Origin: a virus
DNA: 41,778 bases
Reading direction: 5' to 3' (one strand)
Virus genome (UHGV): UHGV-0176688
Both the position numbers and the translations under genes were made by a program. How positions within the stretch are numbered: the stretch's first letter is position 1; each line of letters starts with the position of its first letter. This document shows positions 1 to 41,778 of this stretch, one piece after another. Below the pieces are notes generated by a model, which worked only from the letters and a program-made list of their open reading frames with translations, did not search any database and had not been told where the DNA came from.

Positions 1-8678: not shown

Positions 8679-9707
8679 ATGGGTGAATTAATTATCTCTG
8701 GCAGTTCCGGTGGTTTTCTGCGCAACATTGGCAAAGAGTACCAGGAGGCCGCAGAAAACTTTATGCGGTTCATGAATGACCAGGGGGCTTATGCGCCGAA
8801 TACTCTGCGCGACCTCCGGTTAGTGTTTCATTCCTGGGCGCGCTGGTGTCACGCTCGCCAGCTTGCCTGGTTTCCGATCTCACCAGAAATGGCCCGCGAG
8901 TATTTTCTTCAGCTGCATGATGCCGATCTGGCTTCGACCACCATTGATAAGCACTACGCCATGCTGAACATGCTGCTTTCGCATTGTGGCCTTCCGCCAC
9001 TTTCGGATGATAAAAGTGTTTCTCTGGCTATGCGGCGCATCCGGCGCGAAGCGGCAACTGAAAAAGGCGAACGAACAGGCCAGGCTATTCCTTTGCGGTG
9101 GGATGATCTGAAACTGATCGACGTCCTGTTGTCCAGGTCAGAACGGCTGGTGGACCTGCGCAACCGGGCTTTTCTCTTTGTTGCATACAATACGCTGATG
9201 CGTATGTCGGAAATCTCGCGTATTCGCATAAGAGATCTGGACCAAACAGGTGACACTGTCACGTTGCATATTTCACACACGAAGACAATAACGACCGCAG
9301 CCGGGCTTGATAAAGTGCTTTCCCGTCGCACTACTGCTGTGCTGAAAGACTGGCTGGAGGCTTCCGGGCTTCGTGAACATCCTGACGCGGTGCTGTTCCC
9401 GCCGGTACACCGTAGCAATAAGGCCAGGATTACGGCAACGCCCCTTACTGCACCTGCAATGGAGAAAATATTCAGCGACGCCTGGGTGTTGCTGAATAAA
9501 GGAGATGCTACGCCAAACAAAGGAAGATACCGGACGTGGACCGGGCATAGTGCACGCGTCGGGGCCGCTATCGATATGGCTGAAAAGCAGGTGTCTATGG
9601 TGGAGATTATGCAGGAAGGAACCTGGAAGAAACCGGAAACACTTATGCGGTATCTGCGCCGTGGCGGCGTGTCTGTGGGGGCTAATAGCCGCCTGATGGA
9701 TTTATAA
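8679..9707 (+). CDS. dre: Cre-family tyrosine recombinase, Dre-like
   Basis: Clear homology to P1 Cre across the length (WFP...AMRRIRRE...AFLFVAYNTLMRMSEISRIR...TWTGHSARVGAA...ETLMRYLR); cognate rox-like site 150 bp upstream. Confidence 0.9.
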   Translation: MGELIISGSSGGFLRNIGKEYQEAAENFMRFMNDQGAYAPNTLRDLRLVFHSWARWCHARQLAWFPISPEMAREYFLQLHDADLASTTIDKHYAMLNMLLSHCGLPPLSDDKSVSLAMRRIRREAATEKGERTGQAIPLRWDDLKLIDVLLSRSERLVDLRNRAFLFVAYNTLMRMSEISRIRIRDLDQTGDTVTLHISHTKTITTAAGLDKVLSRRTTAVLKDWLEASGLREHPDAVLFPPVHRSNKARITATPLTAPAMEKIFSDAWVLLNKGDATPNKGRYRTWTGHSARVGAAIDMAEKQVSMVEIMQEGTWKKPETLMRYLRRGGVSVGANSRLMDL

Positions 9708-9708
9708 A

Positions 9709-9725
9709 TTAAATTTCTAACACAT
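9709..9725. promoter_or_regulatory. Operator-like motif upstream of the dut cargo operon
   Basis: ttaaaTTTCTAACAcat; exact 9-mer at 9714-9722. Confidence 0.5.
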
Positions 9726-9780
9726 CTTTTTAGATTAACATCTTTGCTGTAAAGTACCCTCGCCTATTTAGGAGGGTGCT

Positions 9781-10125
9781 TTGCAGAGTCAAATCACGGA
9801 ATCAAGACGCTTCAAGGTGGATGGTTACACCGTAACCTTCGCCGCTGGTGTTAAGAACAGTCATGCTGTCGTTGTGTTCGGCATCATGACCGGGCTTGAG
9901 GCCGTCCCTGTGTTTACCCTCGAAAAAAACTGGCGAAATCTGGAGGAAGCAGAAAGCTACGTCCGGAAAGTAACCATCATTGCCGCCGAAAAACTCCTGG
10001 CCCACTATCAGGAAAATTATCGCACTATGGTCGAGAAGATTAATCTCGCTTTCACTCGCCCCACTACCGGCTTTATTGCACCGGATACTAATGCAGGTCG
10101 ATATCCTGCAAGGGGGCGTCGGTGA
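9781..10125 (+). CDS. Hypothetical protein (TTG start, strong RBS GGAGGG)
   Basis: 114-aa ORF, first gene of a four- to five-gene plus-strand operon. Confidence 0.5.
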   Translation: MQSQITESRRFKVDGYTVTFAAGVKNSHAVVVFGIMTGLEAVPVFTLEKNWRNLEEAESYVRKVTIIAAEKLLAHYQENYRTMVEKINLAFTRPTTGFIAPDTNAGRYPARGRR

Positions 10126-10598
10126 AAACTTATTACCCATCTCTGAATTGTTACCCGTCTTCCTATCCAGAATTATCCGGGAAGCTGTTAGCTCTATTAG
10201 CTAAAGCACCTACGGAATGGTTTAAGCCAGTCGTTATCAATCCACACTTCCTGGATTACGGATCTGTTCGCACTCGTAACGAACTCAAAAACCTACTGGC
10301 GCATGGATTCATTCGACACCGTTCCGGTAAAGGCTATCAGTTAGCGATTGCGCCAGAAGAGGCCGTGCGGCTATTCGCATATCGTGACAGCCAGACAAAA
10401 GCTCGGGTAATAGCTCAAATACTTCATAACGGCAGCACCTATGCCCGCCAGTTTGGCGGCGACACGTCGCAGTTCTTGCGGGCGGTGCGATCGCTGGAGG
10501 AGCAAGGAATTATTGAAAGTTCCTGTCTTCCTGTTCCTACCGTTCCACATATCAAACGTCGGGTTTACACCTTCACGCAGAGAGCTAAAAAACAATGA
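10122..10598 (+). CDS. Hypothetical protein
   Basis: 158-aa ORF overlapping both neighbours by 4 nt. Confidence 0.55.
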   Translation: MKTYYPSLNCYPSSYPELSGKLLALLAKAPTEWFKPVVINPHFLDYGSVRTRNELKNLLAHGFIRHRSGKGYQLAIAPEEAVRLFAYRDSQTKARVIAQILHNGSTYARQFGGDTSQFLRAVRSLEEQGIIESSCLPVPTVPHIKRRVYTFTQRAKKQ

Positions 10599-11089
10599 TT
10601 TACGTAAAAGTGAAACGCCTACATCCGGCAGCAAAACTTCCAGCTTATGCCACCTCCGGATCGGCGGCGATGGATTTTGAGGCTGTTGAAATAAAACCAT
10701 GCGTCGATAGCAATGGTGCAATTTCCTCAAGCTGGTGGGTGTATACCGGACTGGCTATGGAGATCCCGCCCGGCTGGTGTCTGAAACTCTATCCGCGATC
10801 CGGATTGGGCTGCAAAAAACATACTCGCCTGGCTAACTGCGTAGGAATTATCGACTCCGATTATCGCGGTGAAATCATGGCAAAACTGATTACTGATCCC
10901 GGCGGGGAAGGCGTTTGTCTCAAGCCTGGAATGGCTGTCATGCAAGGCATTTTTGAGCGTGTTGAACAAGTCTCACTAGTCGAGGTTGAGGAACTCAACG
11001 AAACGGAACGTGGTGCTGGTGGCTTTGGTAGCACATCGGAAGACCACTTTGAAATTAAGCGCACACCGCTTCAGTACGCAAAGTTTTAA
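10595..11089 (+). CDS. dut: dUTP diphosphatase (trimeric dUTPase)
   Basis: Motifs RSGLG, IIDSDYRGEI, GFGSTS. Confidence 0.9.
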   Translation: MIYVKVKRLHPAAKLPAYATSGSAAMDFEAVEIKPCVDSNGAISSSWWVYTGLAMEIPPGWCLKLYPRSGLGCKKHTRLANCVGIIDSDYRGEIMAKLITDPGGEGVCLKPGMAVMQGIFERVEQVSLVEVEELNETERGAGGFGSTSEDHFEIKRTPLQYAKF

Positions 11090-11103
11090 GCAGAGGAAAG
11101 GCT

Positions 11104-11781
11104 ATGAATTACATGGCAACGAAAGAGCTTTTTAAGTTCCTTCCCAAATACAAAGCTCACAAAAACGTTAGTGCATCGAAAATCAAAAATGTTGTTATTT
11201 TCGGAGTAACTGATGCCCCACTTTGGGGCTGCATTGAACTCGTTGAACCAAAAGGGGCAACAGTTTGTGTTGACGCAATGTTTTTACAAAAACACCGACC
11301 AAAAACTGGCGGGTATCTGATCGTTTATGAAAACGGTTATCTGTTCTATGCCCCGGAGAAACCATTTGAGGAATGCTATGGCTTGGTTAACGACGCCTCC
11401 GAAAATGGAACCACGGTCATCATTACGGATGACAACGGCGTGATGATTAATATTACCGGGAGCGTAACTATTTCTGCTGGTGGTACCACTACCCAGCAAG
11501 AGGAAATCGACCTTGAAGCAGCCGACTTTTCTGACGCGCTGATGTGGCTGAAGGATGGCAAGAAAGTTGCTCGACGCGGGTGGAACGGCGAAAACCAATT
11601 CTGCTGGCTGGTTCCTGAAGGACAGTACCCGGCACGAATGGAAGCCATTAAGGGATATTTCCCCTGCGACCTCGTTCCGTATGGTGCTTATTTCGCCTTA
11701 AAAAATGCACAAGGTGTAGTTGTTCCGTGGGTGCCTTCTGTAGGCGACCTGCTGGCATGTGACTGGTTTGTAGTGGAGTGA
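11104..11781 (+). CDS. Two-domain protein with C-terminal DUF2829 domain (Tad2-like fold candidate)
   Basis: FSDALMWLKDGKKVARRGWNGENQFCWL...GVVVPWVPSVGDLLACDWFVVE is a strong DUF2829 match by eye. Confidence 0.7.
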   Translation: MNYMATKELFKFLPKYKAHKNVSASKIKNVVIFGVTDAPLWGCIELVEPKGATVCVDAMFLQKHRPKTGGYLIVYENGYLFYAPEKPFEECYGLVNDASENGTTVIITDDNGVMINITGSVTISAGGTTTQQEEIDLEAADFSDALMWLKDGKKVARRGWNGENQFCWLVPEGQYPARMEAIKGYFPCDLVPYGAYFALKNAQGVVVPWVPSVGDLLACDWFVVE

Positions 11782-11787
11782 TTTGAC

Positions 11788-12564
11788 ATGGAAAGCACCA
11801 AAACAATTCAATACCGCTTGCGTAATGGCCTGCTGGTGGCTGTTAACGCCGACATGTCACTGCCGTTTGACACGATTGAACGCACTATCATGACGTATCT
11901 CGGCTTTAATGAAGAGCTGAATGAAGAGCATGGCGTAGCTATATGGAGTGATGCAGACAGCGGCGTTCGTCGTTACATCACCGCCAGGGGCAAAGACTAC
12001 TCTCTGGAAGAACTGTTTACCCTTGCGCAGTCTTTCGAATGTGTAGCATTAGACCTGTTTAATGATCCTGCTATAGCGCAACGACTTATACGCGAGCTTG
12101 GGCTATCCGTTACACCAATTATCTTTAAAAATGGCAGCCTGACTGGCACATGGCGCGTAGAACGCATCTCAAACTACCTTCCATATAACAGACAGTTAAA
12201 TGGAGTAATCTCCGGCGTTAATCAGCCCGTAGCGTGTGAAAATGTAAACCTGGTTGTCGCTGTTTTGGCAACCGCATGTCGTGTTATCGGTTTGGCTAAA
12301 CAGGCATTTATTCATTTCCCAAATGGTGCAGAAGGTAGCGCAGAGATTATCGCGTGTGATTTCGAATTTACCTGGATGCTACGCGAACATCTGGACCAAA
12401 CAGTATTCCGTGCCGAAGAACTGGATATGTATATCACGTCAACGATTCCAGACGATGTGCGAGCTGAAGCAATCGCTATAGCCAGGGCGAAATGCCGTGC
12501 GGCGATTGCAGAACGGGCCAAAGAAGAACAGTCCAATGATACAGCGGCAGAAGAGGTGAAATAA
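11788..12564 (+). CDS. Hypothetical protein
   Basis: 258-aa ORF ending at a hairpin terminator. Confidence 0.55.
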   Translation: MESTKTIQYRLRNGLLVAVNADMSLPFDTIERTIMTYLGFNEELNEEHGVAIWSDADSGVRRYITARGKDYSLEELFTLAQSFECVALDLFNDPAIAQRLIRELGLSVTPIIFKNGSLTGTWRVERISNYLPYNRQLNGVISGVNQPVACENVNLVVAVLATACRVIGLAKQAFIHFPNGAEGSAEIIACDFEFTWMLREHLDQTVFRAEELDMYITSTIPDDVRAEAIAIARAKCRAAIAERAKEEQSNDTAAEEVK

Positions 12565-12565
12565 C

Positions 12566-12598
12566 AAAAAGCCCGCTTGGTATGGCGGGCTTCTTTTC
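12566..12598. terminator. Bidirectional rho-independent terminator
   Basis: aaaaaGCCCGCttggtatgGCGGGCttctttt. Confidence 0.8.
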
Positions 12599-12794
12599 AA
12601 ATACTGGAAGCACTTTGTCTGCTACCAAGCATTCTCTGTTTAAGCACAACCATTTCCTGACGGCATAACACAGCAATAGCAGTCCTGGCGCCAATTTGCT
12701 TACCAATCAGGTATTGCTTTACCTCGCGGCGACTCACGCCATCAAGAAGCATCTTTAACGCTTCACGGGACAATTTGTTGTATTTGCGTGCCAT
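12597..12794 (-). CDS. Small HTH-like protein, hypothetical
   Basis: ATG at 12794 five nt after upstream stop; MARKYNKLSREALKMLLDGVSRREVKQYLIGKQIGARTAIAVL resembles a DNA-binding HTH; 3-prime end runs into terminator stem so uncertain. Confidence 0.3.
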   Translation of the reverse strand: MARKYNKLSREALKMLLDGVSRREVKQYLIGKQIGARTAIAVLCRQEMVVLKQRMLGSRQSASSI

Positions 12795-12798
12795 TAAT

Positions 12799-13074
12799 CT
12801 ACTCCGCAGAACCATACAATCTACGTAGCGTGGTAGCAGTAGATGCAGATATCGCCCTTAAAACCTCCTCCTTACTTACATCACTGCGGGAGAGGATTTC
12901 AGAAGGCGATATTTCCTTTAACGACTTTTGCTTCTCTTTGCAGTTCTCGACCAGTTCCGCAGGAATAACAAACCTGCTATCAATCGGCACAAGTTCATCA
13001 AGCGTTTGTTTGGGTACGTTAAACGTAGGATTCTTGAACACCGCAGATTCGGTTCTTAAGTTAATTTTCGACAT
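12799..13074 (-). CDS. Hypothetical protein carrying a Doc-tail-like C-terminus
   Basis: Ends TTLRRLYGSAE, mirroring doc ORF end [11 protein letters not shown]; about 26-bp imperfect direct repeat at nucleotide level. Confidence 0.4.
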   Translation of the reverse strand: MSKINLRTESAVFKNPTFNVPKQTLDELVPIDSRFVIPAELVENCKEKQKSLKEISPSEILSRSDVSKEEVLRAISASTATTLRRLYGSAE

Positions 13075-13093
13075 TGTTTCGTAACTCCACTAC

Positions 13094-13474
13094 TCAAGTC
13101 TTGGAACCATATAGTTCACGTAGCTTTTCTGCGACTGAAGATACGGCGATTTCACCAGTCGCAGCCCCTACAGTAAGGTCTGCCAGTTCAGGTGAATCAA
13201 ATACCTGCACCCCATTACGGCGTAGAAATAGCAGCGCACTGTTTAGCGCGGTACGCTTATTGGCATCATTGAATATATGCCCTCTCGCAGTAGCCACCAG
13301 GTAGGTTGCGGAGACTTCGAAAAGGTCGGTAATCTCTTCGTACACAACTCTGGCCTGGACTCTCCCGATAATGGCCTCTGCCCTACCCGGATCTGACATG
13401 CCAGGCAGGCCGCCGTAGCGGCTTATATTCGCATCATGAAGCGCAATAAGTTCTTCCGGTGATATATGCCTCAT
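13094..13474 (-). CDS. doc: Doc toxin (Fic/Doc family kinase)
   Basis: Near-identical to P1 Doc as recalled ([39 protein letters not shown]...); overlaps phd stop. Confidence 0.95.
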
Positions 13475-13701
13475 TATCGGTTAACCAGTTCCTTGTTGGT
13501 GGAGTCCAGGGTGTCAAACAGGGATGCAAATTCAGCATCCAGCGCTGCTTTTTTGTAGGCTTCGAAAGTAGCCTTGCTAACAATTACTGCTGGCTCACGG
13601 CCTCTGCGGGTGATTTCAACTTCTTCCCCGGCTTCAACATTGTTGAGCACTTCAGAAAGGTTGCCGCGCGCGGTACGGAAGTTAATGGATTGCATAAACA
13701 C
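13474..13701 (-). CDS. phd: Phd antitoxin
   Basis: [39 protein letters not shown] matches P1 Phd; directly upstream of doc. Confidence 0.9.
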
Positions 13702-13767
13702 CTCGTGTACTCGTTATGTGTACACAATTATAAACTTCACAGGCATAAAGCACCAGCACTTTGCAGC

Positions 13768-14157
13768 TTAAATCACCGGACAATCATCAAATTCCCCACT
13801 TCGGGCATCATTAATGACATGAGTGATCACACCAAACACAGCATTACTCCCCGTGCATCCATCGTCATCCACTGGTAACGCCTCTTTCTTCCCGGTGCTT
13901 AAATCCTCCAGGTGCTGGCGCGGATACTTCCTGTATCTTTTTATGCGATATTCACCTTCCATAGCGCAGACAAGTAGCGAACCATCAACCGGAGTAAGTG
14001 AGGAATCGACCACCAGCAAAGCACCCTGCAATATTCCCTCACGGTGATGGCTATCAGCTGCCCGCATGAAGTAGGTTGCTGATGGATGCCTGATTAGTTG
14101 CTGATCAAGAGAAATTCGGCTTTCAACATAATCCGCCGCAGGAGAAGGGAAGCCCAT
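13768..14157 (-). CDS. humD: HumD (UmuD-prime-like S24 peptidase-fold protein)
   Basis: GFPSPAADYVESRISLDQQLIRHPSATYF matches the UmuD core; LexA box upstream; humD-phd-doc synteny as in P1. Confidence 0.8.
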   Translation of the reverse strand: MGFPSPAADYVESRISLDQQLIRHPSATYFMRAADSHHREGILQGALLVVDSSLTPVDGSLLVCAMEGEYRIKRYRKYPRQHLEDLSTGKKEALPVDDDGCTGSNAVFGVITHVINDARSGEFDDCPVI

Positions 14158-14176
14158 AGCGTTTTCACCTTAATGA

Positions 14177-14196
14177 TACTGTTCATTTATACAGTA
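14177..14196. promoter_or_regulatory. LexA (SOS) box upstream of humD
   Basis: TACTGTtcatttatACAGTA fits CTGT-N8-ACAG, 20 bp upstream of humD start. Confidence 0.75.
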
Positions 14197-14422
14197 TACA
14201 TTAAAGGGACACCTTTGGTGCAAACGCGTTACGTACATCAACCACCGCTGATGATTTTGTGCTCTTTGCTACTATTCATCACCAACGGATCAGCGTAACC
14301 AAGCCCAGCATGAAGTAGTTCTGAACCGGATTAGAGAAATGCAAAACGATAATAGAGGCTAAATCGAGGTAGAAAACACATTGTTTAAGGCCACTAATTG
14401 TGGCCTCAAAGGGGAGAGATGC

Positions 14423-14947
14423 TTATTGGCTATGGCTAAAAATCAAATGAGACACTTCATGTGGTTGTAGCTCGTCAAGATCCGGGGCCACAAAACCTTT
14501 TCCGAAAGACTTCACAAGTAATTCGCCAGCCGCATCATTGTCACCTATTACACGAAAGTCATACGGCAGCATCGCAAGTTGACGGCGTAATCCTGCGGAG
14601 AAAGTCGAACCTAACAGCGCCCACGAATTGCCGCCCGCGTTGTGTACAGCTGCGCTCTTAAAAATAGACTCAGTTATCCATATTGGGCCATCTTTTAAAG
14701 GAAGATAGGTTCCCCAAAGTAACTGTCTGCCGTGTGATCGCGTGAAATACCGGGCCATCTTCGGATTGCTATGCTGCTTAGGTGCACCTGGTCTATATGT
14801 CTGATACCCAGCCAACATCCCATCAAACCTGTAGAGAGGGAATGTAACTACTCCTTCGCTTTCATCGATCCACTGTCTATATGGGTGTATATCATGGCGG
14901 TAGTTGCGAGTTAGCAAATGAGCTTCCAGCTTTCCAAATTTTGTCAT
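14423..14947 (-). CDS. Small standalone Toprim-domain protein
   Basis: Conserved Glu in IWITESIF and DxD in RVIGDNDAAGE; likely start ATG 14947 with RBS AGGAAG, overlapping upstream stop (ATGA). Confidence 0.55.
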   Translation of the reverse strand: MTKFGKLEAHLLTRNYRHDIHPYRQWIDESEGVVTFPLYRFDGMLAGYQTYRPGAPKQHSNPKMARYFTRSHGRQLLWGTYLPLKDGPIWITESIFKSAAVHNAGGNSWALLGSTFSAGLRRQLAMLPYDFRVIGDNDAAGELLVKSFGKGFVAPDLDELQPHEVSHLIFSHSQ

Positions 14948-15249
14948 ATTCCGTTCTTCCTGCATACTGGGCATGTGTTCTCTGTGAAATATGGGAAACT
15001 ATTATCCAGCTCATCTACCCACTGTTTATGGTCGAAGCAGAAAAATATCTCCCACGGCATTCCATATTCTTCCATCCATAGGCGGATCTGCATTTCTATT
15101 GGAATCGGCGGTATTGCAGACACCATATCAACAGGATAACAGTTCAGACGACGTTCCAGTTCTTCTACTCTCTTCTGGAGATGAAATATCCGATCCAGAT
15201 GCACACGCCGCTCCCGTGCCATTTTAAAATAAAGCTCGCCGGTCATCAT
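14944..15249 (-). CDS. Coiled-coil/zinc-ribbon-like small protein, paralog A
   Basis: C-terminus PWEIFFCFDHKQWVDELDNSFPYFTENTCPVCRK; tandem paralog of the next gene. Confidence 0.5.
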   Translation of the reverse strand: MMTGELYFKMARERRVHLDRIFHLQKRVEELERRLNCYPVDMVSAIPPIPIEMQIRLWMEEYGMPWEIFFCFDHKQWVDELDNSFPYFTENTCPVCRKNGI

Positions 15250-15533
15250 TAACGCCTACATTCAGGGCAAGAGTTCCCTTCTGCAAAATAGGGGAAACTG
15301 CTATCAAGCTCATCACACCATCCGCGATGGTCGTAGCACCAAAACGCCTCCCACGGCGCACGGAAATACTTCATCCACCAGGACACTCGATCTGGTATAT
15401 CTGCTGGTGGCAGCTCTTCTGGCAATAATTTGCCTGATAATTCCCTTTCCGCCCGTGCCAGCATTCCTTTTAGACTCGCATTTTCTTTTTCAAGAATCTC
15501 TACGCGAGCCTGTAACTCAGCTTTCGTTGGCAT
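15249..15533 (-). CDS. Coiled-coil/zinc-ribbon-like small protein, paralog B
   Basis: C-terminus PWEAFWCYDHRGWCDELDSSFPYFAEGNSCPECRR; start chosen at MPTK (RBS GAGG) to avoid overlap; longer start at 15605 possible. Confidence 0.5.
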   Translation of the reverse strand: MPTKAELQARVEILEKENASLKGMLARAERELSGKLLPEELPPADIPDRVSWWMKYFRAPWEAFWCYDHRGWCDELDSSFPYFAEGNSCPECRR

Positions 15534-16182
15534 GGCCCGCCTCATGTTTATCAGCCACCAGCGGCAATAAAGCCTTAGCCATTTCATGAACCAACATGGC
15601 ATCAATGACGCCTAGCGTATGGCCCGGCTTAATCTTTAATGCGGCCTCAAGATAGCCTCTTTCCAGAGTGGTTTTTACACTTTTCTTGGGCGCTTGTTGG
15701 GAACTATCCGGAAGATCCGAATTCCCAGCCTCATAAGCTATCCTCAGCCAGTGCAACGCCTTACTTTCAAGTTCATCGACTTTCTGCGACGCTATAAGAG
15801 CTGCTTCATACTGTTCACGAGTGACAACCGATGTAAATGCACTGCGATCAAGGTCACTGATATCGCAAATAATGCCATCCAAGGAATAATTCTTTGATGA
15901 TTGGTAATTTTTATGGCGCGCGCCAAAAAGAACCATAGCGCGACTACTACCTGGCATCGTAATGGATAGATGGCAAAAATCTTTTCCATCAGGCCATCCA
16001 CGCCCCTTAGATAATTCCTTCACTAACAAGTCAATCAGTGTCATAGCTTTACCATCCTTGCAAGGCGCTAAAGCTATTTTGGCAAGCTCCAATACTTCAT
16101 CTGCTGTGTATCCAGCACCGTGACCATACATTTCGATACGGGAAATAATATCTGAAATACGCTCTTTAGTGATTCTTGTCAT
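15517..16182 (-). CDS. Hypothetical protein (about 221 aa)
   Basis: ORF with start MTRITKER coupled to upstream stop. Confidence 0.5.
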   Translation of the reverse strand: MTRITKERISDIISRIEMYGHGAGYTADEVLELAKIALAPCKDGKAMTLIDLLVKELSKGRGWPDGKDFCHLSITMPGSSRAMVLFGARHKNYQSSKNYSLDGIICDISDLDRSAFTSVVTREQYEAALIASQKVDELESKALHWLRIAYEAGNSDLPDSSQQAPKKSVKTTLERGYLEAALKIKPGHTLGVIDAMLVHEMAKALLPLVADKHEAGHANES

Positions 16183-16388
16183 AGTTTTATTTCCTTGCAT
16201 GGTTCGCCTTTACGGCAAACAGCTACACGGTCATTTCTTACATTAACCACAGTCACCGTTCCGTCATCGCATTGAATAACGATGAAAGGGTGTTCATTCT
16301 CTTTTGTGCAATGTTGCTGTTCCCCTGCTGTAACAGTGAGGGGAATTAATAAAATAATAATTACTGCGAATTTACTAAATGTTGCCAT
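16179..16388 (-). CDS. Small secreted Cys-containing protein
   Basis: N-terminal signal-like segment MATFSKFAVIIILLIPLTVTA; four Cys in mature part. Confidence 0.5.
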   Translation of the reverse strand: MATFSKFAVIIILLIPLTVTAGEQQHCTKENEHPFIVIQCDDGTVTVVNVRNDRVAVCRKGEPCKEIKL

Positions 16389-16412
16389 AGCAATCTTTCT
16401 TTCTGTTTTTCA

Positions 16413-16706
16413 TTATGGTTGAATCCAGTTATCTTCAATAGCAATGCTCAATCTTTGTAACCATTCTGCTAATTTCAGCATTGCTTCTCTTTCGCTTAAA
16501 CCACGAGGAAAATCATCAAGCGATATTGTTGGCTTGAAGTTTCCCAAATTATCCATTTCAACGGTCAGATTTTGCTCCAGCACGGTATTCCTTACGCGGC
16601 TATTGTGCCGAAGCAAATATACTGAACGTGATTTATTGGTTTTGTGGTCGAACGTATATTCGGTAAGTATCATCTGGCTTCCGCCATGATTATTACCGCG
16701 CCACAT
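16413..16706 (-). CDS. Hypothetical protein
   Basis: 97-aa ORF; alternative start at MILTEYTF (16673). Confidence 0.4.
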   Translation of the reverse strand: MWRGNNHGGSQMILTEYTFDHKTNKSRSVYLLRHNSRVRNTVLEQNLTVEMDNLGNFKPTISLDDFPRGLSEREAMLKLAEWLQRLSIAIEDNWIQP

Positions 16707-16992
16707 AATTACTCCGTGTTAATTTTACCTTTATCGCGAACACCTTTACCGGTTTATCGCCGAAGTGCGGGTGTGTGATTATCTTAATTTCATAGCCGTC
16801 ATACGGAACATCAATTCTGCGGCTGGAATCGTCGCGCTTCGGATATCCCTTTGTGATAATCAGGCGGTCATACTCGCGGAACATAATTCGCTTATTCCAG
16901 TAGTCATTACACAGGCGATACTCTTCTGTTTTCTCTCCGCGAATCATTGCATCGAAGTATTCACCTTTGACGGCAAGTTGCAGGTTAGCCAC
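16693..16992 (-). CDS. ASCH/PUA-like (DUF3850-type) small protein
   Basis: GTG start 6 nt after RBS AAGGAG; KGEYFDAMIRGEKTEEYR...RLIITKGYP pattern. Confidence 0.45.
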   Translation of the reverse strand: MANLQLAVKGEYFDAMIRGEKTEEYRLCNDYWNKRIMFREYDRLIITKGYPKRDDSSRRIDVPYDGYEIKIITHPHFGDKPVKVFAIKVKLTRSNYVAR

Positions 16993-17236
16993 GGTTAACT
17001 CCTTGCTGTGTAGCGTCGAGTAATAAATCCCACAACCGCTGAGAGCAATTTCCGCATGTACAGCGCTGACCCACAACGTTTATCGCGTTGCTGATTTCCG
17101 GCGTTACCTGTTTAGGAACCATAACCCAACCATCCGGAGTTACCGGAGAGTTGCCAGCCAGTCTACGCAAAACAGCCTTAACAGCCTCAATACGGTCATC
17201 ATCGCAACTTTCCAGCGTATCTATGCGGTCGAGCAT
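16985..17236 (-). CDS. Hypothetical protein
   Basis: 83-aa ORF whose stop overlaps the downstream GTG start by 8 nt. Confidence 0.4.
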   Translation of the reverse strand: MLDRIDTLESCDDDRIEAVKAVLRRLAGNSPVTPDGWVMVPKQVTPEISNAINVVGQRCTCGNCSQRLWDLLLDATQQGVNRG

Positions 17237-17329
17237 GATGATTGCGTTATCAATATCAGGATTGCCGGTCCACTCATTACCGCGATTGGATTCGGCAGCC
17301 TGGTTGCCGTGTACTGTTTGATTCTCGGC

Positions 17330-17932
17330 TTAACCCAGTCTGTCGTCGCTGCATGAATGCCCTTCCAGCCAGGCCAGTGCTTGTCGCATGAAATACGCAA
17401 TATGCTTGCCGTGGTAATCGTCTTCATCGATGTGAAAAGCGATACTGCGGATGTATTCAATTGCGTTTTCAATGGCCTCCGGCGTTATCGGCGTTGACAT
17501 ATTTTGATATTGGAGTGCCAAGACGCGGCTGGCATCCTCAACACCTTTAACTGCATCTGCGCAGTAGTTATAGCGATTGCATTCCACTAACTTTTGCTTT
17601 AGGTTTTCAATTGCTTGCGCGATATCAGCCTGTATTACCGGCGCTGGCGGTGCGGTATAAAACTTCGTCCCCAACGGCAACAACTTCATCGCTTTTTCTC
17701 CCTTAATGATGCGATAAGTTGATTTCCCGCCAAGGTCTACCGTTCCATCCATAACAAGGCCATATCGCTTCTCTGAAACTTCACCAATAGGCTCTGCTTC
17801 CAGCGATGCCTGTGCGATACGAAACACATTGGCAAGCAGGCTGTCTGTAGATTGGTTATCGTGCGCCGGGTCGCTCAGGAAACCAGTGATGAATGATTTA
17901 ATTTCCGCGTTTTCTCTGGTAATAGTGGTCAT
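17330..17932 (-). CDS. Hypothetical protein
   Basis: 200-aa ORF overlapping upstream stop (ATGA). Confidence 0.55.
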   Translation of the reverse strand: MTTITRENAEIKSFITGFLSDPAHDNQSTDSLLANVFRIAQASLEAEPIGEVSEKRYGLVMDGTVDLGGKSTYRIIKGEKAMKLLPLGTKFYTAPPAPVIQADIAQAIENLKQKLVECNRYNYCADAVKGVEDASRVLALQYQNMSTPITPEAIENAIEYIRSIAFHIDEDDYHGKHIAYFMRQALAWLEGHSCSDDRLG

Positions 17933-18138
17933 TTGTTAATCCTTAAAACTTTATGCCCTGGCGCAAAAGCACGTGTTTTGTCTTTGCTTATTCGCCACCC
18001 GTCTTTACGGGCCTCTTTTGCACAACCAGACCATGACGTACCGATATACTCACCGAAGTCTGGCACTGGATATACACCTTCCGTACACTGGCGGCAGTCA
18101 CAATAGAGATGCATGGTGTAACTTGCGGCAATAGCCAT
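17929..18138 (-). CDS. Small Cys-rich protein
   Basis: ATG 18138 with RBS AAGGAG 7 nt upstream; MAIAASYTMHLYCDCRQCTEG... Confidence 0.5.
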   Translation of the reverse strand: MAIAASYTMHLYCDCRQCTEGVYPVPDFGEYIGTSWSGCAKEARKDGWRISKDKTRAFAPGHKVLRINK

Positions 18139-18139
18139 A

Positions 18140-18328
18140 TCACTCTCCTTTAGTGCGCAAATGGTTTCTCCAGCGGTTTTGCGCCGCGCTGGGCTTTTTG
18201 CAAAAACCACAATCCATCATCCCGTAATATTTCATCAACCCCATCCGTCGGTTGCTGAGTCTCACCCACTGCCAGACGCCAGGAGCGTTTCTACGAACTA
18301 ACAGAATCTTTGCTTTACGGTTTTTCAT
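18140..18328 (-). CDS. Small basic protein, MKNRKAK family copy 1
   Basis: 62 aa; start overlaps stop of copy 2 (ATGA). Confidence 0.45.
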   Translation of the reverse strand: MKNRKAKILLVRRNAPGVWQWVRLSNRRMGLMKYYGMMDCGFCKKPSAAQNRWRNHLRTKGE

Positions 18329-18501
18329 CTTACTGCGTACCCTTTCTTCCGCCTGTTCTGTGACGCAGTAGGCTTACGCTTTGCGGCAAAAGCCACCTGA
18401 CCAAATGGATGGAGTACCGCTATCTTATGGTTGCTAATAACCAGCTCCACCACACGCACAGGTCGCTGTAAAAAAAGTCGTTTTGCCTTACGGTTTTTCA
18501 T
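18325..18501 (-). CDS. Small basic protein, MKNRKAK family copy 2
   Basis: 58 aa MKNRKAKRLFLQRPVRVVELVISNHKIAVLHPFGQVAFAAKRKPTASQNRRKKGYAVR; RBS GGAGAG; below track cutoff. Confidence 0.4.
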   Translation of the reverse strand: MKNRKAKRLFLQRPVRVVELVISNHKIAVLHPFGQVAFAAKRKPTASQNRRKKGYAVR

Positions 18502-18593
18502 CGCTTTGCTCTCCTGCGTCTCTTTGCTGCTCGTCGTGCCGCTGCAATACCGGTATGGCGGCGCTTTGGTGCCGGGATGATGTTGTCAGCCAT
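18498..18593 (-). CDS. Tiny arginine-rich peptide (31 aa), speculative
   Basis: MADNIIPAPKRRHTGIAAARRAAKRRRRAKR; stop overlaps next ATG; weak RBS. Confidence 0.2.
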   Translation of the reverse strand: MADNIIPAPKRRHTGIAAARRAAKRRRRAKR

Positions 18594-18673
18594 CAGGACA
18601 TGTGGCTTTGCAATTAGCGCAGAAGCCCAAAAACGAGTCGGGTACGGTAACAAGCCGATACATGCCACACGCA

Positions 18674-19153
18674 TTACTCACCTTCTTTGATGCGAATGCC
18701 AGCGGCGCGTGGCACATTAACTTCCACGATGCGCACAGTTGGTTTGTACATCTCAATCGCTGTCAGCCAGTCAGCGCCGGTCATATGCTTTTCTGCATCG
18801 CCATTAGTCCATTGAACCGGCACGCCAATAGCTTTCATCGCAATTTCTATTTCCCCGGCAATGGCGCTTTTCCCGCAACCAGTAAAACCAGAGACAACGA
18901 CAAGAACTTCGCCTTTGGCTGGTTTTATTTCCCGCGCCTCCACCTCTGCAATTCGGCACATAGCATCGATATTTGTGTCTTCCAGGCGTTTAACTTCATC
19001 CAATAATGCCAACGCGATATCTGGCGAAAAGTGCTTCATAAAATCGTTAAGCGCATTAATTCGCTGATCGAAAGGCATTACAGGCGCTTCACCAGCAATT
19101 TTTGTTTTTTCAGCAATTTCACGAAGCTTTTGATAGTCAATTTTGTTTGTCAT
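18674..19153 (-). CDS. Hypothetical protein with Walker-A-like motif
   Basis: GFTGCGKS fits GxxxxGKS; 159 aa. Confidence 0.45.
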   Translation of the reverse strand: MTNKIDYQKLREIAEKTKIAGEAPVMPFDQRINALNDFMKHFSPDIALALLDEVKRLEDTNIDAMCRIAEVEAREIKPAKGEVLVVVSGFTGCGKSAIAGEIEIAMKAIGVPVQWTNGDAEKHMTGADWLTAIEMYKPTVRIVEVNVPRAAGIRIKEGE

Positions 19154-20028
19154 GCCACTACCTCTTCGAATTTCAACTCCAATTGGTCACCCCAGATTTC
19201 ACATGATTCGGAACACGAACCAGTATCAAACCGCTTGGCCTGCACCATCGCCTGATACAAATTTCTGTAGTCGCTGTCGGCATACATTCTGGCAATCCCG
19301 TCAAGCGTCAGGTGACCACGGTACATAACGTCTTTACCTGTTCTGCGATGACCATCCCTGACGTGTTTGCCTGTAACCAGCTCATTAAAAATTCGCATCA
19401 GACCAGGTTCGTCTTTACATGCAAGCCCCAGCTTTTGCGTTGACTTTTTGATGCAAAAAACACAGTTCCCGAGGTGCTCCGGGATTTGCAAATCAAAAGG
19501 TTGTTTTCGCCACCACCGGATAACATCCGACTTATCAAAATCTGACAGCTCGGCAAGATACCGGACGCCCGGTTTCGGTTTCAGCCTACGGGGTTCGTCC
19601 GCACGAATACCCAGCCATGTGATGTAATTCCCTCGCCCAAAATGGTCATCGCAATATTTCGTGAAAGGGGTGAGTTTTAGCCTGTCAGTACAGAACGCGC
19701 CGCCGATGTATGGCGTACCGTACTTTTTAACCATGTCCATAAACGGTTTAAGCACCGGCATTCGCGTCTGAATATCCTTTGGTTCCCATTCCGTATAACC
19801 ATTTGGCTGCCCAAGTTCTGGATTTATATCGACCTGCAACACCGTTAGCGGTACATTCCAGAACTTCACAACCTCACGAATAAAGCGATACGTCAGAGGA
19901 TGTTCACAGCCGGTATCCATAAAAATGAAATGGACGCTAGCGCCAGCTTTTCGCTGTGCTTCCATCAGATGAACGAGATAAGCCGATGTTCGTCCACCTG
20001 AAAAGCTGACGACTTGATGCATACTCAC
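19150..20028 (-). CDS. PAPS reductase-like PP-loop protein (CysH/DndC superfamily)
   Basis: PP-loop VVSFSGGRTS and FMDTGCEHPLTYRF motif. Confidence 0.75.
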   Translation of the reverse strand: MSMHQVVSFSGGRTSAYLVHLMEAQRKAGASVHFIFMDTGCEHPLTYRFIREVVKFWNVPLTVLQVDINPELGQPNGYTEWEPKDIQTRMPVLKPFMDMVKKYGTPYIGGAFCTDRLKLTPFTKYCDDHFGRGNYITWLGIRADEPRRLKPKPGVRYLAELSDFDKSDVIRWWRKQPFDLQIPEHLGNCVFCIKKSTQKLGLACKDEPGLMRIFNELVTGKHVRDGHRRTGKDVMYRGHLTLDGIARMYADSDYRNLYQAMVQAKRFDTGSCSESCEIWGDQLELKFEEVVA

Positions 20029-20031
20029 GGT

Positions 20032-20724
20032 TTATTCCTGAACGCGCTTAAACTCGATTACCCATACCCACGGGTTAGATAGCCAGTTCTCCTGCCCGTA
20101 AAGACTGCGCCAGATATCACCAAAACCAACGCGATAAACAGCTTCCGGCGGCGTAATTTTGTACATCGCCGGAGATGCGCCTTCTGCTTTAGCATCTGCC
20201 TCGCTCATATCACGCAGCCGTTCCACACGCACGTCGGTAATTTCCAGCAAAATGCGCGATGCCCAGCGCGGCATGTGAATTGATGGACGCCACCCGCCAT
20301 CAAATTTTTCATTCACAGTGTGAGGTTTCCAGTCGGCATCATCGGGTATCGACCACAAGCCGTAATCACCCGGCTTTTGCTCACAACTGGCCCGATAAAT
20401 CCTTGCTGCGTTCTTCTCATCGCCACGACAAAGGTTGTCGTTCCAGTCCACACTGCAACCATCCTCATTGCCTAATATCGCCCACGCCTCACGGACCCAT
20501 ATGCGATCACCAACGTTACCGAACGGGCATAAACCATGTTCAGGTGCATCCATAACGTGGGTATAGACACCATTGCGTTTCTTTGTCGGTTTACGGATAA
20601 CCAGGCAGTTATCGGCCCTGACATTTTTTACAGGTCGGCGAGTCTGCGTCTTCCTTCCTTCGAGGATGGCCCTGACCATCTCATCGTTAAAAATCATCCC
20701 GCGTTCTTTCATTTTTTGATCCAC
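20032..20724 (-). CDS. ASCH/PUA-like domain protein
   Basis: MIFNDEMVRAILEGRKTQTRRP...RILLEITDVRVERL; start may be the internal Met at 20697. Confidence 0.45.
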   Translation of the reverse strand: MDQKMKERGMIFNDEMVRAILEGRKTQTRRPVKNVRADNCLVIRKPTKKRNGVYTHVMDAPEHGLCPFGNVGDRIWVREAWAILGNEDGCSVDWNDNLCRGDEKNAARIYRASCEQKPGDYGLWSIPDDADWKPHTVNEKFDGGWRPSIHMPRWASRILLEITDVRVERLRDMSEADAKAEGASPAMYKITPPEAVYRVGFGDIWRSLYGQENWLSNPWVWVIEFKRVQE

Positions 20725-20728
20725 CTCA

Positions 20729-21724
20729 TCAGTTATTGAACGTGATCACTCCGCGCTCGATGGCGAAGTCGAAAAGCTGGTTAGCTGCTACGTAAAGGCG
20801 TATGCCATGTGCTTTTTCCCATGCCCGGACATCGTTTTCTGCGCTTCTGGCGCAGTCATCGCAAAGAGGAACAGCCCAGCGGTCGTGTTCGTTTAACGAG
20901 CGGGCGCGGTACATGAATGGGTGATTAACCTTGCCGCCGCAGCCTACACACGGGCGAGACACCACAAACCGGAGATAAGCCGGGCTTTTTCCGAGTAAGG
21001 TTTTTGGACGGCGCATATATAGGAGGCCAGAATCTTCATCGACGGACAGATTGACGATCTGCTCTGCGGAAATATCCACCAGCTCGCGGGTACTATGCTC
21101 CCAGGTAATATCCGACTCTTTCAGAGTGCCGGTAGGGATTTCAGTTTTTGGCTGACAAAATGCAATGCGACCAGCTTCATCAGGCAGTTCGTCTTTAAGA
21201 TTCCGGCGAATGGCCCAAAAGGTGAGTTCAACCATGCTCAGATCGCGATCTGGCGGAAGTTTTAACTCGCTGGCAGCCCAGTTCATAATCCAGTTGGCGC
21301 GATTCCGTGACAGTTGGTCTTCCAGCTTGCCGTATCCCTTCATCATGTATTCCGCATCATGCTTCCAGCACAGGCGAACGGCAGAACCGTTATAGAAATG
21401 GGTGGTTAGCTGGTGGCTGCAATCGCGCTTATCATGCGCCTGGCAATCGTGAATGTTGGTGCTAACCCAGTGAACGAGAGAATCCTCACCACCTAACGCG
21501 TTAAATACACGCTCACTTTGAAAAAAGGGGGCCAGTGACTGGTTGGCAACCAGTGAATAATTCAGGTCAACGACACCATCAGGGGTGTTTTCAGCCTGTT
21601 CACGCGGCAATGGGGATATAAGAAAACGGCGTCCTGCGCCGATGTAATTGCTGGTGGGCTTATCTACAGGAAAGACAGCCACACCAGTTTCATTTACGAC
21701 ATATGGGGTGATTATTGCACTCAT
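20729..21724 (-). CDS. Hypothetical protein with C-terminal HNH-like zinc-ribbon motif
   Basis: CVGCGGKVNHPFMYRARSLNEHDRWAVPLCDDC (CxxC...H-N-H...CxxC). Confidence 0.45.
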   Translation of the reverse strand: MSAIITPYVVNETGVAVFPVDKPTSNYIGAGRRFLISPLPREQAENTPDGVVDLNYSLVANQSLAPFFQSERVFNALGGEDSLVHWVSTNIHDCQAHDKRDCSHQLTTHFYNGSAVRLCWKHDAEYMMKGYGKLEDQLSRNRANWIMNWAASELKLPPDRDLSMVELTFWAIRRNLKDELPDEAGRIAFCQPKTEIPTGTLKESDITWEHSTRELVDISAEQIVNLSVDEDSGLLYMRRPKTLLGKSPAYLRFVVSRPCVGCGGKVNHPFMYRARSLNEHDRWAVPLCDDCARSAENDVRAWEKAHGIRLYVAANQLFDFAIERGVITFNN

Positions 21725-21761
21725 AATGCATACCGACTCTGTTTTGTTCCGAGCGGTAAAA

Positions 21762-21799
21762 TAATATGTTAGAAAACTAAAATCAATGTTCTAACGTAA
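21762..21799. promoter_or_regulatory. Pair of operator-like motifs upstream of the leftward operon
   Basis: atATGTTAGAAAAc (21764-21777) and aaTGTTCTAACGtaa (21785-21799). Confidence 0.45.
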
Positions 21800-21822
21800 T
21801 TTTGAGTGCGTAAATGATTTGA

Positions 21823-22545
21823 TCAGACTTTAAGCTTCCCTCCCTTCACCTGCATTAGCGTCAGATTTCCGCAAAAAACCGCGCCCGTGTCTATGTAGTG
21901 CTGATTCCAGTATGCTTTTGGTCTTCGTACCGGTGTGTGCCCAAAGATAAAGCGATCTGCGCCTGTGATTTCTCCACCAATGCCATCTATCGAATCACCG
22001 ACGCGACTGCGCGACCAGACAACATCAAAAAGCGACACATCCTTACCGAACTGGTACTCTCCACCTGGATAGTCGGCATGGGCTATAACGATAGTTTCAT
22101 GCCCAGTGTTCAACTCAATGATATATGGCAGACGCTTTACCAGCTCCACCAGCGCCTTGGCTAATATTTCCTGATCAGTGCCCAGCATGAAGAACCATTG
22201 TCCGCCATTCATTAGCCAGTTATTCACGTTGCCATCAGGACTTAACGCATCAAGCATCAACCGCTCATGGTTCCCCATTACTGCCCTGAACCAGGGCATC
22301 TGCAATAGTTCCAGACATTCGACATTTTCAGTACCGCGATCGATAAGGTCGCCAACCGATATCAGTAAATCCTGCGCCGGGTCAAAATCCACACGATGGA
22401 GTTCGGACATCAGTCTGGTGTAGCAACCATGCAGATCACCAACAACCCATATGTTTCTGTAGCCAGAACCATCAATACGGCTATATAAATTCACTTCATG
22501 CATAGTCTGGATCATGCGGCAACCTTCTCCCGCAGCCAGATACAA
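21823..22545 (-). CDS. Ser/Thr protein phosphatase (lambda PPase / PP1-like metallophosphoesterase)
   Basis: GDLHG, GDLIDRG, GNHE motifs; likely start near MIQTMHEV. Confidence 0.85.
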
Positions 22546-22823
22546 ACTGGACCATCTTCAGTGTCATGAATAGAGCCAACAAACCAGCCTTCACCCTCTG
22601 GTCGCTCCGGTTCCCAGGCGGCAATATCGGGACCAGCTGCGTCCAGATCAAAATCATCTTCATCCATACTGCGAATAGTCCACTGAAGATTATTTTCCTT
22701 CATCCAGGCGTCAAATTCCTCAGTGGAAATATATTCACGACCTGCGCAAAACTTCTCATACTCCGGATGTGTCCAGCAGCCATATTCATCACGTTCTACC
22801 GGCATTTCTTTAATGATGCTCAC
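22512..22823 (-). CDS. Hypothetical acidic protein (GTG start)
   Basis: 103-aa ORF; GTG start overlaps stop of upstream small ORF. Confidence 0.5.
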
Positions 22824-23044
22824 TCTTCATCCTCCAAGTCGGCAACGGCCTCCATCACATCAGAACCGCGAATAACCTCAAAAGCACGGCAGGCCATTTC
22901 AAACACCTGTTGTTCTTGCGGATGCGGTTACTCCCAATACTTAAAACCAGGTCGATGCTCGTAACCCATCATGGAATAAAAATCGCCAGCAAGTTCAATC
23001 GCGGCATCAACAAGTTCGCGATTTGTCATCGTCTGTTCTGTCAT
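22820..23044 (-). pseudogene. 75-codon ORF interrupted by a single in-frame TAA
   Basis: MTEQTMTNRELVDAAIELAGDFYSMMGYEHRPGFKYWE-TAA(22930..22928)[35 protein letters not shown]; frame continues to a TGA coupled to the next gene. Confidence 0.35.
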
Positions 23045-23315
23045 TTGGTTTCTCCTGTCTGAACATCACTATCATCAGGTCGCCTTTTATCGCTATTCTG
23101 GCTGTTGTGCCTGGTTCAATGCGGCTAAGTTCAAATGCGTCATAGAACGCTTCTAATGCCTTCTGGCGTAGTTCCTGTTTGCGCCGTTTTTTCCACTCTT
23201 TTAGGAAAATGGAACCCAGCCATCGCCAGGTACGGGACATGATGTAAAGCCAACCGAGAAGTGCCAGACCGGTATTTAGGGCCGTATCGATCGTTATCGT
23301 GGTGTCGATATTCAC
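23007..23315 (-). CDS. Hypothetical membrane-associated protein
   Basis: Hydrophobic N-terminal segment LALLGWLYIM; 102 aa. Confidence 0.45.
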   Translation of the reverse strand: MNIDTTITIDTALNTGLALLGWLYIMSRTWRWLGSIFLKEWKKRRKQELRQKALEAFYDAFELSRIEPGTTARIAIKGDLMIVMFRQEKPNDRTDDDKSRTC

Positions 23316-23560
23316 TGTGGTGGCTCCTGCTTTTCTGCCTTTAATACCATGCGAGAACCATCATCCAGCTCCCAATTAATTTCACCGCCTTCAGCCATGA
23401 CTAGATGCCAAACGAGTTGTGCGGCCTCGTTGGTTACATCACGACCGCGATCATTGCCGACACGACGTTTTGTTCCATCCCCTAAGTCACGCATTTTTGC
23501 CAACACGATGGTTTTTGATAGCGGTGAAAAACCAAGCTGTAGTCGTGCGGTATTACTCAC
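23312..23560 (-). CDS. Hypothetical protein
   Basis: 82-aa ORF coupled to neighbours by 4-nt overlaps. Confidence 0.45.
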   Translation of the reverse strand: MSNTARLQLGFSPLSKTIVLAKMRDLGDGTKRRVGNDRGRDVTNEAAQLVWHLVMAEGGEINWELDDGSRMVLKAEKQEPPQ

Positions 23561-24198
23561 TGTTTGCCTCCTTTTCGAAGCTGGGCAGCGAACCTATCAG
23601 CTGCATCCGCGCAAGCAGAAGCAACGGAATCAAAAAATGGATCATCTCCGGTATCGCGCATCGTCAAAGCGAATGCCTCCACCCCTTGTGCCTGTATTTC
23701 TACAAGGTATGCCTTAGATGTAGTGCTTTTCGCCTCGCCTAATTCGTTATGAGCGATGTTCGCTATACATGCGATGTCTATATCTGGATGATTAATTGGG
23801 CAATGGCTAAGAATTGCCTCAAGTGCTGCTTTTTTGCTTTGGCATTCCGCCACCATCGCCCCGCAATTGCTTTCATATTCGGCAATACGCTGTTTAGCAG
23901 CCTCCAGCTCAACACGCAGCTTCTCAAGCGTTAGAGCCATCTCCATGTTCTCGTCCAGCAGTTCAATCACATCAGGATCGCTATCATCAACTACTGTTAT
24001 GCGCGATTTTTTGTAATGCTCGTCAGCATAAGTTCGTCCAGTTTTGAAGCATCCGTCGTCCTCCATGCCGGAACAGGCATAAACAACATGTGATCCAGAT
24101 ATGCGCTGCATTGACATTTCCTCGCCACAAACAGAGCATTTAGGCGCTGGTTTCGGTGAAAAACGTTCACGTAACGTATGATAGTAAAGCTCGCTCAC
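23557..24198 (-). CDS. Ea22-like family protein, paralog 1 (zinc-ribbon N-terminus, coiled coil, conserved C-terminus)
   Basis: C-terminus ...DSVASACADAADRFAAQLRKGGKQ shared with two downstream paralogs. Confidence 0.5.
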   Translation of the reverse strand: MSELYYHTLRERFSPKPAPKCSVCGEEMSMQRISGSHVVYACSGMEDDGCFKTGRTYADEHYKKSRITVVDDSDPDVIELLDENMEMALTLEKLRVELEAAKQRIAEYESNCGAMVAECQSKKAALEAILSHCPINHPDIDIACIANIAHNELGEAKSTTSKAYLVEIQAQGVEAFALTMRDTGDDPFFDSVASACADAADRFAAQLRKGGKQ

Positions 24199-24980
24199 TG
24201 GCTGCCTCCTTTGCGAAGCTGTTCAGCGATATCTTCGAGAACGCCATCAGAGAATGAGCGGTCAAAATCGCCTTCCCGCGCATTAGCCATAAACTCAGTA
24301 GAGGTAAGAATCATCCGGGCAATATCCGCGGCGTTCTTCGCAGTATCATCAATAAAACCAGCTTCCCAAGCAGCCAGCATTCTGTTCGCCACAAAGTAAG
24401 CGCCCTCCTTGCGTGCTTCAGTCTTCACTTCATCCAGGAAAGTGTCGGTCGCAGGAGTGGTTTTTTGTGGTGATAGGGCGATACGAATTGTTTCAAGAGC
24501 TGGATCTATTTCCACTGTTGGCACTTTGATAAAACCAAGCTGCACGCCATTCATAATGAACGTGCGGCGATCCTCACATATCGCCTTCAGTCTCGCATTC
24601 TCCGCAGCCAGCGCCGCGCGATTACCCTCCAGCTCTGCAATGCGCTGTTTTGCGGTATCAAGTTCAATCGATAATTTTTCCAACTGCTCTTTATGCTTCT
24701 TATATTCCTGATATGCGTGCCAGGACTGACCTTTGCGCACACTATCAGTAATATCAGTAATCTGTTCTGGTGTTAGCGTAGTCAGTGGCTGTGCTGGGAA
24801 AATCAGCACTTTCCCGGAATCCCAATCAAAACCAGCGTGAATTGACTGAACCTCAACTGAGGGTGTTGAACCAATGCTGCCAGGCGAATGAACAACGATC
24901 GTTACATCCATATCGCGACGATGGCTGTGGTTGTTGGACAAAATACGATTCACCAACTCAGAAAATTTGGAGAATTTCAT
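24195..24980 (-). CDS. Ea22-like family protein, paralog 2
   Basis: ATG 24980 with RBS GAGG; C-terminus ...DGVLEDIAEQLRKGGSQ; coiled coil. Confidence 0.5.
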   Translation of the reverse strand: MKFSKFSELVNRILSNNHSHRRDMDVTIVVHSPGSIGSTPSVEVQSIHAGFDWDSGKVLIFPAQPLTTLTPEQITDITDSVRKGQSWHAYQEYKKHKEQLEKLSIELDTAKQRIAELEGNRAALAAENARLKAICEDRRTFIMNGVQLGFIKVPTVEIDPALETIRIALSPQKTTPATDTFLDEVKTEARKEGAYFVANRMLAAWEAGFIDDTAKNAADIARMILTSTEFMANAREGDFDRSFSDGVLEDIAEQLRKGGSQ

Positions 24981-24988
24981 GCGGAGCC

Positions 24989-25399
24989 TCAATATGCAAA
25001 ATAGACCGTTGCCACGCCGTTATAGTGATCAAACGATACGGCGTTTACTTCATAGCTGGCAGGGAGCTTCGAGCCGAGAACATATCCGGGCCACGTTTTC
25101 CATGGAATTTCTCTACTCTCACTATCCCCATATACCGTACATCCAAGTGAACCTACAGCCTCGTCAGAACGTTTGCCGCATGTTATGAAACCTATATTTT
25201 TCTTGCTGGCCTTAATGGCGATTGGGTGAACACTGGCTGATGCATTGGCAGCACGCTGTGACTGTTGGTTTGCGATATTCGCAGAGTTCGCAGCAGCTAC
25301 AGCAGCCGTGGTCGCGGCGGTAGATGCCACAATAACTGCTGAAGCCTGCGCCTGTTGGGTAATGGTCAGCAATGCCGCCACAAAAATCATCCTCTTCAC
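24989..25399 (-). CDS. Secreted protein with signal peptide, embedded in Ea22-like operon
   Basis: MKRMIFVAALLTITQQAQA signal-like N-terminus; start overlaps upstream stop. Confidence 0.55.
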   Translation of the reverse strand: MKRMIFVAALLTITQQAQASAVIVASTAATTAAVAAANSANIANQQSQRAANASASVHPIAIKASKKNIGFITCGKRSDEAVGSLGCTVYGDSESREIPWKTWPGYVLGSKLPASYEVNAVSFDHYNGVATVYFAY

Positions 25400-25884
25400 T
25401 TGTCAGCTCCTTTGCGAATCTGTTCCGCCCATTCTTCAAGGGATTTCTCCGCATATTCACCGGACAGGCCATCAATCGGGTGCGGTTCATTAGCCAACTC
25501 TTCTTTCGCTGACAGAATCATGCGCGTAACGTCGAAAACTTCACGTAAAGACTTATTGATAAATCCGTGGTTGAAAGCAGCAGCAAGACGGCTTGCGGTA
25601 TAGTTAATCCCCTCGTTGCGAGCCGCCGCACGAATTTCAGCCAGAAAAGCATCGGTGGCTGGAGTTTCGCTGTGGTGCAGGGCATCGTTGATAATCATTG
25701 CAGCAACTCCGGCCTGACCTGCATCCGTGACCGACACATGCTCAAGAGTTACAGCCATTGCATGTTTCAGCCCAGCATTCTCCGCCGCCAGTGCAGCACA
25801 CGCTTTCTCAAGTCGGGAAATTTCCGTTACATACTCAGCGTTACGCTCTGCCAGTTGTGCGGGCGTTAAACCTTCAGACTTCAT
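25396..25884 (-). CDS. Ea22-like family protein, paralog 3
   Basis: C-terminus ...EEWAEQIRKGADK and coiled coil. Confidence 0.5.
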   Translation of the reverse strand: MKSEGLTPAQLAERNAEYVTEISRLEKACAALAAENAGLKHAMAVTLEHVSVTDAGQAGVAAMIINDALHHSETPATDAFLAEIRAAARNEGINYTASRLAAAFNHGFINKSLREVFDVTRMILSAKEELANEPHPIDGLSGEYAEKSLEEWAEQIRKGADK

Positions 25885-26191
25885 ACACTCTCCTTTCGAA
25901 ATAAACGTACTGATTAATCATGCCCAGGGGCATTTCGAGTTTTTCCGCGATCTCACGGCGGGGAACACCACACTGATGAAGCTGCCGTGCCAGTTCTATA
26001 TCGCTCTGCCGGTATTTGGCTGACGGATGAAAGTCTCCTTTCAGAATCATGCTGATCCCCAACTCCCGCGCTTTAGTCCTGACGGCATCACCGGTACGAC
26101 CGATCAGCTTCCCAATACTCTCGACCGTCATAGTTCCGGCGCACTGGCGGAGTATCATGATTTCTGCCCTTCCCCATCCCCGCCAGCTCAC
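25874..26191 (-). CDS. Small HTH DNA-binding protein
   Basis: TVESIGKLIGRTGDAVRTKARELG helix-turn-helix-like segment. Confidence 0.45.
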   Translation of the reverse strand: MSWRGWGRAEIMILRQCAGTMTVESIGKLIGRTGDAVRTKARELGISMILKGDFHPSAKYRQSDIELARQLHQCGVPRREIAEKLEMPLGMINQYVYFERRVYEV

Positions 26192-26811
26192 GCCGACATC
26201 CTCTGAGACATAAACTCCACAAAACGAACTGCATCTTCAGAAACAACACCGCATGACTTCAGATAATTCATTGCGTCACCAGGTAGCGGATTGGTTGGTT
26301 CAGCATTTGCCAGGGATTGCGATAAAAGATTGATTAATTTGACCATTCTTCGCTGTCGGAGGTTGTATCCTTCAGCCAAAGACAGGTAACTGGAAAGGGT
26401 TTGGCTTAAGCGAGCGCGAAGCTGATCCGTGCCGTGACATTCAATAGCAACATCACGTAACGCATTGACCAGTTCCCGGTAAATATGCGTAGCAACCTGG
26501 CATTCAATGTTGGTTGGTGACTCATAAATTACAGTCAGCCCAAGCTTTTCAGCCAACGCGTGCTCTGCACGAGCACCAACCGATTCTTCCCATTGATTGA
26601 GCAAATAGATCGCATCAGCAGAACGCACCATTGCCAGGCAAATATCCATGTATTCACTCTGACAAAGGCCACCAGGTAACACAGCTGGATTCAGAACGAT
26701 ATGCCCTTCAGCCATCAACTCGCTCGCTTTCGCATTAAACGCCGCACGGTTGTAATCTGGATAACCAGTCATCGGCCCCGCGATGTAAATTTTCAAAACA
26801 CGTTTCACCAT
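26188..26811 (-). CDS. DUF4406-like (nucleoside 2-deoxyribosyltransferase-like fold) protein
   Basis: KIYIAGPMTGYPDYNRAAFNAKASELMAEGHIVLNP; ATG 26811 overlaps upstream stop (TGATG). Confidence 0.55.
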   Translation of the reverse strand: MVKRVLKIYIAGPMTGYPDYNRAAFNAKASELMAEGHIVLNPAVLPGGLCQSEYMDICLAMVRSADAIYLLNQWEESVGARAEHALAEKLGLTVIYESPTNIECQVATHIYRELVNALRDVAIECHGTDQLRARLSQTLSSYLSLAEGYNLRQRRMVKLINLLSQSLANAEPTNPLPGDAMNYLKSCGVVSEDAVRFVEFMSQRMSA

Positions 26812-26963
26812 CAAAATTTCCCCAAAATCGTGACGCAAAACATAAGCACTGCGAAAAGCTCAATACCAAGCTCAAGTAGCGCCAACGCCCCGAAAAACAA
26901 CACATAGAACAGGCCAATCTCATTCACAGATGGCTGGTGGATCGCACTTAAAGCTATAAGCAT
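26811..26963 (-). CDS. Small membrane peptide (about 50 aa)
   Basis: RBS GGAGGA; MLIALSAIHQPSVNEIGLFYVLFFGALALLELGIELFAVLMFCVTILGKF; coupled to DUF4406 gene. Confidence 0.45.
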   Translation of the reverse strand: MLIALSAIHQPSVNEIGLFYVLFFGALALLELGIELFAVLMFCVTILGKF

Positions 26964-27002
26964 CATGTCCTCCAAACAGTTATCAGGAATGATATTAATG
27001 TT

Positions 27003-27018
27003 TTATGTTAGAAAATCA
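27003..27018. promoter_or_regulatory. Operator-like motif in divergent promoter region (ref versus leftward operon)
   Basis: ttATGTTAGAAAAtca; exact 9-mer TGTTAGAAA at 27006-27014. Confidence 0.5.
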
Positions 27019-27083
27019 ATTTTGTATATCTAACTATTTTGATCAATCATAGAAAAATCGCTGAAAAGTAAGAGGCAGCCATC

Positions 27084-27662
27084 ATGCAGAAACAGAGCTA
27101 TTGGGAGAAACAGAGACAAAAAGCCATGCAAAAATTGGCTGACCCAGCCTGGCGAGAGGAACAAAGGGCAAAGCGCCTTCAACAAGCTCAACGCCAGCAG
27201 CAACGAGCGAGAGAAAAAGCCGCATCGCCTGAATATCGGCAAAAGAGAATTGAAAAAGCAAAGCAATATGACCAGCGGAGAAAAGAGAAAGCTGTATCCG
27301 CTCCGTCCAAAAAAACACGCACGTCACGCGGCCTGAAGGGCAGATCACTCACAGCCGATGAACGCCGGATACAGACCGCTATCGGTACTCTCCCCTGCAT
27401 TGCCTGCCATATTCACGGGCAACATAGCCCAGTGGTATCCCTGCACCATATCTTCGGGAGAACGGCAGAGAACGCGCATAAATATGTCCTCCCTTTGTGT
27501 AAATGGCACCACCAGTACGCAGCGCCAGCCGAGGTCCGAGAACAATATCCCTGGCTGGTCCCTGTTCATGCTGATGGAAAAATAGGCGGAAAAGCAGATT
27601 TCATGCGGCACAATGCCGATGAAATGATGTTGTATCAGATGGCGATTGAATTGATAAATTAG
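27084..27662 (+). CDS. ref: Ref-like HNH endonuclease (recombination enhancement function)
   Basis: LPCIACHIHG...SLHHIFGRT...LPLCKWHHQYAAPAEVREQYPWLVPVHADG matches P1 Ref as recalled. Confidence 0.8.
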   Translation: MQKQSYWEKQRQKAMQKLADPAWREEQRAKRLQQAQRQQQRAREKAASPEYRQKRIEKAKQYDQRRKEKAVSAPSKKTRTSRGLKGRSLTADERRIQTAIGTLPCIACHIHGQHSPVVSLHHIFGRTAENAHKYVLPLCKWHHQYAAPAEVREQYPWLVPVHADGKIGGKADFMRHNADEMMLYQMAIELIN

Positions 27663-27674
27663 TTTTCTAACACT
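27659..27674. promoter_or_regulatory. Operator-like motif heading the immI-like region
   Basis: ttagTTTTCTAACAct; exact 9-mer at 27664-27672. Confidence 0.5.
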
Positions 27675-27993
27675 TTAAGTTGAATTGTAAATTTCTCCGA
27701 TGTACATTCACTACCGATTGGCACACCGGTCAACTTTTTGAGACAAACTGTTTAGTTTTTCGTATTATTGCCGCCGCCATACCTATGGCGGTGCAATATA
27801 GGTGGCTGAAAAGCCCCCGTTGACTCACGGTGTTCCAGCCTTTATTGCGCCGCCACCAGACCGTGGAACAGTCGATGGCGGCTCCGAAAGCAAGGAGTCA
27901 CTACACTATGAACAACTACAGTCTTTTACCATCACTCGTCGTCCACCACTCACGCGATAATCTGCATTCTTTACTCGCGTCGGGGGTGTCAAA

Positions 27994-28161
27994 ATGACTG
28001 TTCGCTACCTCAACTTTCAAATCAAGAACATTACTGGCGGTTGCTATGACTGGTTTGTCACTCTCGGAAAAGAAGTGATCACCGGGAAGCTGGATGAAGT
28101 GAAAGCTAAAGCAATGGCCTACGCCTGCAAGCAAGCCCGGAAGAAATCCGCCAAAGCATAA
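27994..28161 (+). CDS. Small protein (55 aa), hypothetical
   Basis: RBS GGGGGTG before ATG; followed by plus-strand terminator; preferred over overlapping minus-strand track ORF. Confidence 0.35.
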   Translation: MTVRYLNFQIKNITGGCYDWFVTLGKEVITGKLDEVKAKAMAYACKQARKKSAKA

Positions 28162-28266
28162 AATACTGACTGTTGCGCCCTGGCATTATCGTGAGGTATA
28201 TTTCTACGGCACCTTAGAAAAACGGGTGCCGGGATTGGAACCCCGGATAATGCAAAAGGCGACACA

Positions 28267-28288
28267 GACGCCGAAAGCGTCTTTTTTT
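28267..28288 (+). terminator. Rho-independent terminator
   Basis: GACGCcgaaaGCGTC followed by TTTTTTT. Confidence 0.8.
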
Positions 28289-28385
28289 GTGTCATGCCAT
28301 CGCACAGCCATACGTAGCGTTTAGCTCAGAGATCAATGGTAGTGCTGGCTGGGCTGCCGAAAGGCAGGCCGGTTCCCTTTTGCGC

Positions 28386-28443
28386 CGGTAGTTCCAACCC
28401 AGTCAGTGCTACCGCCATTGAGATTGGAACCTCACGCGGTAGC
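28386..28443 (+). ncRNA. Candidate cis-regulatory RNA switch / c4-like antisense element upstream of icd-like RBS
   Basis: GTTCCAA (28391-28397) complements TTGGAAC (28424-28430); GCTACCGC (28408-28415) complements GCGGTAGC (28436-28443); CGGTAG also at 28387 giving alternative pairings; RBS AAAAGGAG follows. Confidence 0.35.
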
Positions 28444-28473
28444 TCCTTAAATTAGCAAAAGGAGACTGCCATT

Positions 28474-28689
28474 ATGGCTACTACCCCTACCCCAACTCAT
28501 TCTGAATTTATCTGGCGTTTCTATTCCTGCCAAAAACACCTGTATATCTGCGTCATGGCTGCTACCGAATCAGAGGCGCGCTCATACCTTCCCGAAGAAC
28601 CCTGCATTTTTGCTGCTCGCTTCACTCTTGATGCGATGGAGATCCTCAATTACTGGAATCTGCCGATGAACTGCGTGGAGGTGCACTGA
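28474..28689 (+). CDS. Icd-like small protein (by position and size)
   Basis: 71 aa, stop overlaps antirepressor start (TGATG), as P1 icd overlaps ant. Confidence 0.4.
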   Translation: MATTPTPTHSEFIWRFYSCQKHLYICVMAATESEARSYLPEEPCIFAARFTLDAMEILNYWNLPMNCVEVH

Positions 28690-29630
28690 TGAATCTGTCC
28701 ATCTCTCAAAAAGCGACAATGACCAGTATTGAGATCGCGGAACTGGTGGGAAGTCGTCACTCTGATGTTAAACGCAGCATCGAAAGACTTGTTGCTAAAG
28801 GAGTTATCCAACATACGCCATTGGCTACAGTTGAGAATAATCAATCACTTAGCCCTAATAAATACACAAAAGCCTATTTCTTCGAAGGCGAACAAGGCAA
28901 GCGCGATAGCATTATCGTCGTCGCGCAGCTCTCTCCCGAATTCACCGCCCGGCTGGTGGACCGCTGGCGCGAACTGGAGAATGCCCGGGTACAGTTAAAA
29001 TCAAAAGCCGAAATTCTGGCTGAAATGGCGCAAATGCATCTTGAGCATGAACGCCGGATCAACGCCGTAAATGCCCAGGTAGCCGAGGTATCAGCACAAG
29101 TATCGATGGTCGCTGAAACACTCGAGCAAATAAAGAAAGGCAATATTCCGGAAGGCTACATTGGCTACCGCCAGCTGGCGGCGAAATGTGGCCTGACTGA
29201 AGCCAAATGCCGAAACCTAGTCAACGCTTACCGGATTCCCACCGATACACATGAGTTTTTAACCCCCGATGGTTTGCTTGCCCGACGCTCCATTGTGGCC
29301 CTGGCCCCCTTCCGGAAAGCCTTTAAGCAGGTGATGTCGGAGGCAGAACCACGCAATAAACGCTGGTATCATCCAAAGATGGGGATGTTTCAGGCAATCC
29401 ACCATCCTGTGCCTGAAAGCCCAAAGGATAATCTGTCACTACATACCGCCAGAGAGAAGATCAGGACTGGATACGCAACAGTGTGTCGTCGTTCTTCCTG
29501 GCCTGAAGGTATATGGGTGTGGCCCGAAGGTGGATCACGAAAGCACTGGCGCACTATCCGGGATGGGAAAATCCATGCTATTGATTTAGCTCCAGAGGAT
29601 GTTGTTGCTACGGACTGGATTGTTAGTTAA
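28689..29630 (+). CDS. Putative antirepressor (Rha-like N-terminal domain) with DUF2829-like C-terminal segment
   Basis: N-terminus MTSIEIAELVGSRHSDVKRSIERL; C-terminus ...CRRSSWPEGIWVW...GKIHAIDLAPEDVVATDWIVS. Confidence 0.5.
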   Translation: MNLSISQKATMTSIEIAELVGSRHSDVKRSIERLVAKGVIQHTPLATVENNQSLSPNKYTKAYFFEGEQGKRDSIIVVAQLSPEFTARLVDRWRELENARVQLKSKAEILAEMAQMHLEHERRINAVNAQVAEVSAQVSMVAETLEQIKKGNIPEGYIGYRQLAAKCGLTEAKCRNLVNAYRIPTDTHEFLTPDGLLARRSIVALAPFRKAFKQVMSEAEPRNKRWYHPKMGMFQAIHHPVPESPKDNLSLHTAREKIRTGYATVCRRSSWPEGIWVWPEGGSRKHWRTIRDGKIHAIDLAPEDVVATDWIVS

Positions 29631-29757
29631 TAGCTTTTGCCCCGGTCAGGCCGGGGCATGATACCAATAAATTGCATAACATAGTGTAGATTAGTAAAAT
29701 AGCACACTCACACAGCTTTATAATTATTTGTTTTTTTACGTTAAAGGATGAATAACT

Positions 29758-30108
29758 TTGGCTACTAAAATTAACTTAGAAAATCCTCGGACAGGCGAGT
29801 CCATCTCAGGCTTTTATGGATTCTCCTGGACTACGTTCTTTTTTGGTGCCTTCCCGGCTTTGTTCAGGAAAGACTTTATAACTTTCATCGGGGTGTTCGT
29901 TGTGATGCTAATCCTGGCATTCCTCACTGCAGGAATTGGTCCTTGGGTAGCTTCACTTGTCTGGGCATTTATATACAATAAATATTTCACCGTAAATAAG
30001 ATAAAACAAGGATTTGTATTTGCTGGCTCTCACACAGAAAATGAGTTAGCCGCCAGCAAACTTGGATTGGTCTTAAACCAAAACAACTGCAAAACTATTA
30101 CCGAGTAA
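29758..30108 (+). CDS. Membrane protein, two predicted TM helices (TTG start)
   Basis: RBS AAAGGA 8 nt before TTG; hydrophobic segments FIGVFVVMLILAFLTAGIGPWVASLVWAFI. Confidence 0.45.
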   Translation: MATKINLENPRTGESISGFYGFSWTTFFFGAFPALFRKDFITFIGVFVVMLILAFLTAGIGPWVASLVWAFIYNKYFTVNKIKQGFVFAGSHTENELAASKLGLVLNQNNCKTITE

Positions 30109-30114
30109 AATTCA

Positions 30115-30146
30115 AAAAGCAGGCTTAGTCGTTAAGCCTGCTTTAT
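30115..30146. terminator. Bidirectional terminator between convergent genes
   Basis: aaaaaGCAGGCTTAgtcgtTAAGCCTGCttta. Confidence 0.75.
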
Positions 30147-30149
30147 CAA

Positions 30150-30992
30150 TTACGAATCTTGCTGGCAATTCAGAAACATAAATGCCCGCTTGTCCGTCAA
30201 ATCAGTGACATAATATTCTCTCGTTCCTGTAGGTTTTATTCTACGGGCATATACAAACTTATGTACCGGTTGTTTATCTCCATAACTCACTTCTGTCCTA
30301 AACTCATCAACCACGCTACCATCTTTTTCAGTTTCCTTTCTCACTAGCTGATTTTCTAATACAGGCTTTGATTCGTCCATGCCACTAAAAGCATCCTGAC
30401 CTGTGCTGTTGCCTCGGTTTCCGCGTGGTAAATCCCATGAAAAATAAGTGCCATAGTCAGTAATCACACGATCCCATGTTCCGGAATCCCCCATATAGTT
30501 AGAACGCTCCCCCTTGTAAGTTACAGCCACCTTACAGACATACGTTTCACCATTATTTTTTTTATCATGTCCAGCCATGCTCGCTGTAGTTGCAGGAGTT
30601 GCAGGGGAATTATGAATAGATGCGCTTACATCATCTTGCGTTAATTCCTCAACTGGAGCAAATTCATATATGGGTGTGCCGAGGCTATTTAAATATAACT
30701 TATATCTAACCCTAAGCGCACTTCCATCAGAGAATTCATACGTTCCCAGACATTGGAGCTTATTTTTTTCTCTTATCTCATTGATCTGATTATAAGCATC
30801 AATTACAGAGATTGCTTCCTGATCGTCCTTCAGCAGTTCATTATAATCATCGATTAACATCTGTCTGGTTTTAGGGGCATTGCAGTCAATTTTGCTAAAA
30901 TCATAAGCAAAGGCAAATGTGGGAACAGAGAGAGCAACAACAGTAGCAAGTATTGTTGAGGAACTTCTTTTTCCATTTTTTATAAAAAACAT
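30150..30992 (-). CDS. Secreted protein with signal peptide, AT-rich gene
   Basis: Start at MFFIKNGKRSSSTILATVVALSVPTFAFA (RBS GGAG); low GC; longer start at 31070 possible. Confidence 0.5.
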   Translation of the reverse strand: MFFIKNGKRSSSTILATVVALSVPTFAFAYDFSKIDCNAPKTRQMLIDDYNELLKDDQEAISVIDAYNQINEIREKNKLQCLGTYEFSDGSALRVRYKLYLNSLGTPIYEFAPVEELTQDDVSASIHNSPATPATTASMAGHDKKNNGETYVCKVAVTYKGERSNYMGDSGTWDRVITDYGTYFSWDLPRGNRGNSTGQDAFSGMDESKPVLENQLVRKETEKDGSVVDEFRTEVSYGDKQPVHKFVYARRIKPTGTREYYVTDLTDKRAFMFLNCQQDS

Positions 30993-31285
30993 TTCATTAA
31001 CTCCATACTTTACCATCTTAGCCGCAAGCGCGGTCCCTAAAACCCTTAACTTCACTGCACAGTCCTTCATGCAATCAAAATGACTTTTATGTTATAAAAA
31101 TAATCAGCCAAATCAACATGATTTAGGCCAAATTTCGGTCAAAAAATAAAATCCACAAAAAGTGGTTGACACTATTTTGGAAATCACAAACTGCACATAA
31201 TCCATCGCGCTAACGGCTCCCGTTGAAGGTTCTTTTGACGATTAACTTTCAGCCGAAGCGCGGTAGGGAGTCATAACGCCAAAGC

Positions 31286-31310
31286 AGGCCGCCATGTGCG
31301 GCCTTTTTTT
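31286..31310 (+). terminator. Rho-independent terminator 28 nt upstream of next start codon
   Basis: AGGCCGCcatgtGCGGCCT followed by TTTTTTT. Confidence 0.7.
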
Positions 31311-31337
31311 GTATCCGTCATCCGTGGAGGAAGGACA

Positions 31338-31991
31338 ATGGAAAAGATCGCAATATTCAGCCTGACCACCAGCAAGCCTCAAATGCTCACTGCAATACTG
31401 AAAGACGGTGCTCTCATTATTAACGAAGTAAAACCCCTTCCCGCGTCAGCATTGGAGCAAAAGCAAAAAATTCCTCCAGCTATAGCAGCCCTGCGGAAAA
31501 GCAAATTTAAGGTTCTAGTAGACGAAATTACGCCAACGATCTCCGCTGGCACCGGAGCAAGCCAGGTGACTCTCAAGACCCGTCATGCCGATGGTAGAGC
31601 AGCAATCATCGTTGGGATGGAAAGATACAGAGAGTTAAAACTCCAGAAACTATTATCCCTGCCGCAAAATAACAAAGGTGCTTTCGAAATCCCCGACTCT
31701 ATCGTTGATACCGAATACAACGGTAACGGAGAAGAAGTCTACCGGGTGAACTGGCAGGATATCAGGCCGGAGCATATTCTGATGATCCTATGTTGCTACG
31801 CGACCGTATACCACAACGTTGCCAGTGCAGATTACGTAGAGCAGATGACCGGCACAGTCGAGAAAGAGCAAAAAACAGGCATACTCGCTTCGTTCCTGTC
31901 CATTATTGGGCATGAAAAAGTTAAAGCAGGCACCTCCCAGCCAAAATCACTGGCTGGGAAAGAAGTTGATGAAGATACCGTGATACTTTGA
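31338..31991 (+). CDS. Hypothetical protein
   Basis: RBS GGAGGAAGG before ATG; 218 aa. Confidence 0.55.
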   Translation: MEKIAIFSLTTSKPQMLTAILKDGALIINEVKPLPASALEQKQKIPPAIAALRKSKFKVLVDEITPTISAGTGASQVTLKTRHADGRAAIIVGMERYRELKLQKLLSLPQNNKGAFEIPDSIVDTEYNGNGEEVYRVNWQDIRPEHILMILCCYATVYHNVASADYVEQMTGTVEKEQKTGILASFLSIIGHEKVKAGTSQPKSLAGKEVDEDTVIL

Positions 31992-32318
31992 TCACATTAG
32001 TAGCTTTGTTAACTCCCTCAATACCAGGTAGAAGAGTAACAAAAATATTGACGCGAGTATTTGAGTGGTCAATGAAGCGTTCATAAACAGATCAATTAGC
32101 ATTAATAATTCGAATATAACATCCATGTCATTCACTCCGTTTAATTTTTAATCTAATGCCAGCAAATGAAGCTGGCCCCCGCACAAAGATTAATGAAAGT
32201 CACTTGTCACCAGTGAGGGATTTATGAACCACATCCCCCTGAACTGGTGGCCTGTCTGTTTCTCACATTTCACACCCTGCATACAGTTTCCCCCAGGTTA
32301 TGACTGAGAGGCTTTGTT

Positions 32319-32648
32319 ATGGGCTATAGCAGACTCGACGACAGGTACATTGAAGACGATATTTTTCGTGCGCTGTTTCACCAGGAAATGATTAAGCGAG
32401 TATCGGAGTATCACTCTGATAATTTCCAGTACACGATAAAGATTGATGAAGTATATCGTTCAGACCTTGCAGCCTACAGGGCGTATGGCAATGCAGATTT
32501 GCGCTGGGTATTCCGGGTGCTGGTGGGCCATGAGTCAGAAATGGAAGAAATGCCCGCCGGGACCACGTTAACTCTTCCTGATGTGGCATGGCTGAGGAAC
32601 AAGATCCGTGATTACGCGAGCGCGGAACCGGAGATAGAAAATGCCTGA
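32319..32648 (+). CDS. Hypothetical protein
   Basis: 109-aa ORF overlapping downstream gene by 8 nt. Confidence 0.5.
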   Translation: MGYSRLDDRYIEDDIFRALFHQEMIKRVSEYHSDNFQYTIKIDEVYRSDLAAYRAYGNADLRWVFRVLVGHESEMEEMPAGTTLTLPDVAWLRNKIRDYASAEPEIENA

Positions 32649-33834
32649 TTTCCTGAAAAACCAGGACGGGCGCTATATCACTGACGGCCTGTCCTCTAAG
32701 GACTTCACGCGTTTATTCGACCTTATCAGGAAAGAACAAACCCGTAAGCGCCGACAAGCTCACCGGACGCTGACGCCAGGCAGACTGAGGAACAAATCTG
32801 CCGAAGATATTCTCAAGTTAGGGAAGAAGAAAGGCGGCACGTTCTTTACACGAGACGATCTGAAAGGCTTCGAAAAGCTACGGAGTAAAACGCGCGAAAA
32901 ATATGACAGCAAGACGGCTGGTATCACATACGCCCAGCTGGTGGCATCCAGCCAGGCAATCGATATTAAGCGTGCAAATAACGCCGTGGATGACGGATCT
33001 GGTATCAAAAGAGCTACACCCGTATCTCTTCGCCACAATGTGATTAATATCCGCGTAGAAGCATCGGATATATCCGTCCACCAGCACCATATCGTCCGGA
33101 TACGCTTTGAAGAATGGGATCAGATGGTCGATGACATCGCAGAAGACGATAAATCAGCCCTGAAAATCACTAAATCATTGTGCGCCGGGCGGGTGTCTTT
33201 CGATTGTGACTGTGGTCGCCATCAATACTGGTATCGCTACATCGCCACTGCGGGTAACTTTGCCCTGGCCCCGCCAAAAGAATACGCCTATCCAAAAGTT
33301 CGCAACCCTAAGCTGCAAGGTGTCGCCTGTAAACACGTGATTCACGCAATGACACGACTACAGTCCGCCAGTTGGCAGATGAGTATTGCTCGTGCGCTAC
33401 AAAAGGCCGCAACGCAAATTGCATTTGGTGACGATCGCCGCCGTACAACCAAACACTTCTCAAAAGAAGACGAGAGGGAGTTTAATCGCAATCGCAACAG
33501 TAAAACAAACGTTGACGCTGCCAAGCGCGAATGGAGGCTCTATCAGAAACGTCAGGCCGCTTTAAGCACAAAACTGGCAAAGGACAACGGCAAAATTGAC
33601 AAGCTACGTGACCAATTGACCAAAGCCAGAAAGTTGTCAGATGCACAGAAAAAACGGGCGGCAGCAAAAGAAGCGGCCTTGCAACGTGAGAAACAGAAAA
33701 ACAAGGAGCTTCAGCAACGCCTTGCCGATCAGTTCGCACTGAAGAAGCAGGCGTTCATTGATGCGCTTGTCATGGCTGGAACACCACCAGCACAAGCTGA
33801 AAAAATGTTCATGGAGTATGTAAAAAAAGCATAA
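32641..33834 (+). CDS. SWIM zinc-finger protein with basic coiled-coil C-terminus
   Basis: FDCDCGRHQYW...GVACKHVIHAM fits CxCxnCxH; Lys/Arg-rich coiled coil at C-terminus. Confidence 0.5.
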   Translation: MPDFLKNQDGRYITDGLSSKDFTRLFDLIRKEQTRKRRQAHRTLTPGRLRNKSAEDILKLGKKKGGTFFTRDDLKGFEKLRSKTREKYDSKTAGITYAQLVASSQAIDIKRANNAVDDGSGIKRATPVSLRHNVINIRVEASDISVHQHHIVRIRFEEWDQMVDDIAEDDKSALKITKSLCAGRVSFDCDCGRHQYWYRYIATAGNFALAPPKEYAYPKVRNPKLQGVACKHVIHAMTRLQSASWQMSIARALQKAATQIAFGDDRRRTTKHFSKEDEREFNRNRNSKTNVDAAKREWRLYQKRQAALSTKLAKDNGKIDKLRDQLTKARKLSDAQKKRAAAKEAALQREKQKNKELQQRLADQFALKKQAFIDALVMAGTPPAQAEKMFMEYVKKA

Positions 33835-33867
33835 ACCACACATAGCCTAGCTGCCTAGGCTAGGCTT

Positions 33868-34596
33868 TCATCTTTTTGAAAAATCAATTTCCGTTTTATC
33901 AAATAATTTTGAAATATCAGCAACCAATTTATTAAAATCATGATCGCCATTATAAAGCGAAGTCTTCTTTATTGCCATTACAAAATCATATAACTTTTCT
34001 GGGGAGTCAATACCAACCCCTCTACTTTTAAAAAGCTCAATGATAACTCCAACATCATCATATAATAACTTTATTGCCGCCATAATCTCTTTTTGCTGCC
34101 TAAGCAATCTCTCAAGTTCATTTTTATTTTCATCCATAATTCTTTTGTTGAATTGTGTATCATTAATACTTTTTATTATTTCAGTCTCTTTTATTTGCAA
34201 CGCCTTTCTTTTATTTTGATCCATGTCGGCATCCAAATACCTTATCTCTGTATATATTTTACTTGTTAGCTTTGATACGCAAAGAGTGACAATCGGAGCT
34301 GCAATTGATGCAATAATTCCAAAAATAAATGGCAAGCAAAAATGATAAAACCAAGGAGACAAAACGCCTTCATAAACTAGAGGAATCTTACCTCCAACAA
34401 ATGTTACAGATAAAGTATATAGGATATCATCCTTTGACTTCATCAATATTAGTATATCTTTCCAATTAATAATTAGAAAAGAAATTAATATATATGCAAA
34501 CACTTTATTAAAAAGCTTGTCTTTTATGGCATCTCCAAAAGATACTTTGATTAGATCATTTTCAGTCAATTTTTCTGTTGATGAATCTGTATTCAT
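33868..34596 (-). CDS. AT-rich membrane protein (2 TM plus coiled coil), candidate abortive-infection/exclusion effector
   Basis: GC far below neighbours; TM segments FAYILISFLIINW and FCLPFIFGIIASIAAPIVTL; hairpin terminator downstream. Confidence 0.45.
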   Translation of the reverse strand: MNTDSSTEKLTENDLIKVSFGDAIKDKLFNKVFAYILISFLIINWKDILILMKSKDDILYTLSVTFVGGKIPLVYEGVLSPWFYHFCLPFIFGIIASIAAPIVTLCVSKLTSKIYTEIRYLDADMDQNKRKALQIKETEIIKSINDTQFNKRIMDENKNELERLLRQQKEIMAAIKLLYDDVGVIIELFKSRGVGIDSPEKLYDFVMAIKKTSLYNGDHDFNKLVADISKLFDKTEIDFSKR

Positions 34597-34658
34597 ATAA
34601 ACTACCGTGATTTCTAATATCTATTTTATGAAAATAGCGGTCATCCAGACCGCCAAAC

Positions 34659-35018
34659 TCAAATACCAACCAAGCTTTCAAGAGGAATGCCAAACCGGGA
34701 ATGTAAACGGCGAATCATAGGTAACGTCAAATTTCGTGTCCCATTTAGCACTTCGTAAACACGATTTGACTTACCAATCGCCGGTTCCAGATCCTTCACG
34801 GTCAGCCCTTGCTGTTCCATACGGAATTTAATGGCCTCAATAGGTGATGGTGGCTCAATTGGGTAATGTTTTTTCTCGTACTCCTCAATGAGAAGACTCA
34901 TAACCTCAAAGAAATCACCTTCCGGAGTATTCATTTCCGGTTCGTTATCGAACATCGGTTCGACCGCACGCAGTGCGGCCTCATAATCTTGTTCTGTACG
35001 GATAGGTTTAATGTTCAT
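34659..35018 (-). CDS. HigA-like XRE-family HTH antitoxin/regulator (second copy, orphan)
   Basis: C-terminal HTH NRVYEVLNGTRNLTLPMIRRLHSRFGIPLESL resembles E. coli HigA architecture. Confidence 0.6.
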   Translation of the reverse strand: MNIKPIRTEQDYEAALRAVEPMFDNEPEMNTPEGDFFEVMSLLIEEYEKKHYPIEPPSPIEAIKFRMEQQGLTVKDLEPAIGKSNRVYEVLNGTRNLTLPMIRRLHSRFGIPLESLVGI

Positions 35019-35074
35019 TAATTACAAAGGAAAGCCCACTTGCTAAGTGGGCTTTTTGTATGTGTTTTACTATA

Positions 35075-35413
35075 TCAGGCTGCTTTTTTATTCAGGTTCC
35101 GCTGAGAAATAAATTTTTCAGCAGTATTGATACGACTTAACTCTTCCTGAACGCGCATATCATTTTCGACTTCCCACAGGTCTACTGCGGTCTGAAGATT
35201 AATCCAAAAATCTACAGAAGTATCGAATGCTTTTGCCAGGCGATATGCCATATCCATCGTTAGCTTACGATTATTATTAACAAGAGCACTTACGGTGTTA
35301 CGATGAACATGAAGTATTTCTGCCAACTCGTTGATCTTCAGCTCTAACGGCTCCAGGTATTCGTACAGCAGGATATCACCTACGGTCGTCGGTTTTCTGG
35401 TTGCCTGTTTCAT
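35075..35413 (-). CDS. higA: HigA antitoxin (HTH_XRE)
   Basis: TVGDILLYEYLEPLELKINELAEILHVHRNTVSALVNNNRKLTMDMAYRLAKAF; downstream of higB. Confidence 0.8.
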   Translation of the reverse strand: MKQATRKPTTVGDILLYEYLEPLELKINELAEILHVHRNTVSALVNNNRKLTMDMAYRLAKAFDTSVDFWINLQTAVDLWEVENDMRVQEELSRINTAEKFISQRNLNKKAA

Positions 35414-35483
35414 TTTTTGCCCTTACTAGCGTGCGTATTAAGTGGACTCTGGTCAGAACCCGGTCCGTAACCGGGTATCTGTT

Positions 35484-35786
35484 TTAGTATTTGTGAGGGT
35501 CGAGATACAAGTCCTCGGCCTTTCCGTTAACCCACTTAAAAATTAACCTATATTGCTTATTCACCCTTACTGATGAATAGCCATTTAGCTTCCCTGACAG
35601 TTCCTCATACCGATTACCTGGTGGTGATCTTAAATCCTTACAGGTAGTTGCGGCATTGATAATGTCCAACTTCCGTGACAATGTCATATGAATATCAGGA
35701 GGTATCTTTCTATGTGGTGTTGAAAATTCAAAAAAATCATCAAGCCACGCATCCCTGAAATCCTTTATGTTAATTTTTTTGGTCAT
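35484..35786 (-). CDS. higB: HigB toxin (RelE/ParE superfamily)
   Basis: LRSPPGNRYEELSGKLNGYSSVRVNKQYRLIFKWVNGKAEDLYLDPH. Confidence 0.8.
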   Translation of the reverse strand: MTKKINIKDFRDAWLDDFFEFSTPHRKIPPDIHMTLSRKLDIINAATTCKDLRSPPGNRYEELSGKLNGYSSVRVNKQYRLIFKWVNGKAEDLYLDPHKY

Positions 35787-35948
35787 TAGTCATTTGATCC
35801 TCCGTGATGATTACCGAATGCCATAACTATATCGCACCGTTGCACTGTGCGCAAGTGCATTTTATGAATTCCCCCCCCTTCATCCAAAATCACAATCTCC
35901 AGAAAATCTTCCTTTCGATACCTGACAGATCGACCTTTGAGGATGCTT

Positions 35949-36740
35949 ATGGGCCGTTTTGACGAATGGTTTGCTGACGATGCAAACCTGGCAAGTAAGG
36001 AGTCAGAACATGACAGCACGCAGAGAGAAACGCCAGCGCCGATTGAAGCGAATGCAGGAGGCGCGCCGGAACATGGCAATACCGGATCGGATTCATTCAG
36101 CATTCTGGAAGAGCAACCCGCCGCCAAAGCTGATAGCCATGATAATTTTGCTGATAGCAACGCTGGCCTTACTCCGGATGCTGGCGAATCAGATATAGCC
36201 ATACTTCCACCTTCCCTGGCTGGCAGAGAACCAACTCCACAGCTAAAAGCACGCTATAACGGGCATAAAGCCTTTAACGACCAAATCCGCGCAGACTGGA
36301 TGCTGATTATTGAATCCAGCCCAGACGCGTTTCAGGCTCTCTTATATCGACCAGATGTTGGCACATATGGGGTAGTCAGCGACGAAACAGGAGAAGAGTC
36401 ATTCACTGAACTGGATAACAACCAACGCGAACTGACTTACCAGGAACCTGAAATCGTTTATGTGCTGGATAACCCGGACGGGCGTGACTCTTTCCATGCG
36501 ATTGACGCAGACGGTGAGCAGGATGGCTTAACCGATGATGTTCTGATTCTGCGTATTGCAGCAAATAACGTCCCCGTCGGATCAATTCTTGAATGGAATG
36601 AAGAGATGGTAAACGGCGTAGCCCGCCGCTGGTGGTACGTGCACCGTATTTTTAGCTACGGCACACAGCATGTTGGTTCGCTTTACTACTGCATACCTGC
36701 CAGGAATTTTGATACGACTCAAAACGGAGTGATCGAATGA
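35949..36740 (+). CDS. Phage morphogenesis operon protein, function unassigned
   Basis: RBS GAGG before ATG 35949; acidic; first of four coupled genes ending in a baseplate spike. Confidence 0.5.
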   Translation: MGRFDEWFADDANLASKESEHDSTQRETPAPIEANAGGAPEHGNTGSDSFSILEEQPAAKADSHDNFADSNAGLTPDAGESDIAILPPSLAGREPTPQLKARYNGHKAFNDQIRADWMLIIESSPDAFQALLYRPDVGTYGVVSDETGEESFTELDNNQRELTYQEPEIVYVLDNPDGRDSFHAIDADGEQDGLTDDVLILRIAANNVPVGSILEWNEEMVNGVARRWWYVHRIFSYGTQHVGSLYYCIPARNFDTTQNGVIE

Positions 36741-37504
36741 CTTCAAATAAAACCCTCCTGGCGCGAACAGGTGAATGGCAAACCTCACGCACAGGAAAAT
36801 TCCAGACCACGGGCTTTGAAAACGTGGATAACGCGTTTGCGACGCTAATCAGCAACATTTTTTCTGATATCTTACTGGTGGCCCCCGCGCCGGAAGAAAA
36901 ACGCTTTGCGTCATTCCTGAATCGTCCACCAGCAGAGCGTGTCTATGTGGCCCGTTTCGACAATGCGATCGAGTTTCTTAAAGCAGTTCGTCGCGCAAAT
37001 GCCGGGCAAGGGAGAAAACCTGAAAACCAGAACATTAACCGGGATGCTCTCCCCCTGGTCAATATCTCACGCACTATGGATATCAATTATATCAACGATG
37101 ATCAGCAGATTGACCGCAAAAAAGTAGCCAGTTTTTGCGAACCGGATACCGGAATGCCTTTAGCAGAACTGGAATACACCCAGGCCATTCTGACGTATGA
37201 CGTTACGTTAATGGCAACTGATAAAGCGACCATGAGTCTGATGTGTAATTCGCTGGGCGCACGGCTTCGCCTGATGACAGGTACACAATTTGAAGCAACC
37301 ACTCACCTTGTTCGTGTTCCGGTCCCGCTGATTTGCTCGATACAGGATGCCAAAGAAGTCGGCTTTACGGATGTTTCAGCACCAATTGGAGAAGAGCGTA
37401 TTTATGCCACACAAGCGCCGATAAGTGTGATTGCAGACGTGATCACAGCATGGGAGTTGGACGCAAAACGTATTATTACCGAAACCTCGATATCTATGGG
37501 GTGA
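36737..37504 (+). CDS. Phage morphogenesis operon protein, function unassigned
   Basis: ATGA overlap with upstream gene; 255 aa. Confidence 0.5.
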   Translation: MTSNKTLLARTGEWQTSRTGKFQTTGFENVDNAFATLISNIFSDILLVAPAPEEKRFASFLNRPPAERVYVARFDNAIEFLKAVRRANAGQGRKPENQNINRDALPLVNISRTMDINYINDDQQIDRKKVASFCEPDTGMPLAELEYTQAILTYDVTLMATDKATMSLMCNSLGARLRLMTGTQFEATTHLVRVPVPLICSIQDAKEVGFTDVSAPIGEERIYATQAPISVIADVITAWELDAKRIITETSISMG

Positions 37505-37507
37505 TAA

Positions 37508-38488
37508 GTGGCCCAGGAGTTACAACAATATTTTCTACAGTCAGTGCTCATTAACGATAACAAAGTGCCACGAGACTGGATTTTTACCGCAGTATATGTA
37601 GAAAAAACCAGCCTCAAAGCCCCTTTGCTAAAACTGGAAATTCATGACGCTACCGGCACCGTAATTGATGACTGGAAAGCCAAATACGGTGCATCGCTGG
37701 TGGCTGAAATGGGCGATCCAAACGGTAATGCAGGCACTTTTAAAACAGATTTCTTTGTTACGTCTGCAATGCTGGCTGGTGATGTTGTTACCGTTATTGC
37801 TGTCAGTGAAGACGTGCGCAGGTTTAAGATCCCCTCCCCGCGCACAAATTTACATACCAACAAAACACCAGACGCTATATTCAAGGCATATTCCGGCAAG
37901 CTTAAAATTACCAGCAGCGTGCTAAAACGCGCAGTTACATATCATCTGAATGCCGGTGACAAACCGTCAAAAATGCTTTCGGAGATAGCGCGAGACAAAG
38001 GTGCATTGTGTTGGGTATGTCGGGGGGAATTTAACTTTTACACCCTGGCTGATCTGATGAAGCAAACGCCATCATTTACCTACGAGGGGAATAACCCTAA
38101 AGCAGAATACACTTTGTCAAAAATGCGCCTACTCCAACAGGAACATGCGACAACAGCAAAGAATCAATATCGTTTTGTTGGGTATTCCATGACCGATGGC
38201 TACGTCGAATATGGCGATAGCTCACTCCCAGTGCGTTATATATCCGACTCTGATATGGAAACTCTTCGCAATATGCAGCTGTCTCTCGTCCCCAAAATGG
38301 ATATAGAAGTCGCAGGCAATCCGGATATAAAACCGGGGATGGTAATAGAGATTATCGTATACCGCTATGACCAGGAAAACCGCATTGATGAATCAATGCC
38401 CCGCAAGCTGATAGTAAAAAATGTTGCGCACTTTGAAGACCGCGTAGGCTACACAACACGAATGATATTAGGAGTGCCGAACAAATGA
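37508..38488 (+). CDS. Phage tail/baseplate protein (possible hub, by adjacency to spike)
   Basis: GTG start; 326 aa; immediately precedes gpV-like spike. Confidence 0.4.
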   Translation: MAQELQQYFLQSVLINDNKVPRDWIFTAVYVEKTSLKAPLLKLEIHDATGTVIDDWKAKYGASLVAEMGDPNGNAGTFKTDFFVTSAMLAGDVVTVIAVSEDVRRFKIPSPRTNLHTNKTPDAIFKAYSGKLKITSSVLKRAVTYHLNAGDKPSKMLSEIARDKGALCWVCRGEFNFYTLADLMKQTPSFTYEGNNPKAEYTLSKMRLLQQEHATTAKNQYRFVGYSMTDGYVEYGDSSLPVRYISDSDMETLRNMQLSLVPKMDIEVAGNPDIKPGMVIEIIVYRYDQENRIDESMPRKLIVKNVAHFEDRVGYTTRMILGVPNK

Positions 38489-39138
38489 AGCGTAGAGCGC
38501 AAATTGTTGGAACTGTGCACCCGGCAGGGCTTATGCGTGCTCAGGTCCGTGTTTTACCAGACTGGAATGGCGTTCCTGATGACGATCTACCCTGGGCAGA
38601 ATACCTGTTACCCATAGGTAACGCGTTTGTACCTACAGTAAAAGGCGACCTGGTATGGGTAGAGTTTCCTTATCTGGATGTTAATGGTCGAATTGATACC
38701 AGACGCCCAATGATAGTTGGCGCAGCTCAGGATGCGCCTGGCGGAGTACCAAACGTCGCGCCGGAGGCGTCAGGCAATGGTAGCGGCTGGACGCCACCAG
38801 AAGTAGACGGAGCGCCTCCCCGCCCGCAATTTTCGGCGACAAAAGATTTCGTGATTCACCGCAACAATGTGCTCGAAGTGCGAACGGCTGGCGGTGGATA
38901 TGAAATAGCGAATACGGCAGCAGGCTCAAGGATTGGAATGAATGAATCAGGGCAGATATACATCATTGGTCCGGCTGATGTAGTAGTGAATGCGGGAGGG
39001 AGTGTTAACGTCAAATCAGCCGATAACATCAGCGTTAATGGCAAAAACATTATTGTGACAGCCGACGAAAATATTGATTTCAAGGCTGGAGGCACCTTCC
39101 AGGCTATCGCAAGCAACTTTGATTTCAAGAAGGGATAG
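38485..39138 (+). CDS. Baseplate spike/assembly protein V-like
   Basis: N-terminal domain IVGTVHPAGLMRAQVRVLPDWNGVPDDDLPWAEYLLPIGN...KGDLVWVEF resembles gpV/Mu gp45 family. Confidence 0.6.
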   Translation: MKRRAQIVGTVHPAGLMRAQVRVLPDWNGVPDDDLPWAEYLLPIGNAFVPTVKGDLVWVEFPYLDVNGRIDTRRPMIVGAAQDAPGGVPNVAPEASGNGSGWTPPEVDGAPPRPQFSATKDFVIHRNNVLEVRTAGGGYEIANTAAGSRIGMNESGQIYIIGPADVVVNAGGSVNVKSADNISVNGKNIIVTADENIDFKAGGTFQAIASNFDFKKG

Positions 39139-39150
39139 AAAACACATCCA

Positions 39151-39188
39151 TTTATGTTAGATAATTGAATATAATTTTCTAACATAAA
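39151..39188. promoter_or_regulatory. Inverted pair of operator-like motifs upstream of rdgC
   Basis: ttATGTTAGAtaattgaatataatTTTCTAACATaaa; 8-bp inverted arms. Confidence 0.5.
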
Positions 39189-39197
39189 TGGTGAAAC

Positions 39198-40103
39198 ATG
39201 AGATCAGTCGCTTTCAAAAACATCTTCATCTATCGTCTTTCACGTGAAGTTAACTGGAGTGCCGCAGAAGTATCCGATGCTCTTAGCAAATTCGTGTTTA
39301 CTCCTTGCGGTTCTCAGGACACAGCTAAAGTCGGTTGGACACCTGTTCTTGGTGACAACCTCACCCATGAATACCAGGGTTTTCTTCTGATACAGCATAA
39401 ACGAGAGGAAAAAATCCTACCCTCTCAAGTGCTCAAAGAAGAGTTACAGAAAAAAATCCTGACACTTGAAGAAGAGCAAGACAGAAAGCTGAAGAAGACT
39501 GAAAAAGATTCGCTGAAGGATGAAGTGCTTCACTCTCTTCTTCCTCGTGCTTTCACGAAAAAATCAGTCGCTAAAATCCTGATAGACCGAAGCAATCATC
39601 TGGTTTTTGTCGAGGCCAGCAGTGCTAAAAAAGCAGAGGATCAGCTGGCTTTGTTACGGAAATCGCTTGGCAGCTTGCCCGTTGTCCCCTTCTCTCCGAA
39701 AGCCCCATTAGAACTGACCATCACTGGCTGGATTAAAAATGGCTTCCCGAACGGTTTCCGTGCCGGTGAGGAAGCGACCTTAAAAGCATTGCTTGATGAT
39801 GGCGGCGCGGTCCGCTGCAAAAAAGTGGACCTGCTATCCGACGAAATCATGAGTCATATAGAAGCTGGTAAGGTTGCAACCACAGTTGCGGTTAACTGGC
39901 AAGACCGTGCATTTTTCAGACTGAATGACGATATGAGTATCAAGGCTTTGTCGTTCAGCGACGAATTGTACGACCAGAACGACGATATTGATCGAGAGGA
40001 TGTTGCGCAACGATTTGACGCTGACTTTATCCTGTTTACTGCTGAATTATCCGCGATGTTCACTTCGCTGGTGGAGGCCGTTGGTGGTGAAGCAGAACGT
40101 TAA
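39198..40103 (+). CDS. rdgC: Recombination-associated protein RdgC
   Basis: Extensive identity to E. coli RdgC as recalled ([12 protein letters not shown]..., [53 protein letters not shown]). Confidence 0.9.
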
Positions 40104-40116
40104 CAATAGACCTCTG

Positions 40117-40767
40117 ATGGTGAGTCTTTGTGATTTCACGGGGAAAATGGTCGCCCCCTGGCTGGAGCATGGTATAGATGCTGTTATCGTCGATCCACAA
40201 CACGCAGAGACCAGAGATGAGCTGATGCAATCAGGCGCAGTTCTGACACGTATCAGTGCGATTATCGATAGTGATGAAGTTTATGCTTTTCTCCGAAATA
40301 ATTTTCAACGTATTGTGTTTTTAGCTGGTTTTCCGCCGTGCACGGACCTTGCTGTTTCCGGTGCGCGCTGGTTTGCGCATAAGGCTGACAAAGATCCGTT
40401 TTTCCAGTTCAAAGCAATGCAGGTTGTCTGGCAGTGTTACGACATTGCAAAGATGATTGGTTGCCCGTACATGATTGAAAACCCGGTCAGCCAAATATCG
40501 ACATTCTGGCGTAAACCTGATCACATCTTCCATCCTTACCACTTCACTGCATATTGCAAGGAAGACAATTACACCAAAAAAACATGCCTCTGGAGCGGGC
40601 AGGGCTTTGTCATGCCTGATGCCCTAATGGACGAATCATTAGGCAAGCCAGATAACAGAATCCATACCGCGCCACCTGGACCTGAAAGGGCTAATTTCCG
40701 AAGTGCTACTCCGCATGGATTCGCAAAGGCAGTTTTCGAAGCGAATAAGGGGGTGCTCTATGAGTAA
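40117..40767 (+). CDS. Compact C5-cytosine DNA methyltransferase-like protein
   Basis: Motif IV AGFPPCTDLAVSG and motif VI MIENP, motif I-like LCDFTG; only about 216 aa so atypical; start uncertain (40117 or 40147). Confidence 0.45.
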   Translation: MVSLCDFTGKMVAPWLEHGIDAVIVDPQHAETRDELMQSGAVLTRISAIIDSDEVYAFLRNNFQRIVFLAGFPPCTDLAVSGARWFAHKADKDPFFQFKAMQVVWQCYDIAKMIGCPYMIENPVSQISTFWRKPDHIFHPYHFTAYCKEDNYTKKTCLWSGQGFVMPDALMDESLGKPDNRIHTAPPGPERANFRSATPHGFAKAVFEANKGVLYE

Positions 40768-41665
40768 ATCTATAGCAAGCATAGCCATAGAAAAACAGGA
40801 TACGATAGCTGAAATTAGCTATATGCGCACCATTCGGACTCAGGATGAATATGAGCGCCCGATCTTCAAATGGGTAGGCGGTAAATTCTCAGAGTTGCCT
40901 ACAGTGCTTGAGCATCTACCACACGGCAAGCGGTTAATAGAACCATTCGTTGGTGGCGGTTCCGTATTTACGAATGCAGGATTTCGCCACAACCTGCTTA
41001 ATGATATTAACGGTGACCTAATTAACTTCTATCAGACATTGCAGCGAGAAGGACATTCGCTCGTCACGCTGTCATATAGTTTTTTCCAAAATTACAACAA
41101 CGCTGACGCTTACCTCGAAGTGCGTGAGGCGTTTAACAGAGGAAAGTATGACCAGCTACATCATGCTGCCGCCTTTTTGTACCTTAATCGGCACTGTTTT
41201 AATGGCGTAACGCGGTACAACCAAAATGGCGAGTTCAACGTGGGGTATGGCAAATACAAAGCGCCCTACTTCCCACATGCAGAGATGGAGGCATTTTTGG
41301 CTGATGACGTACTCAAAAACACGTCCTTTGTATCAGGTGACTTTGCTGGCGTCATCGAGGCGGCTGGTGAAGGCGATGTGATTTTTTGCGATCCGCCGTA
41401 TGAACCGCTGCCGGATACAGAAGGGTTTACCAGTTATTCAGGAAATAGCTTCCGTTTCGACGAACAGAAACGGCTGGTATCTCTATTGGTGGAAGCCCAC
41501 CAGCGCGGCGCTAAGGTAGTGATTACAAATAGTGGTGCGCCAAACATCCGTGAACTATATGAAGGAAACGGGTTTAAAGTACATCATATGGCAGCCAGAC
41601 GGTCGGTTTCCTGCAAGGCGTCAACACGTGTAGTTGCTAACGATATAATTGCAATAATGAAGTAA
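40760..41665 (+). CDS. dam: N6-adenine DNA methyltransferase (Dam family)
   Basis: KWVGGK and DPPY motifs; RBS AAGGGGG; start overlaps upstream gene. Confidence 0.85.
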   Translation: MSKSIASIAIEKQDTIAEISYMRTIRTQDEYERPIFKWVGGKFSELPTVLEHLPHGKRLIEPFVGGGSVFTNAGFRHNLLNDINGDLINFYQTLQREGHSLVTLSYSFFQNYNNADAYLEVREAFNRGKYDQLHHAAAFLYLNRHCFNGVTRYNQNGEFNVGYGKYKAPYFPHAEMEAFLADDVLKNTSFVSGDFAGVIEAAGEGDVIFCDPPYEPLPDTEGFTSYSGNSFRFDEQKRLVSLLVEAHQRGAKVVITNSGAPNIRELYEGNGFKVHHMAARRSVSCKASTRVVANDIIAIMK

Positions 41666-41697
41666 AAAACGCCGCAGTAGCGGCGTTTACTTTTTTA
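41665..41697 (+). terminator. Rho-independent terminator
   Basis: aaaaaaCGCCGCagtaGCGGCGtttactttttt. Confidence 0.8.
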
Positions 41698-41778
41698 TGT
41701 GGCGAAATACCTATTAACCTAACTTCGCCCAGGTATCACGCAGCCCAACGGTGCGGTTAAATACCGGTTTTTCCGCCG

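Follow-up and report, generated by a model that had tools for sequence, protein, structure and literature searches.

The window analysed here, a stretch of 41,778 nucleotides (virus genome UHGV-0176688), is a D6-like phage-plasmid with 96.9% identity to phage D6. Positions 9781–12564 hold a five-gene unit on the + strand, flanked by an operator-like motif and a bidirectional hairpin terminator. The five open reading frames correspond one-to-one to D6 orf117–orf113, with protein identities of 96–99%. The co-directional, tightly coupled arrangement described in an earlier note on this DNA was confirmed for all five genes, which are joined by short overlaps or gaps at the coordinates given below.

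9706–9722, + strand: D6-type operator-like site with the core TTTCTAACA at 9714–9722; begins in the dre stop codon (9705–9707), 59 nt upstream of ORF1
9781–10125, + strand: ORF1, 114 aa (D6 orf117), conserved small recombinase-linked protein; TTG start with AGGAGG 5 nt upstream; phrog_1968 (4e-48)
10122–10598, + strand: ORF2, 158 aa (D6 orf116); GTGA overlap with ORF1; phrog_6669 (1e-97)
10595–11089, + strand: trimeric-type dUTPase (dut), 164 aa (D6 orf115); ATGA overlap with ORF2; PF00692, NF001862, TIGR00576
11104–11781, + strand: two-domain Tad2-fusion protein, 225 aa (full-length form of D6 orf114); 14-nt gap after dut
11131–11403, + strand: N-terminal module of the fusion, ~aa 10–100, a RyR-Tad-type/Dec-like small β domain (phmmer, hhalign)
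11512–11778, + strand: Tad2 (PF11195, formerly DUF2829) sponge domain of the fusion, aa 137–225 (Pfam, PDB homologues)
11788–12564, + strand: IsaA homologue, 258 aa (D6 orf113); 6-nt gap after the Tad2-fusion gene
12566–12595, both strands: bidirectional intrinsic terminator shared with the convergent pdcA-doc-phd unit; 11-pair hairpin (6 G-C) with A-run and T-run flanks

The operator core occurs six times in the window versus 0.41 copies expected, and none of 100 shuffled sequences reached six. The extended motif has the approximate consensus ATTRRTTTTCTAACAY. All six sites are intergenic and lie shortly before the start of a gene or operon, namely c1 (20 nt from its start), the present operon, a pdcB-like operon, the operon divergent from ref, an icd/ant-type operon and hrdC/dmt. 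This recurrence upstream of operons, c1 among them, suggests a putative C1-type repression. The P1 C1 operator consensus has no match in the window within three mismatches, and the motif thus appears to be D6-specific. A consensus scan between 9707 and 9781 found no σ70-like promoter overlapping the motif with at least 9 of 12 matches, and inspection of this interval by eye revealed only weak hexamers (3–4 of 6 matches); transcription may therefore arise by read-through from dre or from a weak promoter.

The placement of the motif has a precedent in the C1-controlled early units that P1 carries beside cre and ssb (Oref-ref, Omat-mat and Ossb-ssb-isaA). There, too, an asymmetric AT-rich operator directly precedes an accessory unit that neighbours the recombinase gene. 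Oref and Omat follow cre and Ossb precedes ssb-isaA, while the P1-like SJ46 has kept Ossb 20 nt before ssb-tad2fusion-isaA. The P1 operator sequence differs from the window motif, as would be anticipated if the two repressors recognise different sites; the cargo genes also differ, and the window operator has no overlapping consensus promoter. At the distal end, the terminator hairpin was detected on both strands, and an Rfam search over 8200–13900 returned only a sub-threshold Trp_leader match, located on the terminator (26.4 bits versus 41). Both boundaries proposed in the earlier note, a motif above chance and a real terminator, thus hold.

A recombinase-linked operon

The block had been read previously as an inserted cargo operon that separates the recombinase gene from phd-doc. 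That reading is contradicted by its distribution, and the block is D6's normal, presumably early, operon beside the Dre recombinase. At least 80% of the stretch 9700–13100 is found in at least 96 PLSDB plasmids; ORF1 occurs in 157 plasmids, ORF2 in 130, and the block overall in ~100–150. A distant Citrobacter phage-plasmid keeps the order ORF1-ORF2-dut-like-isaA behind its recombinase gene at only 25–43% protein identity. A foreign base composition was ruled out, the G+C content of the block (0.483) being close to that of the window (0.472). Recent insertion of a foreign cargo island would agree with the different genes that follow cre in P1 and with the confinement of ORF1 and ORF2 to D6 among 50,697 phage records; however, it is very unlikely in view of the occurrence of the block in D6 and its plasmid relatives, the Citrobacter synteny, the unexceptional G+C content and the element's own operator motif ahead of the block.

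The proposed equivalence to the cra/ref side of P1 needs correction: cre is followed in P1 by c8, ref and mat, and cra lies upstream of cre. The possibility that all P1 relatives share the block at this position holds for the D6-like elements, throughout which it is present, but not for the P1-like elements, from which it is missing there. ORF1, ORF2, the dUTPase and IsaA form, on sequence grounds, a conserved recombinase-linked backbone common to distant phage-plasmids, and among the five genes only the Tad2-fusion gene appears to act like an accessory cassette.

ORF1 gave no match in Pfam, NCBIfam, PADLOC or the PDB. Its homologues are encoded directly after a Cre/Dre-type recombinase gene in the Citrobacter phage-plasmid (43% identity, 7e-26) and in an IncY plasmid. 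Homology of ORF1 to P1 C8 was considered and is unsupported (E 0.061). ORF2, which would be translationally coupled to ORF1 and dut, is possibly a winged-helix (MarR-like) protein. Its Citrobacter homologue (25% identity, 6e-10) yields sub-threshold MarR_2 and MarR matches (E 0.0017 and 0.0069) over residues ~91–140; PADLOC and NCBIfam returned nothing for ORF2.

The dUTPase was identified correctly at the outset. The protein scores above the cut-offs of NF001862 (121.6 bits, cut-off 103), TIGR00576 (119.1, cut-off 102.55) and PF00692 (54.2, cut-off 22; E 1.7e-14), and contains the motifs PRSG (67), GIIDSDYRG (84) and RGAGGFGS (139). The motif IV arginine is not evident when the protein is set against E. 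coli Dut. The last gene product aligns with P1 IsaA (49% identity over 249 residues, E 5e-84) and with phrog_2326 (3e-134), so that isaA is common to the window operon and the P1 ssb-isaA unit; in SJ46, a Tad2-fusion/isaA pair lies behind Ossb. When IsaA profiles were used as queries, the PDB and Pfam yielded no significant match, and PADLOC and NCBIfam returned none at all. Structure prediction, which had been recommended for this product, produced a confident fold but no informative structural neighbour.

The Tad2 domain and its cassette

The assignment of the C-terminal domain of the 225-residue protein to DUF2829 is right: residues 141–224 match PF11195, since renamed Tad2-like, with 81.4 bits versus a gathering score of 25 (E 7e-23). 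Solved relatives in the PDB include ModTad2 (9eib, 2.5e-19), 8v3e (3.3e-19), HgmTad2 (8kbi, 2.6e-10), SPO1 Tad2 (8sme, 1e-8) and 8wjd (5e-8). Because the domain now belongs to the Tad2 sponge family with solved structures, the protein is an anti-defence candidate, as the earlier note had suggested. The closest solved homologue, ModTad2, shares 39 of 88 residues (44%) with the C-terminal 89 residues of the window protein and sequesters His-ADPR and cUMP/cCMP (PMC12393519; 10.1101/2024.01.03.573942).

In HgmTad2, gcADPR is contacted by residues W21, N22, G23, W87, S90, T92 and D93 (PMC10680739). Residues W160, N161 and G162 in the GWNG loop of the window protein align with W21, N22 and G23, and W209, S212 and D215 align with W87, S90 and D93; in the alignment, the position of T92 is occupied by G214 in the window protein and by a serine in ModTad2. 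The window protein and ModTad2/MoTad2 (9eib, 8v3e) have in common the GWNG loop and a C-terminal W..PS..D motif, which line the ADPR-signal pocket. However, the characterised Tad2 proteins are stand-alone chains of ~90–105 aa, whereas the window protein carries a 136-residue N-terminal extension comprising the module and a β-rich linker. Tad2 sponges are homotetramers whose pockets lie where protomers meet; an AF2 monomer prediction of the whole fusion from a 30-sequence alignment had a pLDDT of 43.6 and was unusable for a fold search.

The most variable segment spans residues 171–205, with a mean pairwise identity of 0.52 versus 0.91 and 0.85 in the flanking core. It coincides with the β2–β5 insertion of HgmTad2 and MoTad2, which forms a second-ligand pocket in these proteins (PMC10680739). 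The Tad2-fusion alleles are mosaic, and the cassette is always located immediately upstream of isaA. D6 orf114 corresponds to the 225-residue protein with an in-frame deletion of residues 21–99, and a module-less version is also present in several natural plasmids. Full-length fusion homologues occur in the P1-like SJ46 and Ro157c2YLVW (73% identity), and in P1-like elements that carry the Tad2-fusion/isaA pair it resides in the ssb operon. The cassette is disrupted by an IS in RCS47 and absent from P1, where a search for a Tad2-gene remnant inside isaA found none; the upstream leader is all that P1 has in common with SJ46 instead. An independent screen placed Tad2 in 93% of D6-like and 56% of P1-like phage-plasmids (10.1101/2025.09.12.675607). 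The presence of Tad2 in D6-like elements was already known from such automated screening; the fusion architecture and its implications are new.

The operon could alternatively serve replication and nucleotide housekeeping without any role in counter-defence, its DUF2829 domain binding a host metabolite or regulator, for example c-di-GMP, for the phage's own regulation. The canonical dUTPase, the location of the cassette in the ssb operon of P1-like phages and the picomolar affinity of HgmTad2 for c-di-GMP (PMC10680739) are compatible with such a role. Nonetheless, we regard it as improbable: all Tad2 homologues that have been assayed to date act as sponges for immune signals (PMC12393519, PMC10680739), the window protein retains the pocket residues, the mosaic hypervariability of the ligand-specifying segment fits an arms race, and the cassette is dispensable, as seen from its absence in P1.

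The N-terminal module

The N-terminal domain of the fusion had been called uncharacterised, and indeed it has no assigned function. A phmmer search of 1.84 billion representative sequences (E ≤ 1e-3) places the module in a family that comprises no fewer than 1,761 clusters at 50% identity. The family has no Pfam model, and PF21825 and PF13876 give no match on the module itself. Its PHROG families are phrog_11049, phrog_872 and phrog_9467, and all 76 relatives that were scanned match phrog_11049. Alignment by hhalign with the N-terminal domain of RyR Tad (gp68 residues 2–70) yielded a probability of 97.1% and an E-value of 6.3e-11, identifying the two domains as homologues at the profile level. 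The sole PDB sequence match is the phage L decoration protein Dec (6e3c, residues 24–93), with marginal E-values of 0.0026–0.0031 for two profiles and 0.044 for the single sequence. Shared motifs (KPEVGGY...Y...S..AFE..YT) and a predicted β1-β2-β3-α-β4-β5 order that agrees with an OB-fold (low-confidence AF2, pLDDT 43.6) suggest a possible weak relationship between the module and the OB-fold of Dec.

The family signature reads P.Y.CHK.V.A.KI ... KH.P..GGY.V.YEDGY.S.SPA.AFE.GY, with strong conservation at polar and aromatic positions (H, K, H, GGY, Y-DGY-S-SP, FE-GY). The window module retains Y16, H19, K20, H64, P66, GGY69–71, Y75, G78, Y79, P84, F88, E89 and Y92, has A18 in place of the consensus cysteine, and differs from the consensus at four positions that hardly vary in the family (D77N, S81F, S83A and G91C). 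In view of these four lost residues and the loss of the module in D6, the module may be dispensable or decaying in the D6/window lineage.

Among the 76 relatives, the fusion partners are Tad2 (7), Acb4 PF13876 (4), Sequestin PF21825 (3), the Acb2/Tad1 hairpin PF24729 (2) and RyR (1), counts that are descriptive and carry no background control. The module can precede or follow its partners and also appears in multi-sponge chains (such as module+Tad2+Sequestin and module+Sequestin+Acb4), and 46 of 146 representatives, ~90 aa long, stand alone. Two recently described anti-signalling families were tried as identities for the module and rejected: Lockin is reported to be absent from complete phage genomes, in which the module is present, and the conserved W38/R10/H61 pattern of Acb5 is absent from the module.

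RyR Tad (gp68 of Pectobacterium phage vB_PatP_CB1) is likewise built in two parts, with an N-terminal module of this family followed by a gcADPR-binding sponge domain. In place of Tad2 it uses a RyR repeat as the sponge, its module is shortened and lacks the middle strands, and its gene lies in a hotspot of a lytic N4-like phage, in contrast to the apparently repressor-controlled phage-plasmid operon of the window. In the crystal, the RyR Tad N-domain forms a domain-swapped dimer with a five-stranded β-sheet, and the N-domain is dispensable for activity (10.64898/2026.06.04.730250). The module may accordingly be a mere oligomerisation or scaffold domain that raises the valency or stability of the attached sponge, which is the more plausible of the alternatives for the module though short of an even chance. 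The module-less versions in D6 and natural plasmids and the attachment of the module at either end of its partners agree with a scaffold, but about one third of the representatives stand alone, conservation falls mainly on polar or aromatic residues and not on a hydrophobic interface, and the tetrameric Tad2 domain has no obvious need of a dimeriser.

The module could instead be a sponge of a new kind for immune signals, or another type of domain directed against signalling, in which case the 225-residue protein would be a bifunctional two-sponge fusion. Small sponge domains are strung on one polypeptide in the same way in Acb4-Tad2 of Pasteurella phage Pm86 and Acb4-Sequestin of Pseudomonas phage Ab09, and the sponge chains formed by module relatives with Tad2, Sequestin and Acb4 resemble them; in contrast to the window module, each domain of the Pm86 and Ab09 fusions has a demonstrated ligand. 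The partner range, the stand-alone proteins and the strong conservation of polar and aromatic positions all favour an activity of this kind. The search for domains fused to known sponges that uncovered Sequestin was applied to Pfam families only (PMC12265669), and the module would have been missed because it has no Pfam model. However, the one tested example, residues 1–86 of RyR Tad, was inactive against type I Thoeris and dimerises in the crystal (10.64898/2026.06.04.730250), the fusion counts lack a background control, and consensus residues or the entire module are lost in the window allele and D6. A second sponge is thus possible but rather doubtful. It is with the same reserve that the ~85-residue module is put forward as the founding example, in a relative of a model phage, of an autonomous anti-signalling family (a new sponge or signal-modifying domain) that phages mix with Tad2, Acb4, Sequestin, Acb2/Tad1 and RyR to cover several immune signals per polypeptide.

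P1-type phages package anti-restriction proteins (the Dar system), and a Dec-like module that anchors Tad2 on the capsid and thereby carries the sponge along with the virion would agree with the Dec match (E 0.003) and its single-sequence extension into the β-rich linker; it is nevertheless the least credible reading, given that Dec, a trimeric capsid binder, lacks several invariant polar residues of the module family, including the conserved H-K and K-H residues, that externally bound decoration proteins stay outside the cell, and that many fusion partners of the module are cytoplasmic.

Proposed working and significance

The reading we favour, with reasonable though not strong confidence, is that 9706–12595 constitutes a D6-type early accessory operon after dre that is repressed by C1 and combines backbone genes with a mobile Tad2 counter-defence cassette. 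In the lysogen, the operon would probably be silenced by a D6 C1-type repressor bound at the operator that overlaps the end of dre; upon infection or induction it would be expressed as far as the bidirectional terminator. The dUTPase would keep dUTP low during phage replication. Besides the four backbone genes, the fifth would serve as a mobile, mosaic counter-defence cassette placed immediately upstream of isaA. Its Tad2 domain most likely works as an oligomeric sponge, sequestering ADP-ribose signals made by TIR proteins (gcADPR or His-ADPR), the hypervariable insertion segment may bind a second cyclic nucleotide, and Thoeris, perhaps also Pycsar or CBASS, immunity would be blunted as a result. 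The N-terminal module most likely adds oligomerisation, a second activity or both.

Phage-plasmids of the P1/D6 type are classic genetic tools and occur widely in clinical E. coli, Shigella and Salmonella. The analysis reclassifies ORF1-ORF2-dut-isaA as a conserved recombinase-linked backbone operon instead of cargo and flags IsaA as a well-folded protein without known fold relatives. The Tad2 gene of these elements emerges as a mosaic cassette under apparent repressor control, which appears to swap the segment that sets second-ligand specificity and is fused to a domain that recurs beside five sponge families (Tad2, Acb4, Sequestin, Acb2/Tad1 and RyR). An activity of this module could reveal a new anti-immune function or explain why sponges carry such an adaptor.

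The early operon of D6

The block at 9781–12564 (+ strand) contains all five ORFs claimed in the earlier note, which correspond to orf117, orf116, orf115, orf114 and orf113 of Escherichia phage D6, a P1-like plasmid prophage. The window is closely related to D6, which aligns with positions 8600–13800 at 96.9% identity over 89% of the stretch. The genes, in the order ORF1, ORF2, dut, the gene of the 225-residue Tad2 fusion (11104–11781) and isaA, are joined by a GTGA overlap, an ATGA overlap, a 14-nt gap and a 6-nt gap. The following features lie upstream:

7247–8284, − strand, C1-like prophage repressor, 345 aa (D6 orf1)
8495–8526, rox recombination site, 32 bp
8679–9707, Dre recombinase, sharing 331 of 342 residues with the D6 protein

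The sole strong sigma-70-like promoter in 8300–13900 (8508–8535, + strand; TTGGCA-16-TATAAT, 11/12 matches) overlaps rox and is directed at dre. Downstream of the block, the terminator proposed earlier is borne out as a G+C-rich hairpin at 12566–12595 with A-run and T-run flanks, called on both strands and common to the block and the convergent pdcA-doc-phd unit. A 91-residue ORF between pdcA and doc (12799–13074, − strand; phrog_31462, E 7e-62) has no match in Pfam, NCBIfam or PADLOC. It is missing from D6, where pdcA directly abuts doc, and just four of the plasmids listed cover it.

The block had been described as inserted cargo. At least 80% of 9700–13100 is present in at least 96 plasmids, with ORF1 in 157 and ORF2 in 130, nearly all of them ~90 kb and non-mobilizable, and the G+C content of the block is ordinary (0.483 vs 0.472 for the window). 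An 85.6-kb Citrobacter freundii phage-plasmid (NZ_CP114569) carries, in order, terminase, a c1-like gene, recombinase, an ORF1 homologue (43% identity, 7e-26), one extra ORF, an ORF2 homologue (25%, 6e-10), a dUTPase-fold protein (27%, 1e-19) and an IsaA homologue (25%, 2e-14); the Tad2 gene is absent from this syntenic operon. The shared order, together with the spread in D6 and plasmids, argues that ORF1-ORF2-dut-isaA is an old, conserved recombinase-linked unit, so that the cargo description is wrong for the whole block and holds for the Tad2-fusion gene only. Judged from sequence, the block is the conserved early operon of D6, encodes a dUTPase of canonical type and a sponge of the Tad2 family, and is mostly explained already.

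The window Dut scores above the curated family thresholds and keeps three hallmark motifs; the motif IV arginine is not evident by comparison with the E. coli enzyme. In the Citrobacter Dut-like protein (4269–4811 of the plasmid), SAPD replaces PRSG, ALVEPGDHS replaces GIIDSDYRG, the C-terminal RG..GFGS (motif V) is gone and the Pfam dUTPase model is no longer matched. The gene is kept despite this motif loss, which hints that the Dut fold serves the operon in some way other than catalysis. Weak MarR-type matches to the Citrobacter ORF2 homologue would fit a winged-helix protein. In Bacillus phage JL (1418–2288), the dUTPase gp136 is followed after 2 nt by a 90-residue Tad2 homologue, gp137; the dut-then-tad2 adjacency thus recurs in an unrelated SPO1-like lineage, which could reflect chance or a functional connection.

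The window IsaA is 49% identical to that of P1, where isaA is nonessential for laboratory lytic growth (EOP 0.86; PMC10695390). The family is small and occurs only on enterobacterial contigs of phage-plasmid size. Structure prediction of the 11788–12564 product, proposed in the earlier note, yielded a confident AF2 model (pLDDT 86, pTM 0.82) of repeated alpha-beta-beta-beta-alpha units with a long C-terminal helix; Foldseek found nothing in the PDB, and the only return from BFVD was P1 IsaA. The sole functional lead for IsaA is its constant adjacency to the Tad2 cassette.

The Tad2 domain and its N-terminal module

Residues 137–225 of the fusion form a Tad2 domain (PF11195, 81.4 bits) that matches the solved structures of ModTad2 (9eib and 8v3e), HgmTad2/AcrIIA7 (8kbi), SPO1 Tad2 (8sme) and SptTad2 (8wjd) with a best E of 2.5e-19, and is identical to ModTad2 at 39 of 88 residues. 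The anti-defence function suggested for the operon is supported for this one gene. HgmTad2 holds gcADPR by W21, N22, G23, W87, S90 and D93 (PMC10680739), which align with window W160, N161, G162, W209, S212 and D215; HgmTad2 T92 aligns with G214. The type II Thoeris signal His-ADPR is sequestered by ModTad2/MoTad2, whose second pocket takes up the Pycsar nucleotides cUMP and cCMP (PMC12393519; 10.1101/2024.01.03.573942); further homologues take 3'cADPR, N7-cADPR or cyclic dinucleotides (PMC12393519; PMC10680739). The ligands of the window protein are not predictable from its sequence. The presence of Tad2 in phage-plasmids is not new, since the automated screening of a 2025 preprint (10.1101/2025.09.12.675607) had already assigned 'Tad2 AcrIIA7' to 93% of the D6-like phage-plasmids and to 56% of the P1-like ones.

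In an indexed search, the N-terminal module (residues ~10–100) matched only enterobacterial phage-plasmid proteins. When 1.84 billion representatives were scanned exhaustively with HMMER, 1,761 clusters passed E ≤ 1e-3, the relatives typically sharing 35–48% identity across residues 10–100. Among the best 146 relatives, the module is stand-alone (~90 aa) in 46, N-terminal in 79 and C-terminal in 21. The family has no Pfam model and corresponds to PHROGs 11049, 872 and 9467, all annotated as function unknown; its signature is P.Y.CHK.V.A.KI ... KH.P..GGY.V.YEDGY.S.SPA.AFE.GY.

Fusion partners among 76 scanned relatives of the module
Tad2: 7/76
PF13876 (Acb4): 4/76
PF21825 (Sequestin): 3/76
Acb2/Tad1 hairpin: 2/76
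RyR: 1/76
DUF4406 (nucleoside deoxyribosyltransferase-like): 1/76
MazG-like, two PHROG families: 4 and 1 of 76

Acb4 and Sequestin are both proven sponges (PMC12265669), and longer chains occur as module-Tad2-Sequestin and module-Sequestin-Acb4. By these domain matches the module is now tied to five sponge families. In Pectobacterium phage CB1, gp68 is the RyR Tad protein of a June 2026 preprint (10.64898/2026.06.04.730250); its N-domain forms a domain-swapped dimer with a five-stranded sheet and by itself has no anti-type-I-Thoeris activity. Alignment with hhalign places gp68 residues 2–70 in the module family (97.1% probability, E 6e-11), which makes the window protein the Tad2 counterpart of RyR Tad: a module of one family is present in both, and the partner in the window is Tad2. 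Recognition of the fusion partner as an RyR-Tad-type module, from a large Pfam-less family found beside five sponge families, is counted as new.

Among solved structures the only sequence relative is phage L Dec, matched marginally through its OB-fold (E 0.0026–0.0031, two independent profiles); the b1-b2-b3-a-b4-b5 order in a low-confidence model of the fusion would agree with it. The RyR Tad data and the natural deletions of the module described below both speak for an oligomerization adaptor, held to be slightly the likelier of two readings. The module may instead be an autonomous anti-signalling domain, a reading favored by its many stand-alone copies, its conserved polar residues and the logic of fusion to sponges that led to the discovery of Sequestin. 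The window copy departs from the consensus at four positions (D77N, S81F, S83A and G91C), which lowers confidence that it is fully functional.

In the non-P1 temperate Klebsiella phage SopranoGao, gp55 (2486–3082) combines module and Tad2 with 43% identity to the window protein and sits in an early rightward operon adjoining divergent repressor/cro-like regulators; the fusion thus exists outside phage-plasmids.

The Tad2 gene as a mosaic cassette

D6 orf114 (146 aa) equals the window protein minus residues 21–99, in frame. Several plasmids of Salmonella (pYU39_89, for example) and E. coli carry the short allele too; it is thus a circulating natural variant rather than a laboratory artefact of D6. 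The deletion junctions (window 11161–11400 vs D6 2594–3034) show short A-rich microhomology (CACAAAAAC / CCGAAAATG).

The P1-like phages SJ46 and Ro157c2YLVW have, between ssb and isaA, a gene for a two-domain protein 73% identical to that of the window. An IS interrupts this gene in RCS47, and in P1 ssb is followed directly by isaA. The annotated N-terminus of P1 IsaA is the leader found ahead of the SJ46 fusion: FHEKNTPRYC.RWWENIPD lies in the first ~59 residues of P1 IsaA (320 aa; 4070–5032) and the first ~56 of SJ46 J46_0048 (3833–4678). Homology to the window proteins starts after it, so the true start codons probably lie downstream of both annotated ones, or else the two phages have a small ORF in common ahead of these genes. 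SJ46 retains a P1-type operator 20 nt 5' of ssb. In both lineages the cassette thus follows a C1-type operator and directly precedes isaA.

Sorting 27 full-length homologues gave four classes of N-module, two of linker and three of Tad2 insertion; at least 14 combinations of these occur. Residues 171–205 are the most variable (mean pairwise identity 0.52, minimum 0.23), and the flanking pocket-forming core is at 0.91 and 0.85. This segment is the beta2-beta5 insertion, from which HgmTad2 and MoTad2 build the pocket for their second ligand (PMC10680739). We infer that specificity is shuffled. The insertion has three natural alleles (EGQYPARMEAIKGY, ..RLTPIKHA.. and LAGS..VNLH), which are predicted to differ in second ligand. 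Within the fusion gene, G+C is 0.418 in the N-module vs 0.526 in the Tad2 domain. That the Tad2 specificity segment is exchanged in mosaic fashion is counted as new.

An operator-like motif and apparent control of the cassette

The operator-like motif reported upstream of the block proved to be strongly enriched: its core, TTTCTAACA, is present at six places in the window where 0.41 are expected, a count attained in none of 100 shuffles. The sites have in common a longer asymmetric, D6-specific consensus, approximately ATTRRTTTTCTAACAY, and three carry an inverted GTTAGA arm ~20 nt upstream. Mapped on the D6 annotation, all six are intergenic, just 5' of a gene or operon start, and five have the orientation of the downstream genes:

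8304, 5' of the c1 repressor gene
9714, 5' of the studied operon (ORF1-isaA)
21767, − strand, 5' of the pdcB-like operon
27006, − strand, 5' of the orf88 operon divergent from ref
27664, 5' of the orf86-icd-ant (icd/ant-type) operon
39176, 5' of hrdC/dmt

This layout matches the usage of the 17-bp C1 operators of P1, where Oref and Omat lie directly 3' of cre and Ossb lies 5' of ssb-isaA. The P1 C1 operator consensus was found nowhere in the window at up to 3 mismatches, which fits a repressor of other specificity, and the six sites could define the C1 regulon of D6. The site of the studied operon starts inside the dre stop codon (9705–9707) and might therefore block read-through from dre or overlap a weak promoter; a weak point of the operator reading is that no sigma-70-like promoter passed the scan in the dre-ORF1 interval. 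Control of the Tad2 cassette by a repressor, with inferred binding and expression timing, appears to operate in the D6 and P1 lineages alike, and its occurrence in both is counted as new.

Follow-up and report, generated by a model that had tools for sequence, protein, structure and literature searches.

The closest described counterpart of the locus studied here is the phd-doc-pdcA operon of P1 (NC_005856). We analysed a window of 41,778 nucleotides, the whole stretch of UHGV virus genome UHGV-0176688, which sequence comparison identifies as a D6-like member of the P1/D6 group of phage-plasmids. The window carries the same genes as the P1 operon in the same order, and its Phd is identical. 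However, in P1 and D6 pdcA directly follows doc, whereas the window has an open reading frame of 91 codons (ORF91) between these genes. B-type doc alleles of D6-like plasmids (P0006; L017-L022) form a second point of comparison. Their tail belongs to the same class as that of the window doc (...VAEKLREL(Y/F)GS.., 57/66 nt), but in these plasmids doc is the last gene and a terminator follows it directly.

Two phage systems also resemble the arrangement in the window. The prophages e14 and phage 21 insert in the 3' end of icd and supply a diverged replacement end. As in icd, a heterologous 3' end, with mostly synonymous differences, keeps the window doc at full length, and the original end is displaced downstream. 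Unlike these prophages, the window has neither an integrase nor an att core and the inserted segment is only 298 nt long. Moreover, the displaced end of icd is a dead pseudo-end, whereas that of doc is the predicted C-terminus of a new ORF. The second system is the phage moron, which belongs with mosaic joints at gene boundaries in the concept of Hendrix and Juhala. A classical moron lies between genes and has its own promoter and terminator. ORF91 is likewise a small extra gene of foreign composition (GC content of its unique part 42%, vs 51% for doc) found at a module boundary in a minority of collinear genomes. Unlike a moron, it has no promoter or terminator of its own by consensus scan, and its joints lie inside coding sequence. 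We conclude that the arrangement is probably a mosaic recombination joint within the last 21 codons of doc, carried by a rare sub-lineage of P1-like and D6-like phage-plasmids.

Layout and distribution of the insertion

The coordinates of the locus are collected in Table 1. Doc and the 91-codon ORF are as the original prediction described them and, according to the ORF list and translations, have the C-termini it gave (for ORF91, ...TTLRRLYGSAE, the end of ...ASTATTLRRLYGSAE). It proposed that the 3' end of doc holds an insertion or a recombination junction, and this is borne out by alignment with P1 and D6, which contains one clean insertion with a net gain of 295 bp inside the last 21 codons. 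The inserted segment (12859-13156) spans 298 nt and separates nt 318 from nt 319 of a P1-type doc; the loss of one codon from the displaced tail accounts for the difference between the two lengths. The segment is made up of a B'-type tail of 63 nt, a spacer of 19 nt and 216 nt encoding codons 1-72 of ORF91.

Table 1. Features of the phd-doc-ORF91-pdcA locus, with positions in the window
Feature	Position	Strand	Basis or remark
humD	13768-14157	minus	gene upstream of phd
phd, antitoxin gene (73 aa), first gene of the operon	13474-13695	minus	PF02604 PhdYeFM_antitox, E=2.8e-13
doc (126 aa)	13094-13474	minus	ORF list and translation
doc body, nt 1-318, P1-like ('A')	13157-13474	minus	PF02661 Fic; TIGR01550 DOC_P1, E=8.7e-38; variable-site table
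heterologous doc tail, doc nt 319-381, class B'	13094-13156	minus	tail identities; pS/pN; B markers
doc-ORF91 spacer (19 nt), GGAG ribosome-binding site 10 nt before ATG	13075-13093	minus	read from the sequence
ORF91, chimeric orphan (91 aa)	12799-13074	minus	phrog_31462; annotated as WP_000036093.1, hypothetical protein
ORF91 unique 5' part, codons 1-72	12859-13074	minus	no homologue outside the cassette; GC content
displaced P1-type ('A') doc tail, last 19 codons of ORF91 and stop	12799-12858	minus	alignment with P1/D6 tail
pdcA (65 aa), D6-type 3' end	12597-12794	minus	phrog_3345, E=2.3e-42; pdcA annotation in P1 and D6
intrinsic terminator, bidirectional hairpin, closing the phd-doc-ORF91-pdcA unit	12566-12595	minus	hairpin prediction
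last 16 nt of pdcA plus terminator	12568-12611	minus	homologous to the end of B-type doc alleles without pdcA

The insert is rare. Among the 1,115 PLSDB plasmids that match the region, 10 carry it and about 1,103 have an empty site, recognised as two overlapping match pieces spanning 126 nt in the record. The cassette is present in 3 of 1,065 matching complete E. coli genomes, and in the other 1,062 doc leads directly to pdcA. With pdcA directly after doc in nearly all relatives, there is no conserved three-gene module, the arrangement that the original prediction had named as speaking against an insertion. None of the phage records in the collection searched contains the insert. On the D6-like backbone the cassette occurs in the window and in 4 plasmids with 99.8% identity to it; on the P1-like backbone it occurs in other plasmids, with pdcB and lpa downstream. 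The order doc(B')-ORF91-pdcA is found in all 9 copies from viral and metagenomic collections (3 IMG/VR contigs and 6 metagenome contigs). D6-type empty sites align to the window up to about position 12853.

A convergent isaA-like gene comes after the terminator at 12566-12595. Elsewhere in the window, a gene on the plus strand between a dUTPase gene (10595-11089) and the isaA-like gene encodes a 225-aa protein (11104-11781) with a C-terminal Tad2-like domain (Thoeris anti-defence 2, PF11195, E=7e-23) and no PADLOC match. The Rfam families C4 antisense RNA (RF01695, 76.7 bits) and, just upstream, isrK (RF01394, 62.5 bits) mark 28209-28419 (plus strand) as the P1-type immI immunity region. Four tRNA genes, also found with Rfam, lie within 776-2422 on the plus strand (776-849, 858-941, 949-1021 and 2350-2422).

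A heterologous tail on Doc and a displaced tail in ORF91

A search for Doc relatives separates two natural tail classes. The 'A' tail (...ADTLRRLYGSAE) is found in P1, D6 and most plasmids. The 'B' tail family includes the clusters P0006, P0021, P0024 and P0030; the P0006 tail (...AEKLRELFGSNI) is present in 222 contigs, and at least 76 further plasmids have natural B-type tails. The window doc combines the two classes. Its product remains full length, with a body about 95% identical to P1 Doc and 6 changes in the last 20 residues. The switch is sharp: P1-type markers extend to nt 318 and the first B marker is nt 321. The gene also aligns end to end, tail included, with the B locus L017 (94%). 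Differences between the window tail and the A tail of P1 are mainly synonymous (pS 0.65, pN 0.22), and this tail pS of 0.65 stands in contrast to a gene-body pS of about 0.1 among the cassette alleles. Such a pattern points to an old divergence of the two tails under constraint at the protein level.

Window Doc scores 129 bits against TIGR01550 DOC_P1 (cut-off 38.65) and 36.7 bits against PF02661 (cut-off 24), and phmmer matches it to Doc in PDB entries 3K33, 3DD7 and 3KH2 (E=4e-74). The catalytic loop, H66-x-F-x-D-A-N-K-R, is intact and unchanged as HIFNDANKR. The Phd protein is 100% identical in the window, P1, D6 and the B-type locus L017. Because Phd is the same across both tail classes, there is no sign of altered neutralisation, and nothing in these sequences suggests that a B-type tail needs a changed antitoxin. 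B-tailed Doc would still be neutralised by the unchanged Phd. The idea in the original prediction that the variant C-terminus could alter Phd interaction or toxin stability is speculative, and the identical Phd and the natural occurrence of B-type tails speak against any need for adaptation.

The second tail copy lies at the end of ORF91. The original prediction held that this end matches the C-terminal tail of Doc, and this is correct: P1 Doc (NC_005856) ends ...SSVADTLRRLYGSAE, as does D6 Doc. It had also described a direct repeat of about 20 of 26 nt between the two tails. The repeat is real but weaker than claimed, with about 17 of the 26 quoted positions agreeing; our repeat family D1 comprises 17 of 21 nt (81%) at a distance of 295 nt. 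Over the whole tail the two copies share 33 of 66 nt, and their longest common run is 8 nt (TATGGTTC). Within the doc tail, a 36-nt core agrees with the ORF91 tail at 21 positions, a score that an unrelated site in the window equals, and the direct nucleotide match between the tails, taken alone, is not above chance. The homology is nonetheless secure, for both copies have close relatives in other loci. At 12799-12858, the ORF91 tail agrees with the P1/D6 doc tail at 51 of 63 nt; it has lost one codon, and 31 of its last 32 nt are identical, whereas the doc tail (13094-13156) agrees with the natural B allele of L017 at 57 of 66 nt and with the P1 tail at 44 of 66. At the protein level, the Smith-Waterman score of ORF91 against P1 Doc (57) was reached by none of 2000 shuffles.

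In ORF91 the displaced A tail is read in its original frame as residues 73-91. Its 5' half is altered (ISVSSVADT to ISASTATT) and its 3' half is perfectly conserved. The last codons carry the GGAG ribosome-binding site of pdcA together with an upstream ATG that corresponds to the pdcA start annotated in P1, and this may explain why the 3' half has been conserved. The displaced tail and the start of pdcA reproduce the doc/pdcA junction of P1 exactly.

Origin and spread of the joint

How did the second tail arise? The original prediction considered a target duplication, and this part did not hold. No short identical direct repeats flank the insert; the copies are about 60 nt long, about 50% identical (33/66), and each matches a different natural doc allele. 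The insert ends bear no terminal inverted repeats, and no recombinase or integrase gene lies in or adjoining the 298-nt segment, whose sole ORF is the 91-aa orphan without a family match. Since the doc-proximal copy is a heterologous replacement end from a separate natural allele class, a target-site duplication of the transposon type is ruled out.

A mobile cassette could also use the doc tail as an attachment site through transposition or site-specific recombination, either duplicating its target or bringing a replacement 3' end in the manner of integrases directed at gene ends. Both tail copies cover exactly doc nt 319-381 and the insertion site is always identical, as would be expected of an attachment site. 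Moreover, modules in other contexts also have their boundary at the doc stop or tail, and the B 'NI' alleles described below contain a second junction inside the last codons. However, a single type of cassette is present at the site, its 298 nt hold no recombinase, terminal inverted repeats or attC-like structure, and the two copies, about 50% identical, are not identical repeats. Flanks that are 95% identical account for the spread between backbones, and no similar sequence occurs elsewhere in plasmids, phages, E. coli genomes, species genomes or metagenomes. We therefore consider a mobile cassette very improbable.

We favour recombination between two different doc loci, rather than transposition, as the event that made the joint. 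It would have yielded two products, a chimeric doc with a B-class 3' end and a chimeric ORF91, with the resident P1-type tail pushed downstream and read in frame as the C-terminal 19 residues of the new 91-aa protein. In doc, the B tract starts at nt 319-321, the position where the displaced tail copy also starts (nt 319), and this coincidence seems to fit a single precise insertion better than a history of two or more recombination steps. Its later passage between backbones may have relied on homologous recombination within the flanks (phd-doc and pdcA), which are conserved and about 95% identical.

The recombination partner is hypothetical, as no donor locus containing the 5' part of ORF91 was found. 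For this part, neither blastn in distant mode (plasmids, phages and E. coli genomes) nor pattern scanning (species genomes, IMG/VR and metagenomes) returned anything but the same cassette at the same site. By tblastn, phages contain no relatives beyond the cassette, and the unique part has no match elsewhere within the window. A scan of genome contigs with the C-terminal half of Doc gave only distant Doc relatives among the matches listed. The first 12 nt of the spacer are common to the sequence that follows a diverged B'-type doc in two contigs, L023 and L024.

These two contigs (Logan SRR8835203 and SRR6156173; L023 positions 2835-3477) encode diverged phd-doc, 88% identical, with a B'-type tail ending ...GTNT. 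Their doc is called as 144 aa and overlaps phd. Both contigs break 42 nt after doc, a shared break point that suggests a repeat or insertion sequence there, and no locus in plasmids, E. coli genomes or IMG/VR displays what follows this type of doc.

A second junction is apparent at the end of pdcA. Positions 12568-12611 of the window match the doc ends of L017 (3366-3409) and L025 (285-331) with 86% identity over 44 nt. The L025 doc end consists of an L016-type B' tail up to TTCCAATA, followed by the TTTGA of pdcA and the terminator. Because the 3' region of P1 pdcA matches the D6-type pdcA end codon for codon and the two align to the same stop, the shared end piece is native to pdcA. Doc alleles ending ...GSNI occur in 76 D6-like plasmids without pdcA, with the junction at TTCCA(A/G)TA. 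The pdcA 3' end is the apparent source of their last two codons and terminator, and these B 'NI' alleles resemble what deletion would leave of a doc(B')...pdcA arrangement such as that in the window.

Could the cassette arrangement then be ancestral, and the common P1/D6 arrangement derived from it by deletion? The resemblance of the 76 B 'NI' alleles to deletion derivatives of a window-type arrangement would be in keeping with this. However, the P1 and D6 tails are intact and identical to each other (66/66), whereas the copy in the cassette lacks one codon and has about 7 changes. Deletion between copies that are 50% identical should yield a chimeric tail, of which we saw none, and empty sites outnumber occupied ones by 1,103 to 10. 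We regard an ancestral cassette as very improbable, and an insertion into the P1/D6-type arrangement remains our preferred reading.

At least three endings of Doc are seen at the joint, A (GSAE), B' (GSKT, GSNT, GTNT) and B (GSNI), a variety which suggests that the extreme C-terminus has been rewritten repeatedly at a module boundary. In unrelated contexts, phd-doc also occurs as a two-gene module that ends at the doc stop. A further possibility is that recombination recurs at a joint formed by the last ~20 codons of doc, that a new gene was born there by capturing a displaced toxin helix, and that ORF91, bearing this Doc helix and co-expressed with Phd and Doc, might modulate the addiction module, for example by competing for the contact made by the Doc tail. 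We view this proposal as unlikely.

According to the P1 record (NC_005856; L001 1687-2365), a block from the doc stop to the phd promoter is 98% identical to a conjugative plasmid sequence that lies upstream of the EcoDXXI hsd locus. This block ends at the doc stop, which is thus a module boundary in another replicon too.

ORF91 as a probable gene

ORF91 belongs to PHROG 31462, a family of unknown function (E=6.6e-62), and is otherwise an orphan. No homologue outside the cassette was found among 5.8 G clustered proteins by word-indexed search or among 1.84 billion representative proteins by a full HMMER scan, and Pfam, NCBIfam and PADLOC contain no matching family. PdcA likewise has no PADLOC or NCBIfam match, and a literature search found nothing on the cassette or on the function of pdcA. 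A partial duplication of doc or pdcA was rejected as a source of ORF91: BLASTP produced no alignment, and the Smith-Waterman comparison with pdcA gave p=0.26.

Is ORF91 a gene, or a non-coding recombination scar whose frame is open by chance? An orphan without homologues could be such a scar, and the AlphaFold2 model has low confidence (pLDDT 62, pTM 0.25), with the first 38 residues disordered. In addition, PGAP left ORF91 unannotated in NZ_CP091679, and nearly all differences between the displaced tail and Doc are nonsynonymous. However, the frame is intact in 5 distinct alleles that differ by up to 8% in protein. In a test limited to the 24 variable sites of these 5 alleles, 12 are synonymous and 12 nonsynonymous, against a neutral expectation of 23% synonymous (binomial p=0.003), and pairwise pN/pS among the alleles is 0.15-0.39. 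The GGAG ribosome-binding site of ORF91 at -10 is conserved in the most divergent allele too. Finally, the E. albertii plasmid NZ_CP043264 (L004, 3001-3500) has kept ORF91 and pdcA after losing phd and half of doc, its first ~200 nt; the small gene thus persists there in the absence of the addiction module. A chance reading frame is therefore unlikely, and ORF91 is probably a real, young, chimeric gene. An inverse-autotransporter gene lies near the ORF91 locus in the E. albertii plasmid.

We also weighed whether ORF91 might be a decayed, frame-fused second phd-doc module, with a Phd-like N-terminus, Doc residues 1-16 and a Doc tail, that originated from a tandem toxin-antitoxin pair. Residues 1-72 of ORF91 are collinear with Phd and then Doc(1-106), with a Smith-Waterman score of 44 (p=0.004 by shuffling). 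MSKINLRTE aligns with MQSINFRTA, ISPSEILSRSD is the second aligned stretch of ORF91, and the 72-residue unique part is about as long as Phd (73 aa). However, neither the profile HMM of Phd (p=0.3) nor that of Doc (p=0.84) gives a signal, ORF91 has no Pfam match at E<=1, PF02604 included, and in DNA similarity to phd-doc it comes only 8th among 537 control segments. The same protein score was reached by 2 of 151 unrelated segments of real proteins, and the scenario calls for a foreign module of great divergence and for several deletions. These comparisons leave a phd-doc relic unsupported, and we give it very little credence.

If ORF91 is the chimeric gene that we propose, its expression would follow that of the module. 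A consensus scan found no promoter-like site in 12400-13900 and no terminator-like site between doc and pdcA. Because no such site separates ORF91 from doc or pdcA, the gene would be co-transcribed with phd, doc and pdcA from the phd promoter, and it would be translated from its own ribosome-binding site. The AlphaFold2 model has helices at residues 39-53, 57-63 and 68-87, and the last of these is, at low confidence, the former C-terminal helix of Doc. From this model, we take ORF91 to be a small accessory protein that retains the former Doc helix as its final helix.

Altogether, the cassette exemplifies the ordinary mosaicism of phage-plasmids, here with a chimeric orphan gene, and represents neither a new mechanism nor a new kind of system. 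For the annotation of these replicons, it accounts for the 'hypothetical protein' WP_000036093.1 (phrog_31462) that recurs in P1-like plasmids of E. coli and E. albertii. For the toxin-antitoxin field, the natural tail variants of Doc offer a means of asking what the C-terminal helix contributes to stability and Phd binding. More broadly, the locus suggests that a well-studied toxin gene can withstand wholesale exchange of its 3' end, with one antitoxin serving different tails, and that a recombination joint can yield a predicted chimeric orphan gene under apparent purifying selection.

Follow-up and report, generated by a model that had tools for sequence, protein, structure and literature searches.

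A Rad/ORF75-family gene on a P1-like phage-plasmid encodes a predicted bare DnaG-type primase core with a probable role against retrons

Introduction

Rad (retron anti-defense), the product of PhiSP15 ORF75, is one of very few known phage inhibitors of retrons. It was described as a protein of 189 aa with a 'primase/helicase and TOPRIM/RNase domain', encoded in a tRNA-rich region (bioRxiv 10.1101/2023.03.15.532788). Upon expression of Rad/ORF75, T5-like phages, and also T7, form plaques on cells with retrons Eco2/Ec67, Eco7/Ec78, and others. According to the preprint, Rad neutralises retrons Ec67, Ec78, Ec83, Ec48, and Se72, reduces the retron ncRNA and msDNA but not the RT or effector transcripts, and is weakened by the mutations R13E, P33T, I88T, D135H, and E156H (bioRxiv 10.1101/2023.03.15.532788). 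Anti-retron activity is documented only for the SP15, Privateer, Shigella-phage, and vB_Sen_I1 homologs, ranging from strong to moderate (bioRxiv 10.1101/2023.03.15.532788). In the peer-reviewed version, escape from retrons Eco2 and Eco7 is traced to ORF75, and deletions of around 8 kb in the T5-like tRNA-rich region are viable (PMC11555353). The claim of ncRNA degradation rests on transcript levels and is found in the preprint only; the peer-reviewed version omits it and leaves the mechanism open (PMC11555353). In later work, ORF75 is called a 'retron inhibitor gene' but did not enable escape from the FORC 82 type I-A retron (PMC12475279).

A Toprim core with a Glu and a DxD motif is also found in P2 OLD, PARIS AriB, Gabija GajA, the retron Eco2 TOPRIM, and RNase M5, and in the RNA-polymerase domains (RPDs) of DnaG-type primases. 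The protein studied here carries the same core. It is encoded in the window, by which we mean the whole 41,778-nt stretch of UHGV virus genome UHGV-0176688 that was analysed, a P1-like phage-plasmid with phd/doc, humD, and backbone matches to P1, P7, D6, RCS47, and SJ46.

Results

The gene and its expression signals

An earlier note, made from the sequence alone, had placed an ORF of 174 aa at 14423-14947. The ORF exists and lies on the minus strand, which the note had left unstated (Table 1). Read from the sequence, its start codon (ATG at 14947) shares the ATGA at 14947-14944 with the stop of the ORF upstream, and the homolog in PhiR41_1, 98% identical to the window protein, has the same annotated start. 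An alternative 183-aa reading from 14974 is not conserved. The ORF is, on comparative grounds, a real gene and not a chance ORF, since 1,638 homologous clusters, 489 phage records, and 145 E. coli plasmids match it.

Table 1 Features of the locus, with positions counted along the whole window.
Feature	Position	Strand	Remarks
Upstream ORF, 101 aa, phrog_3797	14944..15249	(-)	co-transcribed; invariant C-x2-H-x18-C-x2-C
Shine-Dalgarno-like AGGAAG	14956..14961	(-)	8 nt upstream of the ATG; read from the sequence
Rad/ORF75-family CDS, 174 aa	14423..14947	(-)	predicted DnaG-type primase RPD without zinc-binding and helicase-binding domains
N-terminal primase subdomain, ~residues 1-85	14693..14947	(-)	motifs I-III
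Toprim subdomain, ~residues 86-174	14426..14692	(-)	motifs IV-VI
Terminator-like hairpin	14384..14410	(-)	directly after the stop codon; 11-bp stem, 5 GC pairs
Perfect LexA box	14179..14194		beyond the hairpin; followed by humD

The Toprim residues pointed out earlier are indeed present, with E93 in IWITESIFKS and D136 and D138 in RVIGDNDAAGE. The window protein has no match in Pfam, 0 matches to the PADLOC models even at E<=10, and no match in a sequence search of PDB chains. It matches PHROG 849 'DNA primase' with an E value of 1e-53, over profile positions 143-333 only, which is the middle of the profile. Given that Pfam and PADLOC gave no match, the Toprim assignment rests on the motifs, PHROG 849, and the predicted fold. 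The mid-profile match had prompted the idea that the gene is a truncated or split fragment of a longer primase gene. This idea was rejected, because standalone homologs of the same length occur across hundreds of clusters and the start is conserved together with its Shine-Dalgarno sequence.

Predicted fold and primase motifs

The AlphaFold (AF2) model of the window protein, built on 12 homologs, reached a pLDDT of 90.3 and a pTM of 0.86. Ranks 1-38 of a Foldseek search of the PDB are taken without exception by DnaG-type primase RPDs, comprising the DnaG proteins of S. aureus, E. coli, Aquifex, Pseudomonas, Mycobacterium, and Bacillus as well as T7 gp4 and T4 gp61, with E values of 1e-5 to 1e-3 and TM scores up to 0.68. 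Because these alignments span 160-240 columns, both the primase-specific N-terminal subdomain and the Toprim are covered, and about 165 residues of the model match the primase RPDs. In BFVD, the best matches come from T5-like phages of Providencia and Proteus (Privateer), as proteins of 165-173 aa that are named 'DNA primase'. Furthermore, the family profile aligns with the E. coli DnaG RPD at 96.5% probability (hhalign), with motifs II-V in register. The protein had earlier been thought too small to be a primase. The structural matches at ranks 1-38 contradict this, as 174 aa is the natural size of a complete DnaG/T7-type RPD; what is missing relative to a full primase is the zinc-binding domain (ZBD) and the helicase-binding domain, not the core.

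All six DnaG motifs are present in the window protein. Motif I is formed by H10-L-L-x-R14, motif II by G43..G47-Y-Q-x-Y51-x-P53, and motif III by K57..N61-P62..R66-Y67-F68-T69 plus W78-G79. In the Toprim half, motif IV is E93-S-I-F-K97, motif V is D136-N-D138-A-A-G141, and motif VI is D156-L-D158-E159. The motif residues are conserved in 125-137 of the 137 standalone family members: Y67 and G79 are kept in all 137, E93 in 136, R14 and Y51 in 134 each, D138 in 126, and D136 in 125. The near-invariant positions among these members are R14, G47, Y51, P53, K57, N61, R/K66, Y67, and G79, and in the Toprim half E93, F96, D136, D138, G141, and D156. The protein begins at motif I with no Cys/His cluster, and thus has no zinc-binding domain, and it ends around 15 residues past motif VI with no helicase-interaction domain. 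From these two borders, the window protein is predicted to be the bare, complete catalytic core of a DnaG/T7-gp4-type primase. It shares with the RPDs of E. coli and S. aureus DnaG, T7 gp4, and T4 gp61 the two-subdomain fold, motifs I-VI, and the C-terminal acidic motif; unlike DnaG-type primases, it has no zinc-binding, helicase-binding, or helicase domain and no helicase neighbor.

The same searches bear on the suggestion of the earlier note that the protein could be a nuclease of the kind used by OLD or PARIS-type effectors. Taken more widely, this reading makes it a Toprim nuclease that serves defence or exclusion, comparable to OLD, PARIS AriB, Gabija GajA, or RNase M5. In its favor, the E/DxD triad of a Toprim is there, tRNA-cutting Toprim nucleases are common in prophage-borne defence systems, and the preprint suggests RNA degradation by Rad. 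Against this reading, OLD, AriB, and GajA structures are not found among the 50 best PDB matches listed, and RNase M5 appears from rank 39 only (E 0.014), over around 100 columns of the Toprim half alone. In RNase M5, an N-terminal Toprim is followed by an RNA-binding domain, whereas the Toprim here is the C-terminal half behind the primase subdomain, which is itself conserved. The earlier note had found no adjacent ATPase partner, and we likewise find no ATPase in the ten flanking ORFs or in the protein. The known defence Toprim nucleases, several of which act on tRNA, share with the Rad family a role in phage-host conflict; unlike the Rad homolog, which opposes immunity, they are ATPase-coupled or RT-fused host or prophage effectors. 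Rad acts for the phage against host immunity and not as an abortive-infection toxin. The OLD/PARIS/Gabija-type nuclease was thus rejected on the PADLOC, fold, and ATPase evidence; the idea is largely refuted, and we consider a defence effector of this kind exceedingly improbable.

Two versions of the active site

In DnaG, motif IV (EGxxD) has a second acidic residue; the window protein has Lys (K97) in its place, as do the T5-like and Jersey-like homologs. The effect of this D-to-K change was judged from covariation. The K97 sequences have D158 in 39/39 cases and mostly Ala at position 100, whereas the D/E97 sequences (n=91) have Gly at 158 in 68 cases and Arg or Lys at 100 in 80. Thus, compared with DnaG, the Lys in motif IV comes with a compensating Asp in motif VI. 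This charge swap between K97/D158 and D97/R100/G158, with K97 and D158 coupled in all 39 sequences, indicates that K97 is not a sign of decay and that acid and base have swapped places in a maintained catalytic centre. The two co-varying versions, D97/R100/G158 and K97/A100/D158, provide ready-made mutational probes.

Relationship to Rad/ORF75

PhiSP15 ORF75 is E0157_075 in AP019559, a 189-aa protein whose gene adjoins tRNA-Ser and tRNA-Met; it was the tRNA-island context of the homologs that led us to the paper describing Rad (Azam et al., bioRxiv 10.1101/2023.03.15.532788). The window protein is 43% identical to it over 167 of 174 aa (BLASTP, E 2e-32). Counted from the internal Met of Rad, the mutation-sensitive residues R13, P33, I88, D135, and E156 correspond to R14, P37, I91, D138, and E159 of the window protein, and all five are identical. 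The K-type signature ES[IV]FK...D[LV]DE[LM] is common to Rad, the Privateer-type homolog, and the window protein. Like Rad, the window protein is standalone, falls in the same size class with its 174 aa, has a primase/Toprim-type domain, and comes from a non-essential accessory gene of a tRNA-carrying phage. Identity to Rad is 46% for the active Privateer-type homolog and 42.5% for the window protein, which is thus about as distant from Rad as an active homolog and inside the range with shown activity. By sequence comparison, the gene adds a new member, carried by a temperate phage-plasmid, to the Rad/ORF75 family. A literature search for the name 'T5.076', under which the gene is found in T5, gave no result.

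Several features set the window protein apart from Rad. It has no counterpart of the 17-aa N-terminal extension annotated in SP15, its clade has Tyr in place of E81, and it is a predicted inhibitor. Its gene closes an Ead/Ea22-type operon beside humD on a P1-like phage-plasmid, a temperate element, whereas Rad belongs to a lytic phage and is encoded within the tRNA-rich region there. The homology to Rad/ORF75, an experimentally identified retron inhibitor, supports the anti-defence role that the earlier note had suggested as one of its options. The note had also set a structural match to a replication-type domain against such a role. The match was found as far as the fold is concerned, but the homolog has a documented counter-defence phenotype, and the opposition stands only in its structural part.

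The locus in P1-like phage-plasmids

The gene had been assigned to an accessory operon, and our analysis agrees: it is the last gene of a long leftward operon of the Ead/Ea22 type. The genes upstream in this operon are Ead/Ea22-like and lambdoid-type accessory genes without assigned function. The exact gene was matched in 145 of 5,426 complete E. coli genomes, on plasmids only. Full-length copies are held by 60 of these 145 plasmids, and the other 85 keep only the last ~210 nt, unannotated, so the gene is often decayed in P1-like plasmids. In the sister lineage (PhiR41_1, pAVS0575-B), the order is the gene, humD, apbC, and metG. The element also carries five tRNA genes, tRNA-Tyr and tRNA-Ser among them, at 12 kb from the Rad-family gene; tRNA-Tyr and tRNA-Ser are the species depleted by type I-A retron effectors.

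The slot directly upstream of the LexA box and humD is occupied by hot/lxr in canonical P1 and by the Rad-family gene here, and the two are allelic in position. The sequences of the two cassettes are unrelated, hot being a homolog of the Pol III theta subunit. No trace of the Toprim gene was found in canonical P1 by tblastn and blastn. The possibility that the 'lxr' of P1 is a decayed antisense copy was rejected on this basis; remnants do occur in other P1-like plasmids.

The allelic position is one reason to weigh an accessory primase of relaxed specificity, which would prime single-stranded DNA independently of a helicase for replication of the phage-plasmid or for restart after damage. Such an enzyme fits a slot that carries replisome accessories, namely hot and the LexA-controlled humD, and the full DnaG RPD fold and motifs are what it would need. 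Standalone Toprim primases and standalone primase zinc ribbons have been described in mobile elements and jumbo phages, and one family member (P0126) has an N-terminal zinc-finger domain. The absence of a ZBD from the window protein speaks against it, since in T7 the core alone, deprived of its ZBD, yields nothing but random dinucleotides and does so very slowly. The frequent decay of the gene in P1-like plasmids is a further point against it.

The translationally coupled 101-aa ORF directly upstream was considered as a zinc-binding domain supplied in trans, for which there is a precedent among primases in the literature; the spacing of its Cys/His motif, of a type like that of E. coli DnaG, had prompted the idea. 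This candidate was rejected. The AF2 model of the 101-aa protein is of moderate confidence (pLDDT 73) and has no fold match in the PDB, and hhalign comparison with the primase ZBDs of T7, E. coli, and T5 gave probabilities of <=0.3%. A neighbor with a zinc motif was found neither in 26 other lineages nor in PhiR41_1. The neighbor is thus neither a primase ZBD nor a conserved partner, which counts against the accessory primase as well.

Family size, domain fusions, and gene neighborhoods

An exhaustive profile search recovered 1,638 clusters (50% identity) at E<=1e-3, and the best 150 of these clusters are mostly standalone proteins of 160-200 aa. T5-like phages carry the family gene (T5.076, DT57C gp126) within a tRNA array and have a separate helicase-primase-polymerase module, in which the 296-aa primase has a CHC2 zinc finger. 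In these phages, the family gene is, unlike that of DnaG, dispensable, and it coexists with a bona fide replicative primase. When 20 longer family members were scanned against Pfam, no helicase domain was detected, and the extra regions of several of them were without assignment. Fusion to a CCA-adding enzyme was observed twice and in both orders, in P0124 (PolyA_pol, RNAbd, and HD followed by the RPD) and in P0070. The other fusion partners are cytidylyltransferase, HAD, Arr-like ADP-ribosyltransferase, GNAT, Mom, and ParB_N domains, along with the one zinc-finger domain of P0126.

Around 170 fetched loci were grouped into 31 lineages (70% identity clusters), and the neighbors of the family gene were counted. 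Genes for tRNA lie within 3 kb in 7/31 lineages and within 10 kb in 10/31, CCA-adding enzymes are near the gene in 4-5/31, and RtcB in 2, all as counts that lack a genome-wide background control and that come from markers less universal and sensitive for replication than for RtcB or CCA-adding enzymes. In one lineage, a CCA-adding enzyme gene is directly upstream in 10 of 12 loci, at <=800 nt in 7 of these; in Vibrio phage F99 it overlaps the family gene, and in three more lineages it is 3-9 kb off. In an Erwinia jumbo phage, RtcB is encoded 30 nt downstream of the family gene, and in the other lineage it lies at 3.1 kb. The copy of the Erwinia jumbo phage is itself truly split into two ORFs. 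Genes for NAD+ salvage (NAMPT, NMNAT-Nudix) are near the family gene in 5/31 lineages, PolA in 1/31, and an SNF2 helicase in 2/31, and no helicase of the DnaB/gp4 type was detected within 10 kb in any of the 31 lineages. Overall, the family mostly sits in accessory or counter-defence islands rather than in replisome modules.

These neighborhoods contribute on both sides to the case of the accessory primase. In Jerseyviruses and in locus L025, the family gene and an SNF2 helicase gene are translationally coupled and close a replication operon, and in a Privateervirus the copy is located among DNA-metabolism genes. A replicative primase paired with its helicase was rejected, as the helicase of the DnaB/gp4 type is lacking from every lineage and the neighbor in the Jerseyviruses and L025 is SNF2. 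T5-like phages have their own replicative primase and tolerate loss of the Rad-family gene, and priming would leave the anti-retron phenotype unexplained. We therefore regard the accessory primase as improbable. From the accessory, non-replisomal contexts and the replicative primase of the T5-like phages, the gene would not be replicative in role.

The fusions and neighbors point more directly to tRNA. In a second alternative, the primase-like core would extend or trim the damaged 3' acceptor ends of tRNAs and hand them on to a CCA-adding enzyme or RtcB; a templated fill-in on the 5' strand after nicking of the acceptor stem is one possible reaction. Retron escape would then be a consequence of repair, which makes this a rival for the mechanism and not for the anti-retron phenotype. 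The fusions to CCA-adding enzymes in both orders, the CCA-adding enzymes upstream, overlapping, or nearby in several lineages, the close RtcB genes, the siting in or beside tRNA arrays in 7 of the 31 lineages, and the fusions to HAD, Arr-like, and cytidylyltransferase domains all agree with it. A core without a ZBD, judged from the T7 data, would be poor at de novo initiation and would need no ZBD for extension of a 3' end. The acceptor stems of tRNAs are nicked by the Eco2 TOPRIM. In the case of Eco7, tRNA-Tyr is depleted by PtuAB (PMC11555353). Eco2 and Eco7, both targeting tRNA, are the two retrons that ORF75 defeats in the peer-reviewed work (PMC11555353).

Other observations weaken the link to tRNA repair. 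The tRNA regions of large phages gather many unrelated accessory genes, which the neighbor counts, uncontrolled for genomic background and drawn from a marker set more sensitive for CCA enzymes and RtcB than for diverse replisome genes, do not separate from functional partners. The P1-like copy has no RNA-repair gene beside it. To our knowledge, the Ec48 effector does not target tRNA, and we know of no DnaG-type enzyme that acts on tRNA, which counts against repair of this kind. Finally, the protection against Ec48 and Se72 and the lower ncRNA and msDNA reported in the preprint argue against a mechanism through tRNA only. On balance, tRNA-end repair has a modest chance of being the correct mechanism.

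Discussion

We propose that the P1-like phage-plasmid probably uses this primase-core protein of the Rad family as a counter-defence against the retrons of its host. We infer the inhibition of retrons by the window copy from its homolog. A nucleic acid would be bound as substrate in the primase cleft of the protein, where the centre formed by E93, D136, D138, D156, D158, and E159 may act with Mg2+. As reported for Rad, the candidate substrate is the retron ncRNA/msDNA, whose RNA-DNA junction resembles a primer-template, and the chemistry at the centre might be either cleavage or nucleotide addition. Since active-site mutants of Rad are impaired, the active centre is needed for the function of Rad.

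Several points weigh against this proposal. The identity to Rad is only 43%, the tested homologs vary from strong to moderate, and ORF75 had no effect on the FORC 82 type I-A retron. The degradation of ncRNA rests on transcript levels in the preprint. A complete primase-type core with conserved motifs I-III is unexpected for a simple RNase. Destruction of msDNA triggers several retrons (PMC12475279 among the sources), so the reported mechanism of lowering ncRNA and msDNA is not obviously protective during infection. The neighborhoods and fusions of the family, with CCA-adding enzymes, RtcB, and tRNA arrays, point to tRNA metabolism instead of retron RNA; the gene studied here, for its part, lies outside any tRNA-rich island.

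The repeated fusion and adjacency to tRNA-repair enzymes provide a concrete and testable alternative mechanism. If tRNA-end repair were true, a DnaG-type polymerase would for the first time have a role in RNA repair, and the family would define a new class of RNA-repair enzyme. Repair would also explain the fusion and adjacency of the family to CCA-adding enzymes and its siting in tRNA arrays, and would let phages and phage-plasmids resist any tRNA-cutting effector, such as the Eco2 TOPRIM, Eco7 PtuAB, and possibly PARIS or OLD.

The recognition of a complete DnaG-type core in place of a generic 'Toprim/RNase' domain changes which biochemical activities merit testing. Besides lytic T5-like phages, the family also occurs in temperate phage-plasmids of the P1-like type from E. 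coli, Salmonella, and Shigella. P1-like phage-plasmids spread resistance genes, and an anti-retron gene on such elements could affect both the establishment of the plasmid and the remaining immunity of the host.

Gene context of the Rad-like gene

The Rad-like gene lies between an upstream pair of small genes and, downstream, humD and phd/doc. The upstream pair are tandem paralogues, both belonging to the uncharacterised family phrog_3797, and the first is translationally coupled to the Rad-like gene through an ATGA overlap. Each paralogue is predicted to consist of a long N-terminal helix followed by a C-terminal module, and this module holds an invariant C-x2-H-x18-C-x2-C tetrad in both. The possibility that the first paralogue is a primase zinc ribbon was ruled out by profile comparison, and a fold search with its model, which was of moderate confidence, returned no fold match. 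Further along the same strand, the P1-like backbone contains an extended operon, running leftward, of accessory genes of lambdoid type. It includes Ead/Ea22-like genes, phrog_60-type mosaic genes, which have N- or C-terminal modules in common, and one ORF that looked PAPS-reductase-like judging by its sequence alone. On the other side, humD, encoding a UmuD' homolog, is preceded by a perfect LexA box and followed by phd/doc. Canonical P1 differs here: the place of the Rad-like gene is taken by hot, which encodes a Pol III theta homolog, and by lxr, an ORF on the opposite strand.

Coordinates of the Rad-like gene and other features of the window
Feature	Position	Strand	Remark
Five tRNA genes	776-2425		Arg-TCT, Tyr-GTA, Thr-TGT, Ser-TGA, Met-CAT
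phd/doc	13094-13701
humD	13768-14157
LexA box	14179-14194		CTGTATAAATGAACAG
Rad-like gene	14423-14947	-	174 aa
phrog_3797 paralogue, first	14944-15249	-
phrog_3797 paralogue, second	15249-15605	-
Accessory operon	15517-20028	-
PAPS-reductase-like candidate	19150-20028	-	292 aa

Two residue types in the active site

In the family alignment (window-protein numbering), about two-thirds of the members carry D97/R100/G158 and about one-third K97/A100/D158, with K97 coupled to D158 in all 39 of 39 sequences. The two combinations represent a family-wide charge swap within the active site. Rad and every tested Rad homolog examined are of the K type.

Decay or replacement in P1-like plasmids

The putative anti-retron gene is recurrently decayed or replaced in E. 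coli P1-like plasmids. Among the 145 E. coli plasmids matching the Rad-like gene, 85 have kept no more of it than the last ~210 nt, unannotated, as at 2501-2712 of locus L091 (NZ_CP027443), and in the remnant-bearing P1-like plasmids two opposite-strand ORFs are inserted between the remnant and humD. A sister lineage of P1-like plasmids, formed by PhiR41_1 (L003) and pAVS0575-B (L092), carries a full metG (methionyl-tRNA synthetase) and apbC/mrp just past humD, two to three genes away from the Rad-like gene.

Neighbourhoods elsewhere in the family

A phage record search found family matches in 57 Erwinia phage records. In Erwinia phage vB_EamM_Special G (L093, 3908-5767) the family member is broken up into the ORFs gp48 and gp49, each annotated 'DNA primase', with RtcB (Pfam E 4e-126) lying 12-30 nt downstream. 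In five lineages an NMNAT-Nudix gene and NAMPT, which together form a module for NAD+ salvage or reconstitution, are found no more than a few kb from the family gene (loci L062, L077, L073, L096 from Stenotrophomonas DLP_6, L162/L173 and L163). Genes for a small kinase and a metallophosphoesterase frequently lie close by, and these loci look like counter-defence islands.

tRNA genes of the element

The five tRNAs differ from the sets of other P1-like phages, namely Asn/Thr/Met-Ile in P1, P7 and RCS47, Ser/Thr/Asn in D6 and Tyr/Thr/Met in Ro157c2YLVW. Type I-A retron effectors deplete tRNA-Tyr and tRNA-Ser (bioRxiv 10.1101/2023.03.15.532788; PMC12475279). Because both species are carried here, the element may carry 'defence-cancelling' tRNAs alongside its Rad homolog.

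What the first reader, a model, noticed from the sequence alone, without database searches (positions are those of the whole stretch)
14944..15605. Tandem paralogs with coiled-coil N-terminus and W/Cys-rich C-terminal motif
Two adjacent small proteins share PWE(I/A)F(F/W)C(F/Y)DH..W.DELD.SFPYF.E...CP.CR(R/K), a Cys2-His-Cys-like putative zinc-binding module I do not recognise as a named family. Duplication and divergence inside a coupled operon suggests selection, possibly as target mimics or regulators.
Basis: seen in the sequence. Interest (0 to 1): 0.45.

Follow-up and report, generated by a model that had tools for sequence, protein, structure and literature searches.

The report
Paired phage zinc-finger coiled-coil proteins
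Two neighbouring small genes of a P1-like phage-plasmid encode related proteins, each with a dimerising helix and a tiny zinc-binding knob; they belong to a rare, real but uncharacterised phage accessory family, and their function is still unknown.

Summary
On the minus strand, gene B (15249..15533, 94 aa) and gene A (14944..15249, 101 aa) are paralogs (40% identity, E 3e-22). They are translationally coupled by a TAATG overlap. Each has an N-terminal heptad coiled coil and a C-terminal ~50-aa module with invariant C-x2-H-x18/19-C-x2-C. Distant relatives replace the His with Cys, which supports metal binding.

The family is tiny: 49 clusters at 50% identity among 1.84 billion representative proteins. 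It sits in accessory early regions of temperate enterobacterial and Vibrio phages.

The pair is not a recent local duplication. A B-then-A overlapping tandem recurs in at least three diverged lineages. B-only, A-only, chimeric and truncated forms are also common. dN/dS is 0.1-0.2, which indicates purifying selection.

I tested and rejected three ideas: a split primase with the downstream Toprim gene, the database label "antitoxin PHD", and homology to lambda Ea8.5.

My best inference is that these are dimeric, acidic, zinc-stabilised protein-binding modulators. The function is untested. Interest is modest.

The parts
15249..15533 (-). Gene B (94 aa, MPTKAELQ...CPECRR). This is the B-type member of PHROG 3797. 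An alternative upstream ATG lies at 15545.
   Evidence: ORF. PHROG 3797, E 4.4e-57. PGAP CDS WP_052930499 in a 99.6% identical plasmid. Homologue N-termini. dN/dS 0.21.
15435..15524 (-). B residues 4-33: a four-heptad leucine-zipper-like helix. The a/d positions are V11, L14, N/I18, L21, L25, A28 and L32.
   Evidence: AF2 helix 4-33. Heptad conservation in 19 B-type sequences. Sub-threshold bZIP and coiled-coil Pfam hits.
15252..15401 (-). B residues 45-94: the acidic, aromatic-rich Cys-His-Cys-Cys module. Ligand codons: C66 at 15336-15338, H69 at 15327-15329, C89 at 15267-15269, C92 at 15258-15260.
   Evidence: Invariant columns. AF2 model of the module alone, pLDDT 93.6, with helix, helix, beta-hairpin carrying CxxH, then CxxC at the start of a helix. 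Charge -3.1, 24% aromatic.
14944..15249 (-). Gene A (101 aa), the A-type paralog. Its start overlaps B's stop (TAATG) and its stop overlaps the Toprim gene's start (ATGA).
   Evidence: ORF. PHROG 3797, E 1.6e-36. PGAP CDS WP_000988220. A-type relatives 55-72% identical. dN/dS 0.10.
15136..15237 (-). A residues 5-38: an invariant basic motif (L/I)YFxMxRER, followed by a 2.5-heptad zipper (I21, L24, V28, L31, L35, Y38).
   Evidence: Alignment A4. Heptad table. The N-terminal half has pI 9.1.
14956..15105 (-). A residues 49-98: the Cys-His-Cys-Cys module. Ligand codons: C71 at 15037-15039, H74 at 15028-15030, C93 at 14971-14973, C96 at 14962-14964.
   Evidence: Motif positions. 52% identity to B's module.
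14423..14947 (-). Downstream stand-alone Toprim gene (174 aa), the last gene of the operon. It is a neighbour only and not a demonstrated partner.
   Evidence: phrog_849 'DNA primase', profile positions 143-333 of 435. 43% identical to a T5 172-aa protein. Found without A or B elsewhere.
14384..14410 (-). Terminator-like hairpin (11 pairs plus a T-rich tail), 13 nt after the Toprim stop. It is the likely end of the long minus-strand accessory operon.
   Evidence: Consensus scan only.
15517..16200 (-). Upstream gene (227 aa, similar to the C-terminal part of pmgU). Its end overlaps B's start by 17 nt.
   Evidence: PHROG mosaics of unknown function. The D6 annotation at the equivalent position reads 'similar to P1 gene pmgU'.

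Best explanation
A and B are two old paralogs of a small phage accessory protein family (PHROG 3797).

What is shown or strongly supported:
- Each protein has an N-terminal heptad-repeat helix and a C-terminal ~50-residue module with four invariant metal ligands, C-x2-H-x18/19-C-x2-C.
- Both are real genes under purifying selection.
- They are co-translated as the penultimate genes of a long accessory operon of a P1/D6-like phage-plasmid.
- The B-then-A pair is an inherited arrangement found in several diverged lineages.

What is inferred:
- The helix forms a parallel dimeric coiled coil. B carries the Asn/Ile 'a' position typical of dimeric zippers.
- One zinc ion holds the C-terminal module in a treble-clef-like shape.
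- The resulting bivalent, acidic, aromatic-rich particle binds a protein target rather than nucleic acid.
- It acts as a non-essential modulator or inhibitor of a host factor or a competing-element factor, in DNA transactions, defence or cell physiology. This would resemble other small genes of the lambdoid exo-xis and nin regions.
- A and B probably have different partners or act as homodimers in parallel. Their zippers differ and each occurs alone. A heterocomplex is not excluded.
For: - Paralogy.
- Family assignment and absence from curated families.
- Invariant ligands, and His-to-Cys swaps in distant members such as P0064, P0075, P0093, P0094 and the P22-like SE1 protein.
- Confident models showing a long helix followed by a CxxH beta-hairpin knuckle, with CxxC at a helix N-terminus.
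- Heptad conservation.
- Acidic charge (median module charge -4) and 19-24% aromatic residues.
- Purifying selection, stronger on the module.
- Conserved B-then-A overlapping tandem in E. coli/Salmonella P1-like plasmids, in a Citrobacter-type lineage of ~85-kb contigs, and in a third contig.
- Location always in accessory early regions. In integrating prophages it lies two to three genes before DUF4224/xis-int. In lambdoid phages it lies in the nin region, upstream of ninG.
- Dispensability: frequent truncated, frameshifted, fused and chimeric alleles.
Against: - No partner, phenotype or expression data exist.
- No structural analogue was found, so the fold class rests only on the DSSP string of AF2 models that contain no metal.
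- Oligomeric state was not modelled.
- A-type proteins carry an invariant basic motif (YFxMxRER) just before the zipper. This could instead indicate nucleic-acid binding.
- Gene neighbours are mostly of unknown function, so context gives no specific pathway.
Confidence: 0.4

Rival explanations
1. Split primase. The CHC2 module of A would be a detached DnaG-type zinc-binding domain that works in trans with the Toprim-only protein encoded immediately downstream and coupled to it by an ATGA overlap.
For: - The ligand pattern C-x2-H-x19-C-x2-C resembles the DnaG CHC2 finger, C-x2-H-x17-C-x2-C (established knowledge of PF01807).
- The Toprim protein matches only the central part of a phage primase profile and lacks an N-terminal zinc domain.
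- A's stop overlaps the Toprim gene's start.
- A and the Toprim gene travel together in the E. coli plasmids.
Against: - No Pfam zf-CHC2 hit even at E <= 1.
- The predicted second ligand pair sits on a helix, not on a second hairpin as in a zinc ribbon.
- Fold searches did not return any primase zinc domain.
- A-type relatives in other elements have no Toprim neighbour.
- The same Toprim gene occurs without A upstream.
- Its ~172-aa family stands alone in T5, Kagunavirus and jumbo phages.
- The Citrobacter-type B-A pairs are followed by unrelated genes.
Confidence: 0.05
2. Nucleic-acid-binding regulators. The proteins would be bZIP-like dimers (basic motif plus zipper in A) that bind phage or host DNA or RNA and tune early gene expression or the lysis-lysogeny decision.
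For: - Invariant basic YFKMARERR motif directly N-terminal to A's zipper; the N-terminal half has pI 9.1.
- Weak bZIP_1 similarity in B (E 0.025) and a weak phrog_4580 'transcription factor' hit (E 0.011).
- In 12 of about 23 diverged prophage loci the next gene is a phrog_536 'transcriptional regulator'.
- Genes of the lambda exo-xis region influence lysogenisation and induction (PMC3824215, PMC8614690).
Against: - B has no basic region. Its zipper starts at residue 7.
- Both proteins are acidic overall (pI 5.0 and 5.6), and the conserved module is the most acidic part.
- The bZIP hits are far below Pfam thresholds and cover only the zipper.
Confidence: 0.2
3. An obligate A-B hetero-complex. 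The conserved gene order and coupling would exist because the two paralogs assemble 1:1 into one functional particle.
For: - The B-then-A order, with overlapping stop and start, is kept in three diverged lineages. B and A have diverged to similar degrees, 57-61% and 55-72% identity to the window copies.
Against: - B alone is the commonest state: 33 of 59 distinct arrangements in the fetched loci, and about 118 of 142 E. coli genomes that carry the family.
- A alone also occurs.
- The zippers differ in length and register.
Confidence: 0.2
4. Phd-type antitoxin, as named in several NCBI and UniRef records ('antitoxin PHD').
For: - The name is attached to B-type clusters P0001, P0007, P0015 and P0023.
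- The gene lies about 1.5 kb from the genuine phd-doc pair.
Against: - No PhdYeFM Pfam hit.
- No similarity to the window's own Phd (E 0.36).
- No toxin gene follows B.
- The genuine Phd/Doc pair is separately present at 13094..13701.
Confidence: 0.01

Closest known systems
PHROG 3797 (phage protein orthologous group, unknown function)
   Same: Both A and B match the profile end to end (E 1.6e-36 and 4.4e-57). This is the family they belong to.
   Different: The PHROG carries no function, fold or metal annotation. The A/B subtypes, the conserved gene pair and the CHC2 site are not described there.
Lambda Ea8.5 and its prophage homologues (PDB 2M7A, 2M7B; described as a hybrid homeodomain/zinc-finger fold, from my own knowledge of the literature)
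   Same: - Similar size (93 aa).
- A CxxH ... CxxC ligand set, with the CxxC at the extreme C-terminus.
- A similar genomic niche, just upstream of xis-int in the exo-xis accessory region.
- Non-essential, with poorly understood effects on the lysis-lysogeny decision (PMC3824215, PMC8614690).
   Different: - No detectable homology: hhalign probability 3-4%.
- Ea8.5 has about 53 residues between its ligand pairs, against 18-19 here.
- Ea8.5 has no N-terminal coiled coil.
DnaG-type CHC2 zinc finger (Pfam PF01807)
   Same: The ligand chemistry and spacing are nearly the same (C-x2-H-x17-C-x2-C against C-x2-H-x18/19-C-x2-C), and here the gene lies next to a Toprim gene.
   Different: - No profile match.
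- The predicted topology is not a two-hairpin zinc ribbon.
- There is no consistent linkage to a primase catalytic domain.
Treble-clef zinc fingers (structural fold group)
   Same: The first ligand pair sits on a beta-hairpin knuckle. The second pair sits at the N-terminus of a helix (DSSP of the AF2 model).
   Different: The C-terminal helix is a single turn, because B ends two residues after the last Cys. No solved treble-clef structure was retrieved. The assignment is by topology only.

Membership tests
PHROG 3797 | Significant full-length match to the family HMM | tested here: met
   A: E 1.6e-36, profile positions 1-94 of 94. B: E 4.4e-57, profile positions 1-93 of 94.
Phd/YefM antitoxin ('antitoxin PHD' label) | Match to PF02604, or similarity to a bona fide Phd | tested here: not met
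   No Pfam hit at E <= 1. BLASTP against the window's own Phd gives E 0.36.
Phd/YefM antitoxin ('antitoxin PHD' label) | Cognate toxin gene immediately downstream | tested here: not met
   B is followed by A, by humD, or by other genes. The real phd-doc pair is elsewhere, at 13094..13701.
DnaG-type CHC2 zinc finger (PF01807) | C-x2-H-x~17-C-x2-C ligand pattern | tested here: met
   The pattern here is C-x2-H-x19-C-x2-C in B and x18 in A. The reference spacing is from established knowledge.
DnaG-type CHC2 zinc finger (PF01807) | Profile match to zf-CHC2 | tested here: not met
   No hit at E <= 1.
DnaG-type CHC2 zinc finger (PF01807) | Zinc-ribbon topology, and linkage in cis or in trans to a primase catalytic domain | tested here: not met
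Lambda Ea8.5 family | Sequence or profile homology to Ea8.5, 2M7A or 2M7B | tested here: not met
   hhalign probability 3.0-3.9%, aligning only the terminal CPxC.
Lambda Ea8.5 family | Hybrid homeodomain/zinc-finger fold | tested here: not met
bZIP | Pfam bZIP_1/bZIP_2 match above the gathering score, with a basic region before the zipper | tested here: not met
   B scores 15.1 bits against a cut-off of 27.6, over the zipper only, and has no basic region. A has a short basic motif but no Pfam hit.
Treble-clef zinc finger (fold group) | Zinc knuckle on a beta-hairpin, plus ligands from the first turn of a helix | tested here: inconclusive
   The DSSP string of a pLDDT 93.6 model fits. Coordinates could not be inspected, the model holds no metal, and no PDB analogue was retrieved.
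Zinc-binding protein (general) | Stoichiometric zinc bound by the four conserved residues | not testable with these tools
   Support is indirect only: invariance of the ligands and His/Cys interchange at ligand 2.

The most novel reading that the evidence does not exclude
B and A could be the two subunits of a previously unrecognised, inherited two-gene module of temperate phages. In this reading a coiled-coil-assembled particle displays several acidic zinc knobs of a fold with no solved analogue. The particle would neutralise a specific host defence factor or a DNA repair/replication factor, making it a new anti-defence or host-takeover family.
Probability: 0.15. Interest if true: 0.65.

Novelty: new variant of a known kind. 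Interest (0 to 1): 0.3.

Why it matters
P1/D6-like phage-plasmids are common in clinical E. coli, Shigella and Salmonella. Their long accessory operons are largely unannotated. This work gives one of those gene families a defined architecture: a zipper plus a CHC2 zinc module. It also separates two subtypes, shows that the gene pair is conserved, and corrects a misleading database name ('antitoxin PHD').

If the proteins prove to inhibit a host system, they would add a small, easily expressed zinc-protein scaffold to the known phage counter-defence or host-takeover factors. If not, they remain ordinary dispensable accessory genes.

Tried and rejected
1. Split primase (A's zinc module plus the downstream Toprim protein). 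Rejected on co-occurrence and topology.
2. 'Antitoxin PHD'. Rejected.
3. Homology to lambda Ea8.5, prompted by the shared CxxH...CxxC ligands and the exo-xis position. hhalign probability was 3-4%, and there was no fold match.
4. Recent in-situ duplication. Rejected because A groups with A-types from other elements (55-72% identity) and not with its neighbour B (38-40%), and because the B-A order recurs in diverged lineages.
5. Diversifying selection. Pairwise dN/dS is 0.1-0.2. No site-level test was run.
6. Fold searches:
   - Foldseek against the PDB returned nothing below E 6.7.
7. PDB sequence searches with both profiles found only coiled-coil noise or nothing.
8. Guilt by association. Neighbours are mostly families of unknown function.
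9. Literature. No paper holds the accessions, the PHROG id or the peptide motifs.
10. The genome-contig scan returned a single locus, from Citrobacter sp. NCU1, so it added little on taxonomy.
11. The first related-loci run, using the domain alignment, failed because no block was conserved enough.
Full report
**Setting.** The window is part of a P1/D6/RCS47-like phage-plasmid of E. coli or Salmonella. Megablast of 12000-20000 hits 1,526 plasmid records, almost all from Escherichia, Salmonella or Shigella and mostly about 90-100 kb. It also hits the P1-like phages RCS47, D6, P1 and P7. The finding lies near the end of a run of about 23 tightly packed minus-strand ORFs, from about 26.8 kb down to 14.4 kb. 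After that run come humD, phd and doc.

**The observation.**
- Gene A is 14944..15249 (101 aa).
- Gene B is best taken as 15249..15533 (94 aa, MPTKAELQ...).
- The ATG at 15533 has a GAGG 6 nt upstream. Homologues begin there, and PGAP calls a 285-nt gene in a 99.6% identical Salmonella plasmid.
- A and B are 40% identical, E 3e-22. Their C-terminal modules are 52% identical.
- The couplings can be read directly from the sequence. B's stop and A's start form TAATG. A's stop and the next gene's start form ATGA. B's start overlaps the upstream gene by 17 nt.
- A terminator-like hairpin follows the third gene (this is a consensus match only).

**Architecture.**
- An AF2 model of B built on a 29-sequence alignment has mean pLDDT 91.5, with a helix over residues 4-33 followed by a compact C-terminal part.
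- The module alone, modelled with 45 diverse sequences, reaches pLDDT 93.6. Its DSSP string shows a helix, a short helix, then a beta-hairpin with C-x2-H in the turn. A long loop follows. The C-x2-C sits at the start of a one-turn C-terminal helix.
- This is the arrangement that defines treble-clef fingers, not zinc ribbons. I could not inspect coordinates, and the model contains no metal, so I treat the fold class as provisional.
- In clean homologues C66, H69, C89 and C92 (B numbering) are invariant.
- In distant members the His is replaced by Cys: P0064, P0075, P0093, P0094 and the P22-like SE1 protein. That pattern is expected for a metal ligand and not for a purely structural residue.
- B-type N-termini keep a canonical a/d pattern over four heptads (V11, L14, N/I18, L21, L25, A28, L32). 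The Asn/Ile at an 'a' position is typical of dimeric zippers.
- A-types have an invariant (L/I)YFxMxRER motif followed by 2.5 heptads.
- Both proteins are acidic (pI 5.0 and 5.6). The module is the most acidic and aromatic part, with a family median charge of about -4.

**What family it is.**
- Both proteins match PHROG 3797, unknown function, end to end.
- Nothing matches in Pfam (only sub-threshold coiled-coil noise), NCBIfam or PADLOC.
- Profile searches of PDB sequences find only coiled coils, or nothing.
- A full HMMER scan of 1.84 billion cluster representatives finds only 49 proteins with E <= 0.001, nearly all 90-115 aa. The family is therefore real but very small.
- Source names place members in Escherichia, Salmonella, Pantoea, Erwinia, Citrobacter, and in Klebsiella and Vibrio phages.
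- No paper in the searchable library mentions the accessions, the PHROG id or the motifs.

**The pair.** The tandem is not a recent local duplication. A is 55-72% identical to A-type proteins from other elements but only 38-40% identical to its neighbour B. The same order, B then A with overlapping stop and start, recurs in three settings:
- the E. coli/Salmonella plasmids;
- a lineage of ~85-kb contigs that includes Citrobacter sp. NCU1, where humD precedes the pair;
- a third, short viral contig.

In these lineages B and A have diverged to similar degrees, as expected if the pair is inherited together. Neither paralog needs the other, however.
- B alone is the commonest state. In one search, 277 plasmid records match any part of a query that also spans the flanking gene ends; only 13 span the tandem, and most of the listed partial matches cover B alone.
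- 24 of 142 positive complete E. coli genomes have the tandem.
- 33 of 59 distinct arrangements in the fetched loci are B-only.
- A-type alone occurs in Klebsiella phage LASTA, in an integrase-bearing prophage seen on 92 contigs, and in a metagenomic P1-like contig.
- Recombinants between the two paralogs exist: B N-terminus with A C-terminus (P0004, P0005) and a zipper-level fusion (P0032).

**Selection and dispensability.**
- Pairwise Nei-Gojobori dN/dS is about 0.21 for B (212 pairs) and about 0.10 for A (12 pairs). It is lower in the module than in the zipper.
- This confirms that both frames are coding. It argues against gene-wide diversifying selection.
- Disrupted alleles are nevertheless frequent. 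One truncation loses the CxxC and is seen on 80 contigs (P0007). There are frameshifts after PWE, an A::HumD fusion that deletes the Toprim gene (P0046), and a split gene in phage D6.
- These are dispensable accessory genes in a recombination-prone spot.

**Context elsewhere.**
- In integrating prophages the gene sits at the distal end of an early operon. Typically it is followed by a phrog_536 'transcriptional regulator', a DUF4224 protein and the integrase at the prophage end.
- A third subtype lies in the nin region of lambdoid phages. In Salmonella phage SE1 it sits between ninF and ninG. In seven more viral contigs it is 0.7-3.5 kb upstream of a ninG homologue.
- These are the classic accessory early regions. 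Lambda's exo-xis genes, including the zinc protein Ea8.5, modulate lysogenisation and induction without being essential (PMC3824215, PMC8614690).

**Hypotheses tested.**
1. Split primase. The CHC2 spacing resembles the DnaG zinc finger, and the coupled downstream gene is a Toprim-only protein that matches the middle of a primase profile.
   - There is no zf-CHC2 match, and the predicted topology differs.
   - A-types elsewhere lack Toprim neighbours, and the Toprim gene occurs without A.
   - The ~172-aa Toprim family stands alone in T5, Kagunavirus and jumbo phages.
   - Rejected.
2. 'Antitoxin PHD', a label on several NCBI and UniRef entries. There is no Pfam match and no similarity to the window's own Phd. 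Rejected as annotation drift.
3. Relation to Ea8.5. It has the same ligand set and a similar niche. hhalign probability is only 3-4% and there is no fold match. It is not a member and is at most a functional analogue.

**Mechanism.**
- Shown: paralogy, coupling, invariant ligands, conserved heptads, purifying selection, a conserved gene pair and accessory status.
- Inferred: one zinc per module, parallel dimerisation through the zipper, and protein binding by the acidic, aromatic-rich module. From this I infer a role as a small modulator or inhibitor of a host factor or a rival-element factor. I put about 0.4 on this.
- Main rivals: nucleic-acid-binding regulators (0.2, mostly because of A's basic motif) and an obligate A-B complex (0.2, which overlaps with the main model).
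- No tool here could model oligomers, show metal binding or find partners.

**Verdict.** It is an uncharacterised but already catalogued phage family with a compact CHC2 zinc module that has no detectable solved analogue. The B-A pair is an inherited module, not a fresh duplication. Nothing points to an unusual mechanism, so interest is modest (0.3). The novelty class is a new variant of a known kind: small zinc-binding accessory proteins of temperate phages.

Noticed in passing
L001 (RCS47, NC_042128) locus 5001-5291, minus strand (record 96650-96940): RCS47 encodes an intact B homologue (88.7% identical). It is not annotated. A plus-strand 'hypothetical protein' (gp049) is annotated beside it, overlapping its 3' end by about 10 nt.
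   Followed up: partly
window 14423..14947 (-): This is a stand-alone ~174-aa Toprim protein, 43% identical to a 172-aa T5 protein annotated 'DNA primase' and to Kagunavirus gp37. The family has no zinc domain and is widespread in virulent and jumbo phages. Its function as a primase looks unproven.
   Followed up: partly
Phage P1 record MH422554, 86199-86396 (hits H7, H130): P1 itself keeps only an unannotated remnant of the last third of this Toprim gene (88% amino-acid identity over residues 109-174). This indicates a deletion in the P1 lineage.
   Followed up: no
Proteins P0001, P0007, P0015, P0023 (B-type clusters): NCBI and UniRef name these proteins 'antitoxin PHD', although they show no similarity to Phd/YefM. 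The name is probably propagated annotation drift from the nearby phd-doc locus.
   Followed up: yes
Proteins P0007, P0014, P0030, P0031, P0039, P0041, P0046, P0056, P0044; D6 orf105 (L122 2513-2665): There are many truncated, frameshifted or fused alleles of A and B. One truncation that loses the CxxC is seen on 80 contigs. An A::HumD fusion deletes the Toprim gene. There are also pmgU-like::B fusions. The site downstream of B is a rearrangement hotspot, variously carrying hot, the Toprim gene, a reverse-strand ORF, or nothing.
   Followed up: partly
Proteins P0004, P0005, P0032: These are chimeric genes: B's zipper joined to A's zinc module, or B(1-27) joined to A(13-101). They are consistent with unequal recombination between the tandem paralogs.
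   Followed up: partly
window 14384..14410 (-): An 11-pair hairpin with a T-rich tail lies 13 nt after the Toprim stop. It probably terminates the ~12-kb accessory operon before humD.
   Followed up: no
window 11104..11781 (+): In a 99.6% identical plasmid the corresponding gene is annotated as a DUF2829 domain protein. Separately, a Tad2-like gene lies near an A-type member in L009. A 2025 preprint (10.1101/2025.09.12.675607) reports Tad2 anti-Thoeris genes in most D6/P1 phage-plasmids. I suspect the window's DUF2829 gene is that Tad2 gene, but I did not test this.
   Followed up: no
L070-L089, the gene immediately downstream of the family member (for example L070 5221-5631): In 12 of about 23 diverged prophage loci the next gene is a ~115-aa phrog_536 'transcriptional regulator' with a C-terminal Cys cluster. 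It is followed by a DUF4224 protein and the integrase. This recurrent neighbour was not analysed further.
   Followed up: partly

Follow-up and report, generated by a model that had tools for sequence, protein, structure and literature searches.

A run of three small, overlapping ORFs for strongly basic proteins in a D6/P1-like phage-plasmid

The minus strand of a D6/P1-like phage-plasmid carries three very short ORFs whose products are strongly basic and whose stop and start codons overlap. The whole stretch of DNA that we analysed, 41,778 nucleotides in length and hereafter called the window, has its best DNA matches in phage D6, P1-like plasmids and Shiga-toxin (Stx) phages, and the E. coli plasmid pE2863-2 matches it at 99.6% identity. 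The explanation that we regard as likely overall is that the ORFs are a genuine, closely packed run of genes within a leftward accessory operon, that their translation is coupled, that two of them are paralogues belonging to the phrog_1380 family, and that their products may have a role involving nucleic acids. An earlier note on this DNA had pointed to a train of tiny basic ORFs. That observation is essentially right, strand and the length of one ORF aside, whereas the function it suggested finds no support.

Layout and junctions of the gene run

ORF3, ORF2 and ORF1 are read in this order from the minus strand (Table 1). The earlier note did not state the strand, but it had recognised the two ORFs beginning with MKNRKAK, of 62 and 58 amino acids, the ATGA overlaps, and approximately 20 nucleotides of duplicated start context. 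All of these features are present, and the duplication corresponds to a 21-nucleotide direct repeat whose two copies are 95% identical and are spaced 173 nucleotides apart. The Arg-rich ORF of 31 amino acids that had been read separately, from a start at 18593, belongs to the 58-amino-acid ORF3 and makes up its C-terminal half. The description of the peptides as highly basic was accurate, in that the three proteins have net charges of +14, +15 and +14, and pI values of 11.5-12.0.

Table 1. Features of the gene run and its flanks (positions in the window)
Feature	Position	Strand	Remarks
69-aa Cys-rich gene, phrog_926	17929-18138	minus	Downstream; a single nt separates its start from the ORF1 stop
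ORF1	18140-18328	minus	62 aa; MKNRKAKILLV...; MKNRKAK unit type A; tail ..QNRWRNHLRTKGE; full translation MKNRKAKILLVRRNAPGVWQWVRLSNRRMGLMKYYGMMDCGFCKKPSAAQNRWRNHLRTKGE
AAGGAG Shine-Dalgarno of 69-aa gene	18145-18150	minus	Within final ORF1 codons (..K G E stop, T, ATG)
21-nt direct repeat, copy 1	18309-18329		ORF1 start context; 933W one-unit copy-number boundary here
ATGA overlap, ORF2 stop/ORF1 start	18325-18328	minus	From sequence; plus strand reads tcat
ORF2	18325-18501	minus	58 aa; MKNRKAKRLFL...; unit type B; tail ..QNRRKKGYAVR; full translation MKNRKAKRLFLQRPVRVVELVISNHKIAVLHPFGQVAFAAKRKPTASQNRRKKGYAVR
21-nt direct repeat, copy 2	18482-18502		ORF2 start context; repeat family D2
ATGA overlap, ORF3 stop/ORF2 start	18498-18501	minus	From sequence; plus strand reads tcat
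ORF3	18498-18674	minus	58 aa; N-terminal half hydrophobic and Pro-rich, C-terminal tail Arg-rich (..PAPKRRHTGIAAARRAAKRRRRAKR)
AGGAGA Shine-Dalgarno of ORF2	18510-18515	minus	8 nt before the ORF2 ATG; formed by AGG AGA, two Arg codons in the ORF3 tail
TAATG junction	18672-18676	minus	Stop of the Ead/Ea22-like P-loop gene overlaps the ORF3 ATG; from sequence
159-aa gene, Ead/Ea22-like N-terminus and P-loop	18674-19153	minus	Upstream of ORF3

The run shows both features expected of a coupled operon, overlapping stop and start codons and a ribosome-binding site inside the preceding gene, as judged from the sequence. The ATG of ORF3 is itself preceded by the ribosome-binding-like sequence AAGGTGAG, and the Shine-Dalgarno sequence of ORF2 is unchanged among the window, 933W and RCS47. 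The start of ORF3 lies on the stop of the gene upstream, the ATGA overlaps join ORF3 to ORF2 and ORF2 to ORF1, and the final codons of each gene hold the ribosome-binding site of the next. These overlaps and embedded sites make it most likely that translational coupling yields ORF3, ORF2 and ORF1 one after another from a single mRNA.

The neighbouring genes are all oriented leftward as well. A scan of positions 16500-21000 for sigma-70-like promoters on both strands found 0, compared with 6.1 +/- 2.4 in shuffled sequences, and this absence fits a long unidirectional leftward operon extending from ~26.8 kb to 13.1 kb.

The gene at 18674-19153 (minus strand) fuses its Ead/Ea22-like N-terminus to a P-loop domain with weak APS-kinase-like matches, and a 292-amino-acid protein of the PAPS-reductase family is encoded at 19150-20028 (minus strand), where PADLOC reports SspD (E 1.8e-13) and weaker matches to DndC and BrxP. 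These two genes could form a phage sulfur- or nucleotide-modification pair. On the downstream side, the 69-amino-acid phrog_926 gene, whose start at 18138 has AAGGAG 6 nucleotides upstream, can be extended to a GTG start, giving an ORF of 93 amino acids (17929-18210, minus strand). The 933W homologue of this gene is annotated as the 95-amino-acid L0068. In a different frame, L0068 runs into the homologue of ORF1, and its annotated start is probably over-extended.

More than 200 related loci show the order of the run: ORF3 is followed by an ATGA overlap, by one to three ATGA-joined units of the MKNRKAK type, and then by a variable gene that starts 1 nucleotide past the stop of the last unit. 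The 58- and 62-amino-acid units occur together as in the window in 83 loci, a single 62-amino-acid unit is present in 56, and other combinations are also found. Adjacent units overlap by 4 nucleotides in nearly all multi-unit loci, and the exceptions involve truncated or separated units. When 80 loci were selected for the presence of ORF3, all of them close relatives with 97-100% identity, a unit began at the ATGA overlap in 79, and the one exception coincides with a contig edge; a variant junction is additionally present in one of the 80. The arrangement of ORF3 followed by one to three units, seen across the more than 200 loci, exceeds chance.

Comparison of positions 18130-18690 of the window with the Stx phage 933W reveals two clean deletions in the latter. 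One removes exactly one unit, the 173-nucleotide ORF2 block, and has its boundaries in the ~21-nucleotide repeated start. The other is a 21-nucleotide (7-codon), in-frame deletion in ORF3 that is seen in 933W-type phages; it eliminates the internal Met codon and leaves an ORF of 52 amino acids. The difference of one unit fits a change in copy number through recombination between repeated unit starts, as the position of the boundaries suggests. Units are also found in elements that lack ORF3. Salmonella phage Sasha (Sashavirus) has a unit, gp78, that is ATGA-coupled after a ParB-like gene. The unit gp113 occurs alone in Av-05, a virulent phage (Vequintavirinae). That units stand alone in these two phages therefore indicates that the unit moves as an independent gene.

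Protein families and selection on the reading frames

ORF1 and ORF2 both correspond over their full lengths to the HMM of phrog_1380, a family of 62-amino-acid phage proteins that has no name and no Pfam model. Residues 1-62 of ORF1 align with profile positions 1-62 of 62 (E 5e-40), and residues 1-58 of ORF2 align with positions 1-60 of 62 (E 6.5e-23). The paralogy proposed in the earlier note is borne out by their 33% identity and by motifs that are common to both proteins; ORF1 and ORF2 are old paralogues within a small family. Family proteins are ~58-65 amino acids long and share three motifs, which ORF1 and ORF2 have also: M[KN]NRKA[KR]xL at the N-terminus, a hydrophobic-basic-hydrophobic stretch that ends in SN[RH][RK], and K-x-SAAQNRWKNH. 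In alignments, N3, R4 and K5 are invariant, and S25, N26, K45, Q50 and R52 are conserved at 90% or more, while the segment between SN[RH][RK] and K-x-SAAQNRWKNH is highly variable.

When 1.84 billion representatives were searched at 50% identity, the family comprised 44 clusters; at 90% identity it comprised 210, all of which derive from phages or prophages of Enterobacterales and all of which are unnamed. Homologues of ORF1 with 48-77% identity retain full length, and full-length homologues of the units with 35-60% identity are found in Salmonella, Enterobacter, Hafnia, Citrobacter, Phytobacter and unrelated phages. A scan for the MKNRKAK pattern in one genome per species gave 53 pattern matches, none of which is a relative; these species representatives do not contain the family. 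Searches of Pfam, NCBIfam and PADLOC gave no family for any of the three ORFs.

ORF3 belongs to a different group, phrog_13831, which consists of 58-amino-acid phage proteins. The entire ORF3 (residues 1-58) matches profile positions 1-58 of 58 (E 8.6e-42), a relationship in which the 31-amino-acid reading would represent only the C-terminal half. The longer reading is also favoured by the start codons. Among ORF3 homologues of 52-61 amino acids, Met1 is invariant, whereas the internal ATG at 18591-18593 (Met28) is not conserved. ORF3 starts with ATG or GTG in all related loci and always overlaps the preceding stop; in ~60 loci the junction reads TAGTG, a variant that preserves the stop while providing GTG as the start. 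A total of 86 homologous clusters was detected for ORF3, most of which contain proteins of 56-61 amino acids.

Several lines of evidence indicate that the encoded proteins are under selection. The ~300 related loci obtained from IMG/VR yielded MKNRKAK units in 91 versions that differ at the nucleotide level. For 11 subfamily representatives, the pooled pN/pS is 0.53 in frame, and 1.03 and 1.08 in the shifted frames. Sets of units that have the same length and align without gaps, and that are therefore free of alignment bias, gave in-frame values of 0.32 (186 nucleotides), 0.51 (174 nucleotides) and 0.64 (189 nucleotides), the last being a weak signal when compared with 0.76-1.64 in the other frames of this set. 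For ORF1 the value is 0.32 in frame and more than 1.1 in shifted frames. ORF3 has a pN/pS of 0.39 within its class and of 0.53 between divergent classes, as opposed to 0.97 and 0.96 in shifted frames, although this signal depends on few variable sites. The N-terminal half of ORF3 is weakly distinguished when taken alone (0.55, versus 0.71 and 1.11 in other frames). The Arg-rich tail is in part subject to a second constraint, as its AGG AGA codons form the Shine-Dalgarno sequence of ORF2.

Among the other frames, only the antisense mirror frame has similarly low values in the 186- and 174-nucleotide sets, because it shares third codon positions with the units. A gene on the plus strand was considered and rejected. 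Opposite the units in the window the mirror frame is interrupted by stop codons, and opposite ORF3 it offers only a 37-amino-acid ORF. A plus-strand gene would also run against the direction of the 14-kb unidirectional operon and have no promoter-like site.

Residues that are invariant in the units are encoded by several synonymous codons, a pattern indicating that it is the protein rather than the DNA that is selected. Examples are N3 (AAC/AAT), K5 and K7 (AAA/AAG), A6 (GCA/GCT) and L9 (CTT/CTG/CTA), as well as conserved Ser (AGC/AGT), Gln (CAA/CAG) and Arg (CGC/AGG/AGA) residues; conserved residues of ORF3 likewise are written with several synonymous codons. Insertions and deletions across related loci are in frame, so that both the units and ORF3 combine frame-specific purifying selection with frame-preserving indels. 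The earlier note had named a lack of translation together with unconserved frames as grounds to abandon the ORFs, and the frames are kept in relatives. On these comparative grounds, the three ORFs are genuine genes that are selected at the protein level.

A different interpretation is that the ORFs are not functional, and that their ends are conserved at the DNA level, as linkers for recombination and as sites where ribosomes bind to translate neighbouring genes, with the reading frames being incidental. Some properties of the units are suggestive of this. The last ~8 codons, in which the following gene has its ribosome-binding site, vary with the identity of that gene (..RKKGYAVR before another unit, ..HLRTKGE before other genes), and tails that travel with the downstream site have given rise to chimeric units. 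The copy-number boundary lies within the repeated start, the middle of the unit is very variable, annotation is inconsistent, and frameshifted variants exist. However, SAAQNRWKNH is retained whichever tail comes after it, synonymous codon variation at invariant residues extends over the N-terminal, central and C-terminal motifs, pN/pS is frame-specific, and the full-length frame is maintained at 35-50% identity in unrelated phages. A confident, compact structural model is also obtained from the family alignment (see below). We therefore find it highly improbable that the frames are incidental.

Fused and frameshifted variants are frequent in public data (P0077, P0090, P0038, P0042, P0221 and P0123), and a frameshifted variant of ORF3 is present on 95 public contigs. 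The genes are therefore dispensable, often decaying, and turning over. In addition, deposited proteins are often fusions between two units, fusions between a unit and a neighbour, or units partly in another frame, and the module thus undergoes decay and recombination frequently.

Predicted fold and possible functions

AlphaFold2 predicts a compact structure for ORF1 when supplied with a 42-sequence alignment (pLDDT 84.7, pTM 0.54), although the model is strongly alignment-dependent. The predicted elements are a helix (residues 4-11), three strands (20-23, 28-32 and 38-43) and a second helix (48-60). A run with 10 sequences yielded three helices at pLDDT 68.6 and pTM 0.25, and was set aside in favor of the 42-sequence run. 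In the preferred model, the conserved basic motifs would map to helix 1, to the turn between strands 1 and 2, and to the start of helix 2. The only match in a structure search of BFVD is the family member from phage Av-05, no significant structural neighbours were found, and searches of PDB sequences with family profiles returned nothing.

The order of elements, helix, three strands, helix, is also that of double-stranded RNA-binding domains (dsRBDs) and of HicA, and raises the question of whether the MKNRKAK units are divergent dsRNA binders or mRNA interferase toxins. In dsRBDs, contacts with RNA fall in the places where the three conserved motifs of the units lie, and E. coli HicA carries SNH, as do type-B units. 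Nonetheless, the resemblance does not extend to three-dimensional or profile similarity. Alignment of profiles by hhalign gave a probability of 0.1% for E. coli HicA, none of 42 family members matches the Pfam models dsrm or HicA_toxin, and the equivalent of the catalytic His of HicA is Arg in most members. The identification with HicA or a dsRBD, which the element order and SNH had prompted, was rejected on these profile and fold tests, and we consider a divergent relationship of the modelled fold to either group to be improbable.

The earlier note had compared the Arg-rich peptides to RNA-binding motifs of antiterminators or to ribosome-associated peptides. The N proteins of lambda, P22 and phi21 and the Nun protein of HK022 have a short, very Arg-rich segment within a small early phage protein, as does ORF3, and the tail of ORF3, KRRHTGIAAARRAAKRRRRAKR, resembles an arginine-rich motif. 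The pI of 11.5-12 of all three proteins and the location of the module in the early leftward operon of Stx phages are also in keeping with such a role. However, the Arg-rich motif of N and Nun is N-terminal, whereas the Arg-rich stretch of ORF3 is at the C-terminus, and two of its Arg codons double as the Shine-Dalgarno sequence of ORF2. With 58 amino acids, ORF3 is too short to accommodate the NusA- and RNA polymerase-binding regions of N-type proteins, and none of the three proteins matches an N-protein family in Pfam or NCBIfam at E values up to 1.

The RNA signals on which such proteins act were also sought. Hairpins of the boxB type, which the earlier note had recommended looking for nearby, are no more frequent than chance predicts (2 in the window, with 2.6 expected), and none lies within ~8 kb of the ORFs. 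A scan for boxA on the transcribed (minus) strand found none, an Rfam search gave no match, and folding of the 561-nucleotide segment of the transcript is not superior to that of shuffled sequences (z = +0.22). The genes are located in the middle of the operon, and units are present also in virulent or unrelated phages that have no lambdoid context. Antiterminators comparable to lambda N or to Nun are thus a very improbable explanation, as are ribosome-associated peptides, a link that nothing in the analysis supports.

What the proteins do instead can be proposed with more caution. Their charge of about +14, the AlphaFold2 fold and the placement of the motifs suggest that they may be small folded nucleic-acid binders with accessory functions, the likeliest of the roles considered, though one that we hold tentatively. 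The conserved Asn, Arg and Lys motifs may form one binding face, and charge and motif placement make binding to RNA or another polyanion plausible. Such proteins would have RNA or DNA as their target and would exert their effect soon after infection or induction begins. ORF3 would be a partner protein of the unit that follows it, or mainly a leader for coupling. In a more specific and rather unlikely scenario, the MKNRKAK family represents an unrecognised nucleic-acid-binding fold that reprograms host or phage RNA or DNA, with the Arg-rich ORF3 as its obligate upstream partner in lambdoid and P1-like elements.

The main rival to nucleic-acid binding is that the proteins are real but have another target, such as an acidic host protein or the membrane, where they would serve as host-takeover or anti-defence factors and their charge would serve this interaction. 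The regions in which the genes occur are accessory, early-expressed and highly mosaic, and host-modulating genes abound there. The genes themselves are dispensable and patchily distributed, their copy number and neighbours vary, and the N-terminal half of ORF3 is hydrophobic. The known effect that the exo-xis region has on the lysis-lysogeny decision (PMC8614690, PMC3824215) is also compatible with a target of this type. Nevertheless, conserved clusters of Asn, Arg and Lys are more typical of nucleic-acid contacts, no candidate target is indicated, and neither PADLOC nor any characterised family gives a match. A non-nucleic-acid target is accordingly a minority view on our part, albeit one to be taken seriously.

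Distribution, annotation and the exo-xis region

Matches to the module are present in 898 of 5426 complete E. coli genomes, where plasmids account for 324 of the places and chromosomes for 805. The carriers are Stx prophages and P1-like plasmid prophages, the latter often with resistance genes. In Stx phages such as 933W, the same module is situated between an ea22-like gene and xis, that is, in the exo-xis region. Ribosome profiling has shown that several small lambda ORFs in the exo-xis region are expressed (PMC8614690). The small exo-xis genes found in lambda and in Stx phages (orf60a, orf61, orf63, orf73, ea22 and ea8.5) share the Stx neighbourhood with the module and are likewise small, early and accessory, but these families are unrelated in sequence to the three ORFs. 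Lambda is not among the matches listed in a tblastn search of a phage collection. The exo-xis papers that we consulted cover other ORFs but not these three, and a literature search for the peptide string found no paper in the collection searched.

The remark in the earlier note that the ORFs are near typical annotation cut-offs agrees with inconsistent RefSeq calls across pE2863-2, RCS47 and 933W. ORF1 and ORF3 are called on pE2863-2 and ORF2 is not, whereas only ORF2 is called on phage RCS47. All three exact proteins have nonetheless been deposited as "hypothetical" or "prophage" proteins, with ORF1 occurring on 299 contigs, and ORF2 and ORF3 on at least 1000 each. The genes are thus not new, but are already catalogued as uncharacterised small phage proteins, and as hypothetical proteins in catalogues they open no new question. 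Their erratic annotation means that comparative and functional studies may therefore miss them or merge them with neighbouring genes.

As real, probably coupled and copy-variable genes, they are clean targets for deletion and expression tests. The module is common in E. coli, on both Stx and P1-like plasmid prophages, and the exo-xis region of Stx phages is known to influence prophage induction and hence toxin production. If the MKNRKAK family does represent an unrecognised nucleic-acid-binding fold, temperate and virulent phages of enterobacteria would deploy this fold early, in one to three tandem copies, and its possible roles would include setting the lysis-lysogeny balance of Stx phages or countering nucleic-acid-based defence.

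Follow-up and report, generated by a model that had tools for sequence, protein, structure and literature searches.

A lambda NinC-family gene as an anti-restriction candidate in the accessory gene run of a P1/D6-like plasmid prophage

Gene content and organization of the locus

The window analysed here is the whole 41,778-nucleotide stretch of the viral genome UHGV-0176688, and its source element is a P1/D6-like plasmid prophage (phage-plasmid) of E. coli of about 92 kb, to which pE2863-2 is 99.5% identical and phage D6 is related. On the minus strand of this window, four ORFs occupy exactly positions 18674-21724, as listed below with the evidence for each assignment in brackets.

18674..19153, minus strand: Ead/Ea22-like mosaic protein, 159 aa (PF13935, phrog_250)
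19150..20022, minus strand: lambda NinC-family PP-loop protein, 290 aa (lambda Nin290 identity, phrog_424/33262, alignment, AF2)
20032..20712, minus strand: ASCH-fold protein, 226 aa (phrog_874, AF2 model, Foldseek, YqfB-type motif)
20729..21724, minus strand: DUF968 protein, P1 PdcB-like, 331 aa (Pfam DUF968, phrog_96, alignment)

The intergenic distances in the block are 16 nt, 9 nt and -4 nt (an ATGA overlap), followed by -1 nt to the next ORF, and such tight gaps fit with co-translation and co-transcription of the block. An earlier note on this DNA had described it as a co-transcribed four-gene operon; the four minus-strand ORFs and their spacing agree with co-transcription, but the unit is longer than four genes, since the same-strand gene run extends unbroken past the block to about 13.7 kb, and the stretch between the upstream phosphatase gene and the block shows no terminator-like site. 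A second ASCH gene of the window, with the motif GEKTEEYR, lies in the same operon.

A recurrent palindrome with promoter-like hexamers

The 98-bp gap upstream of the block contains a perfect palindrome, which recurs elsewhere in the window at the following positions.

21768..21795, no strand assigned: 28-bp perfect palindrome GTTAGAA-N14-TTCTAAC, putative repressor operator before the block (pattern scan)
21766..21794, minus strand: promoter-like hexamers within the palindrome, TTAGAA (21794-21789), a 17-nt spacer and TAACAT (21771-21766)
27007..27034, no strand assigned: second copy, one mismatch, in the divergent region between the DUF4406 gene and ref
39156..39183, no strand assigned: third copy, one mismatch, 15 nt upstream of rdgC
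27644..27671, no strand assigned: fourth and weaker copy, two mismatches, at the end of ref

With at most two mismatches allowed, the motif is found 4 times in the window where 0.14 occurrences would be expected, and 0 of 100 shuffles reached 4. The DUF4406 gene (26188-26838) is the first gene of a leftward operon and ref follows at 27084-27662, while rdgC (39198-40103) is succeeded by a D12 Dam methyltransferase gene (40703-41665); the putative operator is therefore common to ref, rdgC-dam and the four-gene block. The hexamers overlapping the palindrome are promoter-like and make up a predicted promoter with a weak consensus match (4/6 and 4/6), and the copies at 27007 and 39156 show the same layout, TTAGA(A/T)-17 nt-TAAC(A/T)(T/A). 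Of the operator-bearing promoter proposed in the earlier note, the recurrent palindrome and the overlapping hexamers are retained, but a stricter promoter consensus scan did not call the hexamers inside the palindrome. Moreover, the intergenic region with the palindrome differs from that of phage D6 by a single base outside the palindrome, and among the 17 fetched D6-lineage loci with a DUF968 gene, 14 have a copy upstream of that gene. By comparison of these loci, it is the DUF968 gene with which the predicted operator-promoter travels, rather than NinC or the ASCH-like gene.

In phage P1, dispersed C1 operators with the consensus ATTGCTCTAATAAATTT control early operons (ref, ban and others). 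The window motif is similar in being one short motif that precedes several operons of early or accessory genes, ref among them, and overlaps promoter hexamers. However, the C1 operator is an asymmetric 17-mer whereas the window motif is a 7+14+7 palindrome, and the C1 consensus is absent from the window with up to 3 mismatches allowed.

The DUF968, Ea22-like and ASCH-like genes

The DUF968 protein matches its Pfam family (PF06147) over profile positions 1-171 of 171 with 153.5 bits against a cut-off of 27.8 (7e-45), and belongs to phrog_96, which is annotated 'HNH endonuclease'; in phage D6, a DUF968 gene in the same position is annotated 'similar to P1 gene pdcB'. The alignment reveals conserved residues C259xxC262...H280...C288xxC291 and C94/C119/H122/C190. 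The invariant CxxC...H280...CxxC is in keeping with the HNH-like zinc ribbon seen in the earlier note, and it resembles the core of Ref-type HNH proteins, but the candidate position of the catalytic His before P269 varies between H, R and T, and the hhalign alignment with the phage's own Ref HNH protein, though at the expected place, has a probability of only 10%. Neither Pfam HNH nor the PDB gave a match for this protein.

The Ea22-like protein is composed of an N-terminal Ea22 coiled-coil module (PF13935 on residues 4-72, 29.0 bits against a cut-off of 27) and a C-terminal module of about 80-85 aa, which in related loci is joined to other N-terminal modules. The C-terminal module carries GFTGCGKS, which fits the Walker-A pattern GxxxxGK[ST], so the motif behind the former designation as a small Walker-A protein is present. 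However, only about 75 residues come after it, no Walker B is assignable in the module, and the kinase and ATPase matches are all sub-threshold (APS_kinase 15.5 against 21.1, NF003013 18.8 against 163, AAA far below its cut-off).

The ASCH-like gene, whose ATG start agrees with its homologues, encodes a member of the very large phage family phrog_874 (1e-89), and 43,451 representative clusters match at E<=1e-3. The Pfam ASCH score (PF04266) is 18.3 bits, under the cut-off of 21.2, with residues 160-186 alone aligned. In a structure search with the AF2 model (pLDDT 84.2), ASCH proteins occupy all of Foldseek ranks 1-8 and 10-16 at a target-length-normalised TM-score (TMt) of 0.46-0.71, the top matches being 3s9x, YqfB 9kyf (TMt 0.71), PH0355 and ZmASCH. 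As modelled, the 226-aa protein has an ASCH/PUA-like beta-barrel fold.

In YqfB-type proteins, the octapeptide G-x-K-x-x-T-x-R supplies the catalytic Lys, Thr and Arg and acts with a catalytic Glu, as backed by mutagenesis. The window protein carries this octapeptide as G19-R-K21-T-Q-T24-R-R26, and across 49 homologues K21 and E75 are invariant while G19, T24 and R26 reach a conservation of at least 90%. It therefore shares with E. coli YqfB the ASCH beta-barrel, the octapeptide and an invariant Glu, but is twice the size, with a variable, poorly conserved and lower-confidence central insertion of about 60-70 residues. By sequence alone, E75 is a candidate counterpart of YqfB E74. We regard the protein as a candidate for a separate YqfB-type hydrolase, which may act on N4-acyl-cytosine in nucleosides or tRNA.

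The PP-loop gene belongs to the lambda NinC family

The 290-aa PP-loop protein is 80% identical to lambda NinC (Nin290) over residues 3-287, as compared on contigs 100% identical to lambda J02459 40980-41980, and matches phrog_424/33262 at about 1e-92. By this homology it belongs to the lambda NinC family, a known family. Its motifs are S8-F-S-G-G-R-T-S15, D38-T-G, C113, C126, C189xxC192, C272 and C276 (GSCSESCE tail), and in 24 homologues with 51-80% identity, SxSGGRTS, DTG, C113, C126, NCxFC and GSCSESC are invariant or near-invariant, all of them being kept in the window protein. The earlier assignment to the PP-loop ATP-pyrophosphatase superfamily is borne out by the canonical SGGxxS motif, by PF01507 on the N-terminal part (residues 6-72 only, 2.8e-9) and by the AF2 model (pLDDT 85.8), whose best PDB matches are CysH/APS reductase at about 1e-5.

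Lambda NinC has the same size, the same PP-loop and cysteine pattern and the same standing as an accessory gene of temperate enterobacterial phages; it differs in lying between ninB and ninD in the nin region, while the window gene stands behind the DUF968 and ASCH-like genes in a P1/D6-type plasmid prophage. Lambda NinC is dispensable on laboratory E. coli, which suits a gene with an accessory or anti-defence role. In Stx-type phages, NinC is located in the early-left operon.

NinC, DNA methyltransferases and Dnd/Ssp-type restriction

Among the 42 species-level NinC loci with adequate flanks, a DNA methyltransferase is a recurrent partner, being fused or adjacent to NinC in 10; the fusions include Dcm-NinC-Dam and NinC-Dam, and in Salmonella phage Oslo the dam and ninC genes overlap. 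The window gene itself has its closest Dam gene about 20 kb away.

The best PADLOC match of the NinC-like protein is SspD (1.8e-13, 48.9 bits), followed by BrxP and DndC. The SspD match is limited to query residues 3-146 on profile positions 2-121 of 277, in a library without curated cut-off, and the DndC match (5e-4) covers the N-terminal half only. What is shared with DndC, SspD and BrxP is the nucleotide-binding half of the PAPS-reductase superfamily with its SGGxxS PP-loop (SGGKDS in DndC) and conserved cysteines; the SspD profile length of 277 indicates a size similar to that of the NinC-like protein, but the similarity to SspD and DndC is confined to the N-terminal nucleotide-binding half. 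The ATP pyrophosphatase activity of DndC requires a [4Fe-4S] cluster, and both DndC and SspD depend on partner proteins (D/E or B/C). The 43 annotated features around the homologous region of pE2863-2 include no cysteine desulfurase, no DndD/SspC ATPase and no DndE/SspB, and the genes flanking the NinC-like gene have no PADLOC match. Moreover, DndC and SspD are encoded by host defence island genes, while the window gene is phage-borne. The NinC-like protein was also considered as DndC proper and rejected, as it scores 17.5 bits in the DndC equivalog TIGR03183 against a cut-off of 290.4 and no partner genes are nearby.

The sole homologue with a phenotype is p0018 of Vibrio phage 44E38.1, an early accessory gene product with a NinC domain, to which the NinC-like protein is 55% identical over 283 aa (E = 1e-98). 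A cassette of p0018, a PAPS-reductase-domain-Dam fusion, and p0019 confers escape from host DndFGH restriction (Piel et al., bioRxiv 10.1101/2021.05.05.442762); the transferred cassette consists of these two genes and includes the Dam domain, and sufficiency of the PAPS domain alone was not demonstrated there (bioRxiv 10.1101/2021.05.05.442762). Reviewers of anti-defence loci read such genes likewise. Whereas p0018 has a C-terminal Dam domain and was transferred along with p0019 (DUF6475), the window protein stands alone, and no p0019 homologue was found in the window.

Because of the homology to p0018, an anti-restriction role of the NinC-like gene is supported, and it is reasonable to regard this gene as an anti-restriction or DNA-modification candidate, leaving the chemistry aside. 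The candidate DNA/RNA-modification or anti-restriction module of the earlier note is thereby narrowed to NinC alone, for which the Nin290 family, the methyltransferase links, SspD and 44E38.1 all speak; the other three genes drop out of it.

Proposed mechanism and alternatives

To our judgement, with a probability somewhat better than even, the block is a slice of a long early accessory operon, probably repressor-controlled, consisting of four independently assorting mosaic genes of which NinC blunts phosphorothioate (PT)-linked restriction. Early expression is read from the operator common to ref and rdgC-dam and from the position of NinC in Stx-type phages. On infection or induction, a repressor would leave the palindromic operator, whose half-sites coincide with the -35-like and -10-like hexamers, and leftward transcription would then cover the pdcB-like, ASCH-like, ninC-like and ea22-like genes and more small genes. 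The NinC-like protein, by its motifs an ATP-using PP-loop enzyme, probably holds an Fe-S centre or persulfide at its conserved cysteine cluster, by analogy with DndC. It would act on or at phage DNA and so blunt the Dnd/Ssp-type restriction, most likely through adenylation, after which NinC would install a sulfur-containing mark via a host cysteine desulfurase. We infer this step from the phenotype of the homologue, the DNA-methyltransferase fusions, and SspD and DndC as the nearest defence relatives. The DUF968 and Ea22-like proteins are given no activity in this scheme. Several points speak against the proposal: most E. coli are without Dnd/Ssp whereas NinC is widespread, part of the 3.6-kb query being matched in 1409 of 5426 complete genomes, which suggests a broader or different target; the likeness to SspD and DndC is confined to the N-terminal half and their partner genes are missing; the Vibrio cassette comprised two genes and a Dam domain; and the predicted promoter is a weak consensus match.

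It is unlikely, though worth weighing, that NinC instead disarms PT-based defence without modifying phage DNA, for example by titrating or hijacking DndD/E, SspB/C or IscS, by offering DndFGH/SspE a decoy, or by using up a required sulfur or adenylate intermediate. The anti-Dnd phenotype of the homologous cassette is silent on mechanism, the partners that DndC and SspD require are missing, and other known anti-Dnd proteins target DndFGH rather than DNA. However, the PP-loop and six cysteines are strictly conserved in the 24 diverse homologues, which argues for catalysis, repeated fusion and adjacency to DNA methyltransferases suit a DNA-directed enzyme better, and the gene is common in hosts without Dnd/Ssp.

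The earlier note had joined the four products into one nucleic-acid modification pathway. Spelled out, the PP-loop protein would adenylate, the ASCH protein recognize or edit, the HNH protein nick, and the P-loop protein supply energy. In its favour, the genes are tightly spaced behind a shared predicted operator-promoter, the ASCH-like gene is directly upstream of NinC in 12 of 80 viral (IMG/VR) loci, in four loci (L114, L116, L123 and L124) NinC-methyltransferase fusions are followed downstream by DUF968-like genes, and Dnd/Ssp systems offer a loose analogy in combining a PP-loop enzyme, an ATPase and a nicking protein. But NinC occurs without the other three genes in 67 of the 80 viral loci, just 8 of 79 ASCH-like loci have NinC, and of the species-level loci, no more than 2 have an ASCH-like gene and no more than 4 a DUF968-like gene within 6 kb of NinC. 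In fact every pairwise combination occurs: DUF968-NinC without the ASCH-like gene (L013), DUF968-ASCH without NinC (L167, L168, L214-216), and DUF968 and Ea22-like genes with neither ASCH-like gene nor NinC (phage D6). Across loci, an ASCH gene of 56 to 98% identity stands beside a NinC of 97-99% identity, which points to recombination between the two genes. Furthermore, the complete arrangement is present in only 12 of 5426 E. coli genomes, and it is doubtful that the DUF968 and Ea22-like proteins have HNH and P-loop activities at all. As the genes assort independently in related elements, there is no conserved four-gene pathway; judged from gene neighbourhoods, the DUF968, ASCH-like and Ea22-like genes are independent accessory genes, and we consider a single pathway quite improbable.

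A slim chance is left to the reading that tRNA of host or phage is the substrate of both proteins, NinC through PP-loop thiolation or lysidine-type chemistry and the ASCH-like protein through ac4C removal, with a reprogrammed translation or escape from anticodon nucleases as the benefit. TilS, TtuA and LarE are among the PP-loop relatives, all 19 tested ASCH-domain proteins removed ac4C from tRNA, the window protein has the YqfB-type motif, and the second ASCH gene is in the same operon; against this, NinC is fused to DNA methyltransferases and not to RNA enzymes, its nearest defence relatives are DNA-PT enzymes, the sole known homologue phenotype is directed against a DNA restriction system, and the linkage of NinC with the ASCH-like gene is confined to one lineage.

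The catalytic C-terminal Cys of CysH lies in an ECGLH-type motif. It is very improbable that NinC simply serves as an auxiliary metabolic PAPS/APS reductase to raise host sulfate assimilation, in spite of its database name ('phosphoadenosine phosphosulfate reductase family protein') and its best PDB fold matches, since PF01507 covers so short a part, the score for the CysH equivalog NF002537 is 21.5 bits where the cut-off is 154, the query-length-normalised TM-score (TMq) with CysH/APS reductase is only about 0.39, an ATP-type PP-loop is retained, ECG[LI]H is absent from the whole sequence, whose C-terminus reads ...DTGSCSESCEIWGDQ... with GSCSESCE, and the context is early and anti-restriction-like with fusion to DNA methyltransferases. 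Assimilatory CysH was accordingly rejected as an identity, and a role in sulfur assimilation only, the outcome which by the earlier note would count against modification, is unlikely given the Nin290 family, the methyltransferase links, the closeness to SspD and the anti-Dnd homologue.

The block and the element that carries it

Four minus-strand ORFs, with spacings of 16, 9, -4 and -1 nt (the last to the next ORF), fill the block at 18674-21724 exactly, as the earlier note had read it.

Genes of the block
20729-21724, minus strand: DUF968 protein, 331 aa; full-length DUF968 match of 153.5 bits (cut-off 27.8); PHROGs family phrog_96, "HNH endonuclease"
20032-20712, minus strand: ASCH-like protein, 226 aa; strong match to phrog_874; Pfam ASCH score 18.3, below the cut-off of 21.2
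19150-20022, minus strand: NinC-like PP-loop protein, 290 aa; 80% identity to lambda "Nin 290" (NinC)
18674-19153, minus strand: Ea22-like protein, 159 aa; Ead/Ea22 N-terminal module barely above the Pfam cut-off, C-terminal module of about 85 aa with GFTGCGKS

The 3.6 kb around the block are 99.5% identical to the E. coli plasmid pE2863-2 (92.9 kb), and also match hundreds of non-mobilizable E. coli and Salmonella plasmids of about 90-95 kb and, in part, phage D6. Since the annotated relative moreover carries P1-type genes (tyrosine recombinase, phd/doc, HumD-like S24 peptidase, ref, icd, antirepressor), the window is, as judged by homology and gene content, a P1/D6-like phage-plasmid. Many public plasmids, in fact, already have the genes of the block, with annotation. 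The block sits inside a long minus-strand run of accessory genes, which extends from a DUF4406 gene (26188-26838, divergent from ref) to about 13.7 kb. Directly upstream lies a gene for a Ser/Thr metallophosphatase like lambda NinI and P1 Ppp (21823-22515, minus strand), and with its NinC, Ea22-like, DUF551 and phosphatase genes the leftward operon resembles a transplanted lambdoid nin/ea accessory region. Directly downstream, two overlapping tandem ORFs on the minus strand (18140-18328 and 18325-18501) encode basic, paralogue-like proteins of 62 and 58 aa that both begin MKNRKAK(I/R)L, one of them without annotation in pE2863-2.

A repeated putative operator

A perfect palindrome, GTTAGAA-N14-TTCTAAC, lies in the 98-bp gap in front of the DUF968 gene and occurs four times in the window when up to two mismatches are allowed.

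Copies of the palindrome
21768-21795: perfect copy, putative operator, in the gap upstream of the DUF968 gene
27007-27034: in the divergent region between ref and the left operon
27644-27671: at the end of ref
39156-39183: 15 nt upstream of rdgC, which is followed by a D12 Dam methyltransferase gene

As only 0.14 copies would be expected and four were never reached in 100 shuffles, the operator proposed in the earlier note is upheld, and the copies look like a dispersed operator set of the phage-plasmid's repressor. In the strong copies the half-sites coincide with a -35-like TTAGA(A/T) and, 17 nt on, a -10-like TAAC(A/T)(T/A), therefore a bound dimer would occlude the promoter. A consensus promoter scan of the gap (21725-21822) called no promoter, and the candidate promoter upstream of DUF968 is proposed from the repeated TTAGAA-17-TAACAT layout alone. 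The P1 C1 operator consensus gave no match in the window with up to three mismatches; a P1-type C1 site was thus rejected, and the palindrome is probably a different operator, which resembles the P1 C1 regulon in its dispersed layout but not in its consensus. The intergenic region is nearly identical in D6, and of the 17 loci fetched from this lineage that bear DUF968, 14 have the perfect palindrome ahead of the gene, so that the palindrome belongs with DUF968 rather than with NinC or the ASCH-like gene.

NinC and its DNA methyltransferase partners

NinC is an old, known family, whose homologues form 5062 clusters. Contigs of 48.4 kb, 100% phage lambda, encode the protein 80% identical to the one in the window; in lambda its gene is "Nin 290", that is NinC. 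Across 24 homologues (51-80% identity) the PP-loop S8-x-S-G-G-R-x-S15, D38-T-G, C113, C126, C189xxC192, C272 and C276 are invariant; C272 and C276 belong to a GSCSESCE tail, where the model has low confidence. The structural model (pLDDT 85.8) comes closest to CysH/APS reductase, in the nucleotide-binding core only (TMq about 0.39; TMq and TMt denote TM-scores normalised to query and target length).

Of 42 species-dereplicated loci whose flanks reach 1.5 kb or more on both sides, four have NinC fused to a DNA methyltransferase, and six have such an enzyme encoded on the same strand within 1.5 kb. NinC-Dam fusions are found in Erwiniaceae, Providencia and Vibrio phages. In Mixta tenebrionis (L114:4402-7701) a single ORF of 1099 aa reads Dcm(C5)-NinC-Dam(D12), in Sodalis sp. 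(L116:4438-7533) another of 1031 aa reads Dcm-NinC-Dam(PF05869), each followed by a DUF968-like gene, while Salmonella phage Oslo has the order ninB-dam-ninC with dam and ninC overlapping by 4 nt. Being repeatedly built into DNA methyltransferases of multiple specificity, NinC is most simply understood as another DNA-protecting activity.

On the plus strand of the window, 39198-41665 holds rdgC (PF04381, 9e-102), an ORF (39988-40767) with a C5-methyltransferase-like "GFPPC" motif and no Pfam match, and the D12 Dam methyltransferase gene (40703-41665); the phage-plasmid therefore keeps about 20 kb from NinC the methyltransferase(s) that other genomes fuse to it.

Among the homologues found were also contigs with low coverage and lengths of up to about 48.4 kb (L082-L092 plus some ten short loci, e.g. 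L095, L107, L108 and L128), from assemblies of unrelated organisms: Pseudomonas, Oceanobacillus, Neobacillus, Shewanella, Bradyrhizobium, Kitasatospora, a Segatella MAG and others. Their ninC matches the protein of the window exactly as that of lambda does, and L082, which was checked, is 100% lambda over 1 kb; most likely these are lambda DNA contamination or spike-in and not real prophages.

NinC and phosphorothioate-based immunity

Among the PADLOC defence profiles the NinC-like protein matches SspD best (1.8e-13, N-terminal half), then BrxP and DndC, while the DUF968, ASCH-like and Ea22-like proteins have no matches there. Each of SspD, BrxP and DndC is the PP-loop enzyme in one of the three DNA phosphorothioation systems known. 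The SGGRTS of NinC corresponds to the SGGKDS loop of DndC, an Fe-S protein that acts as an ATP pyrophosphatase; NinC has six conserved cysteines. However, the protein falls short of the curated DndC and CysH equivalog scores by a wide margin, and the annotated features of the homologous pE2863-2 region include no Dnd or Ssp partner genes, thus NinC is a distinct family, neither DndC nor CysH. A prophage-borne defence system (Dnd, Ssp or BREX-4) was rejected for the missing partners and for scores that stay at the sub-family level.

A phenotype comes from a relative. In Vibrio crassostreae, phages that can infect a host with Dnd have two genes that set them apart from their relatives, p0018 (PAPS domain plus Dam) and p0019. 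Once these were transferred to the sensitive phage, it plated fully on the Dnd+ host with the retron deleted (Piel et al., bioRxiv 10.1101/2021.05.05.442762). The p0018 protein, P0095 in our homologue search, is 55% identical to the NinC-like protein of the window over 283 aa; for p0019 (DUF6475) no homologue was found among the genes of the window, and it was dismissed as the equal of any of them. Moreover, a 2026 survey of anti-CRISPR-associated operons lists phage PAPS reductases as candidate anti-RM/anti-PT genes (PT, phosphorothioate), and lambda does without ninC on laboratory E. coli, as expected for a gene of anti-restriction type.

Fusion and adjacency to methyltransferases, SspD and DndC as the nearest defence relatives, and the anti-Dnd phenotype in Vibrio together lead to a concrete hypothesis, namely a phage counter-measure to PT-based immunity. 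We consider it somewhat better than an even chance that NinC is an anti-restriction, DNA-directed enzyme among unrelated neighbours; the anti-restriction idea of the earlier note thus survives for this one gene, by its homology to p0018 and its methyltransferase fusions, and fails as a pathway of four. From motifs and genomic associations, which are observed, we infer all biochemical steps of the following scheme. Release of the repressor would start early leftward transcription from the palindromic promoter-operator; NinC would bind ATP at its PP-loop and act on phage DNA through its cysteine cluster with sulfur derived from the host; most probably a backbone phosphate, or else a base carbonyl, would be adenylated and sulfur substituted; and the marked DNA would no longer be treated as foreign by PT-sensing restriction (DndFGH, SspE and relatives). 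To this specific chemistry of adenylation and sulfur substitution we give well under half the confidence placed in the general role.

The strongest competing explanation has NinC disarm the defence and leave the DNA unmarked; the Vibrio phenotype does not discriminate against it, the methyltransferase fusions fit a DNA-directed enzyme better, and we rate it as unlikely. Slightly less likely still is the far-reaching version of the marking hypothesis, by which the NinC family, that of lambda included, would be self-sufficient DNA sulfur-modifying enzymes that adenylate DNA and leave a phosphorothioate or thio-base mark by means of host IscS only, without DndA/D/E or SspA/B/C. If it is true, a third kind of protective DNA mark, unseen until now, would be found in many temperate phages of enterobacteria as well as with the Dcm-NinC-Dam "triple modifiers". 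The counter-measure hypothesis can be tested in the most tractable of phage-host systems, where the function of lambda NinC now looks directly testable; if it holds, it adds a widespread anti-defence family and bears on phage-plasmids spreading in E. coli and Salmonella and on host range in phage therapy.

Neighbours that shuffle freely

The earlier note had taken the four genes as one nucleic-acid modification pathway. Tight packing would favour this, yet the distribution of the genes does not support it. In 80 IMG/VR loci with NinC at least 93% identical and neighbours scored within 6 kb, NinC stands without any of the other three genes in 67; most of these are Stx-type lambdoid prophages, in which NinC follows recT, exo and ssb in the early-left operon. 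The ASCH-like gene is directly upstream of NinC in 12 of the 80, where its identity ranges over 56-98% against 97-99% for NinC, which argues that recombination separates the two; DUF968 is found in five and all four genes in three. Because closely related prophages dominate these lists, what is counted is loci rather than independent events, and the genome set is the fairer sample; when the viral contigs were scanned again, this time with a profile, the 80 near-identical loci came up once more, and the diversity of NinC came from genome contigs. In the species-dereplicated genome set, an ASCH-like gene occurs within 6 kb of NinC in two loci and a DUF968-like gene in four. Conversely, only 8 of 79 ASCH-like loci carry NinC. 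Every combination occurs: DUF968 and NinC are combined in L013, DUF968 and the ASCH-like gene go together without NinC in L167, L168 and L214-216, and phage D6 has the order DUF968, small ORF, Ea22-like gene, with neither the ASCH-like gene nor NinC. At least 80% of the 3.6-kb arrangement is present in only 12 of 5426 complete E. coli genomes, and some part of it in 1409. The four genes are not a module, and the pathway is quite improbable; tightly packed phage accessory genes should not be read as pathways.

The DUF968 and ASCH-like proteins

The orthologue of the DUF968 protein in D6 was labelled P1 pdcB-like by its annotators. We favour the long start over the shorter PGAP (NCBI) start in pE2863-2, because the N-terminus MSAIITP... 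is kept in homologues down to 48% identity. The invariant residues in the alignment comprise C259xxC262, H280 and C288xxC291 together with C94, C119, H122 and C190, so "zinc-ribbon-like" was a fair description. As for the HNH nuclease proposed with it, the residue before P269, where the catalytic His is expected, varies (H/R/T), hhalign aligns this segment with the HNH core of the phage's own Ref at a probability of only 10%, and sequence and profile searches of the PDB gave no meaningful match; the label "HNH endonuclease" is not endorsed and the nuclease is unproven. NCBIfam searches with the DUF968 and ASCH-like proteins returned no matches.

The ASCH-like protein belongs to a family of 43,451 representative clusters at E<=1e-3, and its ATG start agrees with the homologue consensus MKERPILF. 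Because a sequence search of the PDB gave at best E = 0.62, the fold was assigned from an AlphaFold model (AF2; 49 diverse homologues, pLDDT 84.2), whose best PDB matches are the ASCH proteins 3s9x, E. coli YqfB, EF3133, PH0355 and ZmASCH, with TMt up to 0.71. About 60-70 residues, weakly conserved and modelled at lower confidence, are inserted into the barrel and split it. In the octapeptide G19-R-K21-T-Q-T24-R-R26, K21 is invariant and G19, T24 and R26 are at least 90% conserved; E75 is invariant as well. By these residues it is the YqfB-type "GKTR" version, and the ASCH-like reading is confirmed in both fold and motif. YqfB cannot do without Lys21, Thr24 and Arg26, and its Glu74 adds a factor of about 100 to 1000. 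Removal of ac4C from tRNA was seen with every one of the 19 bacterial, archaeal and human ASCH-domain proteins that were assayed; set beside the DNA methyltransferases fused to NinC, a tRNA-directed role of NinC and the ASCH-like protein together is nevertheless very unlikely. As a weaker corollary of a self-sufficient NinC, the YqfB-type hydrolase candidate may in this lineage edit an N4-acyl or related cytosine mark on nucleic acid.

The leftward operon contains another ASCH-type gene, a small one (16693-17076, minus strand). Its pE2863-2 orthologue is annotated as "ASCH domain-containing protein", a Pfam search with the protein found no match at E<=1e-3, and its GEKTEEYR is a Glu-type "GKER" octapeptide in contrast to the Thr-type of the 226-aa protein.

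The Ea22-like protein and sulfate assimilation

In lambda, NinC has for decades been listed as "Nin 290, function unknown", and its label in databases is that of a sulfate-assimilation enzyme; given the missed CysH scores, plain sulfate assimilation is hardly credible. Pairing this "PAPS reductase" with an APS-kinase-like P-loop for sulfur activation was likewise rejected. The GFTGCGKS motif of the small Walker-A protein is indeed present, but the NTPase assignment is unproven, since matches of the Ea22-like protein to APS kinase and AAA families are far under the cut-off (Pfam, NCBIfam), those to P-loop families in NCBIfam are sub-threshold only, and the C-terminal module is, by its length, too short for a canonical NTPase and recurs as a mosaic piece on various N-termini. 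The gene is a clear case of the typical Ea22 type with domain-level mosaicism. In fact, the near-invariant C-terminal module of about 85 aa (REIKPAKGEVLVVVSGFTGCGKS...VRIVEVNVPR) sits on at least four different N-terminal modules (18674-19153 in the window, L003, L013, L014, L170, L172 and L216).

What the first reader, a model, noticed from the sequence alone, without database searches (positions are those of the whole stretch)
27659..29630. immI-like module: operator, small ORF, terminator, RNA switch, icd-like gene and antirepressor with DUF2829-like tail
The layout after ref matches the P1 immI logic (C1 operator, regulatory RNA, icd overlapping ant). Just upstream of the icd-like RBS two short segments are each complementary to a downstream partner (GTTCCAA/TTGGAAC and GCTACCGC/GCGGTAGC), with an alternative upstream partner for CTACCG (CGGTAG at 28387). 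That fits a c4-like antisense or attenuator switch controlling icd/ant translation. The antirepressor combines a Rha-like N-terminus with a DUF2829-like C-terminus, which is unusual.
Basis: partly seen in the sequence, partly recalled or inferred. Interest (0 to 1): 0.6.

Follow-up and report, generated by a model that had tools for sequence, protein, structure and literature searches.

The report
D6-type immI antisense-RNA antirepressor switch
This is the secondary immunity region of a D6-like phage-plasmid, in which a small C4 antisense RNA is predicted to block translation of a cell-division inhibitor and an antirepressor; it is a known kind of switch, with two details that appear undescribed: a third conserved RNA helix and a Tad2-like tail on the antirepressor.

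Summary
The window is a D6-like phage-plasmid; 27000-30200 is 92.7% identical to phage D6. Rfam places a C4 antisense RNA at 28332-28419 (76.7 bits). An isrK-type leader RNA with an intrinsic terminator sits at 28209-28287 (62.5 bits). Downstream are an Icd homologue (63% identical to P1 Icd) and a Rha-family antirepressor; the icd stop and ant start overlap.

The pairings need correcting. GTTCCAA/TTGGAAC is the canonical a'/a2 pair. GCTACCGC/GCGGTAGC is not b'/b2. It is a separate helix, here called c'/c2, and it covaries across 14 related loci. The CGGTAG alternative is not supported.

The operator is not the P1 consensus. It is a D6-type 14-mer, with 9 sites in the window against 0.42 expected.

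Overall this is a known system, already noted in D6-like plasmids. The c'/c2 helix and the Rha-Tad2-like fusion are modest additions. Their functions are untested.

The parts
27655..27674 (+). Operator-like site (core TTAGTTTTCTAACA, 27659-27672), a candidate D6-type C1 operator; it overlaps the ref stop codon.
   Evidence: 9 sites with up to 2 mismatches in the window against 0.42 in shuffles. D6 has 16 sites, including next to c1, lpa, ref and simB. No P1-type operator is present. Binding by C1 is inferred.
27680..27708 (+). Possible C1-controlled upstream promoter (TTGAAT-N17-TACATT).
   Evidence: Read from the sequence. The consensus scan did not list it. Inferred by analogy with P1 P2c4/P51a. 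Weak.
27994..28161 (+). Small ORF (55 aa), the homologue of D6 orf85; function unknown.
   Evidence: PHROG 7786, E=3.6e-43. Substitutions are biased to third codon positions. Annotated in D6.
28173..28202 (+). Promoter of the leader/C4 transcript (TTGCGC-N18-TATATT), the positional equivalent of P1 P1c4 (P51b).
   Evidence: -35 and -10 elements keep the same distance from the start of the isrK-like RNA in 14 loci, including the annotated P1 promoter.
28209..28287 (+). isrK-type leader RNA. It carries a1 (TTGGAAC, 28235-41, in a hairpin loop) and b1 (GCAAAAGG, 28252-59), and ends in an intrinsic terminator (stem 28266-82 plus T-run).
   Evidence: Rfam RF01394, 62.5 bits against a gathering score of 50. 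Terminator scan. a1/a' and b1/b' are 93.3% paired, with 13 of 15 pairs showing compensatory change.
28332..28419 (+). C4 antisense RNA. b' is the loop of hairpin 2 (CCUUUUGC, 28376-83). a' is the junction (GUUCCAA, 28391-97). c' is the end of the 3' arm (GCUACCGC, 28408-15).
   Evidence: Rfam RF01695, 76.7 bits against 45, full length. The fold is 98.7% paired across 14 loci. MFE -46.4 kcal/mol, z=-5.5.
28424..28464 (+). Target region in the icd leader: a2 (TTGGAAC, 28424-30), c2 (GCGGTAGC, 28436-43), anti-SD CTCCTT (28443-48), b2 (GCAAAAGG, 28455-62) overlapping the SD AAGGAG (28459-64).
   Evidence: a'/a2 plus b'/b2: 90.8% paired, 10 of 15 pairs compensatory. c'/c2 plus the mini-hairpin: 94.7% paired, 6 of 11 compensatory. 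Coordinates.
28474..28689 (+). icd-like gene (71 aa).
   Evidence: 63% identical to P1 Icd, E=4e-28. NF033153, 50.3 bits. PHROG 1426.
28689..29630 (+). Antirepressor-like gene (313 aa); its start overlaps the icd stop (TGATG). Domains: Rha (residues 11-98), long predicted helix (about 83-149), conserved middle region (151-240), Tad2-like tail.
   Evidence: PF09669, 33.4 bits. PHROG 63 'anti-repressor Ant', E=4.6e-61. D6 orf82. Not homologous to P1 Ant1.
29442..29627 (+). Tad2-like (DUF2829-fold) C-terminal tail of the antirepressor, residues 252-313.

Best explanation
This is the immI (secondary immunity) module of a D6-like phage-plasmid, and it most likely works like P1/P7 immI.

A promoter at 28173-28202 starts a transcript whose first 79 nt form an isrK-type leader ending in an intrinsic terminator. 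Transcripts that read through carry the tRNA-like C4 RNA. By analogy with P1, C4 is excised by RNase P and 3' trimming.

The b' loop and a' junction of C4 pair with b2 and a2 in the icd leader. Because b2 overlaps the Shine-Dalgarno sequence, icd is not translated. The ant start overlaps the icd stop, so ant depends on icd translation and stays silent too. In P1 the untranslated icd additionally suffers Rho-dependent termination. The C1-type repressor is therefore not antagonised and lysogeny is kept.

The leader carries decoy copies a1 and b1. These can pair with C4, either in cis within the read-through transcript or in trans as the short RNA, and so tune how much free C4 is available (the Gifsy-1 IsrK logic).

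The c'/c2 helix is an alternative partner for the 3' arm of C4. It forms in the unprocessed transcript when a1/b1 hold a'/b', and it presents a2 in a hairpin loop.

A further, C1-controlled promoter probably lies about 500 nt upstream, next to the operator-like site.

Shown here: the RNA families, the complementarities and their covariation, the gene homologies and the start/stop overlap. Inferred: processing, translational repression, polarity, C1 binding, and antirepressor activity of the Rha-type protein.
For: - Rfam C4 and isrK matches above gathering score.
- The element order is identical to the experimentally annotated P1 immI.
- b2 overlaps the SD.
- Covariation of a'/a2 plus b'/b2, a1/a' plus b1/b', c'/c2 and the C4 fold.
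- Six of the 12 differences between D6 and the window in 28209-28479 are one coordinated 2-nt swap at a1, a' and a2.
- All four combinations of a' and b' alleles occur in related loci, each with matching a1/a2 and b1/b2.
- The MFE of the whole precursor (-111.7 kcal/mol, z=-5.45) pairs a1/b1 with a'/b' and c' with c2.
- Icd is 63% identical to P1 Icd, and the icd stop and ant start overlap as TGATG.
- The promoter position is conserved with P1 P51b.
- The literature already notes c4, icd and an antirepressor in a D6-like plasmid (PMC6799933). The IsrK read-through and trans-activation mechanism is described in PMC4825925.
Against: - No expression, processing or binding data exist for this element.
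- The antirepressor is Rha-type and unrelated to P1 Ant1 (E=0.24), so its action on the D6 C1 (20% identical to P1 C1) rests on position and family name only.
- The operator differs from P1's. The upstream promoter is weak and was not found by the scan.
- The c'/c2 hairpin is predicted in isolated fragments for only some relatives.
- Covariation counts come from 14 related sequences that represent about 5 independent lineages.
Confidence: 0.8

Rival explanations
1. IsrK-type positive switch. The main regulator is the short leader RNA rather than C4. The read-through transcript folds into a translationally silent form (a1/b1 paired with a'/b', the SD in a hairpin). The short RNA acts in trans on that transcript to open it and switch on icd/ant, as described for Gifsy-1 IsrK-orf45-AnrP. 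This partly overlaps the best explanation. It differs in which RNA is limiting and in the sign of the control.
For: isrK match above gathering score, with a terminator. The precursor MFE has the cis a1b1:a'b' helix and a CUCCU/AGGAG hairpin over the SD. Mechanism described in PMC4825925.
Against: The same locus has a perfect 8-bp b'/b2 match over the SD that covaries, which the Gifsy-1 model does not use. The CUCCUU anti-SD is specific to the D6-type sequences and absent from the other loci. P1, which has the same layout, is experimentally a C4-repressed system (features).
Confidence: 0.3
2. The Rha-type protein is not a C1 antirepressor. It is either a Rha-like DNA-binding regulator, or mainly an anti-defence protein whose Tad2-like tail sequesters a nucleotide immune signal. 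In that case immI here controls a counter-defence or regulatory function rather than repressor inactivation.
For: No homology to P1 Ant1. Public databases name it only 'Rha family transcriptional regulator'. The tail has a Tad2-like fold. The C-terminal half stays 90-100% identical while the N-terminus diverges.
Against: PHROG 63 'anti-repressor Ant' matches over the whole length, E=4.6e-61. The position after icd is that of ant in P1. Of the SPO1 Tad2 ligand contacts, W73, N26, S76 and T78 are replaced. The beta2-beta3 insertion that forms the Tad2 dimer interface is missing. A canonical Tad2-like protein is already encoded at 11104-11781.
Confidence: 0.15
3. The GCTACCGC/GCGGTAGC complementarity has no function of its own. 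It would arise because c2 happens to resemble the 5' arm of the C4 stem, or from shared ancestry of the compared sequences.
For: Taken alone, 7-mer inverted repeats in the region are only marginally above chance. The compared loci are related. Folding of isolated fragments does not always use this helix.
Against: 94.7% of cells are paired against at most 55.6% when the partner is slid. 6 of 11 pairs show changes on both sides. Column 214/239 switches G-C to A-U while the 5'-arm partner (column 137) stays U, so c2 tracks c' rather than copying the 5' arm. At least four different sequence versions keep the pairing.
Confidence: 0.15

Closest known systems
immI region of phages P1 and P7 (Oc4/Op51, P51a/b, a1 b1, c4 RNA, a2 b2, icd, ant1/ant2)
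   Same: Same order of elements. A C4 RNA of the same Rfam family, with a' in the junction and b' in the loop of hairpin 2. b2 lies over the icd SD, and a1/b1 lie upstream. Icd is 63% identical. The ant start overlaps the icd stop.
   Different: The antirepressor is Rha-type and unrelated to Ant1/2. The operator sequence differs. The repressor is only 20% identical. The operator-like site lies about 500 nt upstream, with a small ORF in between. The leader scores as isrK (62.5 bits), whereas P1's scores 35 bits.
Phage D6 orf82-orf87 region and D6-like plasmid prophages (e.g. pYU39_89)
   Same: 92.7% nucleotide identity over 27000-30200, with the same genes. The literature already reports c4, icd and an antirepressor in the ImmI-related region (PMC6799933).
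   Different: A coordinated a1/a'/a2 2-nt swap relative to D6, which predicts a different C4 specificity. The window lacks the pmgF-like gene downstream of ant. D6 annotates neither the RNAs nor the Tad2-like tail.
Gifsy-1 IsrK - orf45/STnc1160 - AnrP locus of Salmonella
   Same: An isrK-family leader with a terminator and read-through, followed by a structured RNA and an antirepressor-like gene. The leader pairs in cis with the downstream RNA.
   Different: There the short RNA is described as an activator, and the C4/a2/b2 logic was not invoked. Here an Icd homologue, not orf45, precedes the antirepressor.
isrK + C4 tandem in Stx-converting and other lambdoid phages (e.g. phiP27, F039, TL-2011c)
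   Same: The same two Rfam families in tandem, with the same a/b/c complementarities, upstream of a Rha-like regulator.
   Different: No icd gene between the RNA and the regulator in those phages. They are integrated lambdoid phages rather than phage-plasmids.
Tad2 / DUF2829 (SPO1 Tad2, ModTad2, HgmTad2 = AcrIIA7)
   Same: The same predicted fold: an N-terminal helix plus a small antiparallel sheet. The RR..W and D..A.DW motifs are shared.
   Different: About 62 residues, lacking the beta2-beta3 insertion. It is fused to the C-terminus of a Rha-type protein. It falls below the Pfam threshold. Half of the gcADPR-contacting residues are not conserved.

Membership tests
P1-type immI (c4-icd-ant) | C4 antisense RNA with the family's secondary structure | tested here: met
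   RF01695, 76.7 bits against a gathering score of 45, model positions 1-87 of 87. 98.7% of cells paired across 14 loci.
P1-type immI (c4-icd-ant) | a' and b' of C4 complementary to a2 and b2 in the leader of the downstream gene, with b2 over its ribosome-binding site | tested here: met
   a' 28391-97 / a2 28424-30 (7 bp). b' 28376-83 / b2 28455-62 (8 bp), overlapping the SD at 28459-64. Covariation.
P1-type immI (c4-icd-ant) | Upstream copies a1 and b1 on the same transcript | tested here: met
   a1 28235-41 and b1 28252-59. 13 of 15 pairs show compensatory change.
P1-type immI (c4-icd-ant) | icd homologue whose end overlaps the start of the antirepressor gene | tested here: met
   63% identity to P1 Icd. 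NF033153. TGATG overlap at 28687-28691.
P1-type immI (c4-icd-ant) | Antirepressor homologous to P1 Ant1/Ant2 | tested here: not met
   BLASTP E=0.24. The protein is Rha-type.
P1-type immI (c4-icd-ant) | C1 operator of P1 consensus at the promoter | tested here: not met
   0 matches with up to 3 mismatches. A different dispersed 14-mer is present instead.
P1-type immI (c4-icd-ant) | C4 excised from a precursor by RNase P; translational block of icd causes Rho-dependent polarity on ant | not testable with these tools
   Requires RNA mapping and genetics.
isrK RNA (RF01394) | Three-hairpin RNA ending in an intrinsic terminator, starting at its own promoter | tested here: met
   62.5 bits against a gathering score of 50. 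Terminator. Conserved promoter spacing.
isrK RNA (RF01394) | Short form acts in trans on its own read-through transcript to activate translation | not testable with these tools
   Only the cis pairing is predicted.
Rha family (PF09669) | Pfam gathering score | tested here: met
   33.4 bits against 29.9, residues 11-98, profile positions 1-91 of 91.
Tad2-like / DUF2829 (PF11195) | Pfam gathering score | tested here: not met
   10.9 bits against 25, E=0.71. The homologue P0009 reaches 23.9 bits. hhalign against the window's own canonical domain gives E=0.019.
Tad2-like / DUF2829 (PF11195) | Tad2 fold | tested here: met
Tad2-like / DUF2829 (PF11195) | gcADPR-contacting residues of SPO1 Tad2 (W25, N26, D67, H71, W73, S76, T78, D79) | tested here: inconclusive
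   From the HMMER alignment and the residue list: D67, H71 and D79 are kept; W73 becomes I, S76 becomes A, T78 becomes E. W25 probably corresponds to the invariant W, and N26 becomes P; these two were placed by eye, not by a full alignment.
Tad2-like / DUF2829 (PF11195) | Homotetramer that binds and sequesters an immune signal | not testable with these tools
   The beta2-beta3 segment that forms the Tad2 dimer interface is absent from the tail.

The most novel reading that the evidence does not exclude
The Tad2-like tail is a working ligand-binding domain. Two readings follow. In the first, the antirepressor doubles as a sponge for a TIR- or cGAS-type immune signal at the moment of induction. 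In the second, more interesting one, it senses such a signal, so that activation of host abortive-infection signalling (for example by a superinfecting phage) switches on antirepression and lets the plasmid prophage escape a doomed cell. Separately, the covarying c'/c2 helix may be a so-far undescribed third element of C4 switches. It would decide between C4 maturation and a cis-locked, translationally silent precursor.
Probability: 0.1. Interest if true: 0.75.

Novelty: new member of a known kind. Interest (0 to 1): 0.33.

Why it matters
The module itself is textbook P1-type secondary immunity, and its presence in D6-like plasmids is already published. Its confirmation mainly improves annotation, because the RNAs, the operator motif and the domain structure of the antirepressor are absent from the D6 record.

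Three points have some wider value.
- Natural allele swaps at a1/a'/a2 and b1/b'/b2 occur in all four combinations. They give a ready-made map of immI specificity types among very common E. coli and Salmonella phage-plasmids.
- The third helix, c'/c2, is conserved from P1-like plasmids to Stx phages. It gives a testable handle on how the precursor chooses between making C4 and staying locked.
- A Tad2-fold domain fused to an antirepressor would, if it binds anything, link lysis-lysogeny control to nucleotide immune signalling.

Tried and rejected
- A search for the P1 C1 operator consensus found nothing.
- The D6 orf86 equivalent (27875-27997) varies mostly at first and second codon positions and is probably not coding.
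- Single-sequence AlphaFold of the full antirepressor was too poor to use (mean pLDDT 54.6).
- The word-indexed homologue search with the tail alone returned only 5 close relatives.
- The exhaustive representative search returned 9 hits. Several are repeat proteins that share only a short stretch with the tail (best-matching stretches of about 25-56 query residues).
- tblastn of the tail against the phage collection found only D6.
- PADLOC gave nothing relevant.
- The afdb50 fold library was unavailable.
- ARAGORN finds no tRNA in the tRNA-like stretch at 28320.
- The D6 genome paper (Gilcrease and Casjens) and the original c4 papers are not in the searchable library. I therefore could not check whether c'/c2 or the D6 operator motif were described there.
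Full report
**Identity of the region.** Window 27000-30200 is 92.7% identical to Escherichia phage D6. The D6 record annotates, in the same order, ref, two small ORFs (orf86, orf85), an Icd-like protein and an 'anti-repressor Ant'. The second half of the window matches about 90-kb E. coli and Salmonella plasmids at 94-96% identity. The window is therefore part of a D6-like phage-plasmid. A published analysis of one such plasmid, pYU39_89, already states that an ImmI-related region contains homologues of the c4 antisense RNA, icd and an antirepressor (PMC6799933).

**RNA elements.** A scan of the whole window against Rfam at gathering thresholds gives two hits inside the finding. One is C4 antisense RNA (RF01695) at 28332-28419: 76.7 bits against a gathering score of 45, full model length. 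The other is isrK (RF01394) at 28209-28287: 62.5 bits against 50. The isrK match ends in the stem-loop plus T-run that the terminator scan also reports at 28266-28282.

**Comparison with P1.** I fetched the experimentally annotated P1 immI for comparison. In P1 the order is operator Oc4, promoters P2c4 and P1c4, a1, b1, c4 RNA, a2, b2, icd, ant1. In P1, a' (CUGUCAA) is the single-stranded junction after hairpin 2 of C4. b' (UCACUAAC) is the loop of hairpin 2. b2 overlaps the icd Shine-Dalgarno sequence.

**The pairings in the window.** Transferring the P1 anatomy to the window gives the following (coordinates):
- a' = GUUCCAA, 28391-97
- a2 = UUGGAAC, 28424-30
- a1 = UUGGAAC, 28235-41, in the loop of the second isrK hairpin
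- b' = CCUUUUGC, 28376-83
- b2 = GCAAAAGG, 28455-62, overlapping the SD AAGGAG at 28459-64, with the icd ATG at 28474
- b1 = GCAAAAGG, 28252-59

**Covariation.** I took 80 icd-linked loci from IMG/VR and six phage records. From these I chose 14 distinct sequences running from the isrK start to the icd ATG and aligned them (A2).
- a'/a2 plus b'/b2: 90.8% of cells paired, against at most 51% when the partner is slid. 10 of 15 pairs change on both sides. 0 of 500 shuffles reach the score.
- a1/a' plus b1/b': 93.3% paired, 13 of 15 pairs compensatory.
- The Rfam C4 fold: 98.7% paired.

Two observations are especially telling. Between D6 and the window, 6 of the 12 differences in 28209-28479 are one coordinated 2-nt swap at a1, a' and a2. 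Among D6-like loci, two a' alleles and two b' alleles occur in all four combinations, each with matching a1/a2 and b1/b2. This is the behaviour expected of immI specificity determinants. By my recollection it parallels the P1/P7 heteroimmunity case; I did not check that against a source here.

GCTACCGC (28408-15) is the end of the 3' arm of the long outer stem of C4. GCGGTAGC (28436-43) lies between a2 and b2. I call these c' and c2. The pairing is conserved with compensatory change: GCUACCGC/GCGGUAGC here, CCACCGCC/GGCGGUGG, UCACCACC/GGUGGUGA and CUGCCACC/GGUGGUAG elsewhere.

Counted together with a 3-bp mini-helix (GAG/CUC) that closes a2 into an 8-nt loop, 94.7% of cells pair, against at most 55.6% when slid. 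6 of 11 pairs change on both sides. Column 214/239 alternates G-C and A-U while the 5'-arm partner of the same base stays U. So c2 follows c' rather than merely copying the 5' arm.

The 3' arm of C4 therefore has two mutually exclusive, conserved partners. In the MFE fold of the whole read-through transcript 28209-28480 (-111.7 kcal/mol, z=-5.45), a1/b1 pair in cis with a'/b'. The C4 outer stem is open. c' pairs with c2, with a2 in the loop. CUCCU pairs with AGGAG over the SD. C4 alone folds into the Rfam structure (-46.4 kcal/mol).

The cis a1b1:a'b' helix corresponds to the 'structure A' demonstrated for Gifsy-1 IsrK (PMC4825925). Fragment folds of other loci use c'/c2 in some cases and other partners of c2 in others. 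The helix is thus supported by comparative evidence more than by thermodynamics, and its role is inferred.

I found no description of c'/c2 in the searchable literature, but the original P1 papers are not held.

**Promoters and operator.** The 60 nt upstream of the isrK-like RNA hold TTGCGC-N18-TATATT (28173-28202). Its distance to the RNA start is the same as that of the annotated P1 promoter P1c4 (P51b). Equivalent hexamers appear in all 14 loci.

The P1 C1 operator consensus is absent from the window. At 27659-27672, however, lies TTAGTTTTCTAACA. With up to 2 mismatches it occurs 9 times in the window (0.42 expected) and 16 times in D6. Sites include positions next to c1, lpa, ref and simB. 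That dispersed pattern is what P1 C1 operators show.

The window's C1-like protein (7247-8284, minus strand) is 99% identical to D6 C1 but only 20% identical to P1 C1. That fits a different operator sequence. A possible promoter, TTGAAT-N17-TACATT, follows at 27680-27708, but it is weak evidence. Between it and the leader lies orf85 (27994-28161), which varies like a coding sequence. The orf86 frame does not.

**Proteins.** Icd is 63% identical to P1 Icd and matches NF033153. Its stop overlaps the ant start as TGATG.

The 313-aa protein has a Rha domain (PF09669, 33.4 bits) and matches PHROG 63 'anti-repressor Ant' over its whole length. It is unrelated to P1 Ant1. Full-length relatives (73-98% identity) are abundant on about 90-kb E. 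coli and Salmonella contigs. All are named only 'Rha family transcriptional regulator'. Residues 151-313 stay 90-100% identical where the N-terminus drops to 34-65%.

**The antirepressor tail.** Residues 252-312 match a stand-alone 65-aa PHROG, number 7385.

The sequence evidence for Tad2/DUF2829 is sub-threshold but convergent:
- PF11195 is the only Pfam hit, at E=0.71.
- A 96-aa homologue reaches E=6e-5.
- A profile of the tail ranks SPO1 Tad2 first among 177,635 PDB sequences, at E=0.5.
- hhalign against the window's own canonical Tad2-like protein gives an end-to-end alignment at E=0.019.

The fold evidence comes from an AlphaFold model built on a 6-sequence alignment, with mean pLDDT 74:
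- It retrieves Tad2 structures as the top nine Foldseek hits, prob 0.97-1.0, with the next hits below 0.2.
- DUF2829/Tad2-like proteins dominate the BFVD hits.

So the fold assignment holds, but function is open. The tail lacks the beta2-beta3 insertion that forms the Tad2 dimer interface. Of the gcADPR contacts listed for SPO1 Tad2, D67, H71 and D79 are kept, while W73, S76 and T78 are replaced. A canonical Tad2-like protein (PF11195, E=7e-23) is encoded elsewhere in the window, at 11104-11781.

**Verdict.** It is a member of a well-known system, already noted for this phage group. The corrections concern which segments pair, the nature of the operator and the type of antirepressor. The additions, a covarying third helix and a Tad2-fold tail on the antirepressor, are of moderate interest and untested function.

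Noticed in passing
window 11104-11781 (+): A 225-aa protein with a canonical Tad2-like/DUF2829 domain (PF11195, E=7e-23, residues 141-224). It is the relative of D6 orf114, so the plasmid carries both a standard Tad2-like protein and the divergent tail on Ant.
   Followed up: partly
window 3865, 8299, 9709, 27659, 39171 (+); 8386, 21767, 27006, 31090 (-): A dispersed 14-nt motif, TTAGTTTTCTAACA (up to 2 mismatches): 9 sites against 0.42 expected. D6 has 16 sites, next to c1, lpa, ref, simB, pdcB and repL. It is a candidate D6-type C1 operator set.
   Followed up: partly
window 28320-28345: TTTAGCTCAG followed by GGTAG.GC resembles a tRNA D-arm. The same 10-mer otherwise occurs only in the tRNA genes at 954 and 2355. 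It sits in a roughly 20-nt insertion specific to the D6-type spacer between the leader terminator and C4. ARAGORN calls no tRNA here.
   Followed up: partly
window 28238-39, 28393-94, 28427-28 compared with D6: A coordinated 2-nt swap at a1, a' and a2 relative to phage D6, which predicts a different C4 specificity. All four a'/b' allele combinations exist among IMG/VR loci.
   Followed up: yes
window 29631-29757 compared with L001 5632-6120: The window lacks the pmgF-like gene (D6 orf81) that D6 carries between ant and the orf80 homologue. This accounts for the roughly 360-bp length difference.
   Followed up: no
window 27875-27997 (+): The ORF equivalent to D6 orf86 varies mainly at first and second codon positions, and almost all changes are non-synonymous. 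It is probably not a gene in that frame. The region also holds repeated GCCGCCA/TGGCGG(C/T) inverted segments at 27773-27882.
   Followed up: partly
window 28443-28464: The anti-SD CTCCTT (28443-48) can pair with the icd SD AAGGAG (28459-64), giving an intrinsic SD-sequestering hairpin. It is seen only in the D6-type sequences, not in the other C4 loci.
   Followed up: partly
D6 record 19986-20917 (L088): D6 has a second icd-like gene plus a Roi-type 'Ant' next to repL. This is the second c4/icd region mentioned for pYU39_89. It lies outside this window.
   Followed up: no
L086 2515-2598 (phage TL-2011c): An Rfam sRNA-Xcc1 match (79.6 bits) lies downstream of the isrK-C4-regulated gene and just upstream of a gene annotated as anti-repressor.
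   Followed up: no

Follow-up and report, generated by a model that had tools for sequence, protein, structure and literature searches.

T4 Imm, HK97 gp15, P22 SieA and SieB, and lambda RexB are single-gene prophage membrane proteins of exclusion or abortive infection. Orphan antitoxins and anti-addiction modules are also known, for example the chromosomal ccdA homologs that protect against plasmid ccd. Very AT-rich xenogeneic genes are often silenced in enteric bacteria. Two kinds of HigBA toxin–antitoxin (TA) module are relevant to the present locus, the HigBA or 'plasmid maintenance killer' of Rts1 from Proteus vulgaris, with a PF05015 toxin and a TIGR02607 antitoxin, and the HigB-HigA pair of E. 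coli K-12 (YgjN-YgjM; structures 5IFG and 5YCL), which consists of a PF09907 toxin and a COG5499-type antitoxin.

The defence system PD-lambda-2 is made of a HigB-like component A, a HigA-peptidase fusion B and a third, P4 antitoxin-like gene C, and its defence activity requires the third gene (Vassallo et al. 2022, PMC9519451). The higBA module of phage D6 is regarded in the literature as an addiction system (PMC6799933); in the literature that we searched it is described in this role only, and nothing was found on orf72 or orf73. Defence-finding tools detect almost nothing in D6-like elements (bioRxiv 10.1101/2025.09.12.675607).

Results

Organization of the cassette

We analysed a 41,778-nt stretch of viral DNA (UHGV virus genome UHGV-0176688; hereafter the window), which is 99.4% identical to phage D6. 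Four genes are present on the minus strand between positions 33868 and 35786, in the order higB, higA, a second HigA-like gene (HTH119) and, after a gap of exactly 62 nt (34597–34658), the gene of a membrane protein, Mem. A preliminary description of this sequence had placed the four ORFs and the gap at the same positions. The four genes are orf70–73 of D6, where they are annotated as a RelE-family toxin, two HigA genes and a hypothetical protein. They are flanked on the plus strand by two tail genes, the homolog of P1 gene 25 on the left (32641–33834; D6 orf74, 'similar to P1 gene 25', with 57% identity to P1 gp25) and the homolog of P1 gene 7 on the right (35949–36740; D6 orf69). P1 is devoid of the cassette, and its genes 25 and 7 are adjacent, 3 nt apart (4218/4222 in L007). 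The cassette is probably an accessory ('moron') island of a D6-like plasmid prophage, which lies antisense within the late tail operon and is composed of three independent units.

The higBA module

higB (35484–35786, minus strand) encodes a 100-aa RelE-fold toxin of the Proteus or 'plasmid killer' type. It matches PF05015 with a score of 120.5 bits (cutoff 27; E 4.4e-35), as well as phrog_3066 ('toxin of TA system') and PDB entry 6F8S_B (E 2.8e-14), and its product is 100% identical to that of D6 orf70. The cognate HTH antitoxin gene, higA (35075–35413, minus strand; 112 aa), follows on the same strand with a spacing of 70 nt and scores 102.5 bits against TIGR02607 antidote_HigA (cutoff 47.7), with further matches to HTH_3 and phrog_1381. 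The description of this pair as a canonical higBA is correct. Upstream of higB, a promoter was read from the sequence (35826–35859, minus strand; -35 TTGCGC, 17-nt spacer, -10 TATAGT), which we call putative because its -35 element agrees with the consensus at just three of six positions. The palindrome TGCACTTGCGCACAGTGCA extends across it; this candidate operator for HigA was also detected as a hairpin (35841–35859). At the other end, directly 5' of the HTH119 ATG, the module is closed by a stable hairpin with an 11-bp stem (35031–35055, minus strand; -17.9 kcal/mol, z -5.9).

The toxin-first order, the domain scores well over the curated cutoffs, the carriage on a plasmid replicon and the palindrome over a plausible promoter are shared with HigBA of the Rts1 type. 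Unlike the latter, the higBA of the window sits antisense in a phage tail operon. It is predicted to be an active type II TA module with its own promoter and palindrome, and its most likely task would be post-segregational killing, through which the plasmid prophage would be kept in the cell.

The second HigA-like gene is an orphan

HTH119 (34659–35018, minus strand; 119 aa, HTH_3) had been described as a second HigA of a different type, and we found this to be correct. Its residues 6–112 match residues 21–129 of E. coli HigA (5IFG_B/5YCL_A; E 2e-8), and it is 97% identical to copies that are located 3–6 nt behind a PF09907 HigB in the sister loci L004–L006. The PF09907 toxin, which matches the HigB chain of the solved E. 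coli HigBA complex (E 3e-8), is present in sister loci L004–L006, L009 and L014–L017. Directly upstream of HTH119 in the window this toxin gene is absent and the PF05015 higB and higA are found instead; because of this, HTH119 is designated an orphan K-12-type HigA. The pair of PF09907 higB and 119-aa higA is also found by itself, both in lambdoid prophages on ∼151 E. coli chromosomes and in small plasmids, and the family that includes the 119-aa form of HigA numbers at least 7991 clusters.

HTH119 and its partner in the sister elements are homologous to the HigB-HigA of E. coli K-12, and the toxin-first, tightly coupled arrangement in those elements is also similar. The window locus differs from the K-12 module in having neither the toxin nor a promoter, and HTH119 is shorter (119 aa versus 138 aa). 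On these comparisons, HTH119 is the antitoxin left over from a PF09907 higB-higA module that was displaced.

Replacement of the toxin and decay of the remaining antitoxin

We aligned the window with a sister locus (alignment A3) and observed that the homology breaks at the promoter and resumes a few bases before the HTH119 ATG (35018). The incoming PF05015 higBA has taken the place of the former toxin gene and its promoter, precisely as far as the start codon of HTH119. As loss of the antitoxin with the toxin persisting would be expected to kill the cell, replacement of the toxin alone would be the viable route, and this may be the reason that the antitoxin was spared.

The remnant HTH119 of the window has no Shine-Dalgarno sequence upstream, no promoter of its own was seen, and the gene is decaying in the sister lineages. 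Of 102 E. coli D6-like plasmids, about half carry a truncated version that has only 65 codons and lacks the HTH; the gene is frameshifted in L013 and carries an internal stop in L029. The pN/pS ratio, calculated from pairwise sums that are phylogenetically non-independent, is 0.10 for the orphan copies and 0.01 for the paired ones. The former value is still well under 1, and the window, like several sister elements, retains a full-length HTH119. A palindrome of the type TCCCA-N-TGGGA, which is found in the ancestral higBA promoter of L004 and may be its operator, has no match in the whole window. Between HTH119 and Mem, a hairpin with an 8-bp stem followed by ATTTTCAT (34635–34655, minus strand; -16.6 kcal/mol, z -4.9) ends the old HigBA module and marks the boundary to the Mem module. 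The same hairpin is kept beside the end of gene 25 in L008 and L009, which are devoid of Mem (alignment A9).

A second lineage of phage-plasmids shows this history repeated, with a TA module displaced and a HigA remnant left upstream of Mem. L038 carries a K-12-type HigBA followed by Mem, L035 carries TacAT, a 68-aa HigA remnant (54% identical, E 2e-27) and then Mem, and L039 carries ParE with an unrelated HTH, again followed by Mem. In L035, tacT and Mem are ∼380 nt apart and a canonical terminator (stem, then T6) is located between them. An old toxin that has been replaced, next to an old antitoxin that was spared and then decayed, is a simple signature for reconstructing TA replacement in plasmids, and it is seen in two phage-plasmid lineages. 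For annotation, an 'extra HigA' beside a TA module can be a scar of TA turnover and not a regulator.

The membrane gene

Mem (33868–34596, minus strand) is a 242-aa, AT-rich, predicted inner-membrane protein. The compositional jump that had been noticed at this gene was confirmed, as its GC content is 0.28–0.31 compared to 0.47 for the whole window, and its GC3 is 0.23 compared to 0.41–0.52 in the neighbouring genes. Two hydrophobic segments (residues 32–50 and ∼82–108) were obtained from the hydropathy profile, and the AlphaFold model has a single long helix that covers residues 81–191; the earlier term 'two-TM coiled-coil' fits both. The modelling was poor with an alignment of 5 sequences (pLDDT 62) and improved with one of 23 sequences (mean pLDDT 75.7). 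The model would correspond to a TM hairpin at the N terminus, followed by a long helix in the cytoplasm and, at the C terminus, a small helical region.

Mem matches phrog_8191, a family of unknown function, over its entire length (E 1.8e-114; residues 1–242 over profile positions 1–242 of 242). A profile search returned 56 representative clusters at E<1e-3, across which an N-terminal motif is conserved; the Mem ORF is not due to chance. Searches of Mem against Pfam, NCBIfam and PADLOC gave no matches, a PDB profile search gave coiled-coil proteins only (E≥0.012), and nothing significant was obtained with Foldseek (best E 2.6 in the PDB and 1.6 among viral structures). A Mem promoter is not claimed, since the promoter scan found 9 sites where 8.4 were expected from shuffled controls.

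Two sets of candidates were set aside. The coiled-coil matches to LmuB, JetC and ZapB and an isolated match to TraS (E 0.03), which appeared when 23 members of the Mem family were scanned, were considered to be compositional noise. The top PDB folds were 2-TM cation-channel pores (probability ≤0.12), and the channel reading was not adopted because the 'TFVGG' that follows a short helix in the D6-like alleles is unconserved in distant members.

Next to the conserved N-terminal motif, the family is highly variable. At least nine Mem alleles with 33–60% identity to one another occupy a single slot between flanks that are >95% identical, and alleles with 99% and 91% identity are found behind both TA types. 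Truncated alleles are present in L020 and L033. Outside this slot, Mem is found alone on an Enterobacter chromosome, between ogr and D in a P2-like prophage, adjoining umuC in another prophage, and after a pair of ATPase and C5 methyltransferase genes. One viral scan for further Mem loci found nothing, a metagenome scan yielded a 1.4-kb contig that is context-free, and a genome scan yielded one locus. The proposal that the membrane gene is foreign cargo holds, and this cargo is exchangeable. Mem would be a separately exchangeable, hypervariable gene, independent of the orphan HigA, and the gene-25/gene-7 slot of D6-like phage-plasmids can be regarded as a combinatorial hotspot for accessory genes.

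Discussion

The locus is best read as a module for addiction, the scar of a former antitoxin and an autonomous membrane gene with a possible role in exclusion or defence, a reading that we consider likely as a whole. The present work demonstrates what the genes are, where the replacement broke in, that HTH119 and Mem assort independently, that the orphan decays and that the alleles of Mem are diverse. We hold the architecture and history (higBA, antitoxin scar, separate Mem) with high confidence.

The assignment of a function to Mem is more tentative. Its context suggests superinfection exclusion or abortive infection, to which we give somewhat less than an even chance. Mem would probably be produced by the lysogen and work from the inner membrane against infecting phages or rival elements. 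It is similar in kind to T4 Imm, HK97 gp15, P22 SieA/SieB and lambda RexB, being a small, hypervariable inner-membrane protein that is encoded in an accessory slot of temperate elements, antisense to the late genes. The likeness is in kind only, as no sequence or fold similarity to these proteins was detected and Mem, unlike them, has a long cytoplasmic helix after the TM hairpin. As a fast-diversifying, uncharacterised membrane family in the accessory slots of several temperate elements, Mem (phrog_8191) is a reasonable and cheap candidate for exclusion or defence testing.

It is also possible, though on the unlikely side, that the role of Mem lies outside defence, as a lysis accessory, a membrane anchor or another lysogenic-conversion trait, or that it is a silenced, functionless passenger. 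The lack of similarity to defence, exclusion or other characterised families in Pfam, NCBIfam, PADLOC, PHROGs and the PDB is consistent with this, and so are the presence/absence polymorphism of Mem, the truncated alleles, and an AT-richness that is typical of xenogeneic genes. The conservation of both the N-terminal motif and the architecture over the 56 clusters, on the other hand, speaks against it, as does the recurrence of Mem in accessory positions of temperate elements, of which four kinds carry it. Moreover, strongly diverged alleles between near-identical flanks are a pattern typical of conflict-driven diversification.

The persistence of the orphan antitoxin could have an explanation of its own. 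HTH119 may have been retained as an anti-addiction or immunity gene against the PF09907 HigB of rival D6-like phage-plasmids and lambdoid prophages, which we consider improbable. It shares with the ccdA-type modules the state of a toxin-less antitoxin in a species where the cognate toxin family circulates, with close relatives of the PF09907 higBA module being frequent in the host species, both on the ∼151 E. coli chromosomes and on rival D6-like plasmids; the intact copies, at 97% identity to the paired ones, also point in this direction. Unlike those modules, HTH119 decays and has no visible expression signals, lying in the window behind a hairpin without promoter or Shine-Dalgarno sequence. 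The truncation, the stop, the frameshift and the tenfold higher pN/pS of the orphan copies indicate relaxed selection.

We note separately that an anti-addiction role of HTH119 is compatible with reading the locus as addiction module, scar and autonomous membrane gene.

Another model couples Mem to the TA modules. In this model, Mem would complete whichever TA is located upstream, as a third component that serves as effector or as sensor; infection, for example, would derepress the TA promoter, Mem would be expressed by read-through, and the ancestral HigB-HigA-Mem order would be a parallel to PD-lambda-2. In the two phage-plasmid lineages, every Mem found indeed follows immediately after a TA that is encoded on its strand, and five TA types occupy this position (PF05015 HigBA, PF09907 HigBA, K-12-like HigBA, TacAT, and ParE with an HTH), so that the adjacency could stem from a functional link and not from common descent. 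A match to PD-Lambda-2_A spans the whole of the displaced HigB (E 2.6e-42), and HTH119 matches the N-terminal part of PD-Lambda-2_B (positions 1–119 of 402, E 5.7e-43; PADLOC). The inter-module hairpins are imperfect terminators, and because their U-tracts on the minus strand are weak, transcription that starts at the higBA promoter could run on into HTH119 and Mem. However, the slot can hold a TA module but no Mem, the four other contexts have Mem but no TA, and the canonical terminator and long spacer of L035 separate tacT from Mem. As the five unrelated TAs are interchangeable, a specific protein partnership between Mem and a TA is disfavoured, and the adjacency is explicable by one ancestral cassette with in situ toxin replacement, as documented by the HigA remnants. 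We therefore rate such a three-gene system as distinctly improbable.

There is similarly little likelihood that Mem forms the conserved output of a defence cassette coupled to TA modules, in which any upstream type II TA serves as the infection-sensing switch. Such a switch would explain why five unrelated TAs were swapped in upstream of Mem in two phage-plasmid lineages. If this were true, HigB-HigA-Mem would be the ancestral unit, with a TA part similar to components A and B of PD-lambda-2, and derepression of the TA would drive Mem as a hypervariable membrane effector.

Membership of the locus in PD-lambda-2 itself was rejected. The likeness consists in a three-gene layout with a non-TA third gene, whereas HTH119 ends at residue 119 of a profile of 402 and has no peptidase domain, and components A and C are missing. 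The HigB and Mem of the window had no match in PADLOC, component C included, and only the displaced HigB of the sister loci matched component A.

The preliminary description had proposed HTH119 and Mem as a possible regulator–effector pair, with HTH119 as the dedicated repressor or antitoxin of Mem in a two-gene abortive-infection or exclusion system. This view is contradicted by the comparative data and is very unlikely indeed: although the two genes adjoin on one strand, their adjacency is ancestral and found in many D6-like elements, and a K-12-type HigA is also located upstream of Mem in the second lineage, they assort separately, with about half of the E. coli D6-like plasmids keeping Mem intact behind the stump of 65 codons that lacks the HTH, and HTH119 found where Mem is missing, both in this slot and in lambdoid prophages and small plasmids; the HigA-like gene has its cognate in the PF09907 toxin, directly behind which it lies elsewhere with or without Mem, so that the refuting result named in the description itself, a HigA-like gene that pairs only with higB, was obtained; its orphan copies gather stops, frameshifts and non-synonymous changes; and in the window it is bounded by a stable hairpin on either side, with the ancestral-promoter palindrome and its own expression signals gone.

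A further hairpin, terminator-like and bidirectional, lies between the convergent Mem and gene-25 homolog (33843–33866). It was detected on both strands and is weak as an RNA structure (z -1.4).

A cassette of known kinds of genes inside a tail operon

The four minus-strand ORFs of the locus were found exactly where the preliminary description had placed them. They are higB (35484–35786, 100 aa; PF05015, 120.5 bits), higA (35075–35413, 112 aa; TIGR02607, 102.5 bits versus a cutoff of 47.7), a second HTH gene, designated HTH119 (34659–35018, 119 aa; HTH_3), and the membrane protein gene Mem (33868–34596, 242 aa; phrog_8191, of unknown function). The 62-nt gap between HTH119 and Mem was also confirmed, as was the AT-rich jump at Mem (GC 0.28–0.31 against 0.47 for the window); its GC3 is 0.23 compared to 0.41–0.52 in the adjoining genes. 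Escherichia phage D6, which is a plasmid prophage related to P1, is 99.4% identical to the region; in its annotation, the counterparts orf70–73 encode a RelE-family toxin, two HigA proteins and a hypothetical protein. The region was matched in 102 E. coli plasmids and in no chromosomes. Homologs of the P1 tail genes 25 and 7 flank the cassette. As these genes are 3 nt apart in one late operon of P1, the cassette is an opposite-strand accessory island inserted in the tail operon.

All parts of the locus are of known kinds: a toxin–antitoxin (TA) module of the addiction type, an orphan antitoxin and an accessory membrane gene carried by the prophage. The TA genes belong to known families, and the D6 annotation already lists them. 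The higBA pair probably serves the plasmid prophage as its addiction module, a role assumed for it in the D6 literature (PMC6799933).

In the 5′ region of higB (35769–35801), a strong GGAGG Shine–Dalgarno sequence serves a 7-codon upstream ORF (ATGACTAATGACCAAAAAAATTAA) that is out of frame and has its ATG 6 nt before that of higB; translation of the toxin may therefore be coupled to this ORF or modulated by it. An eight-G run (35871–35878) closely precedes the putative higBA promoter. The length of this tract is variable, the sister locus L003 having GGAGGGGG at that place.

HTH119 is an antitoxin that has lost its toxin

HTH119 is a homolog of E. coli K-12 HigA, as seen in its match to that chain of the solved HigBA complex (5IFG_B/5YCL_A, E 2e-8). 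In sister D6-like elements (L004–L006, L009, L014–L017, L020 and L030), the slot between genes 25 and 7 is occupied by a 100-aa PF09907 HigB, itself a match to the HigB of this complex, followed after 3–6 nt by a 119-aa gene 97% identical to HTH119. This higB and the 119-aa higA also stand alone as a pair, adjoining the immunity region, in lambdoid prophages of ∼151 E. coli chromosomes, as well as in small plasmids, and the family of the 119-aa form comprises at least 7991 clusters. The K-12 HigA match and the PF09907 partner elsewhere indicated that HTH119 is an ordinary antitoxin with a known partner class. Two lambdoid copies of the pair (L053:3504–4168 and L055:3004–3668; ∼80% nucleotide identity) adjoin the immunity region (dicB ... 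cI-like/cro/ydaT).

PD-lambda-2 was rejected as an identity for the locus. HTH119 matched positions 1–119 of the 402 in the PADLOC profile PD-Lambda-2_B (E 5.7e-43), and the PF09907 HigB of the sisters gave a full-length match to PD-Lambda-2_A (E 2.6e-42). However, the B protein of PD-lambda-2 is a HigA–peptidase fusion (PMC9519451), whereas the stretch covered by HTH119 is the HigA-like domain only; the peptidase domain is absent, and the locus gave no A or C match.

Alignment of the slot variants (A3) located the exchange. They are identical from gene 7 to the cassette promoter region, beyond which the blocks with PF05015 higBA and with PF09907 higB are mutually unrelated, and homology returns a few bases before the ATG of HTH119. 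The incoming higBA module brought a putative promoter with a palindrome (35826–35859) together with a stable 3′ hairpin (35031–35055; −17.9 kcal/mol, z −5.9). The ancestral GGAG Shine–Dalgarno sequence sat within the 3′ end of the old higB and is now lost, the window having CCTTTGTAATTAATG upstream of the HTH119 start codon. Palindromes of the ancestral promoter (TCCCA-N-TGGGA type) were found nowhere in the window.

HTH119 decays independently of Mem

HTH119 and Mem had been proposed as a possible regulator–effector abortive-infection pair. A slot census of 60 records, sampled evenly from the 102 of E. coli, did not bear out such a tie. The PF05015 higBA occurs with an HTH-less 65-codon stump and an intact Mem in 29 of the 60 records, and with an intact HTH119 but without Mem in six. 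PF09907 higB with HTH119 was found without Mem in four records and with it in five; other classes make up the remaining 16. Further damaged HTH119 copies have a frameshift (L013) or an internal stop (L029). The pN/pS ratio (summed pairwise Nei–Gojobori counts) is 0.10 for orphan HTH119 against 0.01 for copies paired with PF09907 higB, a tenfold ratio that gives an indication but is no formal test, as the pairs are phylogenetically non-independent. We infer that the orphan is a largely silent remnant, possibly of residual anti-addiction value.

In Mem-less elements, the hairpin that follows HTH119 (34635–34655; −16.6 kcal/mol, z −4.9) lies right next to the end of gene 25 (alignment A9), and is thereby marked as the point where the old TA module ends and borders on the Mem module. 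The most frequent Mem allele came in with a different upstream sequence, and the breakpoint of that recombination is within the HTH119 gene.

One of the 16 sampled records outside the four classes above, the D6-like plasmid L010, has as its sole slot annotation an unrelated gene for a 'stationary phase growth adaptation protein' of 179 aa (1973–2512), with no match in Pfam or PADLOC; neither TA nor Mem is annotated there. In the D6-like element L013, Mem and gene 25 are separated by an additional 159-aa ORF (5817–6296), also without a Pfam or PADLOC match.

Mem is a diverse family of membrane proteins

A word-indexed search with Mem gave nine clusters, all in the D6 slot, and a full profile search gave 56 representative clusters of ∼200–270 aa with the common motif IKDKLxNxxFxYIxxSFxxxNWQxILILxKSKxDI...LPxxxGxxASxxxPxxT. 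The D6 slot has at least nine allele clusters (<85% identity), all of GC 0.28–0.35 and 33–60% identical to the window allele, whereas identity of the tail flanks and of HTH119 is at least 95%. The modules reassort, since two of the alleles (99% and 91% identical) lie behind one TA type as well as the other. Truncated alleles occur in L020 and L033.

Beyond the D6 group, Mem homologs were found in four further contexts: as a lone gene of an Enterobacter chromosome; between ogr and gene D of a P2-like prophage (L042:1311–2027); beside umuC in another prophage; and, as a 218-aa protein, immediately behind an AAA_21/HEC-04-like ATPase of 603 aa and a C5 DNA methyltransferase (L040:944–4651). The last neighborhood is defence-like. 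The P2-like homolog has an N-terminal (NS)n repeat, NSNSNSNSNSNSNSN.

The two hydrophobic segments described earlier for Mem were recovered (residues 32–50 and ∼82–108). AlphaFold, from a 23-sequence alignment, predicted TM1, a short helix (58–67), a continuous helix (81–191) and two small C-terminal helices (mean pLDDT 75.7); the topology is likely N-in/C-in with a cytoplasmic coiled coil. Searches of Pfam, NCBIfam, PADLOC and PDB sequences gave nothing beyond coiled-coil noise, and the fold search gave no significant match. The top, non-significant Foldseek PDB matches were 2-TM cation-channel pores (NaK, MthK and Kv). In D6-like alleles, TFVGG follows the short helix between the TM segments (residues 58–72); it is not conserved in distant members.

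Mem is a phrog_8191 member with no assigned function and no characterised relative. It appears to be autonomous, an inner-membrane protein that the lysogen produces. A possible action in superinfection exclusion or abortive infection is tentatively suggested by its context and orientation, its hypervariability and its presence/absence polymorphism, and as a candidate exclusion or defence family it is of modest interest.

Probable displacement of TA modules in two phage-plasmid lineages

Distant Mem homologs (22–30% identity) are present in a second phage-plasmid lineage of Citrobacter, Salmonella, Pseudocitrobacter and E. coli, on contigs of ∼90–100 kb that also encode Gp23-type capsid and SLT-domain proteins. 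There, Mem lies directly downstream of a same-strand TA, the type of which varies by element: PF09907 HigB with a 138-aa K-12-like HigA in L038; TacA and a GNAT toxin, followed by a strong terminator and a 68-aa ORF, in L035 and its relatives; and a ParE-family toxin with an unrelated HTH protein in L039. In L016, a more distant D6 relative, K-12-like HigBA precedes Mem.

The simplest reading is that of one ancestral HigB–HigA–Mem cassette, in which TA modules would have been repeatedly displaced in situ, the old toxin gene being removed and the old antitoxin gene remaining as a scar. Loss of an antitoxin while its toxin persists is lethal, which could be why the antitoxin was spared in the replacement. 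In two lineages the order is always TA and then Mem, which could also mean that Mem is functionally coupled to whichever TA adjoins it upstream. This main live alternative appears improbable, as TA-only and Mem-only loci exist and terminators separate the two modules.

The recurrence of the 'antitoxin scar' signature that displacement would leave is likewise of modest interest. The 68-aa ORF that separates the tacT terminator from Mem (L035:4710–4916; also in L036, L037, L046, L048, L050 and L051) is an N-terminal remnant of a K-12-type HigA, 54% identical to that of L038 (E 2e-27). This remnant has the same scar pattern as the window. In L051, an IS605-family TnpB (OrfB_IS605/Cas12f-like; 315–1436) is inserted just upstream of the tacAT–Mem cassette.
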